Part shown: piece by piece, positions 1-64,000 of the stretch
Layout: every line of letters begins with the position of its first letter
Position numbering within the stretch: position 1 is the stretch's first letter
NCBI GenBank assembly: GCA_030390025.1
Contig: CM059431.1
Coordinates: 108,378,001 to 108,442,000 of the forward strand
Direction of reading: 5' to 3'
Length of the DNA stretch: 64,000 nt
Origin: Squalus acanthias
Taxonomy: Eukaryota
Notes under the pieces: model-generated
Databases searched by the model: none
What the model was told of the DNA's origin: nothing
What the model saw: the letters and a program-made list of their open reading frames with translations, nothing else
Program-made: the position numbers and the translations under genes

Positions 1-871
1 TTGATTGCGATGGTGGTCTGGCCGTTGAGTGTCTTGCTGGAACTTTCTGCTTCTCTCCTCCTCCTGCTCGTGTCGTGTGGCTGGTAGACCCGTCTGTGTC
101 TTGCTGGAACGTGCTGCTTCTGGAACAGAGCCGAGAGAGAGCTTCTTGGGGGTTTGGGCCCTCAATTATACTGTTCGGACCCTTTGTCTTTTTCGCGCCA
201 AAACCCCTAACTAAAACGGTTTCGTGTTGAAGTGATTTAGGTTTCAGTTGAGGCCTGTTCATTCCATTGTCTTGGTTTTGTGGGCTTGTTAAGTTTTGAT
301 GGGTTTAACTTGGTGTTAAATTGTCCTGAACTCTCTTCTTACTGAACTGTTGTAACTGCTTGATGGGCCTTCAATTATACTAAATTGAAGTGGCCTTGTC
401 AAAACCAAATCAAATCCTGGTCATTGTAAGACTCCGTCAACAGTTTACTAAGTGTCAAATGGCTTGCGTCCTGTCGATCTGTTGTTCAATCGGAGCCCGC
501 ATTGTTTTCATGTTTTGGGTTTCTTGCTGGGCCTAGCACTCCTATCTTTATGCATGTCTTTAATGGGTTCTGTGATAGGTTTTAATGGTTCCTGTGTTTT
601 GGGTGGGGTTGCCTTCTCCCAGGGCCTATTGTCCAAATGTTAATGTTTGCTGGGGCTTGAATTCCCAGACAATGCAATACCCAAAACTGCTATTTAAAGA
701 GGTTGATCCCACGTCCTGTGCAGCCTTTACTCCCTTACATGTCCAGACGTGTTCTTTTAAAATGCCAAAGCTTGGTTTTGGTCTTAAATTCCTTATTTTT
801 ATCACTCTGGGGTAGTTCCAAAGTCCTTTTTCCTTAGGTTTTGGGGATCTGCAAATTTTGGAAACTTTACA
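1..871 (-). mobile_element. LTR (5' part, truncated by window edge), same family as solo LTR at 11408-12675
   Basis: Reverse complement begins TGTAAAGTTTCCAAAATTTGCAGATCCCCAAAACCTAAGGAAAAAGGACTTTGGAACTACC, near-identical to the start of 11408. It abuts an L2 3' tail at 872. Confidence 0.85.
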
Positions 872-1176
872 TGTATTTATATAGCGCCTTTAATGTAGTA
901 AAATGTCCCAAGGCGCTGCACAGGAGTATTTTCAGACAACAAATTTGACACCGATCCACACAATGATAAATTAGGGCAGGTGACCAAAAGCTTGGTCAAA
1001 GAGGAAGGTTTTAAGGAGCGTCTTAAAGGAGGAAAGAGAGGTAGCGCGGCGGAGAGGTTTAGGCAGGGAATTCCAGAGCTTAGGGCCTAGGCAAAAGAAG
1101 GCACAGCCACCAATGGTTGAGCGATTATAATCAGGGATGCTCAAGAGGGCAGAATTAGAGGAGCGCAGATATCTCT
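872..1176 (-). mobile_element. L2-type LINE 3' end fragment
   Basis: ORF 971-1186 has the LINE ORF2 C-terminal motif GPKLWNSLP...FKTLLKTFLF. Same tail as 24934, 34441, 39290 and 54160. Confidence 0.8.
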
Positions 1177-2304
1177 GCTTTCCCAATCTGGCGGGGTGTA
1201 TTCATTATTGCCCATTTACCGCCACCAAGCAAAATGACTTTATAGCCCGTTATTTTTTGTCAATGTGTTATCAGAGTTTCTGACTTTGATCTCCAGCCAA
1301 CATTGTAGCATTGAATTCCAGTGTGGAATACTGGGTGGGTGTGAGATATATGTTTGACTAGAGTGGCAAGAACAATAAATAAACATGCTTTGTTTTGAAA
1401 GTTTCTATTCCATTGACACAAGGAGTCTTGATATCCTCCCTCTTCCTCCAACAGGACTCAGTTCTCCTGCTGTATGCAGATGATTGCAGAACATCCTACC
1501 AGTGGTAAGTGCTTACCGACAGTGTTCAATGTCACTGGAACTGCGCTATTCAAAAACTGGCACAGAAAAACTTCATCAACTTTGACAGAACCATACAAGT
1601 AAGCCAATTAAACTAATCAGGTTGATTTTTGGCTAATTTCTGCTGCTGTGAGGGGAAAAGCAATGTCTGTTCTATTTCTGGTTTCTCTTGAGACTTTTTA
1701 ATTAAGTTCTCCTATTCTTTCATTAGCTATCCTAGCTGTAGACACATTGGCCTCAATATTTTCGGGGAGCCAGGGAGGATGCAGGTGAGGCCGAAAATGG
1801 CTGAAGGACCAGGCAAGGCCGGGGGACGCGGAGGTCCTGCTGAACTTAAAGGCAGGATCTCATTCACACTTTTTAGCTCCATTTCCCTCCCGGGCAGCCA
1901 GCCAAATGGACACCCCGGCACATGGGCGGGAGGGAACACCAGCGGCAGCAGGCCACAGCCGGGGGATCCTTGGGGACAGACCCGGTAATCGGGAGGGGGG
2001 GGTCAGTGACTGCAGCAGGGCGGGGGGTGGAGGGAAGGGAAGAGAGAGGCCACTATCGGCGGGGGTGGTGGAGGCAGAAGACTTCCTTGAGGGGCCAGGG
2101 GAGCTCTCCTGTTCCTCCTGGCCCATAAAGAGTGCTGGATGGGACACTTACCTTGTGATACCAGCAGCTTCCATATCCCTTTCACTGCCAGGTTTCCCGA
2201 ACCCTGGGAAACCCATGCAGCAACAGTGAATTTTATATCAGGCTCCCAATTATACTGTGGGAGCTCGATTTAAATATGTTTATTACATATTATGATTTAA
2301 ATAA

Positions 2305-3068
2305 TGGCCCATATTTTCCGACCCTGCGGGTGTGTACGAGCTGTGTACACACCCATAGGGGCCTCACAAGTGTCGGTTTCAGGCATGCGAAGCGCACGCG
2401 CTGAAAACCAGCACTTGCGATCTCTCAAGAATCCACTTGACTGATCCTCCGCCTGCCCTGGAGAAGGGCCTCTGCGGGTGGGGAGTTCCGCTTTCTGCAC
2501 AACTTCCGCCCGCTGAAAGCCTTTAAAAATCTTATGCCTGGTAAAAGCCTGCTTAAGGCCTGTTGTTACCAGCATAAGAGTTTAAAAAAGTAAAAAAGTA
2601 AAAAAAAGTCACTCATTTATAATTTAAAAATACTTTTAAAAAAGGTAAGTTTATTTTTAGCCCCGTAAAAAACTTTAATTATATTTTCAAAAAATTAAAT
2701 TTTTGTTTAAAATATTTAATTTAATGTAATTTTAATTAATTTTAAATATGGGATTTTAAAAAAAATATATGTTTAATTGTATTTTTTGAGTGATCCCCAT
2801 TCATACTTTTGACAGTTCTGTGTGTAGAGACCTGTCAAAAGTGTGAAGGGGAATTCTCTTCTTTGATTGGTTCCCCATGGCCCACGTGATCCCAGGGACA
2901 CTTGCGAACCGCCTGCGCCCCTGGGATACCTGGGCCTCTGCGGCGCGCACCTGGAGAGGCCCGGGAGCGGAAGTCTCGGGACCTACGGAGCCAGCAGGTA
3001 AGTTCGTAGATTTTTCCAGATCAGAGGCATCTGCCCGCAGGAAGCCTCCGATCGGAAAATCCGGCCCC
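2305..3068. mobile_element. Harbinger-type MITE nested in 1749-3365
   Basis: TIRs TGGCCCATATTTTCC and GGAAAATCCGGCCCC, with TAA on both flanks (2302-2304, 3069-3071), the PIF/Harbinger-type TSD. Confidence 0.65.
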
Positions 3069-3094
3069 TAATTATTTAAATATATTTAAATATG

Positions 3095-3190
3095 AGGTAG
3101 AAGATCAGCCATGATCTTATTGAATGGCGGAGCAGGTTCGATGGGCCAAATGGCCTACTCCTGCTCCTATTTCTTATGTTCTTATGTTAA
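3095..3190 (+). mobile_element. CR1 LINE 3' terminal fragment
   Basis: GGCCAAATGGCC stem-loop followed by a (TTCTTATG)n tail. Confidence 0.75.
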
Positions 3191-4021
3191 TGAAGTGCCC
3201 CGCCTCTCCACGGCAGCACACTCGAATGCCCCAAAATCTGCCGCCGCACGGGCGCCTGCGCGGCATGTTGGGAATGCGTTCCTCATATTTAAATTTATCA
3301 TCCATCCCCCCACCATCCCTCTCCCGCCCACAGGGCAGGTGGGAGGTGGGGTTAATATTGATGCCACTATCCTTGTCTTTCAAAATTTTACAAGTTGAGT
3401 CATGTCGCCCCCTTAACATTAGCTTTCAGAATTTCCCATGAAACTAATCTCCACGTGTTAAGTAGGCCAATATTTCAAGTGGCCTTTGACTTCAGGTCAA
3501 GCACTGGTCATTGATTAAGCTTGAAAGCAGAATTCTGTTCAATGCTACAATTAGGAAAGGTGATTGCAGCAACACTTACAGCCCAAATCAAGTTTTTTAT
3601 TTTTGTTTGAGACGGGAGAGAGGTGGGTGGTGTTGGAGCAAGAAAATATTACAAGCATTTGTGCGTGTCTGTATATCTGTTTTGGTGTCAATCAGTACTT
3701 TCATTGCATTGATTTAACGAGCATCATTGTCTTGTAATCAGTCTCAAAGAATACTTCATCAGGGTTGAAAACAAAACTGTATAAAGATGTGATTGGTGAA
3801 GCAGTGACTCAGTCACATTGTAAATTGTGCCATCACGACAAATTTTTCAGTGTTGATGAAAAATGAAGAATAAACAAGAAGGACAATTATAAGCAATTGC
3901 AATCCTTCTGCTCATTCTAAAATGCACATTGTAAAAGTAAATAATGAGCTAAATTTTGGTGAAATATCACCCTGTCTTATAACCACGTGCATACATATAC
4001 TGTTTGCGTTCACTTAAAGAG

Positions 4022-4430
4022 TCTTTTTTTTAAATTCATTCACAGGATGTGGGCCAGGCCACTGACAAGGCCACCATTTATTGCCCATCCCTAATTGCCC
4101 TTGAGAAGGTGTGGTGAGCCGCCTTCTTGAACCACTGCAGTCCGTGTGGTGAAGGGACTCCCACAGTGCTGTTAGGGGGGGACTTCCAGGATTTTGACCC
4201 AGCGACGATGAAGAATCGGCGATCTAGTCAGGATGGTGTGTGACTTGGAGGGGAACTTGAGGTGATGGTGTTCCCAAGTGCCTGCTGCCCTTGTCCTTCT
4301 AGGTGGTAGAGGTGGCGGGTTTGGGAGGTGCTGCTGAAGAAGCCTTGGCGAGTTGCTGCAGTGCATCTCGTAGATGGTACACACTGCAGCCACGATACGC
4401 CGGTGGTGGAGAGAGTGAGTGTTTAAGGTA
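4022..4430 (-). mobile_element. LINE family B (CR1/L2 group, clade uncertain) 3' end
   Basis: ORF 4172-4492 HSLHHRRIVAAVCTIYEMHC matches the copy at 6858-7283. Confidence 0.75.
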
Positions 4431-4828
4431 CCCAAGAAGGAAGTATTGATATTTATTTTTTCAGCACTCTTCAAAAAACTACAAACTTTCAATATGATTG
4501 CAGCAGAATTTCAACTCTTTAAATCAAAAGAAATTCAGAAATGCATTATTGATGTACTGTGAGCATGTCCTTTTGGTGCACAAAATTAAGACTGTTTCAA
4601 TTTTTAAACATTTGCTACAACTGATCATCTTGCTTTCAAAATTATCCTATTAACTCTGGTCTATCCTAGGTCAGAGAATGCGGAGTCAGGGGACAAGTAG
4701 CAGAATGGATAGTTAGCTGGCTTCAAGACAGAAAGCAGAGAGTAGGGGTAAAGGGTAACTATTCAAAGTGGCAGAAGGTGGGTAGTGGTGTTCCACAAGG
4801 ATCAGTGCTGGGACCACTGTTGTTCACA

Positions 4829-7338
4829 AAGGAAGATGGTTGTGGTGGTTGGAGTGAAGGGATAATTACTAGTCCCAGCCCTTTTCGGGCTACCCCAGAT
4901 CAGGCGTATTCCCCAGACGTTCCCCTTCAACTAAAGTTAGAGATAGCCGAATCCTATAAGATGCTTAATTGGGTCTAAAGGTCCAGACTATCTCTCCCTA
5001 AAGGAAAGAAACGACCTGAAGATATTACCGTCCTCCAGATAGAACTTTTAATAAGTTTAACTAGACTGTAACCTTCCGGATATTATGAGGGTCCGGAAAA
5101 TCTCCCCAGGACTCTGCAACTCCTGACCAAAGAGTGTACAGAGATTGAGTTTGCAAGTTTGATACAGAAATACTATGTGAGACAATTCTAAAAATATATA
5201 GATTTATTAAAGAACCGATATGCAGTTAACAGTTGGTGATTCAATCGCAACTTTAACAGTTCAAAATACAAATAGCTTACAATTCTTCTCAGAGATCCTT
5301 ATTCTCAAATCTTAACTTTGTTATATTTCCACACTTTATACTTATTTATAATCCAGGATATCCACCAAAATCAAATAAAAGTACCTTTTGAACCCCGAGA
5401 CTCAGAGTTAAAAACTTACAGAGCCTGCCTCTGAAGTTGAGAATCGCTTGCCCTTTCCAGCGACTTCTGACTTCCTATCTGAAAGCTCTATATTTTATAC
5501 CCTTTCTCAGTGGTATATTCTTTGAAGTTTTCTGCTGATGTAACCTAATTATCTCTAGTCATATTTCTGTTGACTTCTTTCTATTCTTACTGTCAGTTCA
5601 GCTGCTGCATGCATAATTATATCTGCTGCGTAGGTGTTTCAAAACTTATCATAAAAATGGTTATAACAGATTTATCTATTTGATGCCTTTCTTACGAAGG
5701 TCTTCTGTTGAATTCTTAAATCACTTTAGCTGCTTGAAAGCAGACATCGTGTCTCCTAGTTGTTCCATTTTCAACACAAACACAATGTGATTGCTTGGTG
5801 CATCTATTGATGTAATATTTACAAAGTCTTCTGTTTGTACCTTTTACAATATATAAATCAAAAACACTTCAACCGAGTACTTGATTGTTTCCCCAGCCAT
5901 CTTAGTTGGTTATATTACAAACTTATGTTTCCTATCTTTCATTTGATGTTACTTTTACAAAGACATATGGTTTTTTAATGTTCTGTGTTTCTGTTCGAAG
6001 TGTTAGTTTTTAATACTTTAAACTGGGTAATGGTAATGTGTTGGTTCCAAACTGCAGACTTTCTGGAAGCAACCCTTTGCTTCTTCAACAGGGCCATTGC
6101 TTTAGTGTCAACAATCAATTCCCATTTCAAAAGCTTGTATGGTGTTTACAGCTTTGTGTTAACAAGCTCATCTTATCTCAGAAGCCTGTATTTACAGCTT
6201 TGTGTCGTTGAGGCTTTTAGATTTTTAAACCTAATTTGTCATATTTTAATAATGTCAGAATTCTGTTCATAGGATGGTGTATTTTTCTGAAATATGGCTA
6301 TTCCTTTACAGGAGGTCAATCATCACAGCCCCAGGACAATGCTGCAGGAGTTCCTCAGGGCAGTGTCCTAGGCCCAACCATCTTCAGCTGCTTCATCAAT
6401 GACCTTCCCTCCATCATAAGGTCAGAAGTGGGGATGTTCACTGATGACTGCACTGTTCAGTGCCATTCGCAACTCCTCAGGTAATGAAGCAGTCCATGCC
6501 TGCATGCAGTAAGGCCTGGGCAACATTCAGGCTTGGGCTGATAAGTGGCAGATAACATTTGCACCACAGAAGTGCCAGGCAATGACTATCTCCAACAAGC
6601 GAGCGTCTAACCACCGCCCCTTGACATTCAATGGCACTACCATTGAAAAAGGAATCTCTCACCATCAATATCCTGGGGGGTTACCATTGACCAGAAACTT
6701 AACTGGACCAGCCACATAAATACTGTGGCCACAAGAGCAGGTCAGAGGCTGGGTATTCTGCAGCGAGTGTCTCACCTCCTGACTCCCCAAAGCCTTTCAA
6801 CCAACTAAAAGGTACAAGTCAGGGGTGTGATGGAATACTCTCCACTTGCCTGGATGAGTGCAGTTCCAACAACACTCAAGATGCTTGAGTCCCATCCAAG
6901 ACAAAGCAGCCCGGTTGATTGGCATACCATCCACCACCTTAAACATTCACTCCCTCCACCATCGGCATACCGTGGCTGCAGTGTGTACCATCTATAAGAT
7001 ACACTGTAGCAATTCGCCAAGGCTTCTTCGGCAACACCTGCCAAACCCACGACCTCTACCACCTAGAAGGACAAGGGCAGCAGACGCAGGGGAACACCAC
7101 CACCTCCAAGCTCCCCTCCAAGTCACATACCATCCTGACTTGGAAGAATATCGCCGTTCCTTTATCATCACTGGGTCAAAATCCTGGAAGTCCCTCCCTA
7201 ACAGCACTGTGGGAGTACCTTCACCACACGGACTGCAGCGGTTCAAGAAGGCGGCTCACCACCACTTTCTCAAGGGCAACTAGGGATGAGCAATAAATGC
7301 TGGCCTTGCCAGCGACACCCACATCCCATAAATGAATT
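4829..7338 (+). mobile_element. LINE family B, 5'-truncated RT to 3' end, interrupted by a solo LTR
   Basis: [21 protein letters not shown]...MFTDD at ~6345-6450, A-rich 3' end at ~7338. Confidence 0.8.
4855..6310 (-). mobile_element. Solo LTR (1456 bp)
   Basis: TG...CA termini with imperfect inverted ends and a 4-bp TSD GGAG (4851-4854, 6311-6314). Minus-strand TATAAAA near 5495 and AATAAA near 5205. The host LINE is contiguous across it. Confidence 0.8.
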
Positions 7339-10300
7339 AAAAAAAAATTACATTATTGATTTAGACTTTCGAACCAAAAACACAATTTCTAAATTTGTGG
7401 ATGATGCCAAATTGGAGGAGATATCCAATACTGAGGAGGACTGCAACAAATTACAGGAAGACATTAATAAACTTGTAGAATTGGCATATAATTGGCAAAT
7501 GAAGTTCAACACAGATAAAAGTGAGGTATTACATTTTGGTAGGAAGAATAAGGAGGTCACTTTTTACTTGGAGGTGCGAGTTTAGGTGGGGTAGAGGAAC
7601 AAATGGATCTCGGAGTACAAATACACAAATCACTAAAAGTAGCGACACAGGTTAGCAAGGCCATAAAAAAAAGCAAACAAAGCACAAGGATTTATTTCTA
7701 GAGGGATAGGATTGAAAAGTAGGGAAGTTATGCTAAACCTGCATCGAACCTTGGTTAGACCACACTATAAAATATTATAAAAAGGATTTAGAGGCACTGG
7801 AGAGGGTGCAGAGAAGATTTACAAGGATGACACCAGAAATGCGAGGGTATAAATATCAGGAAAGAATAAACAGGCTGGGTCTCTTTTCTCTTGAAAAAAG
7901 AAGGCTGAGGGGTGACCTAATAGAGGTCTTTAAAATTATGAAAGGTTTTGATAGATTGGATACAGAGAGAATGTTTCCACTTATGGGGAAGATCAAAACT
8001 AGAGGCCATCAATATAAGATAGTCACCAAGAAATCCAATAGGGAATTCAGAAGAAACTTCTTTACCCAAAGAGTGGTGAGAATGTGGAACTCGCTATCAC
8101 AGGCAGTGGTTGAAGCGAATAGTACAGATGCATTTAAGGAGAGCTTGGACAAGTGTATGAGGGAGAAGGGAATAGAGGGTTACGCTGATAGATTTAGATG
8201 AGGAAAGACAGGAGGAGGCTCAAGTGGAGCATAAACGCCGGCATGGACTGGTTGGGCCGAATGGCCTGTTTCTGTGCCGTATATCCTATGTAATCCTATG
8301 TAATCCTAATGACCCCCTTTTCTTCTATCTACTTGTTGTAAATTACTCCCATCGAGTAGTTAGGTTGGACGGCTAGGAGAACTGTTATATTGATGTTAGG
8401 CCAACTGGTTTTCAATTCGAAGCCCAGTCAGGTATTGCTTTTCCAATAATAGTAAGGTCAAGCAAAAGGCCAAACAGCAAAAATAAAATAAGTAATTTAT
8501 ACAAATAGCAAAATATGGCAGTTCTGTCAAATACTGTCACTATCCCTCAGTTCTATATTGATGTTATTCTGACGAGTTTCTTAAGTTATCAATGAGAAGT
8601 AGCAATGAACCAATATATTACAATCCTTCTAAATTAGGATAGTAAATTGCACCTAAGCATAAGTAACATTTAAAGGAGTAACTCGTATGAAAGTTAAATG
8701 AAGGATGCAACCTAAATCAAGGTCGAGAAACTATTATAATCATTATTCATCAATAATACAGGAAGGCATCAATAAACTTGCAGAGTGGGCATGTAATTGG
8801 CAAATTAACTTCAATATACATAAGTGTGAGGTGGTACATTTTGGTAGGAAGAATAAGGAGGCCTCATATTCCTTGGAAAATAAGGGCTGGATTTTCTCAA
8901 TGATCATAAGAAAGAGGAGCAGGAGTCGGCTATTCGGCCCTTCGAGCCTGCTCCGCCATTCAGTGAGATCATGGCTGATCTTCTGCCTCAACTCCATTCA
9001 CCGGCCCTATCGCCATATCCCTTGATGCCCTTACTAGTCAGAAATCTATCGACTTCTGTTTTGAATATACCCAATGACTGAGCCTCCACAGCCCTCTGGG
9101 GTAGAGAATTCCAAAGATTCACCACCCTCTGTGTGAAGAAATTTCTTCTCATCCCAGTCCTGAATGGTCTACCCTTTATCCTGAGGCTGTGGCCCATGGT
9201 TCTAGACACCCCAGCCAAGGGAAACATTCTCCCAGCATCCACCCTATCAAGCCCTGTAATAATTTTGTATGCTTCAATGAGATCCCCTCTCATTCTTCTG
9301 AATTCAAGAGAATACAGGCCTAGTTTACTCAATCTCTTCTCATACGACAGTCCCACCATCCCAGGAATCAATCTCGTGAACCTTCGTTGCACTCCCTCTA
9401 TGGCAAGTATATCCTTCCTTAGGTAAGGAGACCAAAATTTTACACAGTACTCCAGGTGTGGTCTCACCAAGGCCCTACATAATTGGAGTAAGACTTCTTT
9501 ACTCCTGTACTCAAATCCTCTTGTAATGAAGGCCAGCATACCATTTGCCTTCCTAATGGCTTGCTGCACCTGCACATTCACTTTCAGTGACTCATGTACA
9601 AGGACAGCCAAGTCCCTTTGATCATCTGCATTCCCCAATCTTTCACCATTTAGGAAATACTCTGCCTTTCTGTTTTTTCTACCAAAGTAGATAACTTCAC
9701 ATTTATCCACATTATATTCCATCTGCCATGTTCTCGCCCACACCTGAGCCTGTCGAGATCCCCTTGAAGCCTCTTCACATCCTCTTCACAACTGCCACTG
9801 CCACCTAGCTTTGTCTCATTAGCAAATTTGGAAATGTTACATTAAGTCCCCTCATCCAAATCATTGATATAGATTGTGAATAGCTGAGACCCAAGCACCG
9901 ATCCTTGCGGTACCCCACTAGTCACAGCCTGCCATCCTGAAAAATACTCGTTTATCCCTACTCTTTGTTTTCTGTCTGTTAACCAATTCTCAATCCATGC
10001 TAGTATATTACCCCCAATTCCATGTGCCCTAATTTTGTTCACCAACCTCTTGTGTGGGACCTTATCGAAGGCCTTCTGAAAATCCAAATACACCACATCT
10101 ACTGGTTCCCCTTTGTCTACTCCACTAGTTACATCCTCAAAGAACTCCAATAGGTTTGTTAAACAGGATTTCCCTTTCATAAATCCATGTTGACTCTGCC
10201 CAATCTTACTATTAGTTTCTAAGTGCCCAGTTATTGCATCCTTTATAATAGATTCCAGCATTTTCCCAACTACTGATGTGAGGCTAACAGGTCTGTAGTT

Positions 10301-11407
10301 CCTCGTTTTTCTCTCCCTCCTTTCTTAAATAGCGGGGTTACATTTGCTATCCTCCAATCTGCAGGAACCGTTCCAGAATCTATAGAATTTCGGAAGATAA
10401 CAACCAATGCATCCACTATCCCAATGGCCACCTCTTTCAAAACCCTAGGATGTAGGTCATCTGGTCCTTGGGATTTATCAACATTTAGTCCCATTAATTT
10501 TGCTAGTACTGTTTTTTTACGAATAATAATTTCTTTAAGTTCCTCATTCTTGCCACACCCTTGGTTTTCTCGTATTTCTGGGAGGTTTTTTGTTTCTTCC
10601 TCCGTGAAGACAGAAACAAAGTATTTATTTAATTTCTCTGCCATTTCCTCATTCCCCATTATAAATTCTCCCATCTCTGACTGTAAAGGACCTACATTTA
10701 CCTTCACCAGTCTTTTCCTTTTCACATTCCTATAGAAGCTTTTACAATCTGTTTTTATATTTTTCGCTAGTTTTTGCTCATATTCCATTTTCCCTTTCTT
10801 TATCAATTTCTTGGTCCCCCTTTGCTGATTTCTAAAAAGATCCCAATCCTCAGGCTGACCGCTTTTTCTGGCAAATTTATAAGCTTCCTCCTTTGACTTA
10901 ATACTAGCTTTAATTTATTTTGTTAGCCATGGTTAGATCACTTTTCCTTTTGGGTTTTTATGCCCTAGAGGAATATATGTTTGTTGCAAATTATGCATTA
11001 TTTCCTTGAATGTTAGCCATTGTATGTCTACCTTCATACCTTTTAGTGTAGTCTCCCAATCTACCATGGCCAACTTGTCCCTCATACCCTTGTAGATTCC
11101 TCTCTTTAGATTGAAGACCTTAGTTTCAGATTGGACTACATCACTCTCAAACTTAATGTAAAATTCAATCATATTATGGTCACTTGTCCCTAAAGGCCCC
11201 TTTACCACAAGATTATTGATCAGCCCTTTCTCATTACACAGTACCAGATCCAGAATAGCCTGTTCCCTGGTTGGTTCCTCCACATACTGATCCAGGAAAC
11301 CATCTTGCATGCATTCCAAGAATTCGTCCTCCACACCATTAGTGGTAATTTGATTTGTCCAGTCAATATGTAGATTAAAGTCCCCCATGATTACTGTATT
11401 GCCCTAG

Positions 11408-12675
11408 TGTAAGGTTTCCAAAATTTAAGATCCCCAAAACCTAAGGAAAAAGGACTTTGGAACTACCTCAGAGTGATAATATGCATTTGGGCCTAACATA
11501 AGGAATTTAAGACCAAAACCCAAGTTTTTGCATTTTAAAAACATGTCTGGGGCCTGTAAAGGGAGAAAAGGCTGTGAAGGAAGTTGGGATTTGACCTCTG
11601 TAAAAGCAGTTTTGGTTATTGCAGTTAATTGCAATGTCTGGGGAACTGGGATGATCTCACTCAAAGCCCCAGCATGCATTAACATTTTGACAATAGACCC
11701 TAGGAGAAGACAGTCCCAACCAGAACAATAGGTCCCATCAAACCGATTACAAGGCCCATCAAGAAATATGCATAATACAGAGCACCCAGGACTAGGCTAT
11801 AGATCAGCCTAGGAAGCCAAAACATGAGGACAATTCAAACTCCGATTAAACAACAGATCGACAGGTTGGAGCTTTCCTGAAACCACTTCACACATTTACA
11901 AAACCAGTTAACTCGCTAGTAAAGTCGTTACTGTTAACGAGGCCTTACAATGACCGGGATTTGATTTGGTTTTGATAAGGCCACTTCAATTTAGTATAAT
12001 TGAAGGCCCATCAAGCAGTTCAACAGAAAGCAGTAACAACAGTTCAAGTTCGAGTTCTCCAGCAAGGAGTTCAACAAGCAGGCAGAAGGCAGTTTCCACA
12101 GTTCTGCAAGAAGGCAGTTTCCACAGTTCTGCAAGAAGGCAGTTCCACAGCTTGGAAGAAGACAGTTTAAACAGAGGCAGAGTTCAACAGAAAGAAGTTC
12201 AACAAAGAAGGCCAACAGCTCCAGAAGTAGGCCGACACGCAAGAAGAAGCCAGAGCGACCGCCTCAGTGACCATCGGACACCTCGCGGCAACAAGGGCCT
12301 TACGAAACCTTTTACTCAGAAGACTCCAAACCCTAACTCTCAACTGTCAAGGATTCGTTTGGTGAGCATTATCCCTGGTTCTCCAGAGTCCAACCTAGCT
12401 AGTGAAGTGGGATTGGGAGGGATGAAGTATTCTTCTAATGTTATTTCCCTCGCTTGTACCGAAGTGTTCCCCACCTTTAGAGTGTTAAGAGTGTTTGTGT
12501 TGTGTTTTACTTTATTGAATAAAGATCAAAGTTATTTCATCAAACTCAGTTCTCTGCTGCACCTTTTGTATCACAACCCCCAGATAAGTCCAAGGTCTAG
12601 AACCAAGGGAGTGGAAGCGATTCGAACCGCTCAGAAGTCAGAGGCAAAGCTGACACAAAAACACCACCCCCTACA
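11408..12675 (+). mobile_element. Solo LTR (1268 bp) inserted in CR1 endonuclease region
   Basis: TGTAAGG...CCCCCTACA termini, 4-bp TSD CTAG/CTTG (one mismatch), TATAA at 11995, AATAAA at ~12518. Confidence 0.85.
12084..12150 (+). repeat. 25-bp tandem repeat (~2.7 copies) inside LTR R region
   Basis: AGAAGGCAGTTTCCACAGTTCTGCA twice plus a partial copy. Confidence 0.85.
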
Positions 12676-15600
12676 CTTGTTACATGCACTTCTAATTTCT
12701 TAATTGATACTGTGCCCTACATTACCACTACTGTTTGGTGGCCTATACACAACTCCCACCAATGTTTTCCGCCCTTTGCTGTTTCTTAGCTCCACTCAAA
12801 CTGATTCCAGTTCTACATCACGATCTGCCGAGCCAAGATCTTTTATCTCTACCGTCCCGATCTCATCCCTTATTAACAGCGCTCTGCCACCTCCTTTACC
12901 TTTTTGTCTGTCCTTCCTAAATGTTGAGTACCCTGGAACATTCAGTTCCCAGCTTTGGTTACCCTGCAACCATGACTCTGTAATGGCAATTACATCATAC
13001 CCATTTACTTCTATTGGTGCCATTAATTCATCCACCTTGTTGCGAATGCTACGTGCATTTAGATAAAGTGCCTTCAACTTTGCCTGTTTGATATTTTTCT
13101 GCACTTTGACCCTCTTTACTGTTGGCCTTTGTTTCTGCTCCCTACTAGTTTTGCTAACTTGCACTTCCAGCTTTGTTTCTCTCCATTCTGGACCCACACT
13201 TAGGTTCCCAGCCCCTGACAAACTAGTTTAAATCCTTCCCAACAACACTAGCAAACCTCACTGCGAGGATATTGGTTCCGGTTCTGCCGAGGTGTAATCC
13301 GTCCAGCTTGTACAGGTCCCACCTTCCCCGGAATCGATCCTAATGCCTCAGGAATTTAAATCCCTCCCTCCGACACCATCTCTCCATGGGGGCGCGTTGG
13401 GGGCGGGACTGCTGGTTTTCGGGTTTTAGTTCCGCCCCCAACGACGTCCGGCCAACCCACGCTATTTTCCCTTGATTGACCTTGTTAAGCCCGCCCTGTG
13501 AGCTTAGCCGGCCCTACGGGCATCGCCGGCCAATTAAGGGAAAGCTGGTGACAGAGGACATCAGCGTATGACGATTCATCTGTCAAAAATTTTTGACAGA
13601 TGAATTGTCAACGTTTGACAGCTTTGAGAAGCTGTCAAACACTGACAATCTCTGTTCTAAGGTAAGCCCATGGACTGAAGACTCACCAAAACCTCTTTCC
13701 TTAGCAGAAAGCAGATGGCTGCTGCATCGGAGAATGCAGCAGCCATTCTGTCATCTCTGCCGTTGAGATGAGGCACCTCCGATCCCCAAGGGTTGAAGCC
13801 TGCAGGAAGAAGCAAAGGTAAGTAAACTTTTTCTCACACTTTACACTCACCTCTCATACTTACCTCTCCACACTTGCACCCATCACTCACCTCCACAGCG
13901 CACTTTTTGACCCCTCTCACCCCCGCAGACCCATTGCTCGCCTCACTGACCCTGGCGAGGTTCGCAGCCATCGGGAAGCCCACACTTGTGTGGGTAAAAT
14001 GGGGATAAGCCTCTTAACTGCCAGTTAACTACCTGTTAACAGGCAGTTAAGTGGCTGTAATCCCCTTCCCGCCTCAAGGAGACGGGTCCCTGCGCGAGTC
14101 GGGGACCCGCCTAATGGGAAGATGGCACAGTGGCGGTTTGGGAGCGGGTTCGGTACCCGCTCCCAGTTTCTGCCATTTTCCCGGCAGACCCGCCGCCATA
14201 CCCGCCTCCCCAGGGCTGGCAAAATTCCTCCCTAAGTATCTAAATGAGGTAGAGGAATAAAGGGATTTGGGGCAACAGATACACAGCTCACTAAAAGTAA
14301 CAGCCCTGGGGTTCATTTCTAGAGGGATAGAATTGAAAAGCAGAGACGTTATGTGAAACTTGTATCGGACCTTGGTTAAACTACAATTGCAGTCCTGTGC
14401 CTAGTTCTGGTTTCCATCTTATAAAAAGGATAAACAGGCACTGGAGAAGCAGCATAAACGATTTGCTAGGATGATACCAGAACTGAGATGTGATACCTAT
14501 CAGCAAAGATTGAACAGACTGGAGCTCTTTTCTCTAGAAAAAAGAAGACTGAGGGGTGACCTGATAGAGGTCTTTAAGATTATGAAAGGGCTTGATAGGG
14601 TAGATGTAGAGAAGATGTTTCCACTTGCGGGCGAGAACAGAACTAGGGGCCATAAATATAAGATAGTCACTAATAAATCCAACAGGGAATTCAGGAGAAA
14701 CTTTTTTGCCCAGGGAGTTGTTAGAATGTGGAACTCGATACCACAGGGAGTGGTTGAGGCGAATAGTATAGATGCATTCAAGGGGAAGCTCGATAATCAC
14801 ATGAGGGAGAAAGGGGTTCGATGAAGGGGTGGGGGGAGGCTCGTGTGGAGCATAAACACCGGCATGGACCTGTTAGGCTGAATGGCCTGTTTCTGTGCTG
14901 TAAGTACCATGTAATTTGTTTCCAAAATGGCTGGCTATTCTTAAAGTTACCAAATGCATATTCCATTCAGGGTGGGCGCAGTCTCAAATATGAGGTCTGC
15001 AGTATTGGGTTAAGTGTACAGGGTTTTACAATAAAGTTAACAGATAATCCTTCAAACTAATATCGCCGTAGCATCTGGTGATTGCTACAGATGTTGTGGA
15101 TATACATCTGGCCTGGTAAATTGAATGAAGTCGGCCTTTTGCCAGCAGGCAGTGACTGAGGCATTAATCTTAGTTACTACATATTAGCCCGAGAAACACG
15201 AACTCCAATCCATCTCGGGTAAGAAAATGAAATTTTTCCTTTGGGGATAAATCAAGTTGCAGCAGTTAGTCAGCATTTGTGATGCGGATTCAGACTTGCA
15301 GGATCCACAATTGTCAGCTCAGGGATTGTGATGCCTGTACTACTTATACCCAAGAACTACACATGGGCGGTGCCAGGGTCTTGGTGGAGACCCCTGCCCC
15401 AGCAAGGATATACAACTCTCCATGAAATCGTCATAAACATGCTAAAGAAATAACATTCAGGGTTATAATCAAGCACTTCCATTTGTGATCAGCTTAATGC
15501 CTCATAAGAGAACCTAGTTATAGTCATAGTACCAACATTAAGGATGGAATAGCAAAGGATTTAAAAACAAAGGATATGATAATAAAGGGTATAGCCATCA

Positions 15601-16286
15601 CTTTTAATTTTGTGAGTTTAAATGTACAACCTTTTTAAATTGTTGATGGGATAAATGTTACACAGAGTAGAATTCTGGCCCCTTCTTGAGGCTAAAAGTA
15701 ATTCATCTGTCCTCTAGCGTGACACCAATTCAAAAGTGGTTTATGTCTCCCTGTGATGCAGATCGACCAGCCCAGCTGAAATTCCTGAAACAGCGACCAG
15801 TGTATTTATTTCATCTATTCCAAGTTATATTGTTTTGTCTCGCTTAGCTGAGCCTTCTTTTGTCTCAAGAGGAAAGGACGCTTGCTCATTTGTCGTGTTT
15901 GACAGAACTTTCGTTGTCCCTGCATATCTGTCTTCAATATGCCATGAGAAAGGTGATCTCAGAGGTGCCTTCAAGGAGTAACTACATGGTGTTTGAAGAA
16001 GTGGCTACAAGAAGTCTTGCTGAATGTTTACTCTTGCACCTGCATTAGCAATGCAATACTAAGATGAGGAGCCATCTTTTCATTTCCAATTTATGACTAT
16101 CTCTTTTTTAAATGCCGCAAAAATCCCTTTTGCTTATTTTTATGCCATGGTCCATTCAGCAGCAATGCTACAGTCTATATATTCCAACAGTCGCTGTTTA
16201 CTGAATTCTGTCCGTGTGTCAGTATTTGCTGCCTCCACCTCTGGCTCCTCTCCTAAAGTTGCTCCAGAATGCTCTGCTAATTCCCT

Positions 16287-16832
16287 GGGGTAGATCTTGA
16301 CTTTGAGTTATCGTGTAAAACCGGTGTTAGCAAGTCGGCAACCCCTAGTTACATCTCTCCTGAGTTTTATCTCCATTGTGGAAATAAAAATTGGGAGAGA
16401 TGTAAAATTAACTATTACAGGTATGGAGTCTCATTCTTTCAGGTTTTAATTATTGTTGGAAATTTAAAAAAAAATTAAGACTTTTATTTTACTTTTTCTT
16501 TCTGTCTCTTTTTTTTCTCTCTCTTAATCCAATCTTTCTTTCCCTCTCTTTATTTCTCTTTCTGTACCTGAATTGACATTGAGTTCACCCACTCTAATTT
16601 ACAACCTTGTGCTGTTAATTTCACAATGCTTCAACCTGATTGGTTAAGAAGATACACAGTTGCGTGCCCTGTTCACTCAGGTCCCAGATGCCCTGTAGAG
16701 GGTGCCGCACCGTTCCATCTCCCACTTCCAGCAACTTGCAGTGCAAAATATTCTGGAGATTAACCGGAAAAGGGCAAGTCTAACTAACAGCGGGTGTCAT
16801 TCGTTGACCGGTTACAGGAATTTTTTGGCCAA
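16287..16832. mobile_element. MITE-like element related to 38694-38866
   Basis: Starts GGGGTAGATCTTGAC like 38694. The right end is degraded. Confidence 0.45.
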
Positions 16833-17732
16833 TGTGCTTTTAAACATGTAGATCAATGAAAAGACCTTATTTTCACACAATACACAAATATATTATTTTA
16901 CCGTAGTCCAACACTAACAAGGTTAACATAACATATTTGATATGGAAGCATAGAGCTTGAAAAATGCAAATACTCCAAAATACAGAGGTGACAAAAGTAG
17001 AAGTTTTGTCACAGTAGGCTTGCATGAATATATATTTAAAATAAAGCTATGGTAACGCAGGTTAAAAATTGGTGCTGTTCCTCCCTAAGTTTAAAATGGA
17101 GGGTCAGAGTCAATCCTTCATCGGGTTGATTCTTTTGATCAAGGATTAATTTAGATAGAGGCTTTCCTTGATCCTGGGAGTAACTGGAGACAATGTGCTT
17201 GAAATGCAAATGTCGATTCCAAGGTGTCCAGATCTGACATTCTGATATCAACCTCTCCCCACAAGGCTGCTCCATTATGTGACTGTTAGGGGCATTCCTT
17301 AGCAGCTTCATTGCAAAAATGGGGGGTTGGGGCCGTGACTTTTGATGGTCTAAGGGATGTTCTGGACCTAAGTCCCTCCATAACCTTACCACTCCCTATT
17401 CCTGTAGCCTCCTCCAGCCCTACAAACCTCTGAGATCCCTGTGCTCCTCCAATTCTGGCCTCTTCCACATCCCCAATTTTAATCACCCCACCATTGGCGG
17501 CTGGAGAGAAACAGAAATAATACATTTGACACAGCATTGGATGATTCTTGGCGAAGCAAGAATAAAATCTTACGCCTTGGCCCTGTGTAGCAGATGAGTA
17601 GTACCACTGTATCCATGTCAACTGTTTGCAGCAGTTAGTCCCGATAATATCATGTTTCAATCTTAGAAGAACTTTAAGTGATCTGCACAATGGCTATGTC
17701 AAAATAATATTGCTACTTTGATATTTAATGTA

Positions 17733-17940
17733 CATAAGAACTTAAGAATAGAAGAATTAGGAGCAGGAGTAGGCCATACGACCCCTTGAGCCTGCTCTGC
17801 CATTCAATAAGATCATGGCTGATCTTCGACCTCAACTCCACTTTCCCGCTCGATCCCCAAATCTCTTGATTCCCCTCGAGTCCAAAAATCTATCGATCTC
17901 AGCCTTGAATATACTCAAAGACTCAGCATTCACAGCCCTG
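17733..17940 (-). mobile_element. CR1 3' end
   Basis: CATAAGAA tail and GGCCATACGACC stem-loop region. Confidence 0.75.
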
Positions 17941-18100
17941 GTCATTATCTCATTGCTGCTTGTGGGAGCTTGCTATGCGCAAATTGGCTGCCGCATTTCC
18001 TACATTACAACAGTGACTACATTTCAAAAGTATTTTACTGGCTGTAACATTTTCCTGAGGTTGTGAACGGCGCTATGCAAATTCAAGTCTTTCTTTCTGT
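17938..18100 (+). mobile_element. Deu-domain SINE, 3' half
   Basis: Matches ~46205-46370 of the full-length SINE. Confidence 0.75.
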
Positions 18101-18203
18101 TCCTTCTTTATTTTATGATGTGGAGATGCCGGTGTTGGACTGGGGTGGACAAATGTGAGAAGTCGCACAACACCAGGTTATAGTCCAACAGCTTTATTTG
18201 AAA

Positions 18204-18241
18204 TCACAAGCTTTCGGAGCGGCTGCTCCTTCGTCAGGTGA
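18204..18241 (-). ncRNA. Minimal type I hammerhead ribozyme motif
   Basis: TCAC-CTGACGA-AGGAGCAGCCGCTCC-GAAA-GCTT-GTGA: intact core, stems I and II, palindromic AAGCTT stem III. Confidence 0.75.
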
Positions 18242-18577
18242 AGTGAAGAGATGTATATCAGCACAGCATATATAGTCAGAGAACACTGCCAGATGATTAC
18301 AGTTAATCTTTCTAACTGCCCTTTATCACACCTCGGCAGAGAGATAATCACGGCAATCAAAGGTGTGGATGGTGTCCAAACAGGTCAGTCAGGAGAACAT
18401 TACATCAAAGACAATGAGGTGGGGTCACAAGGGGTCAAATGCGGCAGATGCTGGGGTCTGTATGGAAAACAAAAAACTTTTTTTGCTGGAAATCACAGCA
18501 GGTCCGGCCGCATCTGTGTAGAGAGAACAAGCCAACGACGACTCGAGTCTGGGTGACTCTACATCAGGTGGGGTTAC

Positions 18578-19155
18578 ATGTAAGAACATAAGAACATAAG
18601 AACTAGGAGCAGGAGTGGACCAATCGGCCCCTCGAGCCTGCTCCGCCATTCAATGAGATCATGGCTGATCTGATCCAACCTCAACTCTAAAGAACACAAG
18701 AAGCAGGAGCAGGACCAGGCCACTCGGCCCCTGGGCCCGCTCCGCCACCCACAGGGCCTTGACCGATCCGAACTCAAACTCATGTCCAATTTCCAGCCCG
18801 CTCCCCGTAACCCCTGATTCCCTTTACTTCTAGGAAACGGTCTATTTCTGTTTTAAATTTATTTAATGAAGTAGCTTCCACAGCTTCCTGGGGTAGCAAA
18901 TTCCACAGACCCACTACCCTCTGAGTGAAAAAGTTTCTCCTCATCTCAGTTTTGAAAGAGGAGCCCCTTATTCTAAGATTATGTCCCCTAGTTCTAGTTT
19001 CACCCATCATTGGGAACATCCTCACCGCGTCCACCCGATCAAGCCCCTTCACAATCTTATATGTTTCAATAAGATCGCCTCTCATTCTTCTGAACTCCAA
19101 TGAGTAGAGTCCCAATCTACTCAACCTCTCCTCGTATGTCCACCCCCTCATCCCC
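18578..19155 (-). mobile_element. CR1 3' end with duplicated 3' UTR
   Basis: ORF 18780-19151 is the CR1 C-terminus, followed by two successive stem-loop and tail units. Confidence 0.8.
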
Positions 19156-21204
19156 TGTAGCGTGACATGAACCTAAGATCCCAGTTGAGGCCGTCCTCAT
19201 GGGTGCGGAACTTGGCTATCAGTTTCTGCTCGACGATTTTGCGTTGTCGTGTGTCTCGAAGGCCGCCTTGGAGAATGCTTACCCGCAGATCGGAGGCTGA
19301 ATGTCCTTGACTGCTGAAGTGTTCCCCGACTGGGAGGGAACACTCCTGCCTGTAACAGTCTGGTGCTGGCTGTGGGCATCTCTGTGTTTGAATAGACTGA
19401 AGCAGTGGGAGTCGTATGCATTTGTTAACCTTCAGCGATGCAAACTAAGATGTAAAATGCTGAACTACCCCGGTGCAGCTCATGCATGGAGAGTCTGGTA
19501 TGACTGTTGAAAAGAGGCAACTGAGTTAAAAACCGGAACTGGAACAAAAGCAGCTGTCTGTAACCTTAAATAAACTCTGCAGGAGAAGAAATAAAGGCTT
19601 GAATTTGAGGTCCAAGTTAAGGGGTAGTTACCGACTTTAATAAATGAGTTTCATTTTGTTCTGGGAGACATAGTTTATATTGGGTGTAGATTTATACTAA
19701 AATCTGAATGAGGAATAGCTGCTAAAATCTCGGTTATGATCTATGGTCCTGTCAAAAAAAAATGTGATGTAAGTATGCAAAGGTTGAAAAATAAGAACAT
19801 ATTTATAATGTTATTTTTTTGCCGTCGTCATATATCAACATTCTCATTATGTTCTCATGGCCAATTTATCATTTCAGTATCAAACTGGCGAGCAACTTTT
19901 TAAAAAGAAATGTAATTAGAACCAGGATGTAGAAGAATACAAAATAAAAATCTTGATAAATGTCACTGTAGGAACAAAAGCACTTTGGAGTTTCTTTATA
20001 AGCCTATTACGCTGTCATTTTATTACAGAAGAATTAAGTGTGAAACAGCGAGGTGACTAGCACGGCAGTGAACAGTCACAGCTGTATAACAAATTGCTGG
20101 ATTTTGTAATAGAGTTGTACCACATAGCTTCTGAATGGATAAAAGGTTTACAAAGTAAGATGTTGAAAGGTCATAAAGAAAGATTATACAATTACAGCCC
20201 TCTGCCATGAAAAATTGGAAGAGTCACTCTGTCACTGATTCATTTAAAATCTCATAATCCATTTTCCTTTCAGGGAACATTTTTGAAATAAAGTGTCAGC
20301 TGAATGAAGCTTGCTTAGTGGCGCTGCTGTTTTAGTAGCAGACCAAACATTCGAGACACCAGCGACTGCACTGATGTCAAGGGCAATGACTTTGTTACTT
20401 CACCAATATAATGTCACCATTCACCAAGAGGGTTGCCACAAGACACTTTCTAGCAGCTGAGGAAATGCAGACCTTCAACATCCATTATTAGAGCACTTGC
20501 CTCTAATCATGACATCTACCGAAATGAAAAGGAAGGGAGTGGAGAAAGCTGCGAACAGCAATTACGTATGACAAATGAAATGAAAACAGCTATTCCTCGA
20601 AATACACAGCGGGTCAGTGGGCATCTGCAAAGAGAAGAGACAAGTTAATGTCTTGGATGTAATCCCTTCTTCAGAAACTGATATATACCCAAAACATTGA
20701 CCTGTATTTTCTCTTTAATTGACCTGTGGCCGCACGGGCCCTTGAAGGATCTTAAGAGGAAGCAGGTGTGGCTTTAGGCGTCTGCTTGGAACACCTGAGA
20801 AGCCGGCAACTCCAATATGATGGTGCCCGCAACACAGGTACTGATCAGGCGCCCTGAAATTGGTCCTTTCTGCCACCCCCCCACCCTCCGCCCCCCCAGG
20901 TGGAAAACGGTTGTAACGAGGAGCAATTTCCACCCCATCATTTCCGTCATGTCCATTGTCATTTCTACATGTCCAGTTGTGTGTGATTATTCAAGGCATT
21001 GACACTGAATCCGAACGAGCCAAATTAGCAGTTCAGATTCAGTTGCATTGACTAGTTCTATGGTCTGATGTTACTGTCATATTAACATGCATCTACTGCA
21101 ATATTAGGAATTTGTTACCAATTGAACCCCTCTATTATTACGCTATAACATCAGACCATTTAGCTATTTAATAGCTAAACCCAGATTTTTTTATTAACTT
21201 ATTC

Positions 21205-21580
21205 TCAATATGGGTGTTGCTGAGGATTTGAGGATCTTAAAGAGGGAAGGAAGGTTGGAGATGGGATGGTAGTTGGTGAGGAGAAATGGGTCAAGGTGAT
21301 TTTAGATGTAGAGAGGGACAGTGCTTGAGGAGAAGAGTTCAATGACAATGCCAGTGAGCATGGAGCCAGGAAGGGGCGTTGAAAGGTCAGAGGTTGAGTG
21401 GCAATGGTACTGGGGGAACAGGAGGCGGGTCTCGTGGATAAGATGAGCTTGGAGAAGGTGGGGGAATAGAAGGAGAAGCTGCAGAAAGACAGGCGTTCAG
21501 GGCTAGAGTGGGTGTGGGGACTGGGAAAAGGCTTTGAGCTGCAGAGAGAGAGGAAGAGGAGGTAGCAGCACAATCCTACA
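21205..21580 (-). mobile_element. Degraded L2-type LINE ORF2 fragment
   Basis: Minus strand at ~21225-21275 reads NYHPISNLPSLFKIL, resembling the LINE RT N-terminal motif. Confidence 0.5.
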
Positions 21581-22664
21581 AATTAAGAAATCTTTGAGCT
21601 CCTCACACTTGGTGTTTGAGGTGAGGATAGAGGGGCGGGGAGAATAGTGTTATTTCGGAACAGACCACAGTGCTAAATCCTGAATGCTAAATCCATCAGA
21701 ATCTATCAGGTGTTGAATATAATAAAAATAGATTAATTCTTAATCAATAGCCGTAACAGTCAGACATGTTGATTCGACGATGTGCCTTTGTGTGCACAAG
21801 AGTGATTGCAGACAATTGGAAAAAGAAAGGCAGAAATAATTGCTCAAGATATACAGCGTAATTTTGCAGTTTTGCATGCACACAGTGGTTTCAGCAGCGT
21901 ATATAATGAAACAGTATTCCCTTGCAGTTTTTTATGCATCCTATGAATATACTTGGTCACGAAAATGCAATTGAAACCTCATAAATGCTAATAGCTTGCC
22001 TGGAAAATGCCTTTTGAATCAAGATATCTATGCTGTAGGACTGGATGAGGTAACGGCACATAGAATCTTATGCTAGTCACAGCTTTAAGATTAGATCAAG
22101 TTTGTGTTTATTTGAATTGATCAACATTTTATAATAGATATATTTCATCTGAGCTACCAGACGGTTCTCAGTAAGCTTTAATTTATAAAGCTATAATCTT
22201 AAAAAGATGTTAAGGTTGCAAACTACATGCTTGATTAACTGTAATTATATTTTAAATTGGGTGGAATTACTTTGCCTTAGTTAAATCTAGGCTATAATCT
22301 GAAAATTAATAACATGCTGCGATGTAAATCTCCTGAACATTCAATTACGTGATCATGGTCAGCAGGTGCTGACTACATTAAACAGTAATGAATGAACATG
22401 GAGACCAAATGTTGTTGATATTGTGCTGTAACAGAATCTGTTATGAGGGGTTATTTATTGCAACGGAAGAAAATGTCAGCTATTCTGTTTAAAAAGGTCT
22501 CCTTTTCAATAGCACGACAACTCTAGCATTGAATTCAGATAAACAGACAGACAAATCAGGCAAGATTGAACAGGCTGGGGCTCTTTTCTCTAGAAAAGAG
22601 AAGACCGAGGGGTGACCTGACAGAGGTCTTTCAAATGACAAAGTGCTTTGATAGAGTAGAGAAG

Positions 22665-24421
22665 TGAGCCGCGATTTAACGAACCTCAGCAGGTCTGTGG
22701 CGGGCGGTGTCGGTGGCGGGTCCCGACCCCGCTGCTGTCTCCAGCCCGGCCTCTGAAATTAATTTCCTGAGATTGGGATTGTTAAGCCCACCCAGCGCGT
22801 TTGCCGGCCAATCAGAGAAACCTGGTCTGGTGACGTCATTTGATGACGCAATATCAGCCGGTTTCCTTAAAGGGACAATGCGCAAATTGATTTTGACAGT
22901 TCTGCTGTCAGTGTTCTACAGCATTGAGGTGCTGCAAACACTGACAAGCACTGCACAGAGGTGCAGGGCTGCACCCAGGCTCTCCCATGACTCCCTCCAT
23001 ATCCTTATGGAGGGAGTCACAGCACGCAGGGAGGTCCTCTTCCCTTCCCATGGGTGGAAGAGACCTCCCCAGGAGATCAACGCAGCCTGGTTGCACATTG
23101 CACAGGAGGACACAAGCAGGGATGTGGTCAGGTGAACCTGGGTGCTGTGCTGCAAACCTTTCAATGATCTCAGTAGATCATGAAGCGTTAGTACAAAGCC
23201 ACACTCAACCTCATCCTGCTGTGCCTCTCATCACATCCCTATCACTCTGCCTTCACTACCCTACTCTGCACATCCTTACTCACACCAACTTACCTTACAC
23301 CTCCACCCATCTCTCTCTCTCTATCTACATTATCACTTTCCAATCTCACTAGCCACCCCTCACACTCACCCTCATCCTAGTGCAATCATACCAACTAACA
23401 ACACAGAAGGGCAGGCACTTGTGTGTTTTAGCCAATGTTCATGTAGTTTCTGTTAATGTGCTGTCAAACATTGAAACCTTTATTTTCAACACTTTGCATT
23501 CTTGGACAGATTTGTGTGAACCTTTGGAAGTGGCTTCGTGAGTTGCAGTGAATGGTGAGACATAACGGTACCCCCCGCAATGATGATGATTGTGAAAGGA
23601 ATGGCTTGGACATTGTAAGGATGCTTTATGGTGTTGGTGTGGGGTGGTGCCAAGCTGGTGCATCATGTGGCAGCCAGGGTGTACAGTGTTAAGTGAAGTA
23701 AATCTGGCCATGGTGAGGCCATCCCTGGCATCCCGGGCAGCAATGTGGTCGGGTGCTGATGCCCTGTGTCCTGTGCAGCATCAGTTGATTGCGGACAAGG
23801 TTGGTGGTGTTGTTGGTGCTGCTGGTGGTGGGGCTGATCGTCGTCAGATTCTGAGGACCAAGGTCAGAGAGTGTAAACCGTACCCATGCTGATGGAATAG
23901 ATGGCAGGCGACGGAGAGATGACAGAAGCAAATCCGTCAATGATGAGGGAGGTTGTTCCAATGAGGTGCCACTGGATAGAGAGTCGGCTACAAAAAGCGC
24001 TATATGTCTTACAAATGAAGTAACCAACAGTTTCTGAGCTCTGAAACTGAACAGCTGCAACATGGCATCCTTTATACCACTTCTGCAGCTGAGAGGTAAT
24101 CAGATAAATCAAAGTAGACTCAGCTCACGACAGGGTGAGCTGTTGTGTTCCCCAAGCAGCGGGTAACCCATGGGGGAGTACGTAAAATTAGAAAGTAGGC
24201 TCAAAATAGCATTAGATTGGCTGTTAACAAGCCATTTAATTATCTAAATTGTCTCCCCCGCCGCTTGGTATCGGGTCTGTTCTGTGCAGGCAGACCCGAC
24301 ACTTGGGAGACTCGCGTGGAGGCGGGTTGGCAGTGGGTTCCCTACCCGCTGTCAATCTTTGCTATTTTGACAGCGGACCCGCCTCCAAACCCGCCCTCTG
24401 AGCACCGGCAAAATCGAGCCC
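22665..24421. mobile_element. Internally deleted Harbinger transposon
   Basis: Right TIR AAAATCGAGCCC, Myb/SANT-like remnant on +, convergent HIAARDARDGLTMARF on - (~23700-23750) resembling a Harbinger transposase C-terminus. Confidence 0.6.
22955..23180 (+). pseudogene. Harbinger Myb/SANT-like DNA-binding domain remnant
   Basis: RAAPRLSHDSLHILMEGVTARREVLFP...NAAWLHIAQE...R*TWVLCCKPFNDL, with an in-frame stop. Confidence 0.65.
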
Positions 24422-24933
24422 TTAATATTTATTTTACATGGAATACGACACATAGACCCATGAAGATAACACCCTGGAGGTCTTCTGAGACAAAGTTCAC
24501 CCTTGTGGTTGAATACCAATTATGATAACATACAGGGTAACAAACTTTTAATGATTCCATTGAATCCACCACACCTCATAGGTTGTGCTTCCTGTTATTA
24601 TGTCAAGTTCCAATCCCCCTACATCAGCCTGATTATCCATTTCAGCAACAATCATAATTATTAGCCTGTGAGCAATCAACTGTGTTTTTCAATTGCAGGC
24701 TGTGCAGCCAGTGCTATTAAAGTAATAAGGGCGCCATTAAAAATGAATACCTTGCCCACGTCTAGATATTCTATTGACGATTTTGTCATGTGCTTATACA
24801 CAGACAAACTGTTTGTGATTTCATGCATAGACGTGGCTGCATTGTCCACACAAATTTCCCTCTTGCAAAACAGACAACACTGACCCCAAAGCAATTCCTG
24901 ACAAAATATTAATGCTATTCTATTTTTAACTGC

Positions 24934-25340
24934 AACAACAACTTGTATTTATATAGCGCCTTTAACGTAGTAAAACGTCCCAAGGCGCTTCACAGGAGCG
25001 TTATCAAACAAAATTTGACACCGAGCCATATAAGGAGATATTAGGGCTGCTTGGTCAAAGAGCTAGGCTTTAAGAAGCGTCTTAACGGAGGATAGAGAGG
25101 AGGAGCAGTTTAGGGAGGGAATTCCAGAACTTAAGGCCTTGCAGTTGAAGGCACGGCCACCAATGGTGGAGCAATTAAAATCGGGGATGCTCAAGAGAGC
25201 AGAATTAGAGGAGCGCAGATATCTTGGGGGGTTGTGGGGCTGGAGGAGATTACAGAGATAGGGAGGGGCGAGGCCATGGAGGTGTTTGAAAACAAGGATG
25301 AGAATTCTAAAATTGAGGTGTTGCTTAACCGCGAGTCAAT
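24934..25340 (-). mobile_element. L2-type LINE 3' end
   Basis: (CAA)n tail, homologous to 39640-40219. Confidence 0.8.
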
Positions 25341-26354
25341 AAACTATAAGCCAAATCTTTATTAAGAGTATAGACCAAGTTGAATAAAGGTGTACAAAAG
25401 GTTTTGTGGTGGGTTTGAAATAGTTTAGAATTTCCATTCTTTTGTAAGGTCCCTCCTTTCAGATGAGAGACTTCTTTTCATTAGTTGCCCTCAGGATGTG
25501 GGTGATATTGGCAAAGCCTAATTTTATTGACATCCCAGTTGCTCTGGTAACATGGTGGTGGGCCATCTCCATAAACCACGGTCACCCTCGCGCTGATGGT
25601 GCTTCTACGATAGTTTTAGTTAAGGATTTCTAGAATTTTGACCCGGCAAAATATGTCCAATTCAGGAGGTTGTGTGTCTTGGAGGAAAAGTTGTAGGTGA
25701 ACGTATTTCCGTGATGTTATTGCTCTTGTCATTTTAGTGGTAGAGGTCGCAGGGTAGGGGGCTGAGTTGAAATAAGCTTGGCAAATTGCTGCCGTGCACC
25801 CTGTAGGTGGTACATACTGCTGGCACAATACACCTGCGGTGGAGAGGATAATAATGCATTCAGTGGTAGGAGCGACAGCTCTATCCTGGATGGTGTTCAG
25901 CTCTACCTCACCAACACTTCTCTTAAATCTTCCACTGCCTCTGTTTTTTTATTAATTCTTGGGATGTGGGCGTCGCTGGCAAGGCCAGCATTTATGGCCC
26001 ATCCCTATTTGCCCTTGAGAAGGTGGTGGTGAGCCGCCTTCTTGAACTGCTGCAGTCCGTGTGGTGAAGGTACTCCCACAGTGCTGGTAGGGAGGGATTG
26101 CCTGGATTTTGACCCAGCGACGATGAAGGAACAGTGACACATGTCCAAGTCAGGATGGTGTGTGACTTGGAGGGGAACTTGGAGGTGGTGGTGCTCCCAT
26201 GCACCTATTGCCCTTGTCCTTCTAGGTGGTAGAGGTCGCGGGTTTGGGAACTGCTGTCAAAGAAGCCTTGGCGTGTTGCTGCACTACATCCTGTAAATAG
26301 TACACACTGTAGCCACGGTGGAGGGATTGGATGTTTAAGGTAGTGGATGGGTTG

Positions 26355-26699
26355 TGTAAGGGTCACGGACTGGTGCGAGGTGAGGCTTTCGTTGCCTATA
26401 CTATTGCTTGCTCTGGTCTCCGGCCAGACTTTTGCAATAAACACCTGTGAGTGGTTCGACCCACTCGCCCTTACGGTTCTGACACCTGGACTTAGATGCA
26501 AGGAGCAGTAATGCAGAGAAAAGACTCAAATAGACCTGGTTGAATAGCACGAAATGAATGTCTTTATTGCATGGCGTCTAAAATCATGAAATACATGTCA
26601 TAGGCGCAGATCAAAGAGAGTACCAGTATACACACGTTCATAAAACTTGGTCTATGGAAATGGGGAACACACGACACATCGAAAAATGGGGAACACATT
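26355..26699 (-). repeat. 3' LTR (only distal R-U5 matches the 5' LTR)
   Basis: Matches 31566-31910 with about 10 substitutions by eye. Minus-strand AATAAA at ~26563-26568. Confidence 0.9.
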
Positions 26700-26990
26700 C
26701 TATGGCCCCCACGACACATGTAGTCCTCATTTCCCAGAAAAATCACACTGTGTTTATCTTGGACGATCATAGGCAGCATTGCCTTTAACTTACACTGCGT
26801 ATTCGCCTTCCAGGTGCAAGAGGCCGATGCCGCTTGCACTACCTGTACACGCATGTTTTATTATAAAAGAAAAACAATTAAACTGACTGTTTTAAAAATA
26901 CAACAGTTCCAAACTTAGTCACAAATGCTTATAACTACAACAATTGCAAAGCACACACGGTAAAATGGGGGGGGGCGTTATCCTGGCAGC

Positions 26991-28385
26991 TTACGCGGTA
27001 CTTTCCTCGTTCACGCGCACGTAACATTCTCTCCACTCCCCTGTGTTCTCCTGCCTCGTGAGGCGTTTGCCCCTTTTGCAGTGCACGAACAACAGGTACA
27101 CTACAATTGCAACTTGACATACTACCAAAATGTGGGAGGCTATCCTGATCCATGACGGGACCTCAATATTAGTGAACAGATCCCACCACGGTGGGGTTAC
27201 TATGTCCAATATCTCTGCCCCTATCTCTACGGTCTTCTGTTCCAGGGTGTAAAAATGTTTCTGTGATACCATGACGGCTTTTAAAATCTTGGTGAGGTGT
27301 TCAGGGAGTGGGGGAATGATGTACCCGAAATGTGCGACGAATCGCTGCAAGTCTGTGAAATTCTCTTTATTAAAAGCAGTGAACACATCGTTCACAGCAC
27401 CCCTTCTTTGTCTCCCCACCTGACCCAAAACTTCGTGTGGTGTGGTGTATAGGCTTGTTTTGTCAACCTCTGCAAAATCAAACTCATAAAACTGCCTGAA
27501 CATGTTTGTTAACAGGACCTGGTACAATTTTTCCGTTTCTTTGGGGCACCATTCTAGCAAATGCACCTCAGTGAGATTTAGAATCACCGAGGCCACCGCG
27601 TAATGTAGCCCCTGATACAGTATCTGATCTGTTGGTACCAGACCATTCCCGGGCCCCTTAGTGGTTTTAGAGCACCCTTCCTTCTGAGCCAATGCTACCG
27701 GAATCGTGGGCGGGGGCTTGCGTGGGCGCGTGATGAGTTCAGTGGCGTTTACCGGGATCGGGGAGAATGGGGCTCCGCACCCCCGGGTGCTGACGTCCCA
27801 CCTCATCCCTTTCCCGGCATCCTGCCACTGTTGTAGGAAAACTATGGATATACCCTTGGGGCAAACGTACGTCGATCCCCACATACACACATATATTCCC
27901 TCATCCGGTTCCCACCATTTGTCCCAACAGACTCTCACTTGTCCGTTAGTCCCCGTAATTGTCCGATGGGTATTGTTATCCAATTGCTCCCACTCGACCG
28001 AGGAATTTCTCATAGTCTTGCTTAACTTCCGTAACCACCACCATCGGCCCAATGGGACGTTCCCATTGCACACCAAACAAATCCTTTTGCCGATGGTGAC
28101 GCTGATTCTGGGTGCAACGATCCTCACCCTGGGACACAGTAAAGAAGTCTCTTTGTACGCAAACCTGGACGCGCTGGAGTATTCCGTCGAATTCGTTCCC
28201 AGCCATCCCGGCCACCTTCCCTTGTGGAAATAAGTGGCGGTTTCCTCAGCCTTTCGCTCCCCGGTCCCATCCGTCGCGATGGGGGCCATGTCCCCGGAGC
28301 AACCGAACACAACGACATCCTTGGTGAGGCCCCGATAGGCCAATCCATATCCGATCGTTGCGAGCACCACCAGAATCCTTTCCAT
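26991..28385 (-). CDS. env: Env-like glycoprotein, 464 aa (signal peptide, Ig-like domain, F2-like segment, RQRR furin site, TM)
   Basis: Uninterrupted ORF with hydrophobic N-terminus, C106..W117..DEGIYVC167, six N-X-S/T sequons, RQRR|GAV at aa 325-331 and a TM segment at aa ~413-435. Splice-acceptor-like TTTTATCTGATCACAG just upstream (AG at 28399-28398). Confidence 0.8.
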   Translation of the reverse strand: MERILVVLATIGYGLAYRGLTKDVVVFGCSGDMAPIATDGTGERKAEETATYFHKGRWPGWLGTNSTEYSSASRFAYKETSLLCPRVRIVAPRISVTIGKRICLVCNGNVPLGRWWWLRKLSKTMRNSSVEWEQLDNNTHRTITGTNGQVRVCWDKWWEPDEGIYVCMWGSTYVCPKGISIVFLQQWQDAGKGMRWDVSTRGCGAPFSPIPVNATELITRPRKPPPTIPVALAQKEGCSKTTKGPGNGLVPTDQILYQGLHYAVASVILNLTEVHLLEWCPKETEKLYQVLLTNMFRQFYEFDFAEVDKTSLYTTPHEVLGQVGRQRRGAVNDVFTAFNKENFTDLQRFVAHFGYIIPPLPEHLTKILKAVMVSQKHFYTLEQKTVEIGAEILDIVTPPWWDLFTNIEVPSWIRIASHILVVCQVAIVVYLLFVHCKRGKRLTRQENTGEWRECYVRVNEESTA

Positions 28386-28657
28386 ATCTCCTGGTTCCTG
28401 TGATCAGATAAAATGATGTAGCCAGCCTCCCAAGAGTCTCTGGCTTTTGTGAAAGGTGAGCGGGTCCCTTGACCTCGTCTCACGTACAAGACATGCATAC
28501 TGGATAGACCTTAACTGTTCCTATCACTAACTCCCATCATTTTACCATTTACCTATGAAATTAAACTACAATCTTAACCTGATATTAAAACACTATAAAC
28601 TTAAACTTATCCTCCTAAAATTACTGTACAGCGCCGCCCGTTCCCAGGGCGGCCTAG

Positions 28658-29767
28658 CTAAATTCTGAGAAGGCTGCCGCGAGCTGTTCCCCGTGGCGGG
28701 GGGGCACTGACCCTTGTCTTTGATCCGCCGCAGCCTGTCGCTGCCGATCGGGGACTGGGACCTCCCTGGGCTGCCTTGGACTTACGCCTGGGGGTGTACG
28801 AGGGATCTGGCCACAACTTCCTGGGCTGGGGTGTCCGACTCGACCTGCGGAGGGCCACCTTGGGCAAGGCCTCCAGGGCCGACGGACCGGGGACCGGGAC
28901 TTCCACCGTCACAGCCTGTGGTCCCACCACAGCCGCCGGCTCTGTCTCCCCTGGCTTCGCCCCCCTGGGCTCGGGATCTGCGGTTTCCGACTCCACCCTA
29001 CTTGTTTCTACAGTAGGTGAATCTCCACCCGTAATCCCTACCTCCCTTATGCTCGGGTCGAGGGCGGAACCTCCGTCCTCCGACCCCACCACCTCTCCGA
29101 CCGGGTCACAAACTTGGTCGAGCCCTCCGGGCTCTTCCTCATCCGTATCCCAAGAAAAAGAAGAGACCCTCCACTTTTGCAGCATATCTTCTCCCCTCAC
29201 ACAGGCTGCTTTACCGGCCTGCGTGACCTGCGGTCCTATTCGGGGCTGAGAGTCCCCACTCGCAGGTCTGGCCCCTCCCCTAAGACAGGCCACCGCCCCT
29301 GCTTGTGCATTCTGTGTAATCTCGCCTGCTGGAGGCTGAAGATTTCTATTCTGTCTTAGTTTGGGCAACTCTGCTACCATGGCTTGCAACTGCGGGGTGG
29401 TGAATTCCCCCGGGGTTGTTGAGCAAACCATCCCTCTGGCTTTGGATAGGGCTTGGGTCAGACCTTTTATCCTTTCCTCACAGGGCCCATGGTTTAAAAC
29501 CTCATACTCCCTACTCCTGGCTACCCTGTAGGCTGCCTTTATGTCTCTAAGCTGCCCTTCTAGCCCGTCTGCTTTCCCCATTAAGCGGGCGTTCTCCTCC
29601 CGTAAGGCCTGCTCTCTAAGCTGCCCTTCTAGCCCGTCTACTTTCCCCATTAAGCGGGCGTTCTCCTCCCGTAAGGCCTGCTCATTTAACCTGGCCTCCT
29701 TACAGGAGGTCTCTTCCTGTGCGTGTCTTTCAAGGGGACACAGGTAGGCAGGCTGCGCCGGTTCCAG
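28658..29767 (-). CDS. Gag-paralogous ORF in the pol position (coiled coil plus acidic/basic low-complexity tail), in frame behind the gag stop
   Basis: Frame is open from the codon after TGA (29770-29768) to 28658, first ATG at 29650. LRDIKAAYRVA...NHGPCEERIKGLTQALSKARGMVC aligns with Gag LRGVRAAYKMA...DHSVCQREIENLREALNKANGLVC. Confidence 0.7.
   Translation of the reverse strand: MEPAQPAYLCPLERHAQEETSCKEARLNEQALREENARLMGKVDGLEGQLREQALREENARLMGKADGLEGQLRDIKAAYRVARSREYEVLNHGPCEERIKGLTQALSKARGMVCSTTPGEFTTPQLQAMVAELPKLRQNRNLQPPAGEITQNAQAGAVACLRGGARPASGDSQPRIGPQVTQAGKAACVRGEDMLQKWRVSSFSWDTDEEEPGGLDQVCDPVGEVVGSEDGGSALDPSIREVGITGGDSPTVETSRVESETADPEPRGAKPGETEPAAVVGPQAVTVEVPVPGPSALEALPKVALRRSSRTPQPRKLWPDPSYTPRRKSKAAQGGPSPRSAATGCGGSKTRVSAPPPRGTARGSLLRI
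29544..29683 (-). repeat. 69-bp in-frame tandem duplication
   Basis: EQALREENARLMGK(V/A)DGLEGQLR twice, one nucleotide mismatch. Confidence 0.9.
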
Positions 29768-31562
29768 TCAGAAGTCTGGGTTATATGGGGCTGTTGCTCC
29801 CTTCCCGTGTGAGGTCATAAGAGACCGCATGGCTCCTAACATCGACTTGATCGCATCGGGATGGATAGGCACACCAGCTCCTCTCTCAGAGACAGGCGTT
29901 TGGGCTCGGACTGCGGGAGTTTTCTCCTTGGAATCCTTCCAGGGATTCCTACAGTTTTTGCGCCAGTGACCTGCCTTCCCGCACCCGTAACAAACACTAC
30001 TGGTTTGTGGGGCACGATTTCCCTCCTGATGCCACTCTTCTGAGCCGGAGCTGCGGGCTTTGCTTCATGCACTTTTCCCTTAAGGGGACGCGCTCCCGTG
30101 CTTCTAGTGTTCCTATACCCTATGGTGAGGTGACTCAGGACCGACTCCTCCGTTGTATCGGGGTTGGTGGGATCAAACCACGCCCTGGTCTGCTCCCTGA
30201 CAGGTGGCAAGCTGTTGGCCACTATGCACCTGAGCCAATGAGCTTTCCCGGCACCGTCCAGGCGGTGGCGCGCTGGTGTACTCAGGCAGCTACGCTGATA
30301 TACTGGCCACAGCCTTTCGGCGAAAACCCGTGGGGGTTCTCCCTCCATCTGCACTGTCTGACCCAGTCTAACGAACGGACCTTCGTCATCCGCCCCTAAC
30401 ACTTCCAGGACCTCGTCCCGTAAATCCTCATAGCCCTTAACTCCCCTCTTGCTCTCGTCGGAGAGACACTGAAGGATTGAGCTATCCAAAGAGAACAGCA
30501 ACATTTTGGTCTTTTCCTCGTCGTCGCAGCCATTAATCGCTGCGGTCTGTTCTACTTCTCTAAAATGCACGGAAGGGTCTCCTGACTCGGACAGCTTCCG
30601 GACATGGCTGATCATTGCCCTCAGCTGTTGTGAGCTGTGGGGCACTACAATTTGGTTTAAGAGGGTCCCGTCTTCCCCATTTTCCCCAGGGCCTCGCTTC
30701 TGTTCTCGGACCGTCACATCGGTGCCGGTCTCGACACTACCTCCGGGGATTGTTCTACCTTGGGAACCTCAATCTCTATTTCCACCGCTTCCTCCCTCAC
30801 CCAGGTTTCCGTATAGCTGGGTGGCGCTGAGGGCTTGGTGGTTGGTACCACACCTGCTTTTCTTGGTAGGGATTTTGGGAATTCCCTACCTACCTGTGGC
30901 TGGCTCGCTGACGGGCTGATGAGACACACCAAGCCATTTGCCTTATTCAGGGCCTCTCTCAGGTTCTCTATCTCCCTCTGGCAAACACTGTGGTCGGCTC
31001 TCTCAGACCTATCCTCGAGAGCCATCTTGTATGCCGCCCTAACTCCCCTCAGACTTTCTTCCTGGGCCTTTATCTGGTTAGCTAGGCGGATACACCGTTC
31101 TTTAATCTTTCCCTCACTCAATTTAGCTTCCGTGACCTGACATTCTAAGTAATCGATCCTAGCCTCGTGGTGGTTGGCTACTATTTGGCGTTCCTGATGC
31201 AACGCATTCAGTGATGCAATCAGTTTCTGTCCTCCCGTAACCTTTTCCTCCATCTCTGTTTCTAACTCTCTGATCTGAGCTGCCTGTGCTGCAATGACCT
31301 GGTCCGAAAGTTGGACTTGCTTTTTGTAGCACATCAGCCAGACCGCTTTCTCTACTGATTTCTTATATTCTCTGCTACCTGTCCACCTGATGGCTGCGTC
31401 TAGCGGACGCCTATCCGTCAGTAGGTCACATATCCACTGTTTGGTCAGGTTTACTTTCCTGAACACATAGTCAGCTACTTTTTCGTCCATTACATTTCGT
31501 TTATTCAAACCTGGGTCTAAGACATTACTCTCTTGCTGCCAGGGTCCTGCTACGGTCGCCAT
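29768..31562 (-). pseudogene. gag: gag with two -1 frameshifts (~30717 and ~30035): coiled coil, capsid, CCHC knuckle
   Basis: ATG at 31562. Capsid-like QMEGEPPRVFAERL in ORF 29836-30717. CYGCGKAGHWRKNC at 29992-29951 in a third frame ending PYNPDF-TGA. Confidence 0.85.
31544..31561 (-). promoter_or_regulatory. Primer-binding site, tRNA-Ser-like
   Basis: TGGCGACCGTAGCAGGAC lies 4 nt after the LTR end and resembles the Ser PBS pattern TGGCG.....GCAGGA. Confidence 0.6.
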
Positions 31563-31565
31563 TTC

Positions 31566-33183
31566 TGTAAGGGTCACGGACTGGTGCGAGGTGAGGCTTT
31601 CATTGCCTATACTATTGCTTGCTCTGGTCTCCGGCCAGACTTTTGCAATAAGCACCTGTGAGTGGTTCGACCCACTCGCCCTTACAGTTCTGACACCTGG
31701 ACTTAGATGCAAGGAGCAGTCATGCAGAGAAAAGACTCAAATAGACCTGGTTGAATAGCACAAAATGAATGTCTTTATTGCATGGCGTCTAAAATCATGA
31801 AATACATGTCATAGGCGCAGATCAAAGAGAGTACCAGTATACTCACATTCATAAAACTTGGTCTATGGAAATGGGGAACACACGACACATCGTAAAAGGG
31901 GGAACATATTATACCTTAACCTTATAAACCACCCTCCCTTAATATACCTAAACTACGTCTGGATTTGTAGGATCGGGAAACATGCTCACCACTCGGCTCA
32001 CTTCGGAAATTTAAAATGAGGCTCTCAGCTCGTTTCGCTGCAGCGCCTGGCTGTCACGTGGCTGTAAGGGTTTCTGCCCCCGACTTGTTTACTCTCGCTG
32101 CCGCGAATGGGTCCACTGGAGACGGCCCCGGTAAAGTTCGTCGCGGATGGCTCAGGCTATCCGCTCAAAGAGCCGGAGGGTAAGCCAGACTCCCTGATGT
32201 TATGAAGTAGTTTGTGGATTCAAACTGGATCATGAAGTAGTTCGTAGAATTCAAAACTGGTGGACTCCGCCGTTTAACTTCGGGCGCGGTCGGGGTTTAC
32301 TGACCGTGGCAGCAAGTGGAATTTCTTCTCGTCTTTCTTCTCGTCACTCGGGCCTTGCTCGGGAACACACTGCTGTGTTGCCCTGATTGGTCCGGACACC
32401 GTTTACCGACGATCGGGGTGGTGTACCCTACTGCCTGCCGTGTCAAGGTGGCTCGTTCCGATTGAACTCCACCCAACACTCGAATAACCGACCAGCACAG
32501 CTCTGCCAAAGGAACCAGCGCAAGAGAAAGAGCGAAGAGTCAAGAGAGCGATGGACATTTGTCCTCTGTAGTTATACTGTTTTGTCGGCCTTATCTCCCG
32601 CTCAAATCTAAATGTTATCCTTTGTATGATTTTGGCGCCCAAAACTCCCAGCATGGGGCGATTATCTTCTTAACGGGTTTTGGTATCACCTGAAACTGGC
32701 CAACTATCCGTTAATGCCTTCTCCATTGTTGGGCCAGCCAGGGCGTGTATGAATCGTCTCCTCGACTGGTTTTGGGGCCCCCCGAATACTGGCTTAATCA
32801 CCCGCCAATGTCTCTCTCATTGCTGAGCCGGGGGGGTATTTGTGTATTGATGTGTCTGGATGGGTTTTCGATGGCCCAGTTCAATGATTCTTACTGTGCG
32901 TATGAAACGATTCAAGCACTTATATCATTGCTATTGTCCAGGATGCAAACGGGTTGCATCCTGCCTTTTCAATTTGTACCAGGTATGATCTCATACTGAA
33001 TGTATATTCAACGCCATCTTGTCTGCCCACTGTGTCTCTGGAAGCTTCTGCCACGATGTGCGGCGGCCATTTTACAGGCTTCTGTACCCTTTATTATCAA
33101 GACAGCATTCCGTTCAATAAAAATGTTCAATTGAACCTGCTTCTCTCATATTATTTGAATCGCGATAATTGCGAAACTCTACA
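31566..33183 (-). repeat. 5' LTR (1618 bp)
   Basis: TGTAGAG...CCCTTACA. YY1-like motifs at ~33012-33073, TATAA at 32576-32572 followed by a pyrimidine-rich initiator-like tract, donor-like TG|GTGAGC at 31989, AATAAA at ~31774-31779. Confidence 0.8.
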
Positions 33184-33379
33184 GTTGCTGATCAAGTGAA
33201 CTGCTTTGTCCTGGACGGTGTTGAGATTCGTGAGTGTTATTGCAGCTGCACCTATTCAGGCAAGTGGAGTGTATTTCATCACACTCCTGACCTGTGCATT
33301 GTAGGTGGTGGACAGGCTTTGGGGATTCATGAGGTTAGCCAATTGCCGCAGAATACCCAGTCTCTGACCTGCTCTAGTT

Positions 33380-33750
33380 GACAGCTTGCTTGTCTGACAT
33401 CCAGTCTTGGATGAGCCGCAACTTTTTCCAGTTAAACATTGGGAAGACTGAAGACATTCTCTTCGACTGAGGCCACTAACTCTGTACCCTTGCCATTGAT
33501 TCCATTCCCCTCCCCGGCTACTGTCTCAGGTTGAAGTCGACTGTTCGCAACCTTGTCGTCCTATTGGAAACAGAGCTGAGGTACCGACCCCACATTCTCA
33601 CCATCACAAAGATTGCCTACGTCCACTTTCATTACACTGCCCATCTCCACCCCTGCATCAGTCCATCTGGTGTTGAAACCCTCATCCGTGTCTTTGTCAC
33701 CTCCAGACTCGACTATTCCGATGTTCTTCTGGCCGCGTTCCCATTCCCCT
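33380..33750 (+). mobile_element. L2-type LINE RT fragment
   Basis: ETLIRVFVTSRLDYSDVLLA in ORF 33531-33800. Confidence 0.75.
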
Positions 33751-34440
33751 CGCCGCCCACATTTTCCAACATTCTCCGTCACGTTCCCACTCAGCTTTAG
33801 TGGGAATGTGTAGGAGAATCCCTGCCCCTTGTTGTCTGTCAGCAACTACAAGCAGTTGACACAACTCTGTAAAGTCTACATGGCAAATTAGAAATGTGGT
33901 ATTATAAAATGTAATCTGTATTCTGCCAAAAACCTCTCCAGTGGCTGGACATTTTCTCAGTTGAACACACAGTTAATAATTAATCCATGCAGAGAATTTG
34001 TGAAGTTACAGCTGCAAGGCATTGACGTGGGAAAAACAGGAAGAATCAGCACAATCAGAGAAGTCTAGCATTTGCAGCCACAGAGGATCAATTATAAGGA
34101 TTAGTTAGTCTTAACACCTGTTCCTCATTCTCTTGTAATTGTATTTATAGGTTTTTTGGTTTGCAGTGATTGTTCATACAGCTGTGGAATCTTGTATTTA
34201 CATTGTAACGTATTTATTTGTTTACTTTTCTCATATACCTTTAAGGATGGTGTATAGTGGCACCCTAAAAACCTGGACTTTATGAAAATAGTGATGTTCC
34301 TATGGATTATCCTTTCTTAAAGCTAGTCCACTGTAGATTGAAAATTACTGGCACCGTTACAATGAGCAAATGCATAAGTTTTGCATTACTGCTGAGCAAT
34401 TATTCACCTTTGACTTAAAACATTTTTTTTGCTACTTATC

Positions 34441-34825
34441 AACAACAACATAGTAAAACGTCCCAAGGCGCTTCACAGGAGCGATTATCAAACAAAATTT
34501 GACACCGAGCCACATAAGGAGATATTAGGGCAGGTCACCAAAAACTTGGTCAAAGAGGTAGGTTTTCAGGAGCACCTTAAAGGAGGAGAGGAAGGTGGAG
34601 AGGTTTAGGGAGGGAATTCCAGAGCTTAGGGCCTTGGCAGCAGAAGGCACGGCCGCCAATGGTGGAACAATGAAAATTGGGGAAGCGCAAGAGGCCAGAA
34701 TTGGAGGAGTGCAGAGATCTCGAGGGTTGTAGGGCTGGAGAAGTTTACAGAGATAGGGACGGTTGAGGCCATGGAGGGATTTGAAAACAAGAATAAGAAT
34801 TTTAAAATCGAGGCATTGCCAGACC
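34441..34825 (-). mobile_element. L2-type LINE 3' end
   Basis: Homologous to 24934-25340. Confidence 0.8.
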
Positions 34826-35589
34826 TTGATTATTATGACAGGATATTACTCCTTGGCTACACCTCTTCTTGCGTGTATTATAATAAGTTGCATAATCATT
34901 TCTAGAAGTTAATTATGGCCACCTTAATGCAGTCATCCACTTCGCTCCTGTGAAAATCCAGCATTGGACCTGTGGAGACAGTCAACATCTTGAGGATAGA
35001 TAACTGAGGAGAAAGGAAGCTAATGTAGGAGGCTATGTTCCATCTGCTTGGCAGCATTGTTACAGGATGCAGTTCTGCAATGATACAAGACTGAAGGAAG
35101 AGAAACAGTAGCGGGAGGATTACTCCCTGCACTGTTGTCCCAGAGGACTGTAATATGATGTAGTGCCTGCTTTTAAATGATCTCTTGTCACTGATGCTGA
35201 AACATTTGACGGCTCACAACTGTGTTGATGTGAGATCCAGGGACCTGCTGTGAGCTACTCCATGCACACCTTGCTGGGTGCTAATTCCCCTACATTAGCT
35301 ACTGATCTGATTGAGCATGGACCATTGCACTGCTATGCGGTCTCTAAATCCCTCTGTCATAGTTTTCTGTGTTCTATCTCCAAGAACATTGAAGCCATCC
35401 ATTATGCAATAACTTGCATTTGTATAGTGCCTTTAATTTAGAGAAACATTAACTGAACTTCAATGCCTCAGCAGCCTCCGAGCAGCAGTATTCTGTACAG
35501 ATGCTCTGATTATGTCTTCTCCCTGCACTGCTAGGCTCGCCAAAGCAGTTGCCAAGTGGTCAGTGGCAAATGTGCCCCACCACAGCAAC

Positions 35590-36140
35590 AATCCAGTCGC
35601 CTGTCACTCTAATTCTCCACCCCACTCCCACTCTGACCTCTCGGTCCTCGGCCTCTTACACTGTTCCAATGAAGCTCAACCTAAGCTCGAGGAACAACAC
35701 CTCACCTTTCGATTAGGCACTTTACAGCCTTCTGGACTCAACATCGACTTCAACAATTTCAGACCATAACCTCTGCCCCTATCTTGTTTTTCTCCCTCTC
35801 ACATGGCAGCTGTCGATCATTCTGCCAGTGCCATTTACACTTCATCACGAGTCATCTTTTGTTTCTTAACTTGTCCCATTACCATCTCCTTTTGCCTTGC
35901 ACCATCATCCCTTTTGTCTCTTAATCTCTCCTGCCTTCCATCCTATCACAGACCTTCCCTTTTGTTCTTTCCTCCCCTCCCCTCTTTCCCTGCCTCTGCA
36001 CTTGCTTAAAAACCTGTTCCATCTCCAGCTTTTTCCAGTTCTGACGAAGGGTCATCGACCTAAAACGTTAACTCTGTTTCTCTCTCCACAGATGCTGCCT
36101 GACCTGCTGAGTATTTCCAGCATTTTCTGTTTTTATTCCA
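35590..36140 (+). mobile_element. Penelope-like element 3' end (family 1)
   Basis: KLEEQHLTFRLGTLQPSGLNIDFNNFR, plus a terminal repeat with a mutated hammerhead (CTGACGA...TAAAACGTT) at ~36037-36073. Confidence 0.8.
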
Positions 36141-38693
36141 GCAACAATCATATTGCTAATAGTTGCAAAAGAAATCTTCTCAGAAATTAGTTGCACTATC
36201 TTACAGTATGTGGTGGATGGATTCAAGTGGCCCGCAGATGTTTTGATGTTCATGTAGCATCTCTCATTTGAAAGATATCCCGGCTAGATTGATTTAAGTG
36301 CCAGAGGCAAACTAGACCTCTGTTGCATACTGGCGTGCCCTTTATCTACCCACCAGCCCTGCCCTTTGCTCGCCTGTGCTTTATATCCCACCCAGTGATC
36401 CTTTCTCAAGCTTACCATTGTCCATTGGGTTTGCATACTTTTGGGATTGCACTTGGCTCAGATTTAGATGTACTTTGATGCTACAGTGTCTGTGAGAGCC
36501 TGACTTTTTTCTTGTGAGGGAGCAGCCTCTGTGCGAGGATGGGGCCTCTTCATCTGAGGAACTAGCCACATAATCTAAGTGTGTTGTCTCCTTCCGTGGC
36601 TCAATGTCTTCTTGTGAAAAGAGCAGATGGTAAATGCCTCGTGTTGTGAATAGGTTTCAGCAAATGCTGCAGATTTGCCAAAAGAGACTAGAATTCTGTG
36701 TGGCTGCTACATCACTGCGTGTCCCCAGATAATTGCAAACATTGCTGACAATGACATACTGTGCTAACACAATGCCATCTCCAGCTTTATCTTCCCCCAC
36801 ACTACCTTTAACTTTCCTATTGATTAAACAAAGGATTGCTTCCTCTGAGAGGCTGTGTATTCTGATTTGGGGTCCATCAAAAAGAGTGTGCATGCTTCCC
36901 CAGTTTTTAAATGCTACCTTAGATTACAAGGACAAAGAAGGTATCAATTATGATTACATTGTACGAAGACAATTAAAGGTATGCTGCACAAAGTTGTTAC
37001 CATGGTATATGCTACAATTCCATTTCCATAAATTTGCTGTGTTGAACTAATGCGAAGTTAATGTCTATCTTCTTCTCAACGATTCTTGCTGTGGTGACTG
37101 CTAATTATACATACTAGGAGATCTCCAGTGGATCAAAGGATATGCCGTTTTATGCTATGAAATAGTCTAACTAAGGAATGCCCCACTCCAGCAAATTCTG
37201 GGCCAATATTTTAATATATAGATATATCTATGTCAAGGTCTTCTTCCAGGCATGTTCATATATGAACTATACATTTAATGACCATTAATTTTCATTGCTT
37301 GCCTTTATTTTCCACATGTAGCACTTATCACTTGCAGACAACAAAACTGCTGTGAGTTTAGCTCATTCAATTGATGGAATGAGTGACAAAAGAAGAGAAA
37401 CATGAAAATAAACAGTGTGGTCTTATCTAGGGTTCCTTTTAAATTTGCATTAATGTTCCTTGTCTTCCTGTCAAGATAGTCTGGTAGTGGCCGTTTCTCC
37501 CTCTTTCGTGCCCCCTTTAATTGTGCCTCCTCTTCTTTCTGGCCCTGCAGTGGGTGCCTTGAAGCAGTTTCGCAGCATTATGCTCCTTGGCAGTGGTGGG
37601 CTCCCTCTGTGGGGCAGCGATACCAGCAGGAGCCCTAATCCAGGAAGATAGGTCCTGGCCACGCCAGGGTTGGAGAAGCAGGTGGAAGTCCTGCCCCAAC
37701 CGACCTGCGGTTGAAAATCCAGCCCAGTGTCTTACCCAAGGCTTTGCGCCGGCCAAAATTTTGGGGGGATAATCAGGATTGCAGATAATTGGATATGGAT
37801 AATGGAAGTTCTGATATCTTTCTTAGTTTGAGCAAGTTTTAGAAATACTCCATGCACTCCTCTTCATTGCAATGTTGTTTTCTAATTCATTGGTTTTAAT
37901 AGAAAGCAATAGAGTTTCTGCATAAATTATAATACTATTTCATGGAGACGCAATTATCTGACAAGCGTGATACATTCCCCTGGCTCCAAACATCCATTCA
38001 AAAACATACAAAAACACAACGGAGCACAAATGAACTGCACATCATTTTGGCAGGTTGACATCACTCTCCTAATTACAGTCAACATCAATTAACCTGACTG
38101 CTGTTCATTTGGCAGATGCCGGCTACTTTGATGTTCAGTAAAGTCAATTAATCCCTGGAATACAAAGACATTCACATTAAGTGGAGTCAAATTTGGCAGC
38201 TATAATCATTGGGTCTTATTGAGTCTAATCAGTATGGGTATTACATGGCTGTTTGTGAGTCTGTTCACACGCCTAGTGATGCTGAAGTTGTTGGCTTTTG
38301 TTTGTCATTGGTGACAAAAAGCAAAGATGGATTAAGCTTTTTTGGATGAAAGCACAATTAAACACGCACTTGAAGGATACTCTCTCCTTATGGCCCATGC
38401 ACTTGTCATTACTAATTCCTGAAATTACATCTTCTGCTCAAGTGAAGAACAAGAATAAGGAAGGTCAAATTGATTGCTTTATTGAAAAAACCTAGATGAA
38501 ACACTAAGACCCATAGTGCAGGGCAACGCCAGGGCTGAAGCGATCAGATCAATCAGAAAGTAACAGTTGTGTGACAAGAAAAATAGTGTGTAAGAAACAG
38601 TTCTTTAGGTGGGTCGGGGCATCATAGTAACACAGTGTTCCAATAAAATGTATGATGGAGTGGTAGGACCTAGAATCACATCCCAGATTCAAT

Positions 38694-38866
38694 GGGGTAG
38701 ATCTTGACCTTGTGTGATAGTGTAAAGCGGGTGAAGCGAACGGACAGCCCATTTTACATCTCTCCCCATTGAAGTCAATGAAAATAAAGATCAGAAGAGA
38801 TGTAAAATGGGCTGCAGACTCGCTTTCACCCGCTTTGCGCTATCGCACAAAGTCAAGATCTGCCCC
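38694..38866. mobile_element. 173-bp near-palindromic MITE
   Basis: GGGGTAGATCTTGAC...GTCAAGATCTGCCCC, with arms pairing over most of the length and a 3-bp AAT TSD. Confidence 0.8.
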
Positions 38867-39289
38867 AATGAGTTTAGGTTTTCAGTTCTACACAATGCAT
38901 TCACCAAAGGCAGAGAGAAGGCAACTCAGTGAGAAAGGTTTGCTCATCTCCTTACAACAAGCTGAAGAGCACCATTGGATCAGACCCAGGAGCAGTTTGT
39001 CTGTCTGATCTCTCAGCTGACCCTTCACCAGGTAGGGCTAACGTTTCAGGTCTTATAAACTTTCGTCACTTCTGATGAAGCGTCATAAGAACTGAAACGT
39101 TAAGCCTTCTCACCACAGATGCTGCCTGAGCTTCTGTGTGTTTCCAGCATTTTCTGTTTTTATCACCCATATCTAGCACTTGTTGAAAATAGTAGGACTG
39201 GTGGAAATCCAGAAGCAGGTACTGAACTTTAAAAAAAAATTTGAACCATCAAATGTTGGATACAATTAGATGTTTTTATGCAAGGTTCT

Positions 39290-40219
39290 CAGTGTGATTG
39301 CCCGACTCCACCCCGCCTCAACACATCCGCTGCTGAAACTCTCATCCATGCCTTTGTTAACTCTAGTACGATAGCAAAATACTGCGGATGCTGGAAATCC
39401 GAAATAACAACAGAAAACGCTGGAAAAACTCAGCAGGCCAGGCAGCATCCGTGGAGAGAGAAAGAGAGTTAACGTTTCAGGTCGATGACCTTTCATCAGA
39501 ACTGGGAAGAGCCGGAATTCAAATAGATTTAAGGCCAGGGTAAAGCTGGGAAAAGGGGGAGGGGATAAAGGAACTCTCTCCACGGATGCTGCCTGGCCTG
39601 CTGAGTTTTTCCAGCGTTTTCTGTTGTTATTTTGTTAACTCTAGACTTGACTATTCCAATGCACTCCTGGCCGGCCTCCCACTTTCTACTCTTCGTAAAC
39701 TTGAGGTCATCCAAAACTCGGCTGCCCGTGTCCTAACTCGCACCAAGTCCCGTTTACCCATCACCCCTGTGCTCGCTGACCTACATTGGCTCCCGGTTAA
39801 GCAACGCCTCGATTTCAAAATTCTCATCCTTGTTTTCAAATCCCTCCACGACCTCGCCCCTTCCCTATCTCTGTAATCTCCTTCAGCCCCACAGCCCCCC
39901 CGAGATATCTGCACTCCTCCAATTCTGACCTCTTGAGCATCCCTGATTATAATTGCTCCGCCATTGGCGGCCGTGCCTTCAGCTGCCTTGGCCCTAAGCT
40001 CTGGAATTCCTTCCCTAAACCTCTCTGTCTCTCTACCTCTCTTTCCTCCTTTAAGACGCTCCTTAAAACCTGCCTCTTTGACCAAGCTTTTGGTCGACCT
40101 GCCCTAATACCTCCTTATGTGGCTCGGTGTCAAATTTTGCTTGATAACAGGGCTGTGAAGCACCTTGGGACGTTTTACTGCATTAAAGGTACTATATAAA
40201 TACAAGTTGTTGTTGTTGT
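39290..40219 (+). mobile_element. L2-type LINE 3' portion interrupted by a Penelope fragment
   Basis: AETLIHAFVNS / RLDYSNALLAGLP...LHWLPVKQRLDFKIL, (TTG)n tail. Confidence 0.85.
39367..39630. mobile_element. Penelope inverted terminal-repeat insertion with minus-strand hammerhead (39467-39503)
   Basis: 14-bp flanking duplication TTTGTTAACTCTAG (39353-39366, 39631-39644). Motif AGTT-CTGATGA-AAGGTCATCGACCT-GAAA-CGTT-AACT. Confidence 0.8.
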
Positions 40220-40376
40220 ATGACTAATCTGATTTTGTCAGGGGGCAGCTCTAAATTGAAGCTAATCATGGCAAACGCAGCACTTTGCTCGTTCAAATTT
40301 AATGATTTCTATGTTAAATTACAGGGACTACATAAAGTGCTGAGCACCTGTAGGACAGGCTTCTTTTCCTAGAGTA

Positions 40377-40601
40377 CATGATGCGGAGATGCCGGTGTTG
40401 GACTGGGGTGGACAAAAATGAGAAGTCGCACAACACCAGGTTATAGTCCAACAGTTTTATTTAAAATTACGAGCTTTCGGAGCTCCGCTCCTTCTTCAGG
40501 TACAGTGAACTGTACCTGAAGAAGGAGCGGAGCTTAGAAAGCTCGTAATTTTAAATAAAACTGTTGGACTATAACCTGGTGTTGTGCGACTTCTCATTTT
40601 T
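40377..40601. mobile_element. Penelope family 2 palindromic terminal-repeat insertion with two opposed hammerheads
   Basis: 93-bp inverted arms (40414-40506, 40509-40601) and flanking duplication TTTTCCTAGAGTA (40364-40376, 40600-40612). Confidence 0.85.
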
Positions 40602-41889
40602 TTCCTAGAGTAGTCAGAGCTCGTCATATCCAGGTCACGCTTTTACCCTCAGTAGAGCAAGGATTAAGAGTAAAGAGCATTCTATTTTAATATAGTACCG
40701 AAAGTCCATTGAGATGCAGCTCAGTCGACTGGAGTCTCTTAACTGGTGGGAGTGAAGCATCTTTATCTTCTTGCACTGGACTGGTTTCACAATCAGATTT
40801 CTAGGTGCTGCAAGAGAAGCATGGAGACATTTCAGCCTGCAGAATTGCTTGAAATCTTTTTAGCTGTGCAGAGACAAATATTTTCTGGTTTTTATTCTCA
40901 GTAGAGCAAGGATTAAGAGTTAAGACCATTCTATTTTAATAATGTGCCTGAAAGTCCATTGAGACGCAGCTCAGTCTGCTGGAGTCTCTTAACTTATACT
41001 TATTCAACAGAATTTCTTTCCTAAGGATAAATCTGTCAGGTAGCAGGTTTATCCGCCTTTCACTATAATGGACTGTAGCCATGCCATTGTTGTAGGAATT
41101 ACATCGGTACTGGGTTAATCCCATCAAATTTACTTAAATTTTGTCCAAATCATGTAATTTCAAGTTAAGCGCTTTGAGACGTCCGGTGGTCGTGAAAGGC
41201 GCTATATAAATGCAAGTCTTTCTTTCTTTCATTAATAAACATGCCTTTCGGTGCATTCAAATGGGCATTTTTTTTCCAGTTCGTTTTAAGTCTCCAAGAT
41301 AAAATAGCAGGAAAGAATGAAATAGCAGTGAGAAAGCGGTATCTTCTAGCCTCGAGCCGCAACAACAAATATGGATATTTATTTTTTTTCTTATGTGACT
41401 TGTCTAACCTACTAGAGGAGGGGAAGAGAGGATCTGCTTTTGAAAGTCAGAGCTGAATAATGAGCACTGAGCTCTTGAAGTGAATACACACAGTTGCTTT
41501 TGCAGACAAGATGATGGTGCCTCTTCCCAGTTACAGATACGTCTACCTGCTGGCTTTGTGTTTGATTTGCAATATTATTGTTTTCTCCATACCTTCTCTC
41601 TTCTTTCACGTACTTCAAAAACGTCGAGAGCTAGACTTTCCCTGGAGCGAGCAGAAAGTAAATCTTGAAAACTGCTGTCCCATTTTCACTTTTGCTGTCC
41701 CCACTCCATACTTGCATCAGTTTTCTTCTTTCTTTCTTTAAGATTTGTTTTTTCCTTTTTTGCCTCCAGAATGCCAGGAGCAAGTCTTCATTTGATTTCC
41801 CGAGTGATTATAAAATATTAAAATAAAACCTGACAGCTCCTCTCCACTTCCATCCCTGCTCCCTGGTGCACCATGAACTGATGCCATTT

Positions 41890-42115
41890 AAGGTAATAAA
41901 AACAGAAAATGCTGGAAAACACTCAGCAGGTCAGGCAGCCTTTGTGGAGTGAGGAACATAGGGTTAACCTTTCAGGCCGTTGACCTTTTGTGAGAGATGA
42001 CGACCTCTGATGCAAGGCCATAAGATCTTATGTTTCTCTCTCTCTCTACAGATGTTGAGCGGTCTAGCATTTTCTGTTTTCATTTCAGATTTCCAGCATC
42101 TGTAGAATTTCCTTT
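41890..42115. mobile_element. Degraded inverted Penelope terminal repeats
   Basis: ACAGAAAATGCTGG...CCAGCATC in both orientations. Confidence 0.6.
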
Positions 42116-42565
42116 TTTTCCCCCAGTTGAAATCATATCTGCAGGACCTGCCTTCTCACAGGCTGCAATGGGGTCAGTAGTGGTTAAGATTAAGTACATC
42201 AATTTAGTCCCTTCAATGATTGTGTTAACCTCATAGCCATAACTCTCCATTCCTAAACTGAATATGGTGACAACATTTTCATTAGGGCTACAGCGAGCAC
42301 AATGACATAGTTCCCATAAAAACAAATTGTTGTTTCAATTTTGAGCATGACTATCTCCTTGATAAAATGGTTCTTCCAGAGCTTCTCACAGCCAAATGAA
42401 AAGATTTTTCAAAGACATTTCATGAAGACAGTTAATCTTTACACATAATGTAGAAATTGTTGTTGACGCAGTATTCGCGATTAAATCTAGGATATCATAA
42501 GTTTAAGGGAGGGACAAAGCCCGTTGGTTTACTCATGATTTTGTTATTTTCAGCCTGTGAGTTAA

Positions 42566-43125
42566 ATCATAGAATCATAGAATGGTTACAGCACATAGGG
42601 AGGCCATTCGGCCCGTCGAGCCCATGCCGGCTCTTTGCAAGAGCACTTCAGCTGGTCCCACTCCCCCACTCTTTCCCCGTAGCCCTGCAAATTTATTTCC
42701 TTCAGGTACTTATCTAATTCCCTTTTGAAAGCCACAATTGAGTCTGCCTCCACCACCCTTTCAGGCAGTGCATACCAGATCCTAACCACTCGCTGCGTAA
42801 AAAAGTATTTCCTCGTGTCGCCTTTGGTTCTTTTGCCAATCACCTTAAATCTGTGTCCTCTGGTTCTCGACCCTTCCGCCAATGGGAACAGTTTCTCTCT
42901 ATCTACTCTGTCCAGACCTTCTCCTCATGATTTTGAACACCTCTCTCAAATCTCCTCTCAACCTTCTCTGCTCTAAGGAGAACAACCCCAGCTTTTCCAG
43001 TCTATCCACGTAACTGAAGTCCCTCATCCCTGGAATCATTCTCGTAAATCTTTTCTGCACCCTCTCCAAGGCTTCATATCCTTCCTAAAGTGTGGTGCCC
43101 AGAATTGGACACAATACTCCATTTG
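42566..43125 (-). mobile_element. CR1 3' end
   Basis: ORF 42586-42882 and (ATTCTATG)n tail. Same family as 59385. Confidence 0.85.
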
Positions 43126-43237
43126 GGAGGTGGTGGGGGAGGGAGTGGCAGGAGGGGGAGGGGCTGAGAGTGAGGGGAGTGGTGGGTTGGAAGGCTGGTG
43201 GTGGAGGAAGCAATTTAAATGATGAAAATTTGAGACT

Positions 43238-43490
43238 CTAGGGTACTGGGAGGTCAGTGAGGGCAGGGGTGATGGGTAATTGCGACTTGGTAGGGGAAAG
43301 GGGCAGTGGGGTTTCGGATGAGCTGAAATCTACAGAGGGTGGAGGATGGGAGGCTGGCCAGGAGTGGACTGTGATATTCGAATCTGGAGGTGACAAAGGC
43401 ATGGCTGAGGGTTTCAGCAGCAGATGGATAAATGCGGGCGGTGTTGCGGAGGTGGAAGTAGGCGGTCTTTGTGATGGAGCGGACTGGGCT
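43238..43490 (-). mobile_element. L2-type LINE fragment
   Basis: ITKTAYFHLRN...AETLSHAFVTSRFEY in ORF 43254-43646. Confidence 0.7.
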
Positions 43491-43884
43491 CGGAGACACA
43501 GCCATTGCAAGGCTATGATCAGCCCTGACGTGAACTGCTGCTTTGAGATACCAAGAGCATGTTTGATTATTCCGCTTGTGGTCGTGCTCTGCTTCTGCCT
43601 GTGGATGTTTAGGGTAGCCATGATTTCCCTCGGAGCCACCCTTCAATCTATTTCAAATAAGGATGACACAATTAATGGCCATAAAATGAAGGTATGAAGA
43701 AAGCCCCTGGGGAAGTAGGCATTGATCTGCATGACTTTGTGTTGGTGGTCACAGACCAGGAGTTATTTTGAGTCCACGCTGTGTATACCTGAATTACTGA
43801 TACATTCTGCTGACAGGAGAGATCCCCTTCTTGTGCTGGGAACTTGTAAAATTACTCCTACTATGAAAGGGCTAAAAAAGAAAG

Positions 43885-44200
43885 AAAAAACACGCATTTA
43901 TATAGAGCCTTATATTTCCTCCGGGTATCCTAAAGCACTACATGGCCAACGAATCACTTTTCAAGTGTAGTCATTGCTGTTTTATAGATAATCACATGTG
44001 ATGGCCAATTTGTGCATAAGCAGCCAAGAAGATGAATTAAGATGCTTAATCTGTTTTGGCGTCATTGAGGACTGAATGTTCCTCAGGACACCAGGAAAAC
44101 TCTCTGCTCTTCTTTCATTAGTGCCATGAAAAATTTTGCATCCACATAACAGGCAGACTGGGCCTTGGTTTAAGATTTCAGCTGAAAGATGGATAGGGAC
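43885..44200 (-). mobile_element. Degraded Deu-domain SINE
   Basis: Reverse-complement similarity to ~46030-46370. Confidence 0.65.
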
Positions 44201-44415
44201 AGCGGGATAGATCTTCAACTTGTCGCGCGGGCATCAAACGGGTGTTGCAGATCGGCCACTCGTTATAGCAACCGCACAATTTTCATTTCCAGCCCTCGAG
44301 CATCTAGTCCAAATGGCCATTCATCATTTTGATACAGATAATGAAAGTTGACAGGCTGTTTTACCATGGAGGGTACTATAGCTGTGCCTGAACTAGACCT
44401 CACCCAACATCCACG

Positions 44416-44441
44416 CACACACACACACACACACACACACA
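44416..44441. repeat. (CA)n microsatellite
   Basis: About 13 CA units. Confidence 0.95.
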
Positions 44442-45912
44442 TGTACTTTTCAGTAGATATTACTGGAACTGTGAGAGGGAATCCTGGTTAATGTTTATTT
44501 CTTTTCTCTCCCTCGCTCATGGATACTAACTAGTGTCAAAAATAGGAAAACACTCCATTCCCCCTCATTGACATCCATCACCGTGATTAAAAATGGCTCA
44601 ATTAAATGGCAAGAGGTTTTGATGTATTAACCTCAGCAATAAATTAGGGCCAATCGGCTATAGAAGGAAAAGAAGACATGGGGCCGGATCATGCTGGAAA
44701 AGTAACGGTGTGTTAATGACACACGCCGTTATTAACGTGCAAATCGGCCAGAAAGCTCAGGGGGGTGAAGAGATATGGCGTGAGTTGCAAATCGCCAGAA
44801 CTTGCTGGTCGATTTACGCCGCTCCGAAGTTTGCTTTGTGCAAGCGGTATCTCGCCCTTAGCTTCCCCGTTACTTTTAGGAACTTGCTGAATTTGCACAT
44901 TAATTGCCCGTTAAACTCGCCACAGATTCCTACTTGTGTTGGTGGGGGTAGGGGGGGTGGGGTGTGCATGTAGAGGGATGCCAGCTGAGCACAGGTTCAG
45001 GCTTGGCTCTGATGTCTGGCCATGCTCAAAGATTCATTACGATAACAAGTTAGTTTGAAGGCTTAACGCACAACGAAACGTCTGAATAGCTTTTGTCTTC
45101 ACAATTCTCTCAATGCAGCCGCTAAAGTGTTGGGAACACTTCAGCTTTTATGAAGAGTATAGCGGTCAGTATTAAAGTAGTTAAGAAGCTGAAAGACTTG
45201 GGAAGATTCATGTACTGAGATGAAATGCGTCTGATAGTAAAGCATATGAGGGTATGAGCAAGAGTGCTGTGGTGGAAATTTTGAAAAGCTCTTAAGCACA
45301 AGAGTAACATGAAGACTGGAGAATGACTGATGTAAACCTAATATTTAAAAGGTTCAACAGCGTGCTGCTGGGAATAAGTGAGCCGTTATCTGAACATCTA
45401 CAATGGGAAGATTATTGGAGTTGGCTATAAAGGCGGCGGTTCAAGAGCACAGACAGAATAAGCACAATGAATCCAAGTTATATGTTTTTATGACAGCCAA
45501 GCCGTGACTAAAAAAATTATTGGAATTTTTTGAAGATGTAATAAAATTGTTAGATGAAAGTAAGCTGATATTAGGTACCTTGACTTTCAGATATCATTGT
45601 GCAAAATTTCTCATGAGAGGTATGCCTAACAAGGATATTCATGTGATCATATAGGAAGTTATAAATTGCATGTTAGTTTGATGGATAATCAATGCATGGT
45701 TAGTTTTAACATGTGAAAACTAGAATAACTGGCATCACAAGCATCAACTAATGCAGGTACTTCTGGGTAAAGTATGTTGCCTCCCACACTTAACTGACCC
45801 AATCAGAACGAAAGGCACTGGAGGCACGCTTACGACACAGGAGAATTAACCAACTTTTGCAGGTAGAGCTCATTTAATGGGCTGCAGTATAGTGTCGGTG
45901 CAAAGCTGAACC

Positions 45913-46373
45913 TAGCTCAGTGGGTAGCACCTTCGCCTCTGCGTCAGAAGGTTGTGGGTTCAAGTCTCGCTCCAGAGACTTTGTGCTCAATATCCAGGCT
46001 GACACTCCCAGTGCAGTGCTGAGGGAGTGCTGCACTGTCGGAGGTGCCGTCTTTTGGATGAGACGTTAAACCGAGGCCCCGCCTGCCTGCTCAGGTGAAG
46101 GTAAAAGATCCCATGGCCACTATTTTGAAGAAGAGCAGGGGAGATCTCCCCGGTGTCCTGGGCCAATATTTATCCCTCAACCAACATCAGTAAAACAGAT
46201 TATCTGGTCATTACCACATTGCTCTTTCGTGGGACCTTACTGTGTGCAAATTGGCTGCCGTGTTTCCTACATTACAACAGTGACCCCACTTCAGAAGTAC
46301 TTCATTGGTTGTTGAGCACTTTTGGGCCTCCTGAGATCTTGAAAAGCGCTACATAAATGCAAGTCTTTCCTTT
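45913..46373 (+). mobile_element. Near full-length tRNA-headed Deu-domain SINE (SacSINE1/AmnSINE1-like)
   Basis: A box TAGCTCAGTGG, B box GGTTCAAGTC (45957-45966), GGAGGTGCCGTCTTT..GATGAGACGTTAAACCGAGG and AAAGATCCCATGGC core, L2-like 3' tail. Confidence 0.8.
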
Positions 46374-46777
46374 ATTACACTGACACTAAATTTATGTGGT
46401 GTAAATCATCGAGGACCAAATTGACTTAGAAGTGGCTCCCTCTTTCATTCTGCTTTGCTCTGGTGTCAGGTCGGGCTCTGAGATGGGATTCAGGTGGCAA
46501 TTGCACTACATCAATTGCATTAGCATGTAATGGTTTTCCTTTGCACCGACGCTGCAGCTATTGTATAAATGCCTTCTTAAGCGCATGGTTAGCAGTTCAA
46601 GAAGTGACTTGAAAGAATTATTGTAGGTGTGTTCTGATTAGTTTTCAGTTCCGCATTAGGCTAATGCATCCAGACACACTGAACGATCAATGAATATAGT
46701 TGTATGGACCTGCCCGTACACTTAAAAAGGGGAGTAGAAACCGACTCTCATTTAATGCACCCTCTAGTGAGCAAAGA

Positions 46778-47220
46778 AAGAAGGAGCTTGCATTTATCTA
46801 GTGCCTTTCCTAGCCTTGGGACATGTCAAAACATTGTACAGCCAGTGAAATACTTTTAAAGTGTAGTCACTGTTGTAACACAGGGAAACGCACCAGCACG
46901 GTTTGTGGACGGCAAGGTTCTACAAACAGTAATGTAGTTAATGACCGGGTAATCAGTTTTACTGTTGTTGCTTGAGGGATAAGTGTTGGCCAGGATACCG
47001 GGGAGAACTCCCCTGCTGTTCTTCAAATAATGCAATGGGTTATTTTACATCCACTAGAATGGTCTTCGCTTAATGTCTCATCTGAAAAACGGCACCTTTG
47101 ATAGTGCTGTACTCTCTACTAGACTGTCAGCCTAGATTATATACCCAAGTCTCTAGAGTTGGGCTTGTACCTACAAGCTTCTGACTTGAGACAAGACTGC
47201 CACCACTGAGCCAAGGCTGA
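46778..47220 (-). mobile_element. Degraded full-length copy of the same SINE
   Basis: Reverse complement has TGGCTCAGTGG A box and the same core and tail. A further fragment lies at ~47480-47710. Confidence 0.7.
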
Positions 47221-48953
47221 GGAAATTAACCACCCCAAGGTAATAATTTGTTTTTTTAATGTTAAAGTATTGAGGCTGGTAAAATCCTTTACCCAACTAT
47301 TGTATGCATGTATTAGAACACTGAATTGAGAATGCAGACTTAGCTAAGGATGACTGCTTTCCTACAAGCCCTGGTGTCGTGGATGTTTGCCAAAAAGTGC
47401 GTTATCCCATCTCGGAAACATTTGTGCTGCACTTAAAAAGAATTACTTTGATGTTGAGAGACTTGCTCTGAAGGCAAATGCAGCTGCCATTTTGCACACT
47501 TCAATAAACAGCAATCAGATAAGTGACCAGCTAATTTGTTTTTGATAGTGTTTGGCTAAGGCAGGAATTTTGGCCAGGACACTGGGAGAATTCCTTGCTT
47601 CTCTTTGAATAGTGCCAAGAGATTTTTAACGTCCCCGGAGCAGGTAGGTGGGGGTCATGGTTCAAAGTAGCATCCAAAGAATGGAATCTCCAACAATGCA
47701 GCGCTTCCTCCGTACAGTACTAGGTTATGTTGCTCTTGAGTATTCATTTAGCACAGAATGTACTTCATTTCCAATCGTGGGTTGAAGACAGGATCAATAT
47801 TCTTCTTCCTTTGTCCGCTCTTAAATGTGAAGCTGACGATTTGTGTTCAGTCTAGCTCTGGAATGATGTAATCCTTTGGTCATCAAGCAAAATAGCGGGG
47901 TTGGGGGCGGGAATGGTTGGCGTTGGCAACTTTAACCATGCGTTGTCGGTCATGTTTTACAATAGCACTGCCTCGCCGCACATTTCCTTGCTCTTATGCA
48001 AGATAATCAGTCACCTTTGTCAGTATCTGTAAAACTGTCACTTGTTATCTCAGTTTTTCATTTCCCAGTTCCTTAGCCCGAGCAGTGATTGTGCTTTTAT
48101 TAACTGCTAGGGGATTAGAGTGATTAGATCAGTGTATCTGGCTTACTTGTATCACTTTCTGACAGGATGACAAGTGTGTTGTCATTGCCTGACATATTAG
48201 TATTATCTGCCAAGTAAATCAAATGTAAGGAAATTTAATTGAAATAAATAGAAAATTGCCAGTAGAATTTATCTGAATTATATCTGCAGAAGTTTACTGC
48301 CATCCCAAGAGTAAATGCAATGTGTTACTGTCACAGCGATGTCTTTAGCATTGAGGTTTGTTTTTTTCCCCAAAAAAAGCGAAATATCTTGCTCTAATAC
48401 CTAGGAATTATCTGTAGCTCAATTTTATTTCTCTTATCAACTTTTTATTTTTGTCTTTTTCTCTTTCTGTATATCTCTAGAGTTATAGATGGATATACAC
48501 TTAAAATACTTACTGCAAATGCAATATATAAAGGGATCCCCTCAGATAATCCCAGTCCTCAAAGGCAATATTGAGCCTTGCGTTCCAGTTTATCTGTCAT
48601 TTAATTAAAAAGTATTAACTCCTAAAGCTTCTAATATTATCACTAAACAACACAACACACGTCAGGCATATCCTCTAGATCTTACAAATCCTATCACTGA
48701 AAGACCATCTCTTTCTCCAGTGTGTGGTTCTAGGGCTGAGATGGATTTAAGGTGCTACATAATTGACAACTGCTCTATGCCGGTGTCTTTGCTCCACACG
48801 AGCCTCCTCCCACTCTACTTCATCTCACCCCATCAGCATCTCCTTCGATTCCTTTCTCCCTCATGTGTTTATGTAGTTCCCCCTTAATTTTTATTCACTT
48901 CAGCTACTCCATGTGGTAATGAGTTCCATATTGTATCCATCTACATTAGGTAG

Positions 48954-51495
48954 GACCCCGAATGATCAGTCCTCAGCAAAGGCCTGAGCTTCATCCCCTT
49001 ACGCCCCCACCTCAATGAATTTCGAGCTCGGCACGATGCTGAGCTCTTTTTCTGCCGCCTTCGTCTCCGTGCCCACTTCTTTGGCCAGGAGTCTTCCCCC
49101 CGCACGGCTGACCCTTTCTCCCGCTTTCAGAATTCTGGACCCCTCCCTCTGGCCTCTTACCCTCTCTAGATCTTTTCATTGCTAACTGCCGCCGTGACAT
49201 CGGCCGTCTCAATTTCTCTGCTCCCCTCACTCACTCCAACCTACCTCCCTCTGAACTTGCAGCACTCCATTCTCTCAGATCCAACCTCGACATTGTCATT
49301 AAACCTGCTGACAAGAGTGATGCTGTTGTTGTTTGGCGAACCGACCTCTACCTAGCGGAAGCTGAACGCCAACTCTCCGACACCTACTCCTACCTCCACC
49401 TGGACCATGACCCCACTACCGAACATCAAGCCACCGTTTCCAAGACTGTCACTGACCTCATCTCTCTGGAGATCTTCTCCCCACGGCCACCAACCCCATA
49501 GTTCCCCAACCCCGCACAGCCCGCTTCTACCTCCTTCCCAAGATCCACAAACAGGACTGCCCTGGTAGACCCATCGTTTCAGCCTGTTCTTGCCCCACGG
49601 AACTTATCTCTTCCTATCTTGACTCTATTTTTTCTCCCCTTGTCCAGTCTCTTCCCACCTACATCCGCGACTCCTCTGACGCCCTCCGCCACTTTAACAG
49701 TTTCCAGTTTCCTGGCCCCAACCACCTCCTTTTCACCATGGACGTACAATCCCTCTACACCTCCATCCCCCACCAGGATGGCCTGAGGGCGCTCTGCTTC
49801 TTCCTTGAACAGAGGCCCAACCAGTCCCCATCCACCAGCACCCTCCTCCGCCTGGCTGAACTTGTTCTCACATTGAACAACTTCTCCTTTGACTCCACTC
49901 ATTTCCTCCAAATCAAAGGTGTTGCTATGGGTACCCGCATGGGTCCTAGCTATGCCTGCCTTTTCGTGGGATATGTGGAACACTCTTTGTTCCAGTCCTA
50001 CTCGGGTCCCCTCCCTCACCTTCTTTTTCCAGTACATTGATGACTGTATCGGTGCCGTTTCCTGCTCTCGCCCTGAATTAGACAATTTCATTCACTTTGC
50101 CTCCAATTTCCACCCTTCCCTCACCTTCACATGGTCCATCTCCGACTCTTCCCTTCCCTTCCTCGACTTCTCCGTCTCCATCTCTGGGGATAGGTTATTG
50201 ACCAACATTCACTATAAGCCCACTGACTTACCTGGACTACACTTCCTCCCACCCCGCCTCCTGTAAGGACTCTATTCCCTTCTCCCAGTTTCTCCGTCTC
50301 CGCCGCATCTGCTCTGACGATGCCACCTTCCATACCAATGCTTCCGACATGTCTTCCTTTTTCCTCAACCGAGGATTCCCCTCTACCGTGGTCGACACGG
50401 CCCTCGACCGTGTCCGTTCTATCTCCCGCACTTCTGCCCTCACCCCGGCCCCTCCATCCCGGAACCACGATAGAGTTCCCCTTGTCCTCACCTTTCACCC
50501 CACCAGCTTCCACATTCAACAGATCATCCTCCGCCATTTCCGCCACCTCCAACGTGATCCCACCACCAAACGTATCTTCCCCTCAGCTCCCCTTTCAGCA
50601 TTCCGTAGGGACCGCTCCCTCTGAGACACCCTAGTCCACTCCTCTATCACCCCCAGCACCCCTTCCCCCTCGTCCGGCACCTTCCCGTGCAAGCGCAGGA
50701 GATGCAACACCTGCCCTTATACATCCTCCCTTCCCACTCTCCAGGGCCCCAAACACCCCTTCTAGGTGAAACAACGATTTACTTGTACTTCTTGCAATCT
50801 AGTATACTGTATTCGCTGCTCACGATGTGGTCTCCTCTACATTGGGGAGACCAAACGCAGATTGGGTGACCGCTTTGCGGAACACCTCCGTTCAGTCCGT
50901 AAGGGTGACCCCGAGCTTCCGGTCGCTTGTCATTTTAATTCACCGCTCCACACCCACTCAGACCTCACTGTCCTCGGCCTCTTGCACTGTTCCACGGAAG
51001 CTCAGCGTAAGCTCGAGGAACAGCACCTCATCTTCCAATTAGGCACTTTACAGCCTTCCGGACTCAATATCGAGTTCAACAATTTCAGATCATAACCTAG
51101 GCCCCTACCATATCATATATATATATATTTTATCCACACTTTTGGTTTGTGCCTTTTCCCATTTTTTTTTCTCTCCCCCAGCATTTCACATTTCACACTT
51201 CTGAGCCATCTTTTGTTTCTTAACCTGTCCTATTACCATCTCGTCTCGCCTTGTGTATCTCTTAATGTCTCTACTCCTCACAGACCTCCCCTTTTGTTCT
51301 TTTATTCCTCCCCCCAGCCTCCCAACTGCCTTTTTATCTGTTTCATTTCCTGCTTTTTTCTCAGTTCTGACGAAGGGTCTTCGACCTGAAACGTTAACTC
51401 TGTTTCTCTCTCCGCGGATGTTGCCTGGCCTGCTGAGTTTTTCCAGCGTTTTCTGTTGTTATTTCAGTTTTCCAGCATCCGCAGTATTTTGCTAT
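48954..51495 (+). mobile_element. Penelope-like retroelement (RT and GIY-YIG endonuclease, frameshifted), 5'-truncated
   Basis: MDVQSLYTSIPH, GVAMGTRMGPSYA, YIDD, LVYCIRC..CGLLYIGET. 12-bp TSD TACATTAGGTAG (48942-48953, 51496-51507). Confidence 0.92.
51363..51399 (+). ncRNA. Minimal type I hammerhead ribozyme motif
   Basis: AGTT-CTGACGA-AGGGTCTTCGACCT-GAAA-CGTT-AACT with palindromic AACGTT stem III. Confidence 0.8.
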
Positions 51496-51994
51496 TACAT
51501 TAGGTAGTTGCTACGCATACTTAGTATTGTATGATTATTCATAGTGTGTAGATAATATTTTGGATGGCACAAATGTAATGAAAATGGCTGTTCAAGAGCT
51601 CAAATTTAATTTTAACCCAGTTTGATTGGACCGTCATTGAGTCACTTCTGAACTATGATTTGCCATAGATCTATCTTGACATTCTTCAGTAATTCAAATA
51701 CATTTTGTCCCATGCATTAGTTGGCTTTGCTAGGTAGTCCTCCATTTTCATCACTTTTGACTTATTTTTGTTTCAAACATTTCTTTCACTATTCTTCATT
51801 GCTGCTATAGTTTAAATTGCACCATGCAAAGAGGTGAGGAAGAGTATTGCTTTAGAGGTTCTGAATGCGAGCACGACATGACTGACATGAGAGAGGAATC
51901 TGTGAGGGGTCAAAAAGTGCAGTGGCACCTAAGCTATTTGACTACAACCATCACTACTAGGGGACATGTTTTTATAGACCCTCTGTTTAGAATT

Positions 51995-52420
51995 AAATGG
52001 AATTTACAACATGGAAACAGGCCATTCGGCCCAACTGGTCTGTGCTGGTGTCTTTGCTCCACACGATCCTCCTCCCACTCTACTTCATCTCACCCCCATC
52101 AGCATATCCTTCTATTCCTTTCTCCCTCACTTATTTATCTAGTTCCCCCTTAAATTTTATTCACCTCAACTACTCCATGTGGTCGTTTCTCCTGAATTCA
52201 TTATTGGATTTATTAAAAGCTATCTTATATTTATGGCTTTTACTTTTGGACTCATCTTCTCTATGTCTACCCTATCAACCCCCTTCATAATTTCAAAGAG
52301 CTCTATTAGGTCACCCCTCAGCCTTCTCTTTTCGAGAGAATAGAGCCCCAGCCTGTTCAGTCGTTCCTGATAGTTATAACCTCTCAGTTCTGGTATCATC
52401 CTTGTCATTCTTTTCTTTAG
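51995..52420 (-). mobile_element. CR1 3' end
   Basis: ERLNRLGLYSLEKRRLRGDLI in ORF 52220-52435. Confidence 0.8.
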
Positions 52421-54159
52421 TACATTACTAGACATGTCTCAGGAAATCTTCCTTCACCATCTTACTTCACAAGACAGGCTGTTCAAGTTGTAACATCTGC
52501 ACAGTGCCCTGCAGACAGCATCTGGATCGGGGATGACTCTACTCTAGAAGTGAGGATTACCACAGCCTGAAGCTTTTAATGCCACCGGGTCCTCCAACCA
52601 ACCTAGAAGACAGCTGCCATATGTATCAGTCTCCAATGGGCACACGTATCAAGTAAGTGACAAATGCAGGAGGGAACTCCTTTATTGCTTTTCCTGTGGA
52701 AAGGCGCTCTCGCTGGATGGCAGGATCCCCTTGACTGCAAAGCATCGCACACGGTACCCTTGTGGACATCAGGACGCTTCCTATCGGCTGCAATAGAAAG
52801 GGTTTGTAATCAATCACTGTTTAGGTTGTACCTGATCACAGAAATGTCACTGTGCACTTCACTGACCATTATCCCTGAAACAGCCACGATGCTCTCGTTA
52901 CACATGGCAGTCCATATACCTACATTATTTAAAGGAGAAGAAACACTGGTAGGTGGAGAAAAAAACTGGATCAATGGTTGGGAACATAGAACCAGGAACA
53001 GGCCATTCAGCCCCTTGAGCCTATTCCGCCATTCACTTACATCATGTCTGATATGTCTCCTATCTCCATCTACCCGCCTTGGTTCCGTAAGCCTCAATAC
53101 CTTTGCCTAACAAAAATCTGTCGTTCTTCGAATAGGGCTATGTCTACATTCATTGCTGCTGACCCCACTGAGAGTGCTTCTAGCAGCAGTGGAGCACCTG
53201 GACACCTCAGCTTCTGTTTGCTGTCTTCTGCTGCCTCCTCCACCTTCAAGAAATATGTACCGTTTAGCCTTGGCGAATTGAAAAAGTATGTGCAACAGAG
53301 CAGTGGTTGCTTACAATGCTTGAAAGGATACCCAGATGGTGCACCAAATCCCAACAGGTTTGTGCCATGCTTGATGGGGGCCCACAAACATTTGTAGAAA
53401 AAGTGAGGAGTTAAATTAAACTTCATCTTAATACCAGAATATTTATTCCTCATTTGCAGCTAGGTATGAAGAATCAAGATAACAGTATTGACTCTCTCTA
53501 TGCAGTTTGTGACGTAAGAAAACTACTAGGCACTTGGTCTAAGTGTTAAACAAAGCTTTAATCAACTGTTTTTCAACATGGAGATCTAGTTGTGTCCTTC
53601 ACTGGTTCCTGTTAAAGAATGTCCTGAGCAAGCTGGGCCCATGCCCGAGTATTTATACTCTCCCTGGACAGCGCCACCAGCAGGCCGCCCAGTATTATTT
53701 CATAAGTCATTTCTACATGAATGACAAGATTCATGTCAGTTTGCAGCTGTGGTTTTACTGGAGTTGGGTTTTCAACCTCAAATAAGGCTACCCTCCTCTT
53801 GGTGCACCTCTTCCAGCAGCACCCTGAACCCTTCACCAAAGAGAGCAGTGCTTCCTGCACATCTCCACTGAATCATTGTGGACAACCAATCCACTGTTTA
53901 GCCACCACCAGCACATCTTACTCTTTAATGCCAAGTTCCATACCTTTAAAAGTTGCTGTCTCAACATTCTTGGGGGGGGGCAAAGGAGCACCAGCACCAG
54001 CTAAAAATTAGCTTTGCCATTGAAGATTGAGGTTATATGTCTTGACCCTGAAATTCTGCAGGGATTCTGCCAGTGGTCTGCTGTACTTGTGGTGTAAGAC
54101 CAGTGGTACCCTGGGGAAACAGCTGAAGAATGTAAAACCCTCACAGAATTTCAGGGCCC

Positions 54160-54606
54160 TGTGCTTGCTGACCTACATTGGCTCCCGGTCCGGCAATGGC
54201 TCAGTTTTAAAATTCTCATCCTTGTTTTCAAAACCCTCTATGGCCTGGCCCCTTCCTATCTCTGTAACCTCCTCCAGCCCTAAAACTCTCCGAGATATCT
54301 GCGCTCCTCCAACTCTGGCCTCTTGAGCATCCCCAATTTTAATCGCTCCACCATTGGCGGCCGTGCCTTCAGCTGCCTGGGCCCTAAGCTCTGAAATTCC
54401 CTCCCTAAACCTCTCCGCCTCTCTACCTCTCTCTCCTCCTTTAAGACGCTCCTTAAAACATACCTCTTTGATCAAACTTTTGTTCACCTGTCCTAATATA
54501 TCCTTATTTGGCTCGGTGTCACGTTTTCTTTGAAAATCTCTCCTGTGAAGCTCCTTGAGACGTTTTACTACATTAAAGGCACGACATAAATGCAAGTTGT
54601 CGTTGG
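54160..54606 (+). mobile_element. L2-type LINE 3' end
   Basis: Homologous to ~39770-40219. Confidence 0.85.
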
Positions 54607-56835
54607 TTTACAAAAATTGACATGTTTCTCTTGGTCTACCACTATGGAACAGATTAAGAGTATGCAGATAACCTCCTCTTGCATCAGTTTTGAAGGGAAT
54701 ATCTTGCATGATTTCAGAGTTGATAGTCCACAACTTCTTCTTGGTTTCCAATGATGTCCTTTTCATGCTTGCTAAGACCTTTTACAGAACAATTTGACAT
54801 TGGTTTGTTTGCAATACAAGATCAAGTTGGAACAAGTTCGTGCCAATTCTCTTCAGATCATATTTGTGAAATTGTCTTTTCCTGATCTAGCAATGACACC
54901 TGAACACTGATATCTCCTGATTCATATTTTTTGGAGATTGTAATTGTGGTGCTAATCTAAACGTCTGTTATTTTGAAAACCACAAAAAGCGCTCCCACTG
55001 AAAGATCGACTTTAAATCCCCTTCTGAGTAAGTGCACTCTGATGTATATAAGCATTTATAAAATGCTTTAACGACATCATTGATTTTTCTATGGTTCACA
55101 AGTAATGGAACCAAACATTTGATTGACGTTAACTAGAGTCTAATCAGCTTCTATCTCGTGTAACATGTGAGTTTGTAAGCTGCCAGCTTTGCATTCATAA
55201 TTTTTCGGTCTTGAGTGCTCCTAAAATTTAGATGGTAATAAACCATTCAATTTTGCTGTAATCACTTTCAGTTTGATATGCTTTTTGAATCCCTTGTTGA
55301 GATTATGGTCTTGTAACTGCATTCATCTATATATTATACACTGGTCATATTTTCTAGTAATCATAAATCAATCGAAATTAATTTGAGATAAACCTCTAGT
55401 AATTATCTCGATACTTCAGGTTATTCATCGTCTTTCAGTGACCTGGCATGTGCTGCCAAAACAGTGGTCCCTAAATGGAACAAAACCAACCCCAGACGTA
55501 TTGGCAATATCCTGGATTGGTTACCATTTTATAATCCCCATGTCATTTAGATGACCGATACAAGCCATGCAAGTGTCTCTAATTTGGTTTATAATATGTT
55601 CAACTCTTGATAAGATAAACATTTTCTAATCACTACCAGACGTCAGTATAATCACTGCCAGACATCAGTGTTTCTCTGTATAATATGACAGGACAGTCAA
55701 TGTCAACCAAACTTGCATTATGGAAAAGGTTCCTTCAATTTGGGGTTTAGGGCTCTACTCTTGCAAATCAAGTTTGCTTTCATGCATTCCAGTATACACA
55801 TCTTCAGTTCAGCAGTTTACAGCAGTCTTGATCTATCTTACATTGATCTAATGTAGTTGGATTAACATGACCAAAACTGCTTACAGTCTAGTAAGTGGTA
55901 ATGTTTCAGGATTTAGTGCAGCACATTATTGTCCACACTGATAATTTATATACTGTACTTCAAAGTGCAGACAGGCTGCCCAGTGTATGTGATGCACACA
56001 AATGAAGATGATTATTTTAATTGAATGCTGCTAATGACAGAAGATTATACATGCAATAATGTTATGCAGATACAACAGCTTGCAGGTACTAGTTCTGCAT
56101 TTTGGATGAGTTACTGGACCTGCACTAATGATATGGCCTTGTTTCAAGAACAGGGGGCTTACTGTTGCCTGGTTAACTTAATTTGTCGTGCATATTGTGT
56201 ACATCAAGGCACATAGATTTAAAACCTAGTGGATATGATATGGGAAGTGAGCGGATCACTTGCAAGGCATGAGTAAGTGTTGGTATATGTATCAGGGTGC
56301 TTATTTCAAGCCTGGCACACTTAGATGACCATGCTGATGATGACTGGCTGTAAAGACAAAAAACACTATAAAGCACAGGGTTTACTCATTCTCCTTCCAT
56401 AGCATTTTGGTTGGGATGAACCATCAGCTGCAACATCTGCACTGTCATTGATTCTAACCCTCTTAATGCTCAAATACATTGAGTCTATTGGCATTCGAAG
56501 GATCACCCTCTCTCTTCCCTTGCTTTTACCATCAGCATCTTCATTCATTACCACTGGGATGCAATCCAGAGCTGAGAACCAAAATGACTTTAAACCTAAT
56601 TGGCCCAATTGATATAGTTGGCCTATCGCAATTGAGATGAATGGTGACACCAATGTACAATATTAATTCCCTTGCTCTTTAACCACCCCCAGCCCCCACC
56701 CCCGCCACCTCCCCCCCCCCCCTGCTTCCCCCAAAGCCTTCTTCCCATTGTGGGTAGATATTTGAACAAATAGTTGTTATGTTCAACTGGAGCTAAAAAA
56801 ATAAAAATAAAGACTGTTCAAAAAAGATATTTTGT

Positions 56836-56975
56836 CGTACAAAAAGAAAATATTGCAGATGCTGGAAATCTGAAATAAAAACAAAAAATGCTGGAGATAC
56901 TCAGCAGGTCAGGCAGCATCTGTGAAGAGAGAAACAGAGTTAACGTTTCAGGTCGATTACCTTTCGTCAGAACAA
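56836..56975 (-). mobile_element. Solo Penelope terminal repeat with hammerhead motif
   Basis: Minus strand GTT-CTGACGA-AAGGTAATCGACCT-GAAA-CGTT-AAC, flanked by an AAGATATTT(T)GTCGT duplication. Confidence 0.75.
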
Positions 56976-58579
56976 ATATCGTCAAGATATTTGTCGTGTT
57001 TTGCCACCTGTCTGGCTGTCCAATGAGAATGGACAATCCAAATCCTGCCATTAGAATGGGGAGGGAGAGTGGTAAGGGTCAATTCCCGGTGTACTATTTT
57101 ATAATGATTTCACAGTGAAACTTTGCCTGCAATCTAGTGAAGAACGGTGTATATAGCCTTTTGTACAGACGAGCAACTCGAGGCTTGGTAGTTTAGTGGT
57201 TAGTCTCCTGGGTATTTTTCAACCAAATTACTGATTCATTTGTTGTGCAGTAAAAGATAGCTGAATGCTAAATCCTGAACAATGCCCATAATATGTAAGA
57301 AATATAGAATTGGAAAATGCTGAACGAAAAGCATTTGCTTTGTGGGAAAAGTGAATTCATCGCCTTGGGTATATCTCCTATCATAGCCGGAGGGTATTGG
57401 ATAAATATTCCCTGCCACCACCTTTTAAACCAAAGCAGATATATCAAAAATGAATTGCAATGTCCAATACTTCTTCTGATGCCTCACTTCAAACAGTTCG
57501 ATATGAACCAATCCAAAATATATTGATTATTGATTAAGCAGACTCTGTTAACAGCAGGACCACTGTTCAATACTGAATGAAATGCAACTTAAATCTTACT
57601 TGCAGAAATATCAAGGATTGAGTTGGACACAGATCCCTTAGCCACGCTATTTTATTAGACAACATCTACTACGCTATGATGAGTATCATCATAAGGTTTT
57701 GTGTCAGTGATCACGCTAAAAGTAACTGATGTTTAGTATAAATCAGCAAAATCAAAATCATTTTAAGCGCAATAATAAACATAAATATCAGTTTATCTCA
57801 ATATTAACTTGTTCTGGCTCAATAACTAACACAGCAACAGTAAATGTCCAAGATTACAGTAACAACTTGCCAAGGTTTATCTCATAATCAATATTGCAAT
57901 GCTGCTTTTAAATCCACTCTAATGTTAGCATAAAGATATACCATCTCTCCCCTTAAGTAGCAGAAATCTGTGGTGTGGTCTCTTGCAACACTTCAGTGTC
58001 AGCTCTAGGAGAAGTCTTTGGCAAGTCACCACCAAGGCTTATCCATTTCTTTCTTTAGCTGTTTTTTTCGTGATCTTTGCATGTGTAGTACTTTCTTCAT
58101 TGGCTGTTATAGTGTACTTTCTCTCTGTGCTTTGAAACTTCTATTAGTGAATTAACTGTTGAGATACACTTTACATTATGTTCTAATGCTTTGATCTAAA
58201 TGACTTCATCCTGCTGTCTAACACACAAAACTTCATTACATTCTTCAATCTTCTAACTCCATTCAATGCATTCTGATCTACGTGAACAATATTCGGCTTT
58301 AAATGTCTTAAGTTGCTACACTGGAGATCATTTCAAATGTTTTTACCAATCAAAACAAACAAAACCATTTGCATCAATAATTTTAAAAGTCAGCCATAAA
58401 GAAAAAGACTTGTCTAAGAACATTTCTATGTGAAATATTCCAGCACCAGTGAAGGTTTAGTACGATAACATGCTCTACTGGTAACACCATCAGAAAGGTT
58501 CCATATACAATGTAATTATCCCACAATAGTCAGGCCTTGGTTAGAAATTAAAAACCAGACCAAGGCCATTTGACCCAAA

Positions 58580-59068
58580 GATGAAGCTCAACATAAGCTC
58601 GAGGAACAGCACCTCATCTTTCTATTCGGCACTTTACAGCCTTGCGGACTCAACATTGAGTTCAACAATTTCAGATCATAACCTCTGCCCCCATTTTTTC
58701 AGACAGCAGCTGTTGATGATTCTGCTATTCCCATTTACACCTCTTCTAGACCCATCTTTTGTTTCGTTACTGGTCCCAATGCCATCTCATTTTGCCTCGC
58801 ACCATCATCCCTTTTGTCATTTAATCTCTCCTGCCTTCCACCCTATCACAGACCTTCTCTTTTGCTCGTTCCTCCCCTCCCCCCTTTCCCTGCCCCTGCA
58901 CTTGCTTAAAACCTGTTATATTTCTAACTTTTTCCAGATCTGATGAAAGATCATTGACCTGAAACGCTACCTCTGTTTCTCTCTCCACAGATGCTGCCTG
59001 ACCTGCAGTGTACTCCCAGCATTTTCTGTTTTATTTCAGATTTCCAGCATCCGCAGTATTTGCTTCTG
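58580..59068 (+). mobile_element. Penelope-like element 3' end (family 1)
   Basis: Homologous to 35670-36140 and 51000-51495. Degenerate hammerhead at ~58936-58972. Confidence 0.8.
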
Positions 59069-59384
59069 TAAGAGTTGTTAATTGTTAGGGTGTAGAAGTA
59101 GAAAAAGCAAAGTCTGTTCTGAAAGCAGTATTTTTTTCAAGAAGTATTCCGTTTCAATTATCACATCAACGGTAAGAATAGGTTATACTGCTATTCTGGG
59201 CCACATGACTTAACAGCAATCTTCCAATGGCACAGCGGTATCACTTATTCTTCCTGTTGGTGTGATAATTGCGACTGAGTGATTTTTAAATACATGCAGA
59301 AGAAATACACAAAAATAAATGCCTTTATATTGAAAGGTAAGTCAGTAAACTAAAATAAAAGGGCTTGTATTTATATTGTGTTTT

Positions 59385-62300
59385 ATAGAATCATAGAATG
59401 GTTACAGTACAGAAGGAGGCCATTCGGCCCATTGAGCCCGTGCCGGCTCTCTGCAAGAGCACTTCAGCTAATCCCACTCCCCCGTCCTTTCCCTGTAAGC
59501 CCTGCAATTTTTTTCCTTCAGGTACTTATCCAATTCCCTTTTGAAAGCCACGATTGCATCTGCCTCCACCATCCTTTCAGGCAGTGCATTCCAGATCATA
59601 ACCACTCGCTGCGTAAAAAAGTTTTTCCTCATGTCGCCTTTGGTTCTTCTGCCAATCACCTTAAATCTGTGTCCTCTGGTTCTCGACCCTTCCGCCAATG
59701 GGAACAGTTTCTCTCTATCTACTCTGTCTGGATCCCTTATGACTTTGAACACCTCTATCAAACCTTCTCTCAATCTTATCTGCTCTAAGGAGAACAACCC
59801 CAGCCTCTCCAGTCTATCCACGTGACTGAAGTCCCTCATCCCTGGAACCATTCTTTGTAAATCTTTTCTGCACCCTCTCTAAAGCCTTCACATCCTTCCT
59901 AAAGTGCGGTGCCCAGAATGGGACACAATACTCCAGTTGAGGCCAAACCAATGTTTTAAAAAGGTTCATCATAACTTCCTTGCTTTTGTACTCTCTGGGC
60001 TGGATTTTCCAAGCCCCGAGGAGGCGGACATGGAGGCGGGACAGCCGGTAAACTCGGAGAAAGTGGGGGCGGATGGCAAACCCGCCCCCATCCCGCCTCC
60101 GTGCCCACTTGCCAGGAGGCGGGAAGATGTGCAGCTTCGGGTCCCGTCTCCTGGAGGCGGGAAAGGCATTTAATCCTTTTAACTGGCTGTTAACAGAAAA
60201 AAGGATTAGTGCCATTTTACCTTCACAGGTGAAGGCTTCCCGACCTCGGAGAACCCCGCCGGGTTGGAGGAGACGTGGAGGAGGTCTGCGGCAGTCGGAG
60301 GCACCTGGAAGTAAGGTGTAGAGGTGAGTGATGGGTGCAAGTGTGGAGTGGTAAGTATACAAGGTGAGTGATTAGTTTAAAAAAGCGTTCACTTACCTTT
60401 TTTTCCTTCTATAGCCTTTAGCCGCGGTGGATCGGGAGAGCGGACATCCACCTTGTCAATTTCAGGAAATGGCTGATGGACCCTCCGATCCATCAGACAT
60501 CAGAAATTTACTTATTTTCAATGTTTGTTTAGTCCACACCACAAAGACTCATCAAACTAAAGAGAATGTCAGTGTTTGACAGCTTCACAGAGCTGTCAAA
60601 CACTGTCATTTCTTCTTTCAAGAAGTCTTGACAGATAGCACGTCTGACATTGACGTGATCTGTCAGTGACTTCTTCCCTGATTGGCTTGCTGAGCCCGCA
60701 GGGCGAGCTTAACAAGCTCAATCAGGGGAAAATCCCTCTGAATGGTCAGGTGAGGATGGAGGTGGGACATTGACACGACAAGCAGCAGTCCCGCCTCCAA
60801 CTCGCCTCCATTCATAAAATCTAGTCCCAAGCCTCTATTTATGAAGCCCAGTATCCCGTATGCTTTTTTAACCGCTTTCTCAACCTGCCCTGCCACTTTC
60901 AACGATTTGTGCAAATATACCCCCAGGTCTCTCTGTTTATGCACCACCTTTAGAATTGTACCCTTTAGTTTATATTGCTTCACCTCATTCTTCCTACCAA
61001 AATGTATCACTTTGCACTTTTCTGTGTTAAATTTCATCTGCCATGTGTCTGCCTATTCCATCAGCCTGACTATGTCCTCTTGAAATCTATCACTATCTTC
61101 CCCACTGTTCACTATATTTCCAAGTTTTGTGTCATCTGCAAATTTTGAAATTGTGCCCTGTACACCCAAGTCTAAGTCATTAATATATATCAAGAAAAGC
61201 AGTGGTCCTAGTACTGACCCCTGGGGAACACCACTGTGTACCTTCCTCAAGTTCAATAAACAACCGTTCACCACTACTCTCTGTTTCCTGTCACTTAATT
61301 AATTTTGTATCCATGCTGCCACTGTCCTTTTCATTCCATGGGCTTCAACTTTGCTGGCAAGCCTATTATGTGGGTCTTTATCAAATGCTTTTTGGAATCC
61401 AAGTACACCACATCAACCGCATTCCCCTCATCAACCCTCTCTATTACCTCATTAAAAAACTCAATCAGGTTAGTTGAACACAATTTGCCTTTAACAAATT
61501 TGTGCTGGCTTTCCTTAATTAATCCAGACTTGCCCAAGTGACTGTTACTTTTGTCCTGGATTATCATTTCTAAAAGCTTCCCCACTACCAAGATTAAACT
61601 GACTGGCCTGTAGTTGCTGGGTTTATCCTTACACCCTTTTTTGAACAAGGGTGTAACATTTGCAATTCTCCAGTCCTCTGGCACCAGCCCCGTATGCAAG
61701 GAGGATTGGAAGATTATGGCCAGTATCTCCACAATTTCAACCTTCACTTCCTTCAGCATCCTAGGATACATTTCATCCGGTCCTGGTGACTTATCTACTT
61801 TAAGTACAGCCAGCCTTTCTAGTACTTACTCTTTATCGATTTTTATCCCATGCAGTATCTCATCTAGCTCCTCTTTCACTATGACTTTGGCAACATCTTC
61901 TTCCTTGGTAAAGACAGATGAAAAGTGTTCACTTAGTACCTCAGCCATGCTCTCTGTCTCCATGCGTAGATCTCCATTTTGGTCCCTAATCGGCCCCAAC
62001 CCTCCTCTTACTACCCATTTACTATTTATATGCCTATAGAAGACTTTTGGATTCCCTTTTATGTTAACTGCCAGTCTATTCTCATACTCTCTCTTTGCCC
62101 CTCTTATTTCCTTTTTCACTTCCCCTCTGAACTTTCTATATTCAGTCTGATTCTCACTTGTATTCTCAACCTGACATCTGTTATACGCCCCATTTTCTGC
62201 TTCACCTTACTCTCTATCTCTTTCATCATCCAGGGAGATCTGGCTTTAGTTGCCCTACCTCAACTATACCTGAACCAACTCCTCTTTAAAGGCATCCCAT

Positions 62301-63440
62301 TGTTCGATTACAGTTTTGCCTGCCAATCTTTGATTCCAATTTGCCCGGGCCAGATCCATTCTCAACCCACTGAAATTGGCCTTCCTTCAATTAAGTATTT
62401 TTACTCTAGATTACTCCTTGTCCTTTTCTATAGCTGATCTAAACCTTATGATACTGTGATCACTGTTCCCTAAATGTTTCCCGACTGACACTTGCTCTAC
62501 TTGACCCACCTCATTCCCCAGAACCAGATCCAGCAACGCGTTCTCCTCATAGGGCCGGAAATGTACTGATCAAGATAGTTCTCCTGAACACACTTCAGGA
62601 ATTCTTCCCCCTCTTTGCCCTTTACACTATTACTATCCCAGTCTATATTAGGATAGTTGAAGTCCCCCATTATCACTACTCTATAGTTCTTGCACCTCTC
62701 TGTAATTTCCCTGAAAATTTGCTCCTCGACATCCTTCCCACTAGTTGGCAGCCTATAGAATACACCTAGTAGTGTAATGGCACCTCTATTGTTTCTCAAC
62801 TCTAACCAAATAGATTCTGTCCTTGATCCCTCCAGGACATCCTCTCTCTCCAGCAGTGTAATATTCGCCTTAATAAATACTGCCAATCCACCTCCTTTCT
62901 TTCCTTCCCTATCTTTCCTGAACACCTTATATCTAGGAATATTTAGTACCCAATCCTTCCCTTTTTTGAGCCAGGTCTCCGTTATCACCACGACATCATA
63001 TACCCATGTGTTTATTTGCGCCTGCAGCTCACCAACCTTATTTACCACACTTTGTTCATTCACACACATGCACTGTAAACCTATCTTAGGCCTTCTTGTA
63101 TTCTCTATTAGTCTGACCCCACCTAATACCGTATTATTTCTTACTCTAGTGCTATCTATCTCTCCAAATCCTTTGTGCACCTTGTTTCTCCTTTCTAACG
63201 CTACATTCTGGAGCCCATCCCACTGCCAAATTAGTTTAAACCCTCCCCAACAGCACGAGCATGAGGAAATTGGTCCCAGCTCTGTTGAGGTGCAACCCGT
63301 CCGGCCTGTAGAGGTCCCACCTCCCCCAGAACCGGTCCCAATGTCCCAGGAATCTAATGCCCTCCCTCCTGCACCATCTCTCCAGCCACGCATTCATCTG
63401 CTGTATCCTCCTATTTCTATACTCACTAGCTCGTGGCACC
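59385..63440 (-). mobile_element. CR1 LINE: ORF1 esterase-like C-terminus and fragmented ORF2 (EN and RT), interrupted by a MITE
   Basis: MNAWLERWCRREG...DGLHLNRAG (SGNH-type), [32 protein letters not shown], (ATTCTATG)n tail. Confidence 0.92.
59997..60827. mobile_element. Harbinger-type non-autonomous element
   Basis: TIRs GGGCTGGATTTT and AAAATCTAGTCC. Reverse-orientation homolog of 13386-14232. The CR1 is contiguous across it. Confidence 0.75.
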
Positions 63441-63634
63441 ATCTTTTGGTAAACATCTCGAAGACCATCACCAACAATTAATGACTTTGAAGTGCAATGA
63501 TTATTAAGGCAAAGCAAGGAGTTTCTCATAGTTGGATATATATATATGATATATATAAAACATAGTTCAGTTCACTATTACAGTACCTTGTGGAGAATCA
63601 GAAAGCATGATTAATGCACTGAAAAGCAGACACA

Positions 63635-64000
63635 GCAGCGATTTTAACCCTACTCGCTCAGCAGAAACCTGGCGGGCAGGCAGTTAAAATCGCCCTGGCT
63701 CTTACTTGTCCGAAAGCCGCCATGATTGCAACACCTGCAATTTTAATCTCCTCTCCTGAGCAGGCAGCAAGGACACGCGCCCGGAGCCGACAGGGTCCTT
63801 CTTTACACAGGCCTGTTGCGGTCGGATGACATCATCGAGACCCAACTGTAATTTTAACTCAGGCCCGAGCGGGGAATCCACCTGGAGTTAAGATCAGGGC
63901 CGGTTCAGCCCCACCAAAAGGCCACATACGCGCAACATGTCAGCAGCAACCGGCCCTTGCATTTTATTTTAAGATTTTGTCAAAAGAACTGTACATTAGA
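63635..64000. mobile_element. Probable MITE fragment
   Basis: GC-rich, with a GCGATTTTAAC...GTTAAAATCGC inverted repeat. Runs toward the window end. Confidence 0.4.

Follow-up and report, generated by a model that had tools for sequence, protein, structure and literature searches.

A pol-less subfamily of an abundant chondrichthyan endogenous retrovirus with a predicted paramyxovirus F-like envelope

A 64,000-nucleotide stretch of the Squalus acanthias genome, hereafter the window, contains a provirus with gag and env genes and an unexpected reading frame where pol should be. The locus raises two questions: whether pol was lost where the provirus now lies or before it arrived there, and to which retroviruses such an element belongs. 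A first-pass annotation, made from the sequence alone, had proposed a helper-dependent member of the lokiretroviruses. The explanation that we consider probable is that the locus is a dead copy from a subfamily that is pol-less and non-autonomous, within a very abundant and recently active family of chondrichthyan endogenous retroviruses (ERVs) that, by Pol phylogeny, does not belong to the lokiretroviruses.

The insertion and its termini

The element is a single retroviral insertion on the minus strand, spanning window positions 26355-33183. It ends in TG...CA, with TG at 33183-33182 and CA at 26356-26355 (minus strand), and is bounded by a 4-nt target-site duplication, at 26351-26354 on the 3' side and at 33184-33187 on the 5' side; each reads GTTG on the plus strand and CAAC in the orientation of the element. 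The flanks are the two halves of one host LINE-like repeat, and in an uninterrupted paralogue of this repeat (L005), which represents the empty site, the halves adjoin with an overlap of exactly 4 nt, as expected from a 4-nt target-site duplication. The first-pass annotation had described one insertion with TG...CA ends and a perfect GTTG duplication, and both flanks as well as the empty site agree with that description.

The 5' LTR (31566-33183, minus strand) is complete, comprising 1,618 nt from TG to CA. At the 3' end, a remnant is left (26355-26699, minus strand) that corresponds to the terminal ~345 nt of the 1,618-nt LTR and contains its CA end and an AATAAA motif at 26568-26563 (minus strand); LTR positions 1-1274 have been deleted, plus ~105 nt that included the polypurine tract. 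The 345-nt segment that had been annotated as the shared LTR is real, but it is merely the 3' end of a longer repeat. The full 1,618-nt LTR is found at both ends of four other copies, and a polypurine tract is present in a full copy of the family. The truncation junction was spanned in only one of 40 scored matches, namely the window copy itself, and the truncation is private to this locus. Over the segment common to both LTRs, we counted 11 substitutions in ~348 aligned positions, close to the earlier estimate of ~10 in 345 and the basis on which the insertion can still be called fairly young. The primer-binding site (31544-31561, minus strand), which had also been noticed from the sequence, pairs with the 3' end of tRNA-Arg(TCG) at 16 of its 18 positions; in another copy, L035, all 18 are complementary. 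Thus, the family has the LTR hallmarks of the Retroviridae: its LTRs are paired and end in TG...CA, and it has a primer-binding site, a polypurine tract and, at its insertion site, a short target-site duplication.

Loss of pol predates the insertion

The frame that occupies the place of pol, ORF3 or 'X' (28658-29767, minus strand; 369 codons from stop to stop), lies in frame behind the gag stop. Its parts are the first 12 codons of pol, a coiled coil of gag-like type and a tail of ~205 aa, which in pol-bearing copies comes after integrase; the coiled coil fits the earlier description of this second frame as a Gag paralog. ORF3 also includes a 69-nt tandem duplication (29544-29681, minus strand), and other copies have either one or two of these units, resulting in an ORF3 of 346 aa or 369 aa. 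Overlapping ORF3 is a 527-nt segment specific to the pol-less subfamily (29276-29803, minus strand; element positions 3381-3908), in place of which the pol-bearing copies carry 3.75 kb encoding PR-RT-tether-RH-IN. The four ORFs of the window copy yielded nothing above the Pfam cut-offs, and no Pfam match to PR, RT, RH or IN, consistent with the lack of RT, RNase H or integrase motifs reported at first sight.

If a full-length provirus had inserted here and lost pol by ordinary decay, the junctions of the 527-nt segment should belong to this locus, which does carry private damage in the form of the truncated 3' LTR and frameshifts in gag. Instead, ORF3 extends across both insert junctions as one contiguous match at at least 29 loci on many contigs (111 matches scored of 10,338 candidates), and is without a stop in 24 of the 29 full-span loci. 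Two of the copies, L035 and L036, align colinearly with the window through both junctions. Of the matches to the insert, the 40 that were scored each cover its full length with 95-100% identity and lie on different contigs. Because at least 29 loci have both junctions in common, the loss of pol was not local to the window locus; local decay is refuted, and we regard it as next to impossible. Pol was lost before the window copy inserted, and this copy belongs to a non-autonomous subfamily, as indicated by the absence of pol, by LTRs and gag in common with an autonomous partner, and by recurring internal junctions. The pol-less form may be about as common as the pol-bearing one, since the insert and RT DNA (the latter likewise full length in 40 of 40 scored matches) gave 1,935 and 2,528 candidates, respectively, numbers of a similar order that are first-look candidate counts and not a census.

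The autonomous partner

The first-pass annotation had suggested counting copies with identical deletion junctions, which proved not to be unique to this locus, and searching for pol-containing relatives, which were found. The autonomous form is ~12 kb long and consists of 1.6-kb LTRs, a tRNA-Arg(TCG) primer-binding site, gag, pol and env. Copies of the family are 93-98% alike and number in the thousands as first-look candidates. The proposal of a non-autonomous element thus holds: the junctions that replace pol recur, and relatives that retain pol exist. Relatives identified by name are from skates and sharks, in keeping with a chondrichthyan host; outside the cartilaginous fish, the nearest Pol and Env relatives are from frogs, coelacanth and turtle.

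In the pol-bearing copies, pol is open for 1,437 aa in frame behind the gag stop, and the order after the gag TGA-C is PR-RT-tether-RH-IN followed by a tail of ~240 aa. Pfam identified the domains RVP, RVT_1, RT_RNaseH, RNase_H, Integrase_H2C2 and rve in such a copy, including a dual RNase H (RT_RNaseH, E 2e-17; RNase_H, E 4.6e-19). An MLV-type integrase C-terminal domain was matched below its cut-off (E 0.0074), and the top match among solved integrases is that of PFV. Searches of the family proteins gave no Pfam match to Gag_p30, Foamy_virus_ENV, Gag_spuma or the spumavirus protease. As to RNA evidence, contigs from four small runs of two studies cover the family, with no informative joint among them, and cannot show expression.

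A probable history of the subfamily begins with a swap of the 3.75 kb of pol for 527 nt that contain a diverged gag end, its stop, the first 12 pol codons and the gag-like coiled coil. Given this content, readthrough would produce Gag-X and not Gag-Pol. The pol-less RNAs would retain LTRs, primer-binding site, polypurine tract, gag and env, and would presumably be packaged, reverse transcribed and integrated by the enzymes of pol-bearing relatives; we infer such mobilization in trans from the junctions that the copies have in common and the separate target-site duplication. The window copy integrated into the host LINE, generating the 4-nt duplication, and decayed afterwards: gag acquired two frameshifts and the primer-binding site two CpG-type changes, and the polypurine tract disappeared along with most of the 3' LTR.

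Gag and the putative readthrough site

The gag gene (29768-31562, minus strand) is read in three frame pieces in the window copy, at 31562-30714, about 30768-29836, and 30064-29768. Relative to a copy in which gag is open for 603 aa, single bases are missing near 30715 and near 30040. The family Gag is ~600 aa long and has a coiled coil in its N-terminal part, as well as a capsid-like domain and a single CCHC knuckle, which the last frame piece of the window copy encodes; a PF00098 match in the relative P0186 agrees with this knuckle. A structural model of Gag (pLDDT 54) has a long helix at residues 72-187. The top matches of its fold search are retroviral capsids and Arc, the best at E 7.7e-3 and none at E<=0.001.

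Gag ends with TGA followed by C (stop at 29768-29770, minus strand), in frame with ORF3 here and with pol in the pol-bearing copies. This stop directly abuts the next same-frame ORF, as also seen in the stop-to-stop frames of L033, L036 and L049. The order of gag and second frame given by the first reading holds, and the TGA at 29770-29768 is a candidate readthrough site. As judged from the reading frames, gag and pol lie in one frame with a stop between them, which is the arrangement of gamma/epsilon-type (class I) retroviruses.

The envelope protein and its predicted fold

The env gene (26991-28385, minus strand) has an open frame of 464 aa, from which an in-frame deletion at about 27368/27369 has removed 951 nt (317 codons) and with them most of the F1-like ectodomain, the core of the fusion subunit. 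The signal peptide, SU, an RQRR cleavage site, a membrane-proximal helix, a TM anchor and a tail are all retained. The frame is thus as open as had been annotated, but it is a deletion derivative of a full-length Env of 783 aa, in which SU accounts for 325 aa; among 64 scored Env matches, 29 contain a 789-codon open frame without a stop. The same type of gap occurs in three other elements, with junctions offset by +6, +1 and -12 nt, so that the deletion of the fusion core recurs in frame in four elements with junctions no more than 12 nt apart. Splicing was considered as the source of the gap and rejected, since the gap has no GT..AG ends and its junctions vary among elements. The family has no accessory ORFs behind env.

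An AlphaFold model of Env has mostly high pLDDT at residues 230-310 and 400-650. Compared with the PDB by Foldseek, it gave 234 matches at E<=0.001, the best to hPIV3 F (E 1e-11), and among the matches listed the hits were paramyxo- or pneumovirus F proteins throughout. According to this model, the transmembrane subunit of the family Env has the paramyxovirus F fold. A protein-atlas search likewise placed the transmembrane part nearest an F0 cluster, with a score of 0.94. At the sequence level, PF00523 was matched neither in the window env ORF at E<=1, nor in a 692-aa Env at E<=0.1, nor by Pfam in 17 relatives, and phmmer against PDB sequences returned chance-level matches only. With Env as the query, a word-indexed search recovered 2 relatives and a full HMMER search 49. 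Of the Ig/F-like env that had been annotated, the F-like part is upheld by the structural matches; the Ig part is not, as SU has no Pfam match to an Ig-like domain and the first 229 residues of Env are modeled with low confidence. The only leads to an Ig domain come from relatives, namely the UniRef name of P0132 and a V-set match on P0157 (E 0.045).

The F fold is distributed more widely. The foamy virus Env is F-like and ranks 46th among structure matches to the Env model, and epsilonretrovirus Envs rank higher; the predicted Envs of walleye dermal sarcoma virus and walleye epidermal hyperplasia virus match the model at E 4.5e-7 and 4.4e-9, respectively. Because foamy and epsilonretrovirus Envs also match, the F fold is not a marker of lokiretroviruses.

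The family among retroviruses

Lokiretroviruses (Wang and Han 2020, PMC7947760) carry an Env that is akin to Mononegavirales F proteins, and in several respects the shark family resembles them. Both are LTR proviruses with gag, pol (PR-RT-tether-RH-IN) and env that occur as young copies in lower vertebrates; both have an F-type Env, and the N-terminal coiled coil on the shark Gag is found in some lokiretroviruses as well. The coiled coil recalls the one ahead of Gag in the Loki consensus genes labeled 'smc-gag-pol' and 'spc7-gag-pol' (PMC7947760) and the one in the Gag of zebrafish BHIKHARI. The dual RNase H and the F0-like transmembrane part fit the same assignment, and frogs, coelacanth and turtle, hosts of the nearest relatives outside the cartilaginous fish, are Loki host groups too. 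Nevertheless, canonical retroviruses also have a dual RNase H, and the F fold is common to foamy and epsilonretrovirus Envs. In the Loki Envs printed in PMC7947760, the F2-like part is short, at ~110 aa, in contrast to the 325-aa SU of the shark family, in which PF00523 is not detected at the sequence level. None of the three chondrichthyan genomes screened in that survey was Loki-positive, and our full-text literature search found, among the papers covered, no report of lokiretroviruses in cartilaginous fish.

The Pol phylogeny argues against membership. Our tree, based on a quick search, contains one Loki anchor (P0020), which shares exact 9-14-mers with the published Loki consensus Pol proteins, and 24 other ingroup rows, and is without foamy, epsilon or gamma references by name. 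P0020 is sister to all 24 other rows (SH-aLRT 100), which include the shark family and gamma/epsilon-like ERVs. The AU test rejected a grouping of the shark family with Loki (p 0.0016) and a grouping of the Loki, shark and amphibian lineages that excludes the class I-like rows (p 0.0012), both groupings having been chosen after the tree was seen. Within the remainder, a Xenopus group, the class I-like rows and a teleost group together form the sister clade of the shark family (SH-aLRT 97); the family lies outside the class I-like rows in this tree without named references. Three frog and coelacanth relatives (P0010, P0185 and P0007) were considered as Loki-Xtr or Loki-Lch; none of six of their peptides occurs in the supplement of published Loki consensus proteins, and they are therefore unfit as Loki anchors. 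P0021 was also considered as an anchor and discarded on reading.

Bit scores of whole Pol proteins also differ between the two. The shark Pol scores 246 against Ty3, 232 against the solved gamma RT-RH and 212 against the solved foamy virus enzyme, nearly level values which suggest that the lineage is deep; the Loki anchor scores 298 against Ty3, 217 against foamy virus and 182 against gamma, and so ranks foamy above gamma where the shark Pol ranks gamma above foamy. Judged by the Pol phylogeny, the family does not appear to be a lokiretrovirus and probably belongs among the canonical retroviruses, close to amphibian ERVs and to the gamma/epsilon-like group. We consider it unlikely that the family is a lokiretrovirus and the window copy a helper-dependent derivative of one, and that part of the first-pass annotation is not sustained. 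The annotation had itself named the placement of full-length relatives in an ordinary ERV clade as evidence against its reading, and the Pol tree shows such a placement in part.

Within the canonical retroviruses, the family may be basal epsilon-like or may belong to a shark-frog 'foamy-like' clade. Epsilonretroviruses would share with the family a large genome, a single Cys-His box and readthrough of a gag stop in frame with pol. The shark family differs from them in having no Gag_p30 match, an MLV-type integrase C-terminal domain matched only below the cut-off, and no accessory ORFs behind env. Foamy viruses are not known to have a Cys-His box in Gag or to make Pol as a Gag-Pol fusion. The shark family differs from these in its CCHC knuckle and in a pol that lies in frame behind the gag stop.

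A basal foamy-like ERV, of the CmiFLERV/XtrFLERV clade and akin to class III/Spumaretrovirinae, is a possible though less favored identity, which would change the class assignment only. A frog FLERV clusters with shark FLERVs (Aiewsakun and Katzourakis 2017, PMC5512871), and frog ERVs are likewise the nearest non-chondrichthyan relatives of our family; the paper describes deep-branching Pol lineages common to cartilaginous fish and frog, as here, and CmiFLERV-type shark elements known from pol only, so that the comparison with CmiFLERV/XtrFLERV is one of descriptions and not of sequences. Long LTRs, the N-terminal coiled coil of Gag, the top-ranking PFV integrase and the F-like foamy Env point the same way, as does a published survey in which most cartilaginous-fish ERV RTs fall in clade III. 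Weighing against this identity, besides the knuckle and the in-frame stop, are the lack of Pfam matches to the three spumavirus families, an RT-RH that matches gamma with a slightly better score than foamy virus, epsilonretrovirus Envs that outrank the foamy Env, and the class I-like ERVs beside the family in a Pol tree without foamy references.

Relation to known hitchhiking elements

The pol-less subfamily can be compared with known dependent elements. BHIKHARI (Bik-1 and Bik-2) of zebrafish are non-autonomous endogenous lokiretroviruses (bioRxiv 10.1101/2024.03.25.586437). They are pol-less, depend on relatives and have many recent copies, and their Gag is similar to that of the shark family in its length of ~600 aa, its coiled coil near the N-terminus and its capsid domain. 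As described there, however, BHIKHARI keeps gag only, whereas the shark subfamily keeps gag and env and has a gag-like frame where pol would be, and the BHIKHARI Gag ends in a glycine-rich patch where the shark Gag has a CCHC knuckle. By the Pol tree, the two also belong to different viral lineages.

A bolder interpretation, to which we give little credence, is that the family is an undescribed deep branch of canonical retroviruses in cartilaginous fish and frogs with an F-type Env, that the gag-X-env hitchhiker is adapted and not debris, and that the short Env is an anchored SU that blocks receptors. If this were true, the F-type fusion module would appear to be old within retroviruses, and the Gag-X readthrough protein would replace Gag-Pol in particles. 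Such an adapted role would go with the absence of stops from ORF3 in 24 of the 29 full-span copies, and a receptor-blocking SU with the recurrent in-frame deletion in env. As it stands, a paramyxovirus-type fusion module in foamy viruses, epsilonretroviruses, lokiretroviruses and the shark family adds a data point for its occurrence in several lineages. For annotation, caution is called for, as an F-like Env and a missing pol are insufficient for the label lokiretrovirus.

The element is an ordinary kind of genomic parasite. The ETn elements (with MusD) and VL30 of mouse are pol-less LTR elements that attain high copy numbers through the enzymes of related proviruses, and their interiors are largely non-coding. 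In the shark subfamily, by contrast, gag and env are still open in many copies, and a putative readthrough ORF is present as well. Its parent family is a well-preserved, very abundant chondrichthyan ERV with many open env frames, and offers natural material on defective retroviruses that ride on their relatives.

A pol-less subfamily copied many times

The provirus at 26355-33183 (minus strand) shares its loss of pol with many other copies. Pol+ copies, the ~12-kb autonomous relatives, lack anything corresponding to element positions 3381-3908 (window 29803-29276) and carry 3.75 kb there instead; the window copy is colinear with two others, L035 and L036, over both insert junctions. A 528-nt insert probe matched at full length in all 40 scored cases, with 95-100% identity and on many contigs (1,935 first-look candidates), and an RT probe likewise gave 40 full-length matches out of 40 (2,528 candidates). 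The protein of ORF3, the frame in phase behind the gag stop (28658-29767), spans both junctions; as a probe it yielded at least 29 loci where one contiguous match begins at residue 1 and reaches 356 or beyond, with stops absent from 24 of the 29, among 111 scored of 10,338 candidates. All three candidate numbers are first-look figures and no census. Local decay, which would leave junctions unique to this locus, is excluded, as counting copies with identical deletion junctions finds both at 29 loci or more. The deleted form is one that has been copied many times and, because it lacks polymerase and integrase, it would have had to use the enzymes of its pol+ relatives. The first-pass annotation, which had proposed a pol-less, helper-dependent element, is thus borne out, with use of helper enzymes in trans as its conditional step. 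An older pol-less variant (L051, 6386-7483) has the gag-like coiled coil joined directly to the last integrase residues; this junction differs from that of the main subfamily, which means either repeated loss of pol or remodelling of the junction.

The insert starts where ~19 codons of gag remain, and its version of the stop and of pol codons 1-12 is diverged (79% identity). These are followed in ORF3 by a coiled-coil segment and then by a ~205-residue tail that in pol+ copies follows integrase. The coiled coil is 36% identical to residues 138-221 of the family's own Gag (E 5e-13) and is nearer to the Gags of distant relatives (P0187, 41%, E 3e-16; P0188, 48%, E 1e-12). The label "Gag paralog" given to this second ORF is therefore fair for part of it. 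Most likely, the coiled coil was acquired via recombination with a different, related virus; no donor virus was found. The ~240 residues behind integrase in the pol frame (2865-3600 in another copy, L049; window 28658-29270) match no Pfam family and show weak similarity to the beginning of the Gag capsid region (30% identity, E 3e-4).

Gag and the intact gene plan

In other copies, intact Gag is a single 603-codon frame with a CCHC knuckle, closed by a TGA stop followed by C, and the next frame lies in phase behind the stop. The pol frame of the 12-kb copies has 1,437 codons, in which Pfam recognizes a retroviral protease, RT, a degenerate "tether" RNase H, a second RNase H, an integrase zinc domain and an integrase core. 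Relative to L036, gag of the window copy has suffered single-base losses near 30715 and near 30040, which account for the separate "ORF1" and "ORF2" of the first reading and for a third piece of 98 codons, in which the CCHC knuckle lies. The Gag structure model is poor (pLDDT 54), with a helix of 115 residues ahead of an all-helical region (316-495); capsids of MLV, HIV and BLV, along with Arc, are its best fold matches, none reaching E 0.001.

In the skate Rhinoraja longicauda, one protein (P0001) is 78% identical to Env over the matched part and another (P0186, with a zinc-knuckle Pfam domain) is 60% identical over 99% of Gag; the family, or a close kin of it, therefore extends across cartilaginous fishes. 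The gag gene of one pol+ copy (L033) is interrupted at about 2862-3711 by ~850 nt whose translation resembles the C-terminal region of a LINE reverse transcriptase, suggesting that this is a nested insertion.

Provirus ends, LTRs and primer site

Read on the minus strand, the provirus runs from TG (33183) to CA (26355) and has CAAC on both sides. Its flanks are the two halves of one host LINE-like repeat. In L005, an uninterrupted paralogue of this repeat, the upstream flank stops at 1039 and the downstream flank starts at 1042, an overlap of exactly the four duplicated bases; therefore, as first proposed, the element integrated once and duplicated 4 nt of its target. Four other copies of the same genome, in which the LTR is complete at both ends, place the true LTR at element positions 1-1618 (window 33183-31566, minus strand). 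The shared 345-nt LTR segment noted earlier is real but merely the end of this LTR: the window copy retains only the last ~345 nt at its 3' end (26699-26355, minus strand), having lost LTR positions 1-1274 and ~105 nt of the pre-LTR region, within which falls the purine run that adjoins the 3' LTR in L035. The shared part differs by 11 substitutions over ~348 positions. A 141-nt probe over the truncation junction matched at full length in one of 40 scored candidates (1,439 at first look), the window itself; the deletion is therefore private and post-dates insertion. An unrelated ~320-nt repeat lies ~1.3 kb beyond each provirus end in identical orientation (25001-25324 and 34485-34819, 83-98% alike in pieces); the two are probably members of a dispersed host repeat.

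Downstream of the 5' LTR, GAAA precedes an 18-nt primer site. In L035 all 18 positions are complementary to a tRNA 3' end including CCA, which ARAGORN assigns to tRNA-Arg(TCG); in the window copy 16 of 18 are, both changes lying within a CGCG run. A 25-nt tRNA pattern allowing up to 2 mismatches has 565 matches genome-wide versus 0 for a control. Long tandem arrays with a period of ~1,623 nt carry tRNA-Arg(TCG) on contig C26 of G000 (~38.99-42.23 Mb, L054-L056), one of them (L054) additionally tRNA-Ser(GCT). The first in-frame ATG of gag (31560-31562) shares 2 nt with the primer-binding site and the open frame continues upstream into the LTR; the true start may be a later Met.

An F-like Env with a recurrent core deletion

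Intact Env of other copies is 783 residues long; it carries a signal peptide, RQRR at residue 325 and a membrane anchor at the C-terminus. The open env-like ORF described earlier is present in the window copy (464 codons), but as a deletion derivative: 951 nt are missing in frame, fusing residue ~336 to the region immediately before the membrane-proximal helix.

Sequence searches with Env found no Pfam family and, by phmmer against PDB sequences, no real match; a full HMMER search recovered 49 relatives, the named ones from sharks, a skate and frogs. An AlphaFold model built from 39 aligned sequences has mostly high confidence at 230-310 and 400-650 and low confidence for the N-terminal 229 residues. 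Foldseek comparison with the PDB gave 234 matches at E<=0.001; among the matches listed, all are paramyxovirus or pneumovirus F, the best being hPIV3 F (E 1e-11), in keeping with the F-like Env first proposed. When predicted viral structures are searched, F-type glycoproteins of invertebrate mononegaviruses, baculovirus F and paramyxovirus F0 come out on top. Envs of retroviruses are also matched, namely those of walleye epidermal hyperplasia virus (4.4e-9) and walleye dermal sarcoma virus (4.5e-7), together with gp130 of feline foamy virus (4.3e-5). According to a meeting report, solved foamy virus glycoprotein structures resemble paramyxo-/pneumovirus F. As modelled, the F fold is real, yet not specific to lokiretroviruses.

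The same ~951-nt env core is absent from four elements: the window copy (27368/27369) and the more diverged L050, L051 and L052. The four are 72-89% alike, and the junctions of the latter three are shifted by +6, +1 and -12 nt, all within 12 nt of one another. The gap keeps the reading frame in at least three of the four and has imperfect direct repeats on both sides; splicing was rejected as its source, as the gap lacks splice-site ends. Such losses could stem from a hot spot of template switching or from selection for an SU that is anchored but fusion-dead.

Placement by Pol

The closest non-chondrichthyan Pol relatives come from frogs, coelacanth and turtle (37-43% identity over ~1,000 residues); class I-like fish ERV Pols are 29-32% identical to the shark Pol. 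Six peptides from three members of the frog/coelacanth/turtle group are absent from the published Loki consensus proteins (Wang and Han 2020, PMC7947760). P0020 shares six exact 9-14-mers with those proteins, at 1 to 31 occurrences each, and was accordingly taken as Loki anchor.

The Pol tree (41 rows, 1,148 columns; LG+C20 PMSF, quick search, Gypsy-rooted) comprises the shark Pol and 40 of 120 listed matches (P0003-P0024, P0041, P0052 and 16 hand-picked Gypsy-type rows), the other 80 being left out. Of the references suggested for an RT tree at first pass it includes one Loki anchor and Gypsy rows, but no foamy or epsilon Pol by name. The anchor branches off as sister of the other 24 ingroup rows together (SH-aLRT 100), and the shark pair has as its sister group (97) a clade containing a Xenopus group, class I-like rows and a teleost group. 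P0052, a class I-like row on a very long branch, is placed elsewhere; the class I label is confirmed by P0022, which scores 461 bits against MLV-type RT-RH versus 188 against foamy. AU tests of two groupings, both chosen after tree inspection, reject a shark+Loki clade (delta lnL 54.6, p 0.0016) and Loki with all shark and amphibian lineages to the exclusion of class I-like rows (delta lnL 72.1, p 0.0012). Against solved enzymes, the shark Pol scores 246 bits for Ty3, 232 for gamma RT-RH and 212 for foamy, and the Loki anchor 298 for Ty3, 217 for foamy and 182 for gamma; these scores agree with the placement suggested by the tree. As far as tested, the family appears to be a deep lineage of canonical retroviruses and no lokiretrovirus, so that the lineage first proposed is not borne out against this single anchor. 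It may belong to the shark-frog "foamy-like" ERV clade described by Aiewsakun and Katzourakis 2017 (PMC5512871) or to a basal epsilon-like group.

A full-text literature search found no report of lokiretroviruses in cartilaginous fish: of 15 papers that use the term "lokiretrovirus", the only one ranked as mentioning sharks as well reports no Loki element from them. The Troyka-element paper names "Chondrichthyes" solely as hosts of another element, the Loki supplement (PMC7947760) lists three chondrichthyan genomes screened with none positive, and a preprint on zebrafish describes non-autonomous Loki-derived families encoding Gag only (bioRxiv 10.1101/2024.03.25.586437). The first observation is thus upheld with corrections; helper dependence and the F-like Env were correctly anticipated, and the lineage, as far as tested, was not.

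Proposed mode of replication

Alongside what is observed directly (element structure, shared junctions, open frames in many copies, primer site, polypurine tract and Env fold), we propose that transcription would start from the 5' LTR and that leaky decoding of the TGA-C stop would yield Gag-Pol from helpers and Gag-X, X being ORF3, from pol-less RNAs. Pol-less RNA would be co-packaged, reverse transcription would be primed by tRNA-Arg, and integration would produce the 4-nt duplication. The window copy itself is incapable of any of these steps, as its gag is out of frame, its 3' LTR lacks most of U3 and the polypurine tract, and its Env lacks the fusion core.

Follow-up and report, generated by a model that had tools for sequence, protein, structure and literature searches.

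A gag-X-env endogenous retrovirus family of Squalus acanthias in which a chimeric reading frame stands in for pol

Retroviral genomes in which a foreign sequence, placed in frame with Gag, supplants replication genes are exemplified by the gag-onc transducing viruses and by recombinant forms of koala retrovirus, all of which require a helper. Among endogenous retroviruses (ERVs), non-autonomous forms with lost genes or with gag and pol fused are known from mouse and cattle, as set out in passages of two publications (PMC6466679; PMC10924933). The same passages describe the ETn/MusD pair (PMC6466679) and the D-type and C-type elements of bovine ERVK[2-1-LTR] (PMC10924933), in which the non-autonomous family bears the LTRs of a coding-competent family and is mobilised in trans. 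For the mouse IAP 1-delta-1 (I-delta-1) element, the relevant portion of PMC6466679 states that it outnumbers its helper among new insertions and that its fusion protein was reported to be cis-acting. No description of a family with the order gag-X-env was found in the shark ERV literature within a search of listings and abstracts, and a term search of the 2015 shark ERV paper (PMC4422223) returned none of the features reported here.

Organization of the provirus and of the X frame

The window analyzed here is a 64,000-nucleotide stretch of the Squalus acanthias genome, and it contains a 5.55-kb provirus at 26355-31906 on the minus strand, harboring behind its gag stop an open frame termed X. 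The features of the provirus, several of them defined by comparison with L021, a full-length relative from the same genome, are as follows.

31566-31906 (-): 5' LTR of 341 nt, TG...CA, with AATAAA inside; direct repeat of 26355-26695 with 9 mismatches in 341
31544-31561 (-): primer-binding-site-like 18-mer beginning TGG, 4 nt past the 5' LTR, read off the sequence
29771-31490 (-): gag, start assumed at the ATG of MDEKV; N-terminal coiled coil, PPSY, one CCHC knuckle
29768-29770 (-): in-frame gag stop TGA, CTG-G next
29702-29767 (-): X codons 1-22, what remains of the start of protease/pol, from alignment with six pol-bearing copies and the L021 ORFs
29277-29701 (-): X codons 23-163, insert assigned to a heterologous Gag by BLASTP, shuffles and HMMER; unmatched in L021 by blastn
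29544-29681 (-): 69-nt tandem duplication (23 codons) in the X coiled coil, a subfamily marker
29355-29496 (-): gag-like core of about 46 codons, LNHGPC...GMVC...TPQLQAMVAELP; lost as an in-frame 138-nt piece in the short-form subfamily
28661-29276 (-): X codons 164-369, C-terminal Pol tail, 94.7% identical to the end of the L021 pol frame
28658-28660 (-): X stop TAG, read from the ORFs
28404-28657 (-): non-coding spacer between X and env, in which shared indels are mostly 1-2 nt
26991-28385 (-): env-like frame with a signal-like N-terminus, RQRR and a C-terminal membrane span
26355-26695 (-): 3' LTR, with a G-rich polypurine-like stretch just before it

Inspection of ORFs, Pfam searches and alignment to L021 revealed no protease, RT, RNase H or integrase in the window copy, which is therefore a defective member of the class I-like, gag-stop-pol type of retroviral proviruses. 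The CCHC knuckle of gag was recognized as PF00098 zf-CCHC with 21.0 bits (cut-off 20.8), and two single-base deletions, near 30715 and 30040, break the gag of this copy into three frames; they were located against a copy with an open gag frame. The env frame of relatives measures 788-789 aa; that of the window copy carries a private in-frame deletion of ∼954 nt (junction 27368-27384), at which the alignments of other copies end. Pfam gave no match to the env-like frame in either the window copy or a relative. The flanks (...aata and caac...) showed no 4-6-nt repeat beside the LTRs, and decay or recombination between proviruses could possibly account for the absent target-site duplication.

The gag frame ends in ...APYNPDF (29788-29771), followed by TGA (29770-29768) and CTG, and the same frame past the TGA is open for 369 codons (29767-28661) up to the TAG at 28660-28658, as given in a preliminary description of this DNA. 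X is a three-part chimera of a protease scrap, a foreign Gag fragment and a Pol tail, and all of its joints preserve the original reading frames. Its N-terminus reads LEPAQPAYLCPL, and pol-bearing relatives read L(E/K)PAQPVYLCPL... and run on to the DTG motif of the protease. The earlier suggestion that X opens with the former start of pol held when six pol-bearing copies were aligned; the first 12 protease codons are clear, and weaker homology with +1 and +2 indels extends to approximately codon 22. The last ∼206 codons of X are the end of Pol, lying past the integrase SH3-like domain (in the 1200-codon pol frame of L021, SH3_Tf2-1 matches 979-1021). This tail is acidic and then Arg/Lys/Pro-rich, as had been observed, but it is the Pol C-terminus and was not derived from gag as then thought. 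It is predicted to be disordered, with pLDDT < 50 in the AF2 model, which also places a helix at residues 11-93 with pLDDT > 90. A complex predicted between the X helix and the coiled coil of Gag scored 0.00, which gives no verdict either way. A second sense frame is also open in the tail region, as is a 195-codon antisense frame (28662-29249, +) that was dismissed as a by-product of composition (omega 0.78-0.94).

Pol-bearing relatives, origin of the insert and context of the stop codon

Full-length relatives in the same genome display the order gag-UGA-protease-RT-RNaseH-integrase-env. The layout of L021 is gag, stop, PR (DTG), RT, RNaseH, IN, tail and env, with Pfam matches to RVP, RVT_1, RNase_H, rve and Integrase_H2C2. 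The window copy shares with it 90.7-93.6% identity in the LTR, 92.8% in gag and 93.9-94.7% in env, and window positions 29276-27368 align at 94.7% identity with L021 from the last part of pol into the first part of env. The 141-codon insert (0.43 kb) stands in for ∼3.66 kb of pol and was unmatched in L021 by blastn, so that the simple in-frame deletion of pol supposed in the preliminary description gives way to a replacement by sequence of a different Gag lineage. The X-specific insert/tail junction, searched as a 30-mer with at most three mismatches, was found at 569 genomic places and the helper-type gag-pol junction at 1,944, while reversed-pattern controls gave 0 places for either; the gag-stop-X junction was present in every one of the 41 locus rows of the first examination, which represent 40 distinct places. 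In this non-autonomous gag-X-env family, X is the frame that has replaced pol, and the family is an ERV derivative that has its LTRs and structural genes in common with a coding-competent family and has neither RT nor IN.

Comparison of these sequences suggests that the gag-X-env family was mobilised in trans by a pol-bearing helper. The tails of helpers nest inside the tail tree of the X family, which argues for recombination and hence for co-packaging. The nucleotide diversity of the insert core is low (pi 0.014-0.020). A cis-acting element as its cause was set aside in favor of recombination, since the insert is without a helper homologue to recombine with whereas the tails do recombine; RNA structure in the insert received no support.

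Sequence similarity indicates that the insert came from a heterologous Gag, as a fragment in which the end of the coiled coil has been joined, via an internal deletion, to the start of the next domain. Compared by BLASTP with the N-terminal portion of own Gag, X gave 29/85 identities (E=2e-12), and none of 1000 shuffles of the coiled coil reached the observed score (z=12.7 for own Gag, z=13-25 for four other Gags), which bears out the paralogy to Gag proposed earlier. The likeness of FTTPQLQAMVAELPKL to HSSQQLRAMISHVRKL, put forward at the same time, is weak within own Gag, where 38 of 1000 shuffles reached the score, but is strong with the Gag of L053, another lineage of the same genome, which has the exact TTPQLQAMV (0/1000 shuffles, z=8.7). 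With each of the five Gags, the best local alignment of this TPQLQ segment landed on one and the same motif; shuffling thus supported both segments, the coiled coil with all Gags and TPQLQ with L053. Identity of the insert to own Gag was 33-34% as against 42-49% to the L053 and L054 lineages. The donor was not found among these, the best Gags being L054 (49% over 74 aa) and, by E-value, L053 (42% over 99 aa, E=1.7e-20). HMMER among 1.84 billion proteins returned 8 hits, 5 of them shark ERV Gag-like proteins, and a word-indexed protein search with X residues 13-165 returned none of 810 candidates (202-646 aa) at E<=0.01.

X begins right behind the stop, and this in-frame UGA is the one that separates gag from pol in the pol-bearing relative. 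It is thus a candidate readthrough site, as had been proposed, and in 5 of 6 pol-bearing copies it reads UGA-CUAG ahead of protease. According to sections of PMC4132726, UGA-CUAG is an experimentally supported readthrough motif that is efficient in vertebrate genes and occurs in alphaviruses, and all four positions of CUAG mattered in an OPRL1 assay. The window context is UGA-CUGG, not CUAG. TGA was retained in 52 of the 54 distinct copies checked (39/40 distinct loci of the first sample and 13/13 further loci), with TGG instead in two copies, L022 and L023. CTG was the next codon in 38 of 41 rows of the first sample, and the 13 further X copies had CTGG (9), CTAG (3) or TTGG (1) after TGA. 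A 6-bp hairpin 9 nt past the stop is conserved, with no compensatory changes; given this lack of covariation and folding z-scores of -0.89 and +0.30, a stimulatory RNA structure 3' of the stop is unsupported. X is probably read through as Gag-X.

Reading-frame conservation and amino-acid constraint

The frame of X was kept while the family spread. Eight of the nine X indels common to at least two copies were multiples of three (69, 138, 171, 24, 15, 6, 3, and 3 nt), although 40 of the 56 copies had been chosen from hits ranked by similarity to open X, with stop-bearing rows skipped, so that shared frameshifts could be under-sampled. The sole exception, a 7-nt frameshift near codon 290, recurred at a pair of loci from separate contigs. 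In non-coding regions of these elements, shared indels were multiples of three in only 4 of 38 cases (Fisher p=1.3e-5 vs. X), and private indels of gag and env in 10 of 42. Stop and frameshift counts from the first 40-copy sample being biased, a systematic sample was added; 13 systematically sampled copies had no shared frameshift, and 7 of 20 systematically sampled copies were broken. Two copies with tails 71-72% identical to that of the window were still open for more than 327 codons. Because the tails recombine with helpers, the keeping of the tail frame may reflect selection on Pol. Stops amounted to ∼0.8 per 1000 codons in X (best 70 matches) and 0.7-0.8 in gag and env. Two rearrangements mark subfamilies; the 69-nt duplication was missing from 33 of 56 aligned copies, and the 138-nt core deletion was present in 13/13 newly fetched copies, the 46-codon gag-like core to which the preliminary description had drawn attention being gone from 13 of 20 systematically sampled copies. 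The 138-nt skip was also present in contigs of three of four sequencing runs.

Selection on the amino acids was stronger in the structural genes. In X-family copies, purifying selection on gag and env is strong and frame-specific (dN/dS 0.31 in 39 copies and 0.29 in 31 copies, respectively; off frames 1.04-1.14), and the overall omega was ∼0.46-0.7 in X versus 0.2-0.3 in gag and env. The comparison of dN/dS across copies called for in the preliminary description was favorable for codons 1-90 and unfavorable for X as a whole and for its tail. Codons 1-90 gave omega 0.31-0.32 between subfamilies (off frames 0.63-2.13), and an allele-graph count over 56 copies gave 31 non-synonymous to 19 synonymous changes (omega 0.46, p=0.008 vs. 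omega=1). Pooled over 40 copies, the dN/dS of X was 0.74 in its own frame and 0.75 and 0.77 off frame; the tail gave 0.84, with 0.74 and 0.77 off frame, and an omega between subfamilies of 0.65-0.70 (off frames 0.67-0.92). The ratio of non-synonymous to synonymous variants in X did not differ between shared (111:58) and private (166:70) variants (p=0.33), whereas the same test gave p=1e-5 for gag and p=4e-8 for env. The amino-acid constraint on X is overall weak. The first 40-copy dN/dS sample, taken on its own, had hinted at neutrality.

Explanations of X and comparison with known systems

The explanation we prefer, and regard as moderately probable, is that the window holds a provirus of a pol-less gag-X-env ERV family in which X is a pol-replacing chimera, copied by a helper and expressed as Gag-X by readthrough. 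The family, unable to copy itself, would have its genomes copied and packaged with the protease, RT and integrase of a pol-bearing relative. The UGA would be passed by a few per cent of ribosomes, yielding Gag-X where the helper makes Gag-Pol, and the Gag part would take Gag-X into particles, together with its additional coiled-coil helix and Pol tail. Any selected role of X may be a loose one, namely to permit translation across it and to bring along the tail, and X would not be a second, conserved Gag.

Two other origins of X were considered. The preliminary description had regarded it as a stand-alone, gag-derived accessory gene lying between pol and env in complete viruses and fused here by deletion. 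Its gag paralogy is genuine, and in P0005, a gene model from the whale shark, a Gag-like coiled coil is linked to the N-terminus of env, but this origin is now extremely improbable. Alignment to the full-length relative L021 revealed no such gene, its pol passing straight into the tail and then env with the insert unmatched; X residues 23-163 are, among the matches listed, always contiguous with pol-start residues; pol-bearing copies match X residues 164-369 only; and the two halves of P0005 match separate places in this genome. Capture of a host gene piece by transduction, for example from a cellular coiled-coil protein, is scarcely credible either and was rejected, as a sub-threshold Pfam match to Rab11-FIP3 (27 residues, 24.4 bits vs. 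cut-off 31.9) is far surpassed by the matches to retroviral Gag proteins, which are collinear over two segments and have in common with the insert the invariant columns A..A...H..C...I..L...L...P, found in all five Gags.

A more serious alternative, though an unlikely one, is that X is scar tissue of the pol replacement, open because the copy is young and the region GC- and purine-rich, with no protein that matters. The near-neutral dN/dS of whole X and tail, the equality of shared and private variants, the other frames open in the tail region (the 195-codon antisense frame included), a build-up of stops about equal to that in gag and env, the broken copies (7/20), the loss of the gag-like core (13/20) and the small difference between the window LTRs (9/341) are consistent with it. 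It sits poorly with the in-frame shared indels of X (8/9, against 4/38 in non-coding parts and 10/42 private ones in gag and env), with three formation joints and an internal deletion of the insert that all preserve the frame, with an omega of 0.31-0.46 in codons 1-90 that lies below both off frames, and with copies that stay open beyond 327 codons despite ∼28% tail divergence. A kept frame with weak residue constraint would also suit selection at the RNA level, in which readthrough ribosomes traveling ∼1 kb past the gag stop would shield genomic RNA from nonsense-mediated decay (NMD); shielding needs the passage of ribosomes, so the frame would stay open while residues were free to change. 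The UGA and the first codons behind it are retained, and there is a precedent in the Moloney MLV readthrough element, which yields Pol and stabilizes the transcript against NMD, low-efficiency readthrough being able to inhibit NMD (as stated in part of the review PMC7566565). However, ∼2.9 kb of RNA remains 3' of X, so the gain from shielding would be modest, codons 1-90 show constraint at the residue level, and the proposal is itself inferential; it is considered distinctly improbable. Another reading takes Gag-X to be a selected "decoy Gag-Pol" of a parasite-of-parasite retrovirus, which would displace Gag-Pol in mixed particles and bias packaging or integration toward the defective genome. 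The leaky helper stop would then have been retained so that a fixed, small share of Gag carries a foreign coiled-coil helix and an integrase tail, and the helper protease may free the product at the retained protease N-terminus. Such a role in favoring the defective genome would explain why the frame was kept through every large rearrangement; we nevertheless hold it to be quite unlikely.

Returning to the preferred explanation of a helper-copied gag-X-env family, X appears to be a variant on the known theme of non-autonomous ERVs, with any cis-acting or selected function putative, the assembly-modulating or dominant-negative role suggested in the preliminary description included. Here, in a family of ∼570 junction-bearing copies, gag and env are under purifying selection, pol has been swapped for a foreign Gag piece plus a Pol tail, and the frame is open. 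Should Gag-X prove to be produced and of consequence, the family would exemplify in nature a defective retrovirus that evolves a Gag-Pol substitute of its own; otherwise it still offers a clean, datable case of non-homologous recombination between retroviral lineages, together with helper/parasite dynamics. The closest database relatives come from sharks, a group whose ERV biology is barely described.

Similar to the X family, the mouse IAP 1-delta-1 is a deleted provirus form that takes Gag and Pol from full-length relatives and still has an open frame for a novel fusion protein. It differs in that a 1.9-kb deletion joins gag directly to pol and env is absent (all in the passages of PMC6466679 on this element), whereas in the X family the gag stop is kept, pol is mostly swapped for a foreign Gag fragment, and env is retained and constrained. 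ETn/MusD (PMC6466679) and the bovine ERVK[2-1-LTR] D-type and C-type elements (PMC10924933) are parasite-of-parasite pairs like X and its helper, but, in these partial accounts, ETn is without coding capacity and the D-type without functional genes, while the X family has selected gag and env and an open X. Unlike the non-autonomous members of those pairs, the X family is the minority partner of its helper (569 vs. 1,944 junctions). Like gamma/epsilon-type retroviruses with Gag-Pol readthrough, the X family has an in-frame stop that separates gag from what follows; here, however, a frame other than Pol lies behind the stop, UGA-CUGG is the context in the window and in most of the X copies sampled, and no pseudoknot 3' of the stop is supported. 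Compared with the gag-onc viruses and koala retrovirus recombinants, the foreign piece comes from the Gag of another retrovirus and not from a host gene, and it would be reached via readthrough only.

Anatomy of the provirus and make-up of X

The preliminary description had reported a gag ending in TGA-CTG with the same frame open for ~369 codons, and this arrangement was seen at 29767-28661 on the minus strand. The open frame, termed X, lies in a defective provirus (26355-31906) with the following features.

Features of the provirus and of X
31906-31566 and 26695-26355, minus strand: LTR pair of 341 nt each, with TG...CA ends
29770-29768, minus strand: TGA closing a gag-like frame that ends ...APYNPDF, followed by CTG
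29767-28661, minus strand: X, 369 codons, closed by TAG
X codons 1-22: remnant of the protease start
X codons 23-163: insert in place of ~3.66 kb of pol
X codons 164-369: Pol tail beyond the integrase SH3-like domain

The two LTRs differ at 9 positions over 341 nt, and a primer-binding-like 18-mer (TGG...) is located 4 nt inside the 5′ LTR; no target-site duplication was seen at the window provirus. One CCHC knuckle was detected in gag (Pfam, 21.0 bits; cut-off 20.8), which is broken over three frames by 1-base deletions near 30715 and 30040. Pol is absent from the window provirus, and a spacer of 254 nt leads from X to an env-like frame of 470 codons (26991-28385, minus strand), compared with 788-789 codons elsewhere, owing to an in-frame deletion of ~954 nt whose joint (27368-27384, minus strand) shows a 17-nt overlap. 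The deletion is private to the window copy and was found in none of the other sampled copies. Two frames at 25063-25335 and 34525-34845, both on the minus strand, have the motif ...LHGL.(P/R)PYLC.LLQP(H/Y)NP... in common and are probably part of a dispersed repeat that has no relation to the provirus.

The search of X against its own 3.7 Gb genome matched 172 places, among 111 scored candidates. L021, a full-length pol-bearing relative, was found as a match to X residues 164-369 alone, inside a long frame. Its order is gag, in-frame stop, protease (LKPAQPVYLCPL...DTG), RT, RNase H, integrase, and then env (788 codons); such pol-bearing relatives are referred to as helpers. The pol of L021 spans 1200 codons, and its acidic-then-basic end is exactly the X sequence from residue 164 on. 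By blastn, window 29276-27368 is collinear with the L021 pol end and env start (94.7%), and no counterpart of window 29277 to ~29700 was found in L021. The earlier proposal that the first ~16 codons of X are the old pol start is clear for 12 protease codons, which a junction alignment showed to be common to X and six pol-bearing copies; beyond them, the nucleotide homology is weaker, with +1 and +2 indels, and reaches about codon 22. A plain in-frame deletion of pol had also been proposed and has to be abandoned, as ~3.66 kb of pol is replaced by an insert without a counterpart in L021. Likewise, the acidic/basic tail, formerly taken to be gag-derived, is the end of the 1200-codon pol frame of L021. 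A standalone gene between pol and env was not borne out either, since the L021 pol ends in the tail, env follows, and the insert has no counterpart there. Structure prediction with AlphaFold2 on the single X sequence gave one long helix at residues 11-93 (pLDDT >90), with the tail at pLDDT <50.

L021 also contains ~1.45 kb between the env end and the 3′ LTR (L021:510-1955) that is missing from the window element. No Pfam match was obtained for the 575-aa Gag or for the 788-aa envelope-like protein (L021:2250-4616, minus strand; window 26991-28385, minus strand). The latter, in which an RQRR site precedes a heptad-like stretch, may, judged from its sequence, be of an undescribed type.

The gag-X-env family and the origin of its insert

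Each of the 41 locus rows looked at first, which represent 40 distinct places, had the gag-stop-X junction. A 30-mer of the insert/tail joint, at ≤3 mismatches, was found at 569 places (reversed control, 0), and a helper-type gag-pol junction 30-mer at 1,944 places (control, 0). The typical member is organized as LTR-gag-X-env-LTR with a full env of ~789 codons, and subfamilies are set apart by large indels in X. A 69-nt duplication marks the window type; 33 of the 56 aligned copies lack it. A tail duplication of 171 nt occurs in some copies, and in the short form an in-frame deletion of 138 nt has removed 46 codons (LNHGPC...GMVC...TPQLQAMVAELP). Systematic sampling of every fourth of 100 listed insert/tail-joint places gave 20 places, at which all 13 newly fetched copies were of the short form and the 7 already known were of the long form. 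Hence, the gag-like core highlighted in the preliminary description is missing from about two thirds of the copies (13/20). Six X-family junctions at G000:C3:64286158-64318270 are spaced 6,415-6,418 nt apart, and three at G000:C11:61698501-61714074 are ~7.77 kb apart; these evenly spaced junctions look like tandem provirus arrays or tandem segmental duplications.

The paralogy of the insert to the Gag coiled coil, noted earlier from the sequence, was confirmed when X was compared by BLASTP with the N-terminal region of own Gag, i.e., the Gag of the provirus carrying X (29/85 identical, E=2e-12). A scan of 1.84 billion proteins returned 8 matches at E≤1e-3. Five are Gag-like and stem from shark ERVs, namely a whale-shark gene model, a hypothetical protein of a catshark, a fragment of 309 aa, and two unnamed Gags (619 and 628 aa); the remaining three are repeat-rich proteins. 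Other Gag lineages of the same genome are closer than own Gag (33% identity): the L053 Gag reaches 42% over 99 aa (E=1.7e-20), and the L054 Gag 49% over 74 aa. None of 1000 shuffles reached the coiled-coil score (z=12.7-25). The other segment described as Gag-like, TTPQLQAMVAELPKL, was marginal against own Gag (38/1000 shuffles) but strong against L053 (0/1000, z=8.7), which carries TTPQLQAMV exactly. In all five Gags tested, this segment falls on one same motif, whose distance downstream from the coiled coil varies among the Gags (~65-135 residues). These alignments and shuffle tests indicate that the insert is a piece of another Gag lineage and has undergone an internal deletion; its donor was not found. 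A host-gene origin was not supported, the sole Pfam match of the insert being sub-threshold (Rab11-FIP3, 24.4 bits; cut-off 31.9).

In the whale-shark gene model P0005, a Gag-like coiled-coil end is joined to an env N-terminus ~35 residues later, and the two halves match separate places in the S. acanthias genome. It may be an artefact of gene modelling or a further deletion derivative of the same ERV clade, from another species. Contigs of two organisms match the insert as far as its joint with the tail (window 29269-29274) and continue in unlike sequence, so that either their tail is >10% diverged or the insert stands in another context.

The kept frame of X

Indels gave the clearest signal of selection on X. 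Eight of the nine indels common to at least two X copies are multiples of three (69, 138, 171, 24, 15, 6, 3, and 3 nt), the lone exception being a 7-nt deletion at two loci. In the non-coding parts of these elements (LTR, leader, spacer, and 3′ end), the figure is 4 of 38 shared indels (Fisher p=1.3e-5; non-coding indels counted in 17 whole copies, with L033, L035, and L044 left out as rearranged). Among private gag and env indels, 10 of 42 were multiples of three. The three formation joints and the internal deletion of the insert are all in frame, and two copies with tails 71-72% identical to the window tail are open for >327 codons. After integration, X decays like the rest of the element: it was broken in 7 of the 20 systematic copies, and stops occurred in 14 of the best 70 matches listed for X (~0.8 per 1000 codons, like gag and env).

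Pooled Nei-Gojobori dN/dS was 0.31 for gag (the 39 of 40 copies with enough gag) and 0.29 for env (31/40 copies), with off frames at 1.04-1.14. In the first X sample (40 copies; L018 left out as a duplicate of L022), the values were 0.74 for whole X (off frames 0.75 and 0.77), 0.55 for the insert (0.93 and 0.76), and 0.84 for the tail (0.74 and 0.77). Shared and private variants were distinct in gag (p=1e-5) and env (p=4e-8), and no separation was observed in X (111:58 vs 166:70, p=0.33). This sample was biased, as hits were ranked by likeness to open X and stop-bearing rows skipped, and it is therefore uninformative on stops and frameshifts. In a sample enlarged by the systematic copies to 56 (L058 left out, belonging to the same tandem array as L057), tail omega was 0.65-0.71, no better than its off frames. 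For codons 1-90, omega between subfamilies was 0.31-0.32 (off frames 0.63-2.13; 9 short-form, 3 divergent, and 14/40 long-form copies), and an allele-graph count gave 31 non-synonymous and 19 synonymous changes (omega 0.46, p=0.008).

Helper tails were found to nest inside the X-family tail tree, which shows that tails recombine; a helper tail reaches 94.9% to the nearest X copy, and X copies differ by up to 14%. Diversity within the element is lowest in the insert (pi 0.014-0.020), which is explained by this recombination and by the lack of a helper homologue of the insert. Frame keeping in the tail may partly be inherited from selection on Pol. A second sense frame is also open in the tail region, as is an antisense frame (28662-29249, plus strand), which spans 195 codons in the window, L021, and L022 and has a counterpart of 191 codons in L023; the antisense dN/dS of 0.78-0.94 marks it as a by-product of the purine-rich sense strand.

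The kept stop, readthrough, and comparison with known systems

TGA was the stop at 39 of 40 distinct loci, and all 13 further loci had it as well; two copies have TGG in its place, which fuses gag to X. CTG came next after the stop in 38 of 41 rows of the first sample, and a later sample (n=13) comprised CTGG (9), TTGG (1), and CTAG (3). The window copy has the context UGA-CUGG, and five of six pol-bearing copies have UGA-CUAG, which, according to excerpts of PMC4132726, supports efficient readthrough in four vertebrate genes; in the OPRL1 context described there, each of the four downstream positions had an effect, and readthrough with UGA-CUA alone was 1.5%. The three X copies with CUAG (L059, L065, and L067) have a helper-like gag end, PSNSTQ, in contrast to PYNPDF with UGA-CUGG; they represent either older forms or products of recombination with the helper exactly at the stop. 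A conserved 6-bp hairpin lies 9 nt beyond the stop; it shows no compensatory changes, and folding energies are ordinary. The position of the stop is inherited, and readthrough into X is plausible but would probably be less efficient than that of the helper.

The gag-X-env family is probably a parasite of the pol-bearing virus: the family would supply its own Gag and Env but borrow protease, RT, and integrase. A minor fraction of its Gag would be extended to the putative readthrough product Gag-X, in place of Gag-Pol, and the Gag part would bring Gag-X into particles. On a rival view, ribosome passage alone matters, in that it shields the RNA from nonsense-mediated decay; readthrough elements shield Moloney MLV RNA in this manner, according to an excerpt of a review (PMC7566565). 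Another rival regards X as mere scar tissue. Our reading of the comparisons among copies is that the X frame was kept during the spread of the family, with moderate constraint on the helix part and hardly any on the tail.

No description of the gag-X-env family was found in literature titles and abstracts or by a term search of one shark ERV paper. Judged from excerpts of the respective papers, ETn/MusD (PMC6466679) and the bovine ERVK D-type and C-type elements (PMC10924933) are among the nearest known cases. The putative parasite differs from these in that gag and env are kept under selection, a foreign Gag fragment appears in place of pol, the Pol tail is retained, and the new frame is accessible solely via the stop codon of the helper.
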